From Rhizaria sp. SCN 62-66 (taxonomy: Eukaryota), in the NCBI GenBank assembly GCA_001724265.1, contig MEDY01000297.1, forward strand, positions 50,257 to 70,256: a stretch of 20,000 bases of DNA. Reading direction: 5' to 3'. A program made the translations under genes and the position numbers. This document shows, piece by piece, positions 1 through 20,000 of the stretch. The notes under the pieces are model-generated. The model was not told the origin of the DNA. It saw only the letters and a list, made by a program, of their open reading frames with translations, and made no database searches. Positions within the stretch are counted from its first letter, which is position 1; each line of letters begins with the position of its first letter.

Positions 1-3000
1 AGCAGCAGCAGCAGCAGTAGCGGCGACAGCGACAGCGACGAGACCGCTGACAGCGACTCAGACAGCGGAAGCGAGAGTAGCAGCGGCCACAGCGAGGGCG
101 AGAGTGGCAGTGACAGCCGTCGCCGCAGCAAGAAAACCACCACAAAGAAAAGCTCTGGCAACAAGCTTGATTCTCGCAAACGATCCTATAGCAACGATGC
201 GGGGGCTGCTCCACCGCCGCAGCCGCTGCGCCGCGGGCCTGTGGTTCAGTCCTTCCTGGAGGCGGTGCGCCGCGATGGCAGCGCGGTGCAGTGCAAGCTG
301 ACCGTGAGCACGACGCTCGACCTGACTGACCCGGACCAGGCCGCAGCCACCGACAAAAGCAATGGGGATGATGAGGGCAGCATCGTTAGCACTGATAGTG
401 TCAGTGCAGACGAGGCTGATGTTGTTGCTGGAGGCGATTGGCGGCCTATTTGCGTCGCAACAACGAAAGTGAGTGCGACTTCAAAAGACGCATATCCTGA
501 GACTGTCACTAAAACAGAGACTAAGACAAAGACAAAGGTTGTTAGGCCAAAGGATGGCAGCATTGAGCAGCAGCATCAGTGGTGCATGGAGGCTATCCTC
601 GCGCAAAGCGGCTTAACTCCAGCTCTGGATGGCATTACTTCTGCACCGGTTGCAGCTGCAGCCTTCTTTGACTTGCACCCAGTCTCAAACAATAACAGCA
701 TGAACTACAGCAGCATCATCACCGATTGCGAGCTTGACAGTAGAAAGCTTGCTACCAACTTAGATTGCGATAAGTCGAAATATCCTGTCACAGTCACCGT
801 TCCCGGCCAAGCGGATGCCAGTAACACTGCCAATGCTGATCTCACCGCCAAGGCTCGGAGCGATATTGCCGACTTCGCTGCTCGTGCCGCTGCTGTGGCC
901 GCTGCCGACGCCAAAGCAAAGCGGCTTAACTTGCCCGTGCCCCCGATTGCGACTGCAACAGTGCGCGCGCTATTTCTGCGCGGCTCAAGCGCCAACAGCA
1001 GCAAGAGCAAGAACAACAAGAGTGTGAAGAGCGGAAACAGCCGCGTAAACGTCAAAGGCAAAGTCAGCAACAAAGCAAAGAGCAGGGCGATCGATGACGG
1101 CGAGGACAACAGCTGCGACATCATCGGCAACAGCGACGACTTCGACGACAACGATGACGGCTAGAACAACGACTACGAAGACTGCGCTGCGCTCACGGCC
1201 GGGGACCTCGCCACATACGACATCGTGGTTGTATCTTACCAAACCGTTCTCGCCGCACACAAGCTCTGGCTTTCACAGTCACAGTCTTTGCCGTCGCAAC
1301 TGCAGTCTCAACAGCAACAGCAGCAGCAGCCGCCAGCGCTGTTCGGCGCGGCGTGGACGCGCGTGGTGCTCGACGAGGCGCATGTCACGCGCGCGGGCGG
1401 GGCCGTTGCGGACGCCGTGGCGGCGCTGCGAGTGCGGGCGGCCAGGAGCAAAGCTGCCGGTGCCGGCGCCAGTGCGAATCAGCAGACTAAGAGTGTCGCA
1501 ATCAGTGTCGTTGACAATATTGTTGCTGCGACCGTCGCTGCGGCGTACAACAACGCGCGCGGTCACCCAACCGCTCTCATCGCTGCCCGCGGTCACTCCA
1601 CGTCTGCCTTCACAGGTCAGCCGGTGCCGCAGCCTCCGCGCTTGCCGCTGCGGCCCGGCGGGCGGTGGGCGGTGACGGCCACGCCGTACAACAACGGCCT
1701 CGCGGACATGTACTTCCTGCTCGACTTCCTGCGCGTGCCCGTGCTTACGGTCGGCGGCGGCGGGCTCGCGATGGGACAGCTGTACTGCAAGCGCGAGCGG
1801 CAGCAACAACGCCAGCTTGAGAACGAGCGGGAGCGCGCGCAAGCGAGTTCCTCTGCCAAGGCGGGCTGGCTTAAGCACGAGCAGACGAGCGAGAACGACC
1901 GCGTCGCGTTCAAAGGCGGCTATGCGTCAACAGCGAGCAAGGCGATGAGTGCGCCGAAGGCAAAGGCAAGTGACAAGATCGCTCTGGCGTGGCACTTGCT
2001 GACGTCATCGCCCATTCCCGACCGCGGTCTGTCGCAGCTGGCGCAGGAGCACGACTGGGAGAGCGTCACGGAGCACAACTACTTTGCAACGCTCGCGAAG
2101 AACACGCAGATCTCAGCTCAGGGTGCTGATGCGAGCGCGATCTCTGGCGGTTTAACTACCCCCTTAGTGGTCGACGTGCCCGAGCTGCGCAGCGTGCTGA
2201 CAAGGCTCGCCGAGTGCGCCGACTGGGCGGCCGCCGTGGCGCCTGCTTGGCGGCGCGCTGAGCGGCTGCAGCTACAGCAACAGCGGCAACTGCAGCAACG
2301 GAGTGAAAGTGCAAAGAATGCAACTGTTGTTGCGGACAACAGTAGTGGCAGCAGCGCAGCAGCGAACGCCAATGATGGCGTGAGCAGTATCGATGCACTG
2401 ACTGCGAGTCTCAATGCTTTGTCGCTTAAAAAAGACGAGCAACCTCCGCAAAGCAGCAACAGCAACACTGACGGCACCGATGTTAAAGCCACGAATCCCA
2501 TTCCAGCTCTAAGGGCAGTCCCAGCTGCAGCCGTAGCCACAGCAGTCACCGATCTAGTTACAGCTTCACCTACTCTACCCCACTCCGAGGTCGATCGTTT
2601 GCTCTCCAACCACCGACAAGCCACCGCGGCGCAGCTGCGGCCGCTGCCGCCGACGCAGCGCGCCGCCGCCCGCGCCGCTACCGTGCTGGGGGAGTTTTTC
2701 GGCCCCCTGCTTCTGCGTCGCACCAAGGAGAAGGACCTGCAGCGGCCGCCGGCCCGCCTGGTGACCGTGAGCGTGCGCGGCAGCAGAGCGGAGCGCGCGC
2801 TGATGCGCGTAGTCGAGCAGACGTAGTACGAGAACGGCCAGAAGCAGCTGGCGGCGGCGAGCAAAAGCAGGGGCAATACTAAGAGCAACGGCAGCGCTGC
2901 TGGCGGAGTCAGTGTGGGGCTGAGGCTGTCGATGCTGCTGCGTCGCGTGGCAGCGCACCCTTGGCTGGCTCCGAGCGAGGCCATCGAAGGTGTGATGGCG

Positions 3001-4533
3001 GTGATTCGCAAGCACAACAGCAAGAACAAGAAGAGCACTGACACCAATAAGACTCAAATTGATGTTAACCAGGAGAGCAGTGCAAGCCCCGCGACTAAAG
3101 ATGCTGCTACTGTTGATTTGACACTTGACGACTTGACGAAACAGCTTGCTGCACTCTCCGTTAACTCTGTCGAGGCTAAGCCTCCAACTGATGCAGAGAC
3201 TAAGCCTCCCGTAGCGGTTGGTAGCGGCCGCATCCCACGCAAAGCCAAAGAGATCGTGGCAGTGCCTGTACCTGAGCTTCCTCCTGTAGCTGTGGCAACA
3301 GCTGCCACTGCTGCTACTGCTCCACAGAAGAATGTTAACACTTCTTCGAAGACCGGTACAACTACCAGCGCAGGCGCAAACACGTCTCTGTCGCAGTCAG
3401 ACTTGACGTCAGAGTCTCTGTCGCAGTCGCGGTCTACGTCCTCTCTGTGCCTCCCTGCGTTCTCGACCAAGACCCTGTCCCTGCTGCTGCTGCTCCAGTC
3501 CATCGCGCGCCGCGACCGCGGGGCCAAGGTCGTGGTCTTCTCGCACTGGACCGCCGTGCTTACAGCGGTGGAGCAGGCGCTTGCCGTGGGCTACGAGGGC
3601 AGCGAGCAGGCCAGGAGGGTCTTCGGCGTGGGCGCGGGAGACTGTGGGCAGGGTGAGCAGTATAGGGAGCGTGAGCAGGGGAAGTCCGCGCTGACGAGTG
3701 ACTGTGCGCACATGCAGGGGGAATGCGGGCCTGAGTGCGATGATGACTGCAACGGTAGCTGCAACTCTAACTCCAGCAAGACTAACGCTAAGAACTCAAA
3801 GACAAAGACTGGCAAATGCAAGATCTCTAACGATGATAACTTCGTTGAGGACGATATAAGTGGCTTCAGCGACATCGACTACAGTAGTGACAGCGATGAC
3901 GCCGATAACGATGACATTGCCTCCGATACCGTAAGCTCTCGCGCGAGCTCCAGCAAGAAGAAGACTGCACCGAAGGCTACTGCGACCGCCGCCGCGTCGG
4001 CGGCAAAGAAAGAGCAGCAGCAGCGGCGCCAACAGCGGCGGCTGCAACGCCTGCGCTCTCGCATGTGGTTCACAGCCGCATCTGCCACTAGCACAGCGCC
4101 GCTCGACGCAGACAATGACTGCCGAGGCAATAGTGCTACCAACGGAGTGCGTAACGTGTTTCGCATAGACGGCAGCATGAGCAAGGCCGCTGTCGAGCTC
4201 GAGCTCGCCCGCTTTAAGGCCTACAACCACGCCAACCACGCTGACGCGGGCGGAGGCGGCAGCAACAGCTCCGCGGTGCTGCTGGTATCGCTCGCAATGG
4301 CCGGCGTGGGGCTGAACCTGGTCGAGGCCAGCCACGCAGTGCTGCTGGAGCCCGCGTGGAACCCTGCCGCGGAGAAGCAGGCCGTGGACCGGGTCAACCG
4401 CGTCGGCCAACGGCGCGAAGTGACAGTGTGGCAGCTACGGGCCGTGCCCGGGGACCTGGCCGCCGTGGAAAGGCAGGGCGGGAAGCGCGGCGCGGCAGCC
4501 AGGGCAGTCAAGGCGGCGGTGGGGGGGCAGTGA
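1..4533 (+). CDS. SNF2-family helicase-like ATPase, RAD5/RAD16/TTF2-like; 5'-partial; two in-frame TAG codons (1162-1164, 2824-2826) read as sense
   Basis: Frame 1 is open from base 1 to TGA 4531-4533 except for two TAGs; ORFs 241-1164, 1225-2826 and 2914-4533 share one frame. Ordered SNF2 motifs: LATYDIVVVSYQTV, WTRVVLDEAH (II), RWAVTATPYNNGLADMYFLLDFL (III), LLLRRTK, LLRRVAAHPWL, STK...KVVVFSHW, FRIDGSMS, VLLVSLAMAGVGLNLVEAS (V), EPAWNPAAEKQAVDRVNRVGQ (VI). No Walker A is seen, so it presumably lies upstream of the window. Confidence 0.9.
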
Positions 4534-4879
4534 ACGCAGGCAACAGAGCAAAGTGTTGTAGGATCAACACATGACACACTTGCTCGATAAAATTATATTT
4601 AGGGCCAGTAGTATTTAGAAAATAATTGTTTGTATTATCGTCAGATTTGCTGCTCACTTTAGCGCATACGTACTGCGCTTGGAGTGCTGTTTGCATAACT
4701 GTCGCGACGTATGCTTGCTTAAATGTGTTTTTGTATTTCTTGCGTACTTGTGATATACTGACATATATGACATCATATGATACAGCAAAACTAATTAACA
4801 ACTTGAGCACGGCTGTTGCTATCGAATTCTAAGTGTTACATGTCCGGGGTGTACAAATGAATTGCCACTTGTAGCGACG

Positions 4880-7273
4880 TTACACAGCCTTGGTAGCCTT
4901 GTCGAAGTCCGCGGCGGAGACCTTGGAGAGACTGGCGACGGAGCCGAAGAGCCAGCTGGTGAAGTCGGGCACGGTCGCGATGGCCATCTTCTCGTCTGGC
5001 GAGTGGGCGCCCACGACTGTGAGCGTGGACGGAAGAGGAGGCAAAACATACGAAACGTAAACAAAAGAAATGATGAAAAAATGGCACAATTAACACAAAT
5101 AAACGTAGAAAATGTTTTTTTTTTGCATATGAATTAACATTTCGTATTGAAAATAACATCATATTTCATTTTCTTGGTGATTAGATGATCAAGTCAATGC
5201 ATTCGCTAGCGGCACGTACTGAGGGGGCCGATGGAGACGGCGTGGATGTCGGGGTAGACGCTCTTGATGGGTCCGCACTCAAGCCCGGCGTGCACGGAGT
5301 ACACCTGCGGCGCCGGCAGCGCGGGGAAGAGCTCCTTGTGCGATGACAGCACCGAGGCCAGCAGCGGCGACGACATCGCGGGCTCCCACCCGTTGAAGTA
5401 CGCGAAGGGCTTGGAGATCTTGGCGCCGGCCAGCGTGGCAAGCGCGCGGAGGCGGCGCGCAGTCTCGTGCAGCTGGAAGTCGGAGAAGGAGCGGTAGAAG
5501 CAGTGGATCATGAAGTAGTCGCCCTCGGGGTCCGCCTCGTCGGTGGTGCCATGGCGGCTCGCGGCCGCAGCCTCCTCGGCGGCGGCGGCCGCGGCGGCCG
5601 CGGCGGGCGTGGGGGTAAGGAGGACGATGGAGAGCGCGTTGGAGGTGTCGACGTCGCCGGCAACCTCAGGGGAGTAGCGGATCACGCCGTGGGGGATGCT
5701 CTGCACCAGCGCGGCAGCGCGCGCCGTGCACTCGGTCGTCAGCGGGCACAGCAGACCCGCAGACTCGGCCGCAGTAGGAGGCGCAGCGGCGGCGGCAGCG
5801 GCCACGGGCTCGAGCGGCGCGGCAGTAAGCTGCAGCGTCATGCCACAGAGCGCGCGAGCCTTGGCGGGCTCCGACGCGAGGGCCTTGGCCTCCATGCCCG
5901 CGGTCGACTGGGCCCCGTAGAGCCCCGCCGAGGCCTCGCCCAGCTTCGCCTTGGCCTCAGGCAGCAGCGACTCGGTCACAATGCCCGTGAAGAGCGCCGC
6001 CGCGGCCGCGGCCACGGACGCGGCGGCCGCGGCGGGCACCACGAGCGTTGCCGTGGCGTCGCGCGGGATCGCGTTGGGCGCGTTGCCGCCGCTGAAGCTC
6101 GCCAGGCCGAGCCCGTTGCCGCTGGCGCCGCTGCTAACGCTCGCGGTGTAGGCCTCGGTGGCCTCGCCGATGAGGCGGGCCATGACCTGGATGGCGTTGG
6201 CGCGCGCGGAGGCGGCGTCGACGCCGGTGTGGCCGCCCGCGAAGCCCGAGAGCGCGAGCGTAAGCGCGACCGCGTCCGTCTCAGCCGCCGCTGCCGGCAC
6301 CGCGAAGGCGGCCGTGGCGGCGGCCGTGGCGGTGGCGGCCGTGGTGTGCGCGTCGACGGTGACGGCACCGAGCTTGCCGGCGGCGGCGGCGGTCTTATAG
6401 GTGGTAGCGACGCGGGCGAGGGGCATGAAAAGCTTGCTCTCCATGCCGCCCGCGCAGCCGACGCACACGCAGTGGTCCTCTTCGCTGTCGACGTTGAGCA
6501 GCGCCTGCGCGGTGAGGAAGGGCGCGGGCGCAAGGTTGAGCGCGCCGCCCATCGTCGTCTCCTCCTCGACAGTGAAGAGGCACTCGAGGGGGCCGTGGGC
6601 GACCACAGACGCGTCGGCCTCGAGCAGCGCCAGCGCGGCCGCCACGCCGATGCCGTCGTCGGCACCCAGCGTGGTGCCCGCGGCCTGGACCCACTGGCCG
6701 TCGGCCGTCACGTCGGCGAGGATTGGGTCCGTGTCGAAGCAGTGGGTCGAGTCCATGGTCTTGCTAGTCACCATGTCGATGTGGCTCTGCACCGCGATGC
6801 GCACAGACGACTCGAAGCCCGGCGATGCGGGCTTGCGGACAAGGATGTTGCCCGCGGCGTCGACGCTGAAGGGCAGGCTCAGCGCGGTCGCGACCTCCTC
6901 GATCTGGGGCGATGTGAAACAAGCGATAGTGAAGAGAAGAAGCATGAAGTGTTGTTAAGATATGTTTCTGTGATGAAAGAAGCGCTTAAGACTAAGCCTA
7001 TATACTATATTATGAACCTGGTGTGATCTAAAGTGCGCGATCGTGTGCAGCGCTAGATGCAGCATTAGCATAGTTTGCGGTGCGTTTACGTACCTTCTTG
7101 CGCATGGCGTCCTCCTTGTGCGAGGGACGGGGCGTGTCGAAGCAGAGGAACATGTACTTCCACACGTTGTACAGCGGGGTGCCCTCCTGTGCCGCGGGCA
7201 CAATACGCGAGAACACGCCCTGGGAGCGGGCCGTCAGCAGCGAAGACGCGGACAACGCCGGGATAGACGACAT
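4880..7273 (-). CDS. pepD: Aminoacyl-histidine dipeptidase (PepD-like, peptidase M20C); exons 7273-7094, 6903-5220, 5016-4880; ~666 aa
   Basis: Motifs TPRPSHKE, QSHIDMV, TTLGADDGIG, EEETTMGGA, LLNVDSEE, GGHTG and HAGLECG. Splicing restores SIGPLIVGAHSPDE. Both introns are GTACGT...CAG, AT-rich and phase-compatible. Ends in TAA. Confidence 0.9.
5017..5219 (-). other. Spliceosomal intron 2 of pepD-like gene (203 nt, phase 1)
   Basis: GTACGT donor at 5219, CAG acceptor ending at 5017, very T-rich. The join gives ATC (Ile) and links SIGPL to the VGAHSPDE metal-ligand motif. Confidence 0.88.
6904..7093 (-). other. Spliceosomal intron 1 of pepD-like gene (190 nt, phase 0)
   Basis: GTACGT donor at 7093, CCCCAG acceptor ending at 6904, AT-rich; joins RPSHKEDAMRKK to IEEVA in frame. 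Confidence 0.88.
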
Positions 7274-7781
7274 CTAAGAGAGAGCATCGAGAGTGATGGG
7301 GACAGGAGATGAGGTAAGCATTCAAGACACGCCTACAGGTAGATATATAGCAAATCTTGCAGGCGCAATTTTGTGATAGTAACTTTTAGCAGACTTATAA
7401 TCTTGATGTCGCTAGAATATGCGCAGCTACGATCAGAATAGTGAGATTACACCTTGGCAAGTAAGCCGGCGGAGACTCGGCAGATGCGCAGTCGGCGACA
7501 TGATGTCGGACTTGACTTTAAAAACATCTGAAAAGTGTTGCTATACTCCGTTAACAGGGCCAGTGCCGCATTATCATAATTTTTCTTGGGGCTTATATAT
7601 TATACCCGATTTATACTTTCTCCAGATCTCATATAGTGCCTTAGGCAGACCTTGCCGTAGACACTGCCGACAGTCGCAATAACGGGTGTCTGAAGTTCGT
7701 GGTGTGCGCAGGTCGGCGACCATAGTAGCAACCTCAACGCTCGTCTCGTCTTACCGCGTCACTACTTAACGTGTTGGTGAA
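7274..7781. promoter_or_regulatory. Putative bidirectional promoter region between divergent pepD-like and TrmH-like genes
   Basis: ~510 nt AT-richer spacer between head-to-head start codons; contains a near-duplicate TGCGCAG(G)TCGGCGAC (7485-7499, 7705-7720) and more GTCGG/CCGAC words. Function is inferred from position only. Confidence 0.5.
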
Positions 7782-9794
7782 ATGCGCCCGCTGCTGCAGC
7801 CCGGCTCGGCGCTCGCCAAGCGCCTCCGCACCCTCCACAAGGCCAAGGGTCGCCAGGCACAAAGTACGCACGCAAACCAAGCGAAAACGTTCCCTGATGA
7901 TCGATCTAAATCACAACCTCTTGCTGTTACACTGCTTTCATATTATTTACAACATTAACTTGTATTTGCCTGTTCACTCCTGACGTGTCTTCTAACTTTC
8001 ATGACTGCCTACGCATTCTGCTCCGATTGCTGCTCTGTTCTTACGACTGCTGCTGCTGCGTGTTTGCAGGCAGCTTCCTCGTCGAGGGCCGCAAGACCAT
8101 CGAGCACTTTATGTCCCGCCGCGGCGCTCCGCGCACGCTGCTGCTGGGCCAGGAGCAGCTTGCTGTGCTGGCCGCCGCCGCCTTTCCAGAGCACTCGCCC
8201 CCAAGCAGCCATAACTACAACAACGACAACCACCGGGAAAACAGTGCGACTGCGACGAGCGCGAGTGACCGCGCGCCCCCGCCGTCGCTCTCGGCCTCGG
8301 TCTTGGCCGCGTCGGCGCCCGTCAAGCAGCTGTGGCGCGCGGCGCTGCCCGGGGCCGTGGTCGCCTCGAGCCAGGCGCTCGAGCGGTGCTCGCATGCGCA
8401 GACCGCCTCGGGGTTTCTCGCGGAGTTCGCCCTCCTGCCCACGGTCACGCGCGTGTACGCAGTCGCGGGCCGCAGCCACACCAGCAGCAGCAGCGACGAC
8501 GGCTGTGGCCCTAGAGGCGGTGACAGCGAGTACGCCGATGCGAACGACGGCGACGATACCACTGTCAACACCGTGAGCAGCCGGGGCGATGGTGACTTCG
8601 TGCCCACATACGCGCTCCCGTTTCCCCCTCTTGCAGCAGTTTCTCCTGTCAACAATTGCGAAACCAAACTCAAGCTCGACAAGAGCTCTCAGGACGTTAT
8701 CCCAGTCCCCACCGACCCCACCACAGCGACATCCACAGCAGACGCAGCGTCGCCGCCGCCGCGGTGGGACTGGGCGGCGGGCGGGCTCGTGCTAGCGGGT
8801 GTGGCGGACCCCGGCAACGCGGGCACGCTTATCCGCACCGCGGTTGCGCTGGGCAGGCCACAGGTACGCCAGCGAAGACGCACACACACACACACACAAT
8901 ATCCCGCACTGTCATGTCACTGTACTTAATTTGTTTCTGTTTTTGCCTCTCGTACGAGCCATCGTCTTATTTTGATTGCGTTTTCTCGTTGCTCATATTG
9001 ATCTCATTGTGATCTGTTCCTGCTGCCATCGCCTTCATATGTTCCCATCTGTTCTCATGTGTTCTCTCGCGCGTGTGCCCGTGCAGGTGCTGCTGCTGGA
9101 CTGCGTGGACGTCTACAACAGCAAGGTCGTTCAGTCCACTGTGGGCGCCCTCGCCGACGCCGTCGTCGTCGAAGGCAGTGTAAAGGGCTTCGTGGGGTAC
9201 TTAGACGGCCTCAGTCGCGGGAACAAGAACAGCAGCGAAGACAACACTCTGCAAAGCGGCGAGAGTGAAAACGCCGACTCAGCGATGACCGATGCTGAGC
9301 AGCCCAGAGCTGCCTGTGCTGGCGCTGGCGAGCGCGTGCGTGCCCCGCTCGCGCCCTATGTGGTTTCGCTGGTGCCCGACGCCGCGGTCGACCTCACCGC
9401 GCTGCCCCCCGTGCTCGCCGCACACCACAGCGCACGCAACAGCGCACGCAACAGCGCCGGCGACAGCGTAGGCAACGGCAGTCGCGAGAGCGAGCGCAGC
9501 GCGGCGGTGCGGCGGCCGTGGGTTGTGGTGGGGTCCGAGGCGCACGGCGTGCCGCTGGCGCTGCAGCGCGCGGGCACGGCGTGTGCACGCATCACCATGG
9601 CCAGCCCGGACTCGCACCACAACGGCGCGCCTGCCGCTGCCACTGCCACTGGCACCGCGAGTGCGAGTCTGAATGCGACTGGCCTCGGTCTGGCGGGGGC
9701 GGTGGGCTCGCTCAACGCGTCAGTGGCCGGGGCCATCGCCTGCTACATCGTCGCGCGGGCCGAGGCGGGCCACGCGGGCGCGCGCGTCGTGTGA
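7782..9794 (+). CDS. SpoU/TrmH-family (SPOUT) RNA 2'-O-ribose methyltransferase; exons 7782-7863, 8070-8863, 9087-9794; ~527 aa
   Basis: N-terminal KRLRTLHKAKGRQAQSSFLVEGRK; SpoU motif 1 VADPGNAGTLIRTAVALG; DVYNSKVVQSTVGA; motif 2 VVVGSEAHGV; motif 3 SLNASVAGAIACY. Two phase-compatible GTACGC...GCAG introns. Ends in TGA. Confidence 0.88.
7864..8069 (+). other. Spliceosomal intron 1 of TrmH-like gene (206 nt, phase 1)
   Basis: GTACGC donor, TTTGCAG acceptor, AT/pyrimidine-rich; the join restores the frame into SFLVEG. Confidence 0.85.
8864..9086 (+). other. Spliceosomal intron 2 of TrmH-like gene (223 nt, phase 0)
   Basis: GTACGC donor, GTGCAG acceptor, T-rich; joins ALGRPQ to VLLLDCVDVYNSK. 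Confidence 0.87.
8881..8898. repeat. (CA)9 microsatellite inside an intron
   Basis: cacacacacacacacaca read directly from the sequence. Confidence 0.9.
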
Positions 9795-10626
9795 TGCTCG
9801 CGCGGATGGAGCGGAACTATTCGCTAAGATCATTAGTCACATGGTATTGCAAATGTCTATGAAGCGAGTTGTCATTAGCACGGATGTGCACGCCTCGTTG
9901 GCACGAATGGCGCTCAAATGCGGCGACGGTGAGACTGTGGAGGAAGTGAATGTTGCGGGTATTTATTCAGATGAAGATTTTCGTGATGCTAGTCTTTGTG
10001 CTAGAAGATTCAAAACGACGATTTACCCATCTTAAGAGGTCATCGTTCATCAAATATTTTTGACTCACCTCACTTAATTCCTGTACGTAGTACGTACAGT
10101 ACATACAATTTTCAATGTTTACATGACTTGCCTACAGGCAACCACTGCTCACCTAAGCTTCATTCACTCGAGTAAACTCGATCCAGGATATTTATCCAAA
10201 TCTAGCCATGTCGCTCCTCATTTTGTGAATTGATAACATAACTGCACCATTTGATTGTGTGATGTAGGACAAAGGAACACACGGGAGCGAGACAATTAGC
10301 TTAAAAGGATTACTACCAGTGTGTGCGAGCCACAGCAGCCCTGTCTGTATCGGGTGTCTCTGTTGAACATCGTGTATCTTTCGCTTCTAATCGTCAAATG
10401 GGAAATAAATATTGGAAGTTGATTTTAGCCGCTAATTTGATACTGTTTTGTTTTTATATCAAACGAAAAACTGCCTCTCTGGTCTAAAAATCTCGCACTG
10501 CAATCCACTCACTCACCGTCCGTCTCGAGCTATCTTCTCCCGCGCTCTATACCACTATCATATCGCTTTGCATTTCTTTTAAATCGTGGTTTTTGGTGTA
10601 TTCCTGTGTGGATTTCTGCAGACTAT

Positions 10627-13254
10627 ATGTCTAGTGAAACAGACAAGTCTTCTCTACTCGAGCCACACCAGCTCGAAATCCCTACGCACTCAGCGGACAG
10701 CGAAACGTGCGACGTCCAGCCCGCGCTCGCCTCTGCCTCCACCGAGAACAGCGCCGACGCGGACACAGACCCCGACACTGATGTGTCCGTCGTGCCCGCC
10801 TCAGCCTCGACCTTGTTTCCGCCGCGCGCGTACGCGGCCGTGGTGCCGCGCCTACGCTTCCCGCGCTACGTGCACGGGCTCTTCTTCGCCGCGCACCTCG
10901 ACGACCCGCCCGCGGCGTACCTCTCGCTGTGGCCGCACCGCCTCACGCTGCTGCACTTCGCGCTTGCGGGGCTCGACGCGTTGGGCCAGCTTGACCTCCA
11001 TGTGCCTCCCGGCAGCGCGCGCAGGGCTGAGATCGTCGAGTGGGTCTACAAACTGCAGGCCGGCGCAGCCAGCAGTGGCAGCAGCGGCGACGGCGGCTGC
11101 AGCAGCCACAGCGGGAGCAGCGGCGCTGAGGGCACCGTTGCCGACAAGACGACTGGTAACTCTTGCATTGCTAGCGGCATGCTTGGCGACGGCATCAGCG
11201 CTGGCAGCAACGGCAACGCTCACAGTGCGTACACTGACAGCGTAGCTAGCCCGGTGACTGTGAGCCCATACGAACGCTTCCGCGCACTCGGCGGCTTTCG
11301 GGGCGCTCCGCTGATGCAGGGCGTTTACGGCAACAGCTCTAGCACCCCAACCAATGCTGCCGCTATCCCACAACCGCAGCCGCAGCCGCAACCCCCCTGC
11401 GCACAGGCGTCGTCGTAGTCCGCCGGCTCGCCGTGCTGCCCACCGCCGCCGTCACCGTCTGCGCTGTACCTGGACGTGTCGACGCTGCCGTCGACATACA
11501 GCGCGCTCTGCGTGCTCAGCATCCTGGGTGACCCGCTCGACCGCGTGCGCCGCGCGCCGCTGGCCGCGCTGCTCCGCGCCTGCATACTGCGCAGCCGCAG
11601 CGGGGCCCGCGCCAGCGCTGGCGCGGTCGCCGATCCGAACTCGATGGTTAGCAGGAGCAGTGGTGCGAGAGTTAGCGTGGAGAGCGCTGCTGACTCTGGT
11701 GACGCCGCGCAGTATGATTGCGACGCCGACGTAGACGCCGACGCAGACTACACCGACTTCAGCGACAGTGGCAGTGGCAGTGACAGTTGCAGCGACGGCG
11801 GCGGCGACAGCGATAATGTCCGTGATAATGAGGGCTCGAGTGCTCAGATGAATGATACCAAGACGAAGAGTCCCCGTGCTTCAAAGTCGACCTCTGAAAA
11901 GACCCCTGCGCCAGTGCAAGTGTTCAGCTCGCCGCTGCACGAAGAGGCGGACGTGCGGTTTGTCTACTGCGTGTGTGCGATTGCGCAGCTCGCAGACGCC
12001 GCCGCGCAGCGCAGCATCGCGCGCGACGCGGCACTGCGCGCCGCGACTGCAGCACAAAGTCCATAGCAGCGCGCAAGCGCGAGTACTATTACTAATGGTA
12101 GTGACGGTGACTATGCCAGCGGCGTGTCAGTGTGGGCCTCGGTGCCACTGCGCCCCCTCGCGGCTTATATTCGGTCGCTGCAGACCAGGGACGGCGGGCT
12201 CGCGCTTCTGCCTGCTGACAACGACAATAGTAGCGGCCACAGCAGTGACCGCTCCAACGACACATATGGATTTGATTCCCTCGCTGCTGTTGGGAAGCAG
12301 TTTTACGACTGCGACGTTGATGATGACACTAACAGTGCGAACGGCGGTCGTCGCGACTGCTGCTGGCAATCTCCACTTCCCTCCGCCGCTCACTCTGCTG
12401 CTGCTGCAACTTTCCACAGTACGACATACACGTGCACCGTGCCTCTCGGCCTGTACCAGCGGCTGCCGCGCCCGCTGCTGGCGCCCGTCAGCCTCGAGGG
12501 CCACGGCGGCTCTACCTACACTGGGCTCGCCGCGCTCACGCTGCTCGGGATGCGCGCGCGTGCACTGCGGCGGGGCGGGAAGCGGCGCACGCAGAGGCGG
12601 ACGCCGCAGCAGCGCGAGCAAGCGGATGAACAGCCGCGGCCCCGCGCTGCGTCCGCCGGCCGCAGCACCGTCTCGCTGCCGCGCGGCCTGCTGCCCGCGG
12701 CGGCGGCACGCGCGGCGCTGCGGTGGGCGAGTCTGCGGCAGGGCGATGGCTTCAGCGGGCGCGTGGGCAAGGCGCCCGACAGCTGCTATGCCTTCTGGGT
12801 CGGCGCGTCGCTGCACCTGCTCGCGGGCACCGACGCCGCGGGCCGGCCGCGGCTGCGCACGCAGCGCACAGCTGGCAATCGCGCGTTTGTGGTGCGCGCG
12901 TGTGAGGGTGCGCGGGCGGGGTTCGGCCGCGACGCCGAGTCGGGCGCCGAGGTGTACCACAGCCACTACGCCGTCGCGGGGCTGGCGCTGATGCAGGCCG
13001 AGGACGGGCGCGACGCCAACAACGAGTGCGCGCACGGCTGCGACGACGAACCGTGCGCGCGGTGCGAAAGCGGCTGTGAACAGGACGACGACGGCGACGG
13101 TGACGAAGAGGACGAGGACGAGCACCGGGCGGCGCACTGGCGTCTGGCCCCGATCGACCCCGTGCTGGGCATCTCGCGCCGCGCCGCGGGCACCGAGGGC
13201 GTCGCCTACCCGGGGCTGCTGCCGCGGGGCGACATCGAGCTCCAGTTTGAGTGA
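10627..13254 (+). CDS. PGGT1B: Geranylgeranyltransferase type-I beta subunit (PGGT1B/Cdc43-like); two in-frame TAG codons (11416-11418, 12064-12066) read as sense; ~875 aa
   Basis: ORFs 10606-11418, 11476-12066 and 12124-13254 share one frame. Colinear GGTase-I beta blocks: YLSLWPHRLTLLHFALAGLDALG, IVEWVYKLQ, GGFRG, TYSALCVLSILGDPLDRV, EADVRFVYCVCAI, YIRSLQTRDGGL, LEGHGGSTYTGLAALTLLG, RQGDGFSGRVGKAPDSCYAFWVGASL (Zn-ligand D-x-C), EVYHSHYAVAGLALM (Zn His). First ATG at 10627; ends in TGA. Confidence 0.88.
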
Positions 13255-13768
13255 CTGCGACTGCGGCCAGAGCCGAGAGTGTCAGAGGGACCTGAGATTG
13301 TGAGTAGAGTTTAATCATGTTGAGTGTAGAAGCTTAACATTCAGACGTAGTCATGGCGATACGAATACATGGCAACACTCTACTTTTGTAAGATTGCAAC
13401 TTGCGCGCTGCAATTTTTCCCCTTCATAATGAAAACTCTGTATATCAGCTGGGTATTTACTTCGACATCCTCCTCTTCCGCACCGTGACAACTATCGTCA
13501 AGACTCTCAGCATAATTCTCATGTGCATCTACCTTTCATGGCTGCACTTGCGTCTTGCAAACCTGTGCAAGTTTTACCTGATAAACCCGAGTGACAGTCA
13601 TTTCAAGTGCTGCGCGATCATATGTTTCCGCACGCGCATCTGTGTGTGCGCGCTACACCGCTACACCGCGACGCGACGCGCCAGGTTACGCTGCGCTTGT
13701 CATGTGTCACAGACCTACCTATGTGGCGCAAATTGGCAAACAGTGATAGGCTCAGCGTTGGAGCTGCC

Positions 13769-14971
13769 TTATCCAAAATACAGAAACAGCGCCTTAAAGA
13801 TCTGCTCTTTGTGGACCTCGCTGAAGTTCTTGTTGTTCATAAGGCGCTTGTAAAAGCCCCGTATCTCCGAGGAGAAGTCGTCATCCCTGCCCCACGCTAT
13901 TTTGCTTAGGGCGTCGGGCAACATCAGCGACGCGAAGCGGTACTTGGGCGGGTCCGTGCTCGACTTGTTCTCGGGCCCTTTGCAGATGATGCGGTCTGAG
14001 TGGATGGTCACCGTGTCGCTGATGCCGTACGCGGTCCGCTTGCCGGTGTGGAGGTTGAACACGAGGTCGTGCGGCATCGAGGTGCCGTCGAGGATGCTCT
14101 CGAGAGCGCCGAAGTGGTGCTTCGTCATGTTGCGCAAGGCGTACAGCAGCTTGTTGACGTCACGCGTCTCTTTTTCATACGCGGCGAGCTCCTCTGCACT
14201 CATCTCATCCCAGTACGGGAAAGTCTCGTTTTCGTCCTTAGCCACGAGATTGGCCCTCTACATCTCGTCGTAGATCCGCTGCACGGCTGTCCTGGCCTTT
14301 GCAATCCTGGCCTTGGCCTTCTTAAACTCGGCCTCAGCGTCCTTCTTTTTCTGTTCGTCACTGTCGAAAACGTCCTGAAGAAGGCTGGTCTCCATCAGTG
14401 CCTGCGCAAGCTCGGCCTGGTGGCACGCCTGCTGCGCCTTGACGAGCTCAGCCTCGGCGTCGGACATGCGGATCTTGTACCGCATCAGCTCGATCCTGTT
14501 ACAAAGGCTCTTGGTCGAGCTCTCGACATGCTCTACCGCCATCTCAGCCCTCTCCACCTTAACATCACCATCCTCGGCGGTTATCGCGTCGGACACCGCC
14601 TTCTGCGCCTGCGCCAGCTTCACCTCGGACTGCGCCTTGACGAGTGCGGCGGCGGCCGCCAGGAACTCGGAGGCATGCGCCTTGGAGCTTTCGGGCTGCC
14701 GCATTGCAGACGCGGACGCGGACGCTGATGAGAACGAGGACGAGGACGAGGATGAGGACGCGCCGCCAGCCTTGCGGCCCTGGTTGAGGGCGAAGAAACG
14801 CTTGGTGGCGGCCTTAAGCCGACGCTTCAGCTCGGCAGGCGACGTCTTGGCGTCGTCGTCTTCAGACTCGAAGTTGTCAGAAGCGGAGTGGACGGGGGTG
14901 GAACCGTCATTCATGAATCCGCCTGAGCTCGGGGCTGCGTTCTTGGACGACTTCTTCGAAGGCAAACTCAT
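13769..14971 (-). CDS. Hypothetical protein (~400 aa): low-complexity N-terminus, Ala/Glu/Lys-rich coiled coil, globular-looking C-terminal domain; one in-frame TAG at 14260-14258
   Basis: ORFs 14971-14258 and 14245-13769 are in the same frame, separated only by TAG (IYDEM*RANLVAKDE). Codon-like GC3 bias continues on both sides, and the downstream ORF as called begins at GTG, not ATG. Ends in TAA. No family recognised. Confidence 0.7.
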
Positions 14972-15344
14972 CTGGCGACAGCTTATTAGGAAATTTACGT
15001 GGTAAACGATAGACTATAAATGTGAGACAACTTGATCTAAAGTTCTTATCCTTTAAACTATCTCATAGCTGTTACAGAAATTGCCAAAACGTTTTTCAGC
15101 GTGTGATCCGGCCAGCGTTTTGCTTTTACTGTTTGATGGGGACATGTTGACCCGCAAGACTACGGAACATAAGTAGAATGGGATATAACGCAACGATACA
15201 ACGCATCATAAAACAATCATGTTTTAATGGCAGGCTTCTACGATGAAGTGTTCTCGAATTTGATGTTTGCGATCGGTACACGCGACTTAGCACCAAGGGT
15301 TGGGCTGAGTGATTCAGACGGCTTGACTAGTGATGGTGAGAAAC

Positions 15345-15377
15345 GACTGTGAGCACAGCTAGACTGTGAGCACAGCT
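15345..15377. repeat. Tandem duplication of GACTGTGAGCACAGCT (17-nt period)
   Basis: Exact 16-mers at 15345-15360 and 15362-15377; each holds an internal inverted repeat CTGTG-AG-CACAG. Confidence 0.9.
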
Positions 15378-15538
15378 CAACTCATAGGTTTGACGGACTC
15401 TTAAAGTCTAGAATTGTATTATTGTCACTCTAAATAAATAAGCTGCAGAAAAAGATATGTCAGTACATCGACCCAATAAAAATGACCCTCTCGTCCGTTC
15501 TATCTTTACCTGTTTGCAAGTGGCAGTCACTCCAGAAC

Positions 15539-17303
15539 TCAAATTGTGTAGAACGAGGTCTGGAAGTGCGTGTAGTGCCTAACGTCCACGGCGGGCAGGT
15601 TCTCCGGCCACAGCCACTTGCCCATCCTGCCCAGCGCGTAGTTGGCGCCGACGAAGAGCGGCGCGTGCACGAGCGGGACCTGCAGCGCGCCGCGGTACAG
15701 CGCGCGCACGCCGCCCTGTGCGAGCACCATGCGCAGCATATTGGCGTGGATGGAGCCGTTTTTGGCCAGCCCCACGTACCCGCGGTTCTGCGCCACGGCC
15801 ACGGCGGTGCGCAGCGTCCACAGCGGGTATGCGGCCAGCCCGGCGGCGGTGGCCGCCGCACCCGTGGCCGCGAGCGAGTGGTGGAACAGGTCGCGCTCTA
15901 GCGGCGACATCGCGGGACCCGGCCGCGGCGCCAGACGCGCGCGCTGCTCCGCCGTCAGGTTCGGGTAGTCGTACTTCTTCATCACGAACGCCGAGGCAAG
16001 ATTCATGAACATGCCCGTCGCGCCCGCGTAGGCCGCCGTGTACAGAGACATGTGCGCCAGAGAGGCCAGGCCGCCGCGCAGCGTGCCGCGCCACGTGTCG
16101 AACAGCGCCGTGTCGCGCAGCATCGCCAGCGCGGGCGACGAAGACGAGAGCAGCGCCTTGTGCTTCGCGCTCGTCGCCGCGCGCGCGTAGCCCTCCTGTC
16201 GAAACCAAGAAAGAATGAAGGAGTCGAAATACGAAACGATTGAGATCAAAGTCAAAATGCAGTAAAAAAAACAACAAAAATGGATACAATTGCGGTATAA
16301 TTCTGTGACATCTGTTCATATCAGGAAGATATCGTCTGATTTGTGAGTTCTAGTAACGTATGCGTACCTGGATGTGCTTGGGCAGCGGCGGCAGCGCGCG
16401 CGGCGCGAGCGTAGTCCTGTCGGCGGCGACGCGCGTACCCAACGCCCAGAGCGGGAACGTGGCGTATATGCATGCCATGTTGACGACCGCGTGCGCCTGC
16501 GCCAGCGCCGTGTCCGTGTCGGTCGACAACGAGGGCCGTAGTCCCGGCAGCAGCGCCAGCGGCAGCAGGAAGGGCGCACCCAGCAGCAGCGAGGTCGCGA
16601 GCTGCAGCGCGGCCTGCGGAAAGCCGCGCCAGAGCCCGCGCGCGCCCTGACGCTGCCAGACGAGGCGGAAGGCGGCCCGCAGCGTCGCCGTGCGCGGCTC
16701 CTCGGCGGCCGCGCGCAGGCAGCCCGCCTCAAGCGCGGACCGCAGCAGCAGCGCCTGCCCCGTCTGCACGCCCGCGCTCGCGCCGAGGTGCGCGGGAGGC
16801 ACACCCAGCTTCAGGTACGTCGTCGCCGTCGTCGTCGCCGTCGCCGCCGCAGTGGGGGCGGCAGACGCAGCGGCGGTGGGGGCCTTGGCGAAGGCGGAGA
16901 CGGGAGCCGGGGAGCCGCCGGCCGCCGCGGCAGCAACAGCGGCGGCGTCAGGCGCAGCGGCAGCTGCAGCCGCGCCAGTGGCGGGAGCGGGGGCGATTTT
17001 GAGGATGTGTGCGAGCGCGGTGGTGGTGACAAGGTCGGTGGCCTGGAGGATGCGGAGGCGCTCGAGCGGGTACGCCACAGCGGCGATGGCCGTGAGCGGC
17101 GCGGCCGTGTAGAGCGCGCTCTTGAACAGGAAGGACCAGAAGTCGAGCGTCGGCACCGCGGCCGCTGCGGCGCCCGTGGGGACCGCGGCCGGCACGGCCG
17201 AGTCGGGGCTCGATGACGCCAGCGTGTGGCCGGGGGCCAGGCGGCCCGCGGAGGCGGCCAGGGACAGCGTCGCCTCGGCCGAGTGCGCGGGAGCAGTCGC
17301 AGT

Positions 17304-17340
<37 letters not shown>

Positions 17341-17369
17341 TCAGTGCCTTGGTTGGAGGGAGAGCTCAT
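15539..17369 (-). CDS. Divergent mitochondrial carrier family (SLC25-like) protein; exons 17369-16368 and 16195-15539; ~552 aa
   Basis: Three carrier-like repeats: YPLERLRILQ...QGARGLWRGFP, FPLWALGTRV...FDTWRG, YPLWTLRTAV...QGGVRALYRG. Phase-0 GTACGC...CAG intron. ATG at 17369 (MSSPSNQG); ends in TGA. Confidence 0.8.
16196..16367 (-). other. Spliceosomal intron of SLC25-like gene (172 nt, phase 0)
   Basis: GTACGC donor at 16367, TTTCGACAG acceptor ending at 16196, T-rich; joins KHIQ to EGYAR. Confidence 0.87.
17304..17339 (-). repeat. (GCT)12 trinucleotide repeat encoding poly-Ala near the SLC25-like N-terminus
   Basis: Uninterrupted agc x12 on the + strand. Confidence 0.88.
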
Positions 17370-17881
17370 TGTGAGAGACCGGAACTCAACAGTGCAATTG
17401 TTATATGACCAGGCGTTGTATGTGGAGTTCGTCAGCACGCACGCAGTTGTTGCAACAAGAGCTGGGAACTACAGGTAGCGAGTTTAGATATGCGAGAGAC
17501 AAAGTTGAACGGCTCGCAGACTTGCTGTCGGTCGGAAATGACCTGTCGGGGAAGTGGGGTTTTGGAGGAATTGAAAAGTTGTAATAAAGGGAGATAAGAT
17601 ATTGCTCAAACAAATGACTATGTATGCCGTTATTTCTTCACTTTAATGAGGCGCTATGAAGATATGCTTTGTCAAAGTTGTTTGCAAGTGACCGTGGGTC
17701 AGACGGCCTTTTCGGCTGGGCTGGCGTGCTACTCCAACCGCGGCACCCTTCGGGCATCGGCGCTCGACCGAAGCGAGATGAGCATTCGTTGTTTTGCATC
17801 AAAACTTTCGTCGAAGAAGTCGCACAAGCTTTTCTCGGTCATATCTTTGGCTCCGTGTCAATACTCTTGCCAGTAAGTACA
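17370..17881. promoter_or_regulatory. Putative bidirectional promoter region between SLC25-like gene and OXA1
   Basis: ~510 nt AT-richer spacer between head-to-head ATGs; clustered GTCGG words at 17527-17549. Function is inferred from position only. Confidence 0.5.
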
Positions 17882-19342
17882 ATGCTTCGCTTCTCTTCTC
17901 GCCTCTCCCGCACCGGTGCGTCGGCACTCAACAAGGCCTCGGCCTCGGTCTCCGCCGCCGCCGCTGCCTCTGTCTCCTCTTTCGCTGCCCTCAGCAAGAC
18001 TCAGACCGCGCTCCCTACCCCCGCGGCGGCCGCGCGCTTCTACTCCGTGGCACTCTCGAGTGCGCTCCGCTCCGCGGGCGCCAGGAGCGGCGCTGCCAAG
18101 CCCACCAAGGACATCTACAGCCACCTCTCCCCGTCCAAGGTCGCTCCCGTCTCCAGTGCTGCCGCCAGCGCCGGCAAGGCGGCACCCAGTCTGTTCAAGG
18201 ATCCCCTTGCGTGGAGCCTCGCGCTGCCTACGCTGCTCCCCACCGCGGCCTGCGCCGACCCCGCCAGCACCTCCGCCGCCGCCGCCGCCGCCGCCAACTC
18301 CGCTGCTGCCGCTGCCCCCGCGGGCGCGGCCGACGTCGCCGCCGCGGCGGCCGCGTCAGCGTCCAGCTCGCTGTCGCCGCTGCCGAACCTGGGCCTCACG
18401 CCCACGATCCCCGGCCCGTTCGTGCAGTCGCTCGTGGACATCGTGACCAACTGGCAGGCGCTCACGGGACTGCCGTGGTGGGGTTCGATCGCCACGCTGA
18501 CCGTGCTCGTGCGTCTGCTGACGCTGCCGATCAACCTGAAGCAGGTCCAGTCCTCAGGTCGCATGATGAACGCGCAGCCGGACCTGCAAATGCTGCGCGC
18601 GCGCATGGACGCCGCCAAGGCCGCCGGCGAGGAGGTGATCCCCTCGCTGCACGCGCAGCAGGTCCGCGAGATCTTCCTCCGCCACCGCGCTTCGCCCTTT
18701 GGCACCATGGGACTGGCTCTTGCCTCGATGCCCATCTTCTTCGGGCTCTTCTGGATGTTCCGCGCGACGGTGATCCACCCCGAACTGATCCCGCTGCTCG
18801 AGCACGGCGGCTTCGCGCTCTTCGGTGACCTCCGCTTCATGGACCTCACCAAGGCCGACCCCTACTACCTCGCACCGCTGGTCTCGACCGTGACCGTGCT
18901 GGGCATGCTTGAGATGGCGCAACGTGAGAACGTCTCAACCGCCAAGACGGCCGTCATGATGAAGCATGTCATGCGCGCCGTGTCCATCCTCTCCTTCCCG
19001 CTCATCTGCAACTTCCCTCTGGGCCTCTTCGCCTTCTGGATCCCCTCGAACCTCTTCTCGTTGACCTTCTCCATTGTCTCGCGTCAGCCCGCGGTGCGCA
19101 AGGCCCTGGGCATCCCCACCATGGAGCAGCTCAAGCGCCTCACCATCGCGAACGAATCGGCCGCGTCGGGCCGCGTCGCCGAGGCCGCGCAGGAGCAGGC
19201 CCGCGCGCGCGCCATCAACGCCGCGCAGAACTCGGGCGCACCGCTCAACCCGCAGGTTTTTGTGCCCGCGCGGCCCAAGAAGGGCGCCAAGCCTTCCAAG
19301 TTCGGCGCGGGCGCCGGCGCCGGCGCGGCGGGGCAGCAGTGA
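17882..19342 (+). CDS. OXA1: Mitochondrial inner-membrane insertase Oxa1 (YidC/Oxa1/Alb3 family), ~486 aa, intronless
   Basis: TGLPWWGSIATLTVLVRLLTLPINLKQ, MPIFFGLFWMFR, DLTKADPYYLAPL and FPLGLFAFWIPSNLFSL...PAVRKALGIP. The N-terminus MLRFSSRLSRTGASAL... is Arg/Ser/Ala-rich and acid-free, like a mitochondrial presequence. First in-frame ATG at 17882; ends in TGA. Confidence 0.92.
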   Translation: MLRFSSRLSRTGASALNKASASVSAAAAASVSSFAALSKTQTALPTPAAAARFYSVALSSALRSAGARSGAAKPTKDIYSHLSPSKVAPVSSAAASAGKAAPSLFKDPLAWSLALPTLLPTAACADPASTSAAAAAAANSAAAAAPAGAADVAAAAAASASSSLSPLPNLGLTPTIPGPFVQSLVDIVTNWQALTGLPWWGSIATLTVLVRLLTLPINLKQVQSSGRMMNAQPDLQMLRARMDAAKAAGEEVIPSLHAQQVREIFLRHRASPFGTMGLALASMPIFFGLFWMFRATVIHPELIPLLEHGGFALFGDLRFMDLTKADPYYLAPLVSTVTVLGMLEMAQRENVSTAKTAVMMKHVMRAVSILSFPLICNFPLGLFAFWIPSNLFSLTFSIVSRQPAVRKALGIPTMEQLKRLTIANESAASGRVAEAAQEQARARAINAAQNSGAPLNPQVFVPARPKKGAKPSKFGAGAGAGAAGQQ

Positions 19343-19789
19343 GTGCGACGGAAGGGCATTGATGCTTCATTTGAGTCCCAACAGTGCATGCAATGATGGA
19401 CCCAAGCTGCTATGTAGAGAGAAGTTACGCTTGGCAAAAGTCACTTGCTGTTGACCTCCGTCCGTTCGCGTTGCCTATTGGTGCTTTTGATGTTGCTTTT
19501 TGGTCGTTTTGCGTTGCTTGGGTGGAAAAGTATATAGGTTTTGTCTTTTGTAATATTTTATTATCTAATTATTATATTGTGCTATACCACTATCAACATT
19601 TCAATTGAAATATTTGTAATACAAAGTAAAACACGTCACTATGCTTTAAACAAATTTCATCGATGCCCAAACCCCGCAGATTAGTCTCTGTATGCTCAGT
19701 AAGCCTTACTTAAATATTGACACCGTTTAAATTGCTGGAGTTAGAGGATCCAAAACTAATGTATATTTCATCAATTTAGACCGGGGGTA

Positions 19790-19823
19790 AAAATATCCGT
19801 AGCTGTGGCTAAAATATCCGTAG
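19790..19823. repeat. Direct repeat AAAATATCCGTAG x2 (21-nt period)
   Basis: Exact 13-mers at 19790-19802 and 19811-19823 in the AT-rich region after OXA1. Confidence 0.85.
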
Positions 19824-20000
19824 TCGACCAAACAAATTTGTGATGGAAATTGGTTTTGTAATAAGCTTACGATTATAATTAGATTGATACGTCAATATTT
19901 ATTCACCATCGGTCCGTCGTAGGATGGCGCGCCGACGATTTTCGCTCCGCGCGGGCCCGTCGGAAATTCCCGGAACTTTTCTTTGCCTAATAAAGACCAT

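Follow-up and report, generated by a model that had tools for sequence, protein, structure and literature searches.

Five in-frame UAG codons in a GC-rich wastewater eukaryote and their probable decoding as an amino acid

Three of the seven genes in the 20,000-nucleotide stretch of DNA analysed here (the window) are interrupted by in-frame TAG codons, five in all, which raises the question whether UAG still terminates translation in the organism that carries them. The window is nuclear DNA from a GC-rich microbial eukaryote with few introns, which turns up repeatedly in metagenomes of wastewater and bioreactors (genome 61% GC; contig of ~104 kb; 7 genes per 20 kb), and its genes for an Oxa1-type insertase and a mitochondrial carrier imply a conventional mitochondrion. 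Nuclear codes in which UAG has changed its meaning and UAA still stops are documented in few lineages (PMC5304391, PMC11687900). Each new case tests how separable the decoding of UAG and UAA is and how a reassignment begins. The present case, if true, would be unusual in three ways, namely a GC-rich genome, UGA as the dominant terminator and a very low density of UAG. A literature search, with the supplementary tables of Panek et al. (2017) outside its scope, turned up no account of a GC-rich eukaryote from wastewater with UAG reassigned. The question has a practical side as well: public gene callers split each TAG-bearing gene at its TAG, so that databases contain the proteome of this recurrent wastewater organism in pieces.

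Gene models and the distribution of TAG

The genes, introns and in-frame TAGs of the window are as follows, together with the public gene calls that end at each TAG.

1–4533, + strand: Rad5-like SNF2 ATPase gene, its 5' part lying outside the window, 1510 codons here, TGA at 4531–4533; Pfam SNF2-rel_dom and Helicase_C
1162–1164, + strand: first SNF2 TAG, codon 388 of the window frame; same in the X3 contig; gene call P0016 ends there, 6 contigs
2824–2826, + strand: second SNF2 TAG, codon 942, 10 codons past the conserved LLRRTK...VTVSV block; same in the X3 contig; P0015 ends there on 7 contigs, and P0022 does too
4880–7273, − strand: M20/PepD-like dipeptidase gene, exons 7273–7094, 6903–5220 and 5016–4880, TAA at 4882–4880; Pfam M20_dimer and Peptidase_M20
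7093–6904 and 5219–5017, − strand: introns of the dipeptidase gene, whose splice junctions restore the motif ...SIGPLIVGAHSPDE
7782–9794, + strand: SpoU-type methyltransferase-like gene, exons 7782–7863, 8070–8863 and 9087–9794, TGA end; SpoU_methylase matches to both halves weak, below the Pfam cut-off
7864–8069 and 8864–9086, + strand: introns of the SpoU-like gene
10627–13254, + strand: geranylgeranyltransferase type I (GGTase-I) beta-subunit gene, 875 codons, no intron seen, TGA end; Pfam Prenyltrans, E 2e-44
11416–11418, + strand: first GGTase-I beta TAG, codon 264, in a Pro/Ser-rich insert; P0012 ends there, 4 contigs, as does the strain variant P0021, 2 contigs
12064–12066, + strand: second GGTase-I beta TAG, codon 480, within an insert that separates conserved helices; P0013 ends there, 7 contigs
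13769–14971, − strand: orphan gene, 400 codons, coiled-coil-like N-terminal half and conserved C-terminal half, TAA at 13771–13769
14260–14258, − strand: orphan TAG, codon 238; same in contig L001; P0008 ends there, 7 contigs
15539–17369, − strand: mitochondrial carrier gene, exons 17369–16368 and 16195–15539, intron 16367–16196, TGA end; Pfam Mito_carr
17882–19342, + strand: Oxa1/YidC-type mitochondrial insertase gene, TGA end; Pfam 60KD_IMP, E 1e-23

All five in-frame TAGs are found where an earlier, sequence-only reading of this DNA had placed them, and the codons on their 3' side (AAC, TAC, TCC, CAG and AGG) agree with that reading as well. The tally is based on intron-aware models of all seven window genes, which comprise 5016 codons and contain TAG internally five times (5/5016, about one per 1000 codons) and internal TGA and TAA not at all. 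None of the seven genes ends in TAG, TGA being used by 5/7 and TAA by 2/7 in this small sample; both counts bear out the sequence-only reading. At an assumed normal share of TAG among terminators of between one fifth and one third, zero of seven would be expected with a P of roughly 0.06–0.2. The claim that the genes are free of frameshifts stands for the 5016 codons of the models, in which there is none, but the SpoU-like, M20 and mitochondrial carrier genes do show apparent changes of frame, which represent five spliceosomal introns. All five introns start with GTACG and end with CAG, span 172–223 nt and have a GC content of 0.33–0.48. Two raw minus-strand open reading frames that seemed to end in TAG (5208–5206 and 16352–16350) were rejected as terminators, since both TAGs are intronic, lying 11–15 nt into the intron just past the GTACG 5' splice site.

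In the 150 nt on either side of every TAG, GC content averages 0.55–0.71 and in-frame GC3 amounts to 0.64–0.90 on both sides. The flanks are coding-like, unlike the low-GC GTACG...CAG introns, and therefore the TAGs do not lie in recognisable introns. Beyond the TAGs the reading frames continue without a stop over 553, 568, 215, 395 and 162 codons, at an off-frame stop density of 0.026 per codon. The three TAG-bearing genes have the lowest GC3 of the seven (0.70, 0.78 and 0.81, vs 0.82–0.92 in the others; exact rank P = 1/35), and no conserved alignment column is occupied by a TAG at any of the 5 sites, all of which fall in inserts or variable positions (alignments with 1n4p_B and 6l8n_A).

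Conserved protein sequence on both sides of the TAGs

The SNF2 protein is colinear with Rad5 (6l8n_A) across both TAGs, with motifs I/Ia before the first, motifs II (DEAH) and III and the LLRRTK block between the two, and the helicase-C motifs after the second. Motif I (GLGKT) is found upstream of the window, in the gene call P0016 (712 aa), whose end is the first TAG. In a variant strain, SNF2 codons 1397–1484, located past both TAGs, show six changes among the 40 differences listed, all six at third positions and five of them synonymous, for which (1/3)^6 = 0.0014; third-position-only changes 3' of both TAGs indicate purifying selection there. In GGTase-I beta, five pieces located before, between and after the TAGs are colinear with the rat protein 1n4p_B, with query positions 136–213, 320–394, 498–517, 683–704 and 760–853 corresponding to residues 16–87, 93–167, 165–184, 214–235 and 249–334. 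The TAGs are at query positions 326 and 542 of this alignment and the catalytic part follows both, so that the D-x-C and His zinc-ligand region does lie 3' of both TAGs, as had been proposed.

The orphan gene belongs to no Pfam family and has no Atlas match above lead level, and an alignment search of genome_contigs and viral_contigs gave no match. Among 1.84 billion representatives it has 3 matches, which come from a single relative present as two gene-call fragments. This relative is 61–71% identical to the orphan, and its gene is split at the codon where the orphan has TAG, conservation extending over both halves. The N-terminal fragment P0009 (67% identical) ends with ...RIYDEI where the orphan has ...RIYDEM followed by TAG, and P0019 ends at the same aligned codon. 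P0010 corresponds to the C-terminal half in the relative, is 70% identical without gaps, and has its C-terminus where the orphan ends with TAA; the longest contig is 21,386 bp for P0009 and for P0010 alike. As read from the gene-call ends, the relative conserves a stop at the position of the orphan TAG.

The TAGs recur in independent assemblies. The X3 contig, from a run of another study, shows 0 differences over window positions 1–3535, which include both SNF2 TAGs, and the metagenome contig L001 equals window positions 12367–19280 with 6914/6914 bases identical, the orphan TAG included. Public gene calls stop exactly at each TAG, on 4–7 contigs per site. The identical TAGs in X3 and L001, together with these gene-call ends, show that the TAGs are not assembly errors. 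Contigs of X6 break at 1155/1165, adjoining the first SNF2 TAG. The polyA metatranscriptome X5 yields contigs for all but one of the seven genes, among them SNF2 at 1447–1936 and GGTase-I beta at 12925–13329, and none of these RNA pieces crosses a TAG among the matches listed; stretches lacking RNA cover were given no weight.

Searches for informative relatives gave the following. A search for GGTase homologues at near lengths had no match, and searches at shorter lengths returned only the window's own fragments and two distant SNF2 proteins, so that no relative from these searches informs the amino acid. Besides L001, which is identical, a metagenome scan found 12 GGTase loci that are distant, with 22–55% identity. 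An Atlas look-up of the Oxa1 protein yielded generic eukaryote clusters only. Within the 20-kb window there are 0 tRNA genes, no eRF1 gene and no Rfam matches.

Alternatives to a sense meaning of UAG

The sequence-only reading had argued that pseudogenisation or sequencing error should also have produced TGA and TAA, and this argument is weak. How far TAG is in excess over chance depends on the null that is chosen: against a composition null, in which TAG makes up 43/260 of the off-frame stops, five TAGs out of five have a P of ~1e-4, and against random nonsense mutation of the window's codon usage the P is 0.12–0.14 (~0.13), because the GC3-rich codon usage makes ~65% (65–68%) of nonsense mutations TAG. 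Recent inactivation of three of the seven genes by point mutations that all happened to give TAG is accordingly compatible with the type of stop, and we nevertheless regard nonsense alleles or pseudogenes as very improbable on other grounds. The 5016 codons contain neither a frameshift nor a stop of another type, the frames after the TAGs remain open for 162–568 codons despite the off-frame stop density, and the conserved catalytic motifs are retained 3' of the TAGs. Moreover, 6/6 listed SNF2 changes past both TAGs are third-position changes, the first GGTase-I beta TAG is kept in the strain variant P0021, and the 61–71% identical relative has its stop at the same position in a gene whose halves are both conserved, the C-terminal one without gaps. 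An even slighter chance is given to the TAGs lying within short, in-frame, overlooked introns and being spliced out. Five introns are present in the window, and the GTACG core common to all of them does start at 2826 within the second SNF2 TAG, where frame-keeping GTACG...CAG candidates of 69, 87, 195 and 255 nt can be drawn. However, GTACG touches only 1/5 TAGs and occurs 15 times on the plus and 17 times on the minus strand of the window, which is about chance, and the candidates at 2826 have a GC content of 0.59–0.64 vs 0.33–0.48 in the real introns. The 195-nt candidate would furthermore remove a segment read as the conserved block ...GLRLSMLLRRVAAHP..., and in-frame GC3 periodicity is seen at all TAG flanks; the GTACG at the second SNF2 TAG is a chance occurrence, and an intron at 2826 is unlikely.

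Two further explanations leave the gene products complete and keep UAG as a stop in the genome. Restorative RNA editing would correct the genomic TAG in the mRNA, for instance by A-to-I conversion to UGG (Trp), as occurs in sexual-stage filamentous ascomycetes. Both the exclusive use of TAG and the stop kept in the relative would fit such a process, and according to PMC11156358 and PMC10776026, fungal A-to-I editing favours U at −1, which makes UAG a favoured target, and repairs 71 Fusarium graminearum pseudogenes with premature stops in this way. The same type of editing is described there as preferring hairpin loops, whereas here 0/5 sites fold more stably than shuffled sequences (51-nt folds around the five TAGs, z = +1.38, +0.71, −1.13, +0.22 and +0.40). 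With 3/7 genes affected, the density would far exceed 71 per genome, the 40 differences that are listed from the RNA run include no A>G change at any TAG, and Trp would be an odd residue in acidic or Ser/Pro-rich contexts, which leaves editing with a small probability. A little more room is left, in our judgement, for a leaky or efficiently suppressed UAG, which would be a stop in principle and would give full proteins through frequent readthrough by a near-cognate or suppressor tRNA, although this too is improbable. It is fitted by the same facts as reassignment; TAG is rare (5/5016) and confined to non-conserved positions, so that any residue or partial readthrough would be tolerable, and ambiguous stop/sense codes occur in other protists. 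Against it stand the 0/7 TAG terminators, the two TAGs in each of two genes, which would multiply any inefficiency, and the lack of local structure (fold z of −1.13 to +1.38, 0/5 better than shuffles at |z|>2). The codons after the TAGs have no motif in common, and the absence of a shared readthrough context noted earlier is upheld.

Probable reading of UAG as a sense codon and comparison with known systems

Reassignment of UAG to sense, or its constitutive and efficient decoding, which the sequence-only reading had put forward, is the best supported explanation: conserved cores span the TAGs, no gene ends in TAG, no other stops interrupt the frames, the relative is split at the same codon, and purifying selection acts beyond the SNF2 TAGs. 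We consider it quite probable that UAG specifies an amino acid and that UGA and UAA still terminate. UGA would then be the main terminator with UAA also kept, and a cytoplasmic tRNA with the anticodon CUA, presumably derived from a tRNA one anticodon step away, would insert the residue at UAG, the recognition of which by eRF1 may be lost or weakened. All five TAG sites are predicted to lie in polar or disordered contexts, and a rare TAG confined to the three genes least biased in GC3 is what might be expected of a young or disfavoured sense codon. The very low density of UAG would suit a reassignment that is either early or in little use. An independent reassignment at an early stage, in a lineage not known to deviate (i.e., neither a ciliate nor a fornicate nor the exLh sainouroid) and with a residue that is possibly neither Gln nor Leu, is a tentative and rather unlikely extension of this; within it, one UAG per 1000 codons, at tolerant sites only and in weakly biased genes only, gives the early-stage look.

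The ascomycetes with A-to-I editing resemble the window in having intact-looking genes with in-frame UAG, which are expressed in full there, and the window differs by the lack of a hairpin context, by 3/7 genes affected vs 71 per genome, and by having no TAG terminators (PMC10776026 and PMC11156358). Among organisms with a changed nuclear code, the fornicate Iotanema spirale reads UAG as Gln and uses UAA as its main stop; it shares with the window, as interpreted here, a reassignment of UAG only, an absence of UAG terminators and sparse in-frame UAGs (204 in 126 genes vs 5 in 7 here; PMC5304391). Iotanema is an anaerobic metamonad, whereas Oxa1 and a mitochondrial carrier are encoded here, and the window's genome differs further in being GC-rich with UGA as the main stop. 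Ciliates differ in genome organisation: they have AT-rich macronuclear genomes, and the chromosomes of phyllopharyngeans are gene-sized, whereas we find 61% GC, a contig of ~104 kb with 7 genes per 20 kb, GTACG introns and UGA as the main stop. In phyllopharyngeans, UAG means Leu (three TARA taxa) or Gln (Hartmannula, Trochilia), UAA is the preferred stop and suppressor tRNA(CUA) genes are present, according to McGowan et al. (2024, PMC11687900). The likeness to what is proposed here is that UAG alone is reassigned and that the change was discovered by mining metagenome-derived eukaryote genomes (PMC11687900).

In Rhizaria sp. exLh (Sainouroidea), UAG encodes Leu and UAA and UGA are stops (Panek et al., 2017, PMC5304391). 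As proposed for the window, only UAG became sense in the nuclear code and UAA still terminates (PMC5304391). By contrast, UAA is the dominant stop there vs TGA here (5/7), and UAG is dense there, with 71 in eight conserved proteins at conserved Leu positions, vs 1 per 1000 codons at non-conserved positions here (PMC5304391). Sainouroids are faecal-associated according to the reference list of PMC5304391, which would fit the wastewater habitat and makes relatedness of the window's organism to this group a lead.

Gene models and introns

The window (G+C content 61%) carries seven eukaryote-type genes, which are distributed over both strands:

1-4533: Rad5-like SNF2 ATPase
M20/PepD-like dipeptidase gene
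SpoU-like methyltransferase gene
10627-13254: geranylgeranyltransferase-I (GGTase-I) beta subunit gene
13769-14971, (-): orphan gene
mitochondrial carrier gene
Oxa1 insertase gene

In the raw list of open reading frames (ORFs), frame changes are present and two ORFs are seemingly terminated by TAG. All frame changes and both apparent TAG ends are accounted for by five spliceosomal introns:

7093-6904 and 5219-5017, (-): introns of the M20 gene
7864-8069 and 8864-9086, (+): introns of the SpoU-like gene
16367-16196, (-): intron of the carrier gene

All five begin with GTACG, have CAG at their 3' end and measure 172–223 nt, with a GC of 0.33–0.48, and splicing of the M20 gene restores the PepD motif SIGPLIVGAHSPDE. 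The 5' splice site GTACG(C/T), common to all five, is strict and unusual, the exons are far less AT-rich, and this signature may aid lineage identification or the training of gene finders. The apparent TAG ends at 5206-5208 (-) and 16350-16352 (-) lie 11–15 nt into introns, right after the 5' splice site, and a naive terminator tally would miscount them as gene ends.

The intron-aware models of the seven genes comprise 5016 codons, in which the only internal stops are five TAGs, at 1162 and 2824 in SNF2, at 11416 and 12064 in GGTase-I beta and at 14260-14258 (-) in the orphan; the genes are terminated by TGA (5) and TAA (2) and never by TAG. The sequence-only reading had described the TAGs in this way, and its description holds in the intron-aware models. 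Its statement that there are no frameshifts stands insofar as no true frameshift is present, but frame changes do occur and correspond to the five introns.

Reality and coding context of the in-frame TAGs

Sequencing or assembly error as the source of the TAGs is excluded because independent data agree: a contig from X3, a metagenome run of another study, shows 0 differences to window 1-3535, the metagenome contig L001 is identical to 12367-19280 at 6914/6914 bases, public gene calls stop exactly at every TAG (4–7 contigs per TAG), and the strain variant P0021, with one amino-acid change, still stops at the first GGTase TAG. In another run, X6, one contig stops at 1155 and a second starts at 1165, on either side of the first TAG, which may reflect polymorphism or a mere assembly break. 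A contig of X3 and a contig of the polyA metatranscriptome X5 both lose their match at 17282, where the carrier gene opens with a poly-Ala-coding stretch, and continue unaligned, which is probably repeat-length variation among strains.

Following the TAGs the frame stays open for 553, 568, 215, 395, and 162 codons, at an off-frame stop rate of 0.026 per codon. Compared with the rat structure 1n4p_B, GGTase-I beta aligns in five colinear pieces lying before, between and after both TAGs; its D-x-C and His region (PDSCYAFW ... VYHSHY), the residues of which we take to be the zinc ligands as in the family, is downstream of both. In SNF2, the Q motif, GLGKT and motif Ia are found in P0016, the public N-terminal call ending at the first TAG; the stretch from the first to the second TAG holds DEAH, motif III and LLRRTK, and the helicase-C motifs are downstream of the second. 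These positions are in line with the earlier claim that termination would cost the SNF2 helicase motifs and the GGTase D-x-C/His region, and synthesis of both proteins is impossible unless both TAGs of each are decoded. These two proteins are two to three times enlarged by inserts of low complexity, which consist of poly-Ala, Ser/Asp, Thr-Lys, or Gln runs. Their four TAGs are all within or adjoining such inserts, and all five sites fall at inserts or variable alignment positions.

Among the 40 strain differences listed of 193, 21 are in coding models, 11 of these at third positions. All six differences listed for codons 1397-1484 of SNF2, after both TAGs, affect third positions and five are synonymous, while no third-position bias is seen among those listed for the disordered N-terminal region of GGTase (1/6).

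When 1.84 billion representatives were searched exhaustively with HMMER, the orphan gave three matches, namely the window's own N fragment and, besides it, only two gene-call fragments of one relative, P0009 (67% identical) and P0010 (72% identical); the latter two have the same longest contig, of 21,386 bp. P0009, like its longer variant P0019, ends with ...RIYDEI at exactly the position where the window orphan reads ...RIYDEM-TAG. P0010 aligns ungapped with the C half at 70% identity and its end coincides with the orphan TAA, which is therefore a true terminator. A stop at the same codon is thus retained in this divergent relative and both halves are conserved, which speaks against a dead gene. 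The N half of the orphan protein is coiled-coil-like, its C half (...GTSMPHDLVFNLHTGKRTAYG...SDTVTIHSDRIICKGPEN...) is well conserved, and the N-terminal extension is longer in the relative.

Alternative explanations of the TAGs

The argument from TAG being the only internal stop is correct as an observation, and under a composition null, with TAG accounting for 43 of the 260 off-frame stops, five of five TAGs have a P of ~1e-4. Against a nonsense-mutation null based on the GC3-rich codon usage of the window, however, TAG represents 65–68% of nonsense outcomes and P is 0.12–0.14, so that this argument alone is insufficient to exclude pseudogenes. What makes these very unlikely is that frameshifts are lacking, that the motifs are conserved, that selection is apparent and that the relative has kept the stop. 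When the seven genes are ranked by GC3, the three with TAGs come last (exact rank P = 1/35), which is consistent with TAG as a disfavoured sense codon. A position of the TAGs inside introns was judged unlikely, as the 150 nt on each side of every TAG are exon-like (mean GC 0.55–0.71, in-frame GC3 0.64–0.90 on both sides), unlike the real introns. GTACG touches one of the five TAGs (2824), which can be chance given 15 and 17 GTACG on the two strands of the window; frame-keeping candidate introns from 2826 have an exon-like GC of 0.59–0.64, and a 195-nt candidate there would remove a segment that we interpret as a conserved helicase block.

The same genomic signature may be left by restorative A-to-I editing of UAG. 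Such editing is documented in filamentous ascomycetes with a preference for hairpin loops (PMC11156358, PMC10776026), whereas none of the five TAG sites folds better than shuffles and three affected genes of seven would be far denser than in these fungi. Programmed readthrough may likewise carry translation across the TAGs, but no context is common to the five: the earlier claim that the codons after the TAGs share none was borne out, and no local structure was found at the sites. No RNA reads across the five TAGs are among the matches listed, no tRNA gene was found within the 20-kb window, and eRF1 is not among its genes.

Source organism and known UAG-sense codes

The DNA of the window recurs in public metagenome runs from bioreactors, wastewater, activated sludge and microbial fuel cells, with four runs from three studies containing half or more of the words sampled and one polyA metatranscriptome containing 26%; the source is therefore an uncultured microbial eukaryote known from metagenomes only. 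Oxa1 and the mitochondrial carrier indicate a conventional mitochondrion, and this would speak against a metamonad such as Iotanema. In public assemblies the contig carrying the window is ~104 kb long; phyllopharyngean ciliate genomes are at odds with such a contig at 61% GC, which argues against this origin. The organism may have a sainouroid rhizarian affinity, like Rhizaria sp. exLh, and the habitat would fit. In the literature searched, no description was found of a wastewater organism with a UAG-sense code of this kind.

We consider it likely that UAG is decoded as an amino acid. The proposed change from stop to sense is supported by in-frame UAG in conserved genes, the absence of UAG terminators and the retention of UAA and UGA, and with these features the organism would be a further case of a known UAG-sense code type. 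UAG is sense and UAA and UGA are stops in exLh and Iotanema spirale (PMC5304391) and in some phyllopharyngean ciliates (PMC11687900). In contrast to the window genes with five TGA and two TAA, the dominant stop of exLh is UAA, and its UAG density, at Leu positions, is far higher (PMC5304391).

Follow-up and report, generated by a model that had tools for sequence, protein, structure and literature searches.

UAG is probably decoded as an amino acid, with UAA and UGA retained as terminators, in the nuclear DNA of a GC-rich, intron-bearing eukaryote whose sequence is present in wastewater and bioreactor metagenomes. Within the window, by which we mean the whole stretch of 20,000 nucleotides analysed here, the proposal of the preliminary description that UAA remains a stop while UAG is sense is borne out by two homologue-backed gene ends at TAA and by TAG codons inside three genes, with Pfam domains spanning them. 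Across seven clean gene models, comprising 5016 codons, in-frame TAG occurs five times (in three genes) and TAA and TGA not at all, while the seven gene ends consist of five TGA, two TAA and no TAG. The absence of TAG as a gene end (0/7) would, with so few genes, be fairly frequent under the standard code too, and the TAA ends available are indeed only two of seven, as had been cautioned earlier. Similarly, the lack of internal TAA (0/5016) is uninformative, given that even a TAA used as a synonym of TAG should appear only about once (NAA/NAG of 0.197; P(0)=0.37).

The GC content of the window is about 0.61 and the whole-gene GC3 of the seven genes ranges from 0.70 to 0.92. The five introns in the window are 172-223 nt long, have a GC content of 0.33-0.48 and all begin with GTACG. 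Three of the genes end in TGA and carry no in-frame TAG: a SpoU-type methyltransferase gene with three exons on the forward strand (7782-7863, 8070-8863 and 9087-9794; stop TGA 9792-9794), a mitochondrial-carrier-like gene with two exons on the reverse strand (17369-16368 and 16195-15539; stop TGA 15541-15539), which has a weak Pfam match below the cut-off (E 0.0087), and an Oxa1/YidC-type insertase gene on the forward strand (17882-19342; stop TGA 19340-19342). A search of the protein atlas with the Oxa1 domain returned generic eukaryotic clusters only, and tRNA genes and Rfam families, sought across the window, were not found.

The in-frame TAG codons are located in an SNF2-family helicase gene (1-4533, forward strand, with its 5' end beyond the window; TAG 1162-1164 and 2824-2826, stop TGA 4531-4533), a prenyltransferase beta-subunit gene (10627-13254, forward strand; TAG 11416-11418 and 12064-12066, stop TGA 13252-13254) and an orphan gene of 400 codons (13769-14971, reverse strand; TAG 14260-14258, stop TAA 13771-13769). 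In the prenyltransferase, the TAGs divide the coding sequence into three segments that match PF00432 collinearly, at profile positions 5-66, 75-117 and 173-303, and in the helicase, Pfam places SNF2-rel_dom upstream and Helicase_C downstream of TAG 2824. All five TAGs lie in a frame that is stop-free for 60 codons on either side with a GC3 of 0.65-0.90, and the GC content of the surrounding sequence (0.55-0.76) differs from that of the introns (0.33-0.48). Contigs from X3, an independent run and one of the DNA runs X1-X3 in which the window is present, are identical to the window over 1-3535, including TAG 1162 and TAG 2824, and over 12363-13996. All five TAGs fall in insertions or poorly conserved stretches, and neither a homologue search for a residue aligned to SNF2 TAG 2824 nor a search of PDB sequences with this region gave a match. 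A search with the C-terminal part of the prenyltransferase gave seven matches, including a weak one to Coemansia thaxteri. In the databases, the proteins predicted from the three TAG-bearing genes are fragments because standard gene callers cut these genes at every TAG.

The first of the two TAA ends is that of the pepD-like gene (aminoacyl-histidine dipeptidase, M20), whose spliced model on the reverse strand comprises three exons (7273-7094, 6903-5220 and 5016-4880) and 666 codons with no internal stop. Its ATG is at 7273-7271 and the N-terminus agrees with that of relatives (..WKYM..CFDTPRPS..). The two introns, at 7093-6904 (190 nt, GC 0.43) and 5219-5017 (203 nt, GC 0.33), both have the form GTACGT...CAG, and a TAG at 5208-5206 falls within the second of these and is hence noncoding. 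The junction over this second intron is read uninterrupted as SIGPLIV(S/G)AHSPDE in spliced relatives, and three unspliced predictions (P0008, P0009 and P0011) pass into intron sequence at this very residue. The last exon (phase 1; GC3 0.91) encodes ...IVGAHSPDEKMAIATVPDF...SKVSAADFDKATKAV* and closes with AAG GCT GTG TAA, the TAA being located at 4882-4880, 38 residues downstream of the HSPDE motif in the same exon. Re-reading of the sequence thus agrees with the preliminary description, which had the gene ending in TAA shortly after this motif.

The position of this end could be assessed in an alignment (A1) of ten pepD homologues, namely four spliced proteins of the same clade, Balamuthia, Ammonia, Blattamonas, one MMETSP transcript and two bacteria, all ten of which terminate between 0 and 15 columns ahead of the TAA in the window; a tail resembling the 124 residues beyond it was sought among them and none was found. 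The protein ends of the relatives derive from gene calls made with the standard stop set, so the same-clade members, which might share the code, cannot alone show whether TAA is a genuine stop or sense. Balamuthia, Ammonia, Blattamonas and the bacteria are presumed to use standard stops, and hence the weight of the alignment rests on these named eukaryotes and the bacteria. An assembly error at the TAA is contradicted by a JGI metagenome contig (L001), which agrees with window positions 4041-6613 in 2573 of 2573 bases, the TAA included, and by a variant-strain contig (X4) covering 4044-5507, which has 15 differences, none of them at 4880-4882. In the latter contig, all eight coding differences are at third codon positions as against two of six in the hypothetical extension; however, with all listed coding differences considered, the comparison becomes 11/23 against 2/6 (Fisher p=0.66), and the single contig was picked after the data were seen. 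The strain differences therefore lend weak support to this TAA as a true stop. In a poly(A) RNA run from an activated-sludge study (X5), no contig was found in the bins 4670-5336 and 13341-14007, which hold the two TAA ends; these gaps weigh neither way.

If TAA and TAG were both sense, the pepD frame would extend, as the preliminary description had reckoned, by 124 codons (TGA counted) to the first in-frame TGA at 4510-4508 and would read through one TAG (4831-4829). The extension would end within the coding sequence of the convergent SNF2 gene, overlapping it by 26 nt. The earlier observation that GC-rich codons give way to AT-rich sequence at the TAA also stands, with GC falling from 0.66 to 0.42 and GC3 from 0.91 to 0.42. 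The AT-rich spacer between the two genes (4534-4879) presumably holds the 3' UTRs of both SNF2 and pepD, and a Pfam search of the hypothetical extension gave no family above its cut-off. Over the 115 spacer codons, the pepD frame contains no TAA, one TAG and no TGA. A frame so free of TAA and TGA is seen in 0.38% of mononucleotide shuffles (p about 0.004), or in 2.3% if any of the six frames is allowed. It has the appearance of a real read-through tail, and the reading that we prefer, with UAG as sense and UAA as a stop, gives no account of it.

The orphan gene provides the second TAA end, which re-reading of the sequence places at 13771-13769 as described earlier. The only relative of its C-terminal part (P0134) is 72% identical to it, and its C-terminus coincides with that of the window protein. 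Predictions from the orphan's relative (P0133/P0135) have a stop at the exact codon of the window's TAG 14260, and the 123 residues downstream of this TAG are 72% conserved in the relative. Past the orphan TAA, the sequence does not turn AT-rich (GC 0.59), and the frame meets its next TGA only 23 codons on. A scan of viral contigs with P0134 gave no match.

Could both codons have been reassigned, with UAA carrying a dual meaning, sense within genes and stop near the ends of mRNAs, as reported for Blastocrithidia? Dual meanings of UAA are described in the portions of PMC12153298 and PMC12152300 considered here, and such a code would accommodate the missing internal TAA, which is uninformative at about one expected, as well as the 115 spacer codons after the pepD TAA that lack TAA and TGA (p=0.0038). 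Against it stand the absence of in-frame TAA from the 5016 codons, the collapse of GC3 past the pepD TAA and the ending of the homologues there. In Blastocrithidia TGA is reassigned as well, unlike in the window, where TGA is a plain stop, found at five of seven gene ends and never internally. We therefore consider a dual UAA, under which UAA and UAG would not be genuinely decoupled, improbable. A purely local explanation of the pepD tail, in which the letters G-TAA-CG at 4883-4878 form a splice donor followed by a further exon, draws on the fact that these letters make a GT-initial hexamer (GTAACG). However, all five introns of the window begin with GTACG and not GTAAC, the homologues have no residues past this TAA and there is no GC3-rich segment between it and the SNF2 gene; a splice donor at this site is thus exceedingly unlikely.

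The remaining explanation leaves the standard code intact, with TAA as an ordinary stop, and attributes the five TAGs to nonsense mutation during gene decay, to read-through of a programmed kind, to mRNA editing or to sequencing errors. In genes so rich in GC3, most single-base routes to a stop give TAG, and we estimate a chance of roughly 0.09 that all five would be TAG, which makes the exclusive occurrence of TAG less striking than it first seems; moreover, among the RNA contigs listed, none crosses a TAG, nor an intron. Yet the five stops are confined to three of seven genes that are otherwise intact and carry neither frameshifts nor internal TAA or TGA, and the Pfam domains continue collinearly and in frame over them. 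TAG 1162 and TAG 2824 recur in the independent run, and the 66-72% identical relative shares a stop with the window at the orphan codon, followed by conserved sequence. The differing 3' contexts of the five TAGs (AAC, TAC, TCC, CAG and AGG) provide no common read-through motif, and none of the seven genes ends in TAG. Taken with these points, retention of the standard code appears very unlikely.

Under the preferred reading, in which UAG alone has become sense, the reading frames of the pepD-like and orphan mRNAs would close at UAA 4882-4880 and UAA 13771-13769, respectively, and the AT-rich stretch past the pepD TAA would be noncoding, made up of 3' UTR and spacer. Decoding would plausibly involve a tRNA with anticodon CUA that pairs with UAG and not with UAA, together with an eRF1 in which recognition of UAG has been lost or weakened and that of UAA and UGA kept. 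The amino acid inserted at UAG may be Gln, which is a parsimonious guess. The contexts of the five TAGs are polar and of low complexity rather than Leu-like, which might speak against Leu at TAG, though this is suggestive only.

UAA and UAG almost always shift meaning jointly, and for this reason lineages that split UAA from UAG bear on the cause of the joint change. Any such lineage tests whether a tRNA with a CUA anticodon and an eRF1 able to distinguish third bases suffice to split the pair, and asks whether UAG-only codes last in their own right or are a stage on the way to UAR reassignment. Published UAG-only cases are, in the portion of PMC11687900 considered here, mostly AT-rich ciliates with UAA as the main stop, and an organism rich in GC, in which TGA is the main stop and TAG is still rare, would offer a contrasting case, possibly one at an early stage. 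If the preferred reading is true, it also follows that the host proteome is mis-annotated in public collections, since standard gene callers truncate the host's genes at each TAG.

The host may belong to an undescribed aerobic, GC-rich clade with AT-rich GTACG introns that turns up repeatedly in samples from wastewater and bioreactors, its UAG-only change being separate in origin from those of ciliates, fornicates, rhizarians and green algae; we put this forward tentatively, as a possibility that falls somewhat short of even chances. On that reading, the shared stop at the orphan codon in the 66-72% identical relative would further imply that selection maintains the TAG positions, which would favour a dedicated meaning or regulated decoding of TAG over its use as an infrequent equivalent of some common codon. 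Literature searches on wastewater protists with a UAG code, on codes new since 2024, on Scotinosphaera and on GTACGT donor sites brought up no account that identifies the host. A metagenome scan recovered the identical 2.6-kb contig L001 and a distant locus (L002, 29% identical), but not the contig of P0008, a 68% identical relative, and a scan of genome contigs with P0008 gave at least 80 loci, all prokaryotic and 30-34% identical. An affinity to the aphelids was considered but appears unlikely, as the UAR = Gln code of Amoeboaphelidium does not fit a TAA stop.

The code of the window is a probable further case of the already described UAG-only type. The window's Oxa1-type insertase and carrier-like gene would argue, given the nature of fornicate organelles, against a fornicate host. 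One of the closest parallels is the nuclear code of the fornicate Iotanema spirale, in which UAG encodes Gln and the stops are UAA and UGA (Panek et al. 2017, PMC5304391). In both, according to the part of that study considered here, in-frame UAG is seen in conserved genes and UAA and UGA serve as stops; in Iotanema no supported UAG terminator is found, as is so among the few gene ends available in the window. The study predicts a tRNA(CUA) for Iotanema. However, the Iotanema case is built on hundreds of transcripts, as against five TAGs and seven gene ends in the window. The same portion of PMC5304391 describes the rhizarian exLh, where UAG alone is likewise reassigned, in this instance to Leu (384 UAG in 71 genes), and UAA is still a stop (UAA 56, UGA 15). 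In exLh, UAG is thus abundant and UAA the main stop, whereas the window has TAG at 1 per 1000 codons and TGA as its main stop (5/7), and the polar, low-complexity contexts of its TAGs contrast, suggestively only, with a Leu meaning. The passages on exLh report no obvious motif change in its eRF1, and therefore a change in the eRF1 N-domain (GTS, NIKS and YxCxxxF regions) is not strictly defining of a UAG-only code.

The lineages listed in the preliminary description as having UAG-only codes, Iotanema spirale, a rhizarian and some ciliates, hold, but the list was incomplete: the portion of McGowan et al. 2024 (PMC11687900) considered here adds Scotinosphaera, Protocruzia tuzeti and several phyllopharyngean ciliates, in which UAG encodes Leu, Gln or Ser and UAA is a stop. 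With more such lineages on record, the code of the window is rare, yet less exceptional than had been rated at first. It is of the same class as the codes of these organisms, for which the same portion argues that a tRNA(CUA) reads UAG and leaves UAA untouched. The share of UAA-ended genes differs, being 86.9-98.3% in those UAG-only ciliates and two of seven in the window, and the composition of the window (GC about 0.61, GC3 up to 0.92), along with the presence of a number of spliced genes on a single long contig, would seem unlike that of a ciliate. The UAR = Gln codes of many ciliates, hexamitid diplomonads, some ulvophytes, Streblomastix and Amoeboaphelidium, as covered in that portion of PMC11687900, share with the window a sense UAG but also have UAA as sense and UGA as the sole stop (NCBI table 6 type). 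The window departs from this type in having two genes with homologue-backed TAA ends and a pepD tail of noncoding composition.

The window is eukaryotic nuclear DNA, its coding blocks rich in GC (up to 0.78) and separated by spacers and introns rich in AT, and we could build seven gene models, each of which forms a clean frame to one terminal stop once internal TAG is permitted. With family names taken from Pfam, these comprise a SNF2-family helicase gene (1-4533, plus strand, with its 5' end beyond the window), a pepD-like M20 dipeptidase gene (exons 7273-7094, 6903-5220 and 5016-4880, minus strand), a SpoU-type methyltransferase gene (7782-9794, plus strand, three exons), a prenyltransferase beta subunit gene (10627-13254, plus strand), an orphan gene (14971-13769, minus strand), a mitochondrial-carrier-like gene (17369-15539, minus strand, two exons) and an Oxa1-type insertase gene (17882-19342, plus strand); the matches of the SpoU-type and carrier-like genes lie below the Pfam cut-offs. 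All five introns (7093-6904, 5219-5017, 7864-8069, 8864-9086 and 16367-16196) begin with GTACG (GTACGT in two, GTACGC in three), end in CAG and measure 172-223 nt, with a GC of 0.33-0.48 inside exons whose GC3 is 0.8-0.9. The GTACG donor is unusually uniform and could help in identifying the lineage. Long low-complexity insertions, rich in Ala, Ser, Gln or Asn/Asp, separate conserved blocks in the SNF2, prenyltransferase and pepD proteins (1-4533, 10627-13254 and 5220-6903), and the prenyltransferase reaches about 875 residues against 142-405 in the homologues listed by a search with its C-terminal part. Such insertions contain or adjoin four of the five in-frame TAGs.

Over their 5016 codons the seven models hold five in-frame TAGs and no TAA or TGA, and they end in TGA (five) or TAA (two) but never in TAG. 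The remaining two frames of these genes are crowded with stops, frame 3 of SNF2, for example, having 26 TAA, 14 TAG and 42 TGA. Two TAGs split a single alpha-alpha toroid domain of the prenyltransferase into three pieces that are collinear on PF00432 (profile positions 5-66, 75-117 and 173-303), and TAG 2824 of SNF2 has the SNF2-related domain on its 5' side and Helicase_C on its 3' side. Each TAG is flanked by 60 open codons on both sides with a GC3 of 0.65-0.90, and the DNA around the TAGs has a GC of 0.55-0.76, in contrast to the AT-rich introns. All five sites lie in inserts or weakly conserved stretches; the region around TAG 2824 had no match in the database search or the PDB sequence search. 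The public predictions for this organism (P0007, P0132 and P0138) are fragments, either cut at TAGs or introns or running into introns: that of pepD ends ...SIGPLSTCR, inside intron 2, and that of the orphan gene is broken at its TAG.

The final exon of pepD closes AAG GCT GTG TAA, with the TAA at 4882-4880 of the minus strand, as the preliminary description had placed it. Its estimate of the run-on is also borne out: were TAA and TAG both sense, the frame would continue for 124 codons, counting the TGA, through a TAG at 4831-4829 to a TGA at 4510-4508, 26 nt within the convergent SNF2 gene. The described switch from GC-rich to AT-rich sequence is equally evident, GC3 dropping from 0.91 in the last exon to 0.42 in this hypothetical tail, which matched no Pfam family above cut-off. 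A database search recovered a clade of pepD relatives, of which four spliced, transcript-like proteins (P0010, P0012, P0136 and P0137; 44-47% identity, as given by the rows of their clusters) carry SIGP(L/Y/T)I..AHSPDEK unbroken over the window's intron junction; three of them end ...LSKV.A.DF, and P0012 is four residues longer. These four were aligned with the window protein together with homologues from Balamuthia, Ammonia and Blattamonas, an MMETSP transcript and two bacteria. All ten end 0-15 columns ahead of the window's TAA, the window protein being already the longest. Since gene calls of relatives that possibly share the code cannot by themselves tell a stop from a sense TAA, the argument is carried by the named eukaryotes and the bacteria, which use standard stops. 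Judged by homology, this TAA is the real gene end.

An unlikely alternative is that UAA has a dual meaning and is also read as sense here. The 115 spacer codons beyond the pepD TAA (4534-4879, minus strand, AT-rich) hold neither TAA nor TGA in the pepD frame, which is exactly the trace that a dual-meaning UAA would be expected to leave, and such openness arises in that frame in 0.38% of mononucleotide shuffles and, when all six frames are considered, in at least one of them in 2.3%. The composition of the tail and the homology of the protein end, however, argue that the frame is open by chance. In the contig of a variant strain from run X4 (4044-5507, 15 differences) the pepD TAA is untouched, and third-position differences make up 8 of 8 in coding sequence versus 2 of 6 in the tail; among the 40 of 167 differences listed, the figures are 11 of 23 and 2 of 6 (Fisher p=0.66).

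The orphan gene terminates, as had been described, in TAA (13771-13769). Its protein, run by HMMER against the complete set of 1.84 billion representatives, matched three proteins, one of them the window's own fragment; the others are P0133 (66% identity, residues 55-264) and P0134 (72% identity, residues 304-426 of 427). The C-terminus of P0134, ...KEQIFKTLFLFLR, aligns with the window's ...KEQIFKALFLYFG, which is followed by the TAA, and since both end at the same position, the end position is conserved at the protein level. On the opposing side, the DNA downstream has a GC of 0.59, not AT-rich, with a TGA after 23 codons.

P0133 and its cluster mate P0135 are predicted to end ...RIYDEI, the codon just before the window's ...RIYDEM-TAG (14258-14260), although the downstream part is still conserved. 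A relative's predicted stop thus coincides with the orphan TAG at the identical codon in proteins 66-72% identical, where TAG otherwise occurs about once in 1000 codons. Were TAG no more than an infrequent substitute for some common codon, its retention at the same site would be unexpected; this hints at selection on TAG positions, in a single case in which the relative is represented by its predicted protein.

The sequence recurs in other datasets. A JGI metagenome contig is identical over 4041-6613 (2573 of 2573 bases), and contigs of run X3, from a separate study, cover 1-3535 and 12363-13996 with no differences, spanning TAG 1162, TAG 2824 and the orphan TAA. The same DNA, or that of a strain 1-2% different, turns up across several studies and years in runs from bioreactors, wastewater and activated sludge; long matching pieces come from X3 in one study and from X4 and X5 in a second, and the two best-matching runs belong to a third. 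The X4 strain has two deletions in SNF2 at 712-718 (4 and 2 bases, 5 nt apart, net 6) and a 3-base insertion at 12329 in the prenyltransferase gene, all keeping the frame, and a 24-base deletion in the spacer at 10156; the in-frame coding indels agree with the gene models. In activated sludge, a poly(A) RNA library (X5) gave exon-only pieces for most genes and depth in 27 of 30 bins, its pieces reaching neither of the two TAA ends. Given this recurrence in DNA and poly(A) RNA, the organism inhabits such systems repeatedly and is apparently transcribing its genes there. Named homologues of the window genes are distant and scattered in the pepD and the prenyltransferase C-terminal searches.

That UAG is sense while UAA and UGA remain stops, as the preliminary description had proposed, is in our judgement quite likely, and within this 20-kb sample the proposal is supported by two homology-backed TAA ends and five internal TAGs. 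The TAA ends are few, two of seven, as was recognized at the outset. The absence of internal TAA is nearly valueless, because at an NAA/NAG usage of 0.197 about one synonymous TAA is expected from five TAGs (P(0) = 0.37). No tRNA gene and no Rfam family was found within the window.

Codes of this type are already known. As reported in McGowan et al. 2024 (PMC11687900) and Panek et al. 2017 (PMC5304391), UAA is still a stop and UAG encodes Leu in the rhizarian exLh, Gln in Iotanema spirale and Protocruzia tuzeti, Ser in Scotinosphaera, and Leu or Gln in five genomes of phyllopharyngean ciliates; in another ciliate UAA and UAG are both sense, each for a different amino acid. According to the logic proposed there, a CUA anticodon reads UAG only and a UUA anticodon would wobble to both UAG and UAA (PMC11687900, PMC5304391). 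In the literature searched, no paper on a GC-rich wastewater eukaryote with such a code was found, an absence there and not proof. The organism is probably a fresh member of this type, and its UAG-only code possibly arose independently. Both features compared, in-frame UAG in genes that continue and UAA at homology-supported ends, agree between the window and the class of UAG-sense, UAA-stop codes.
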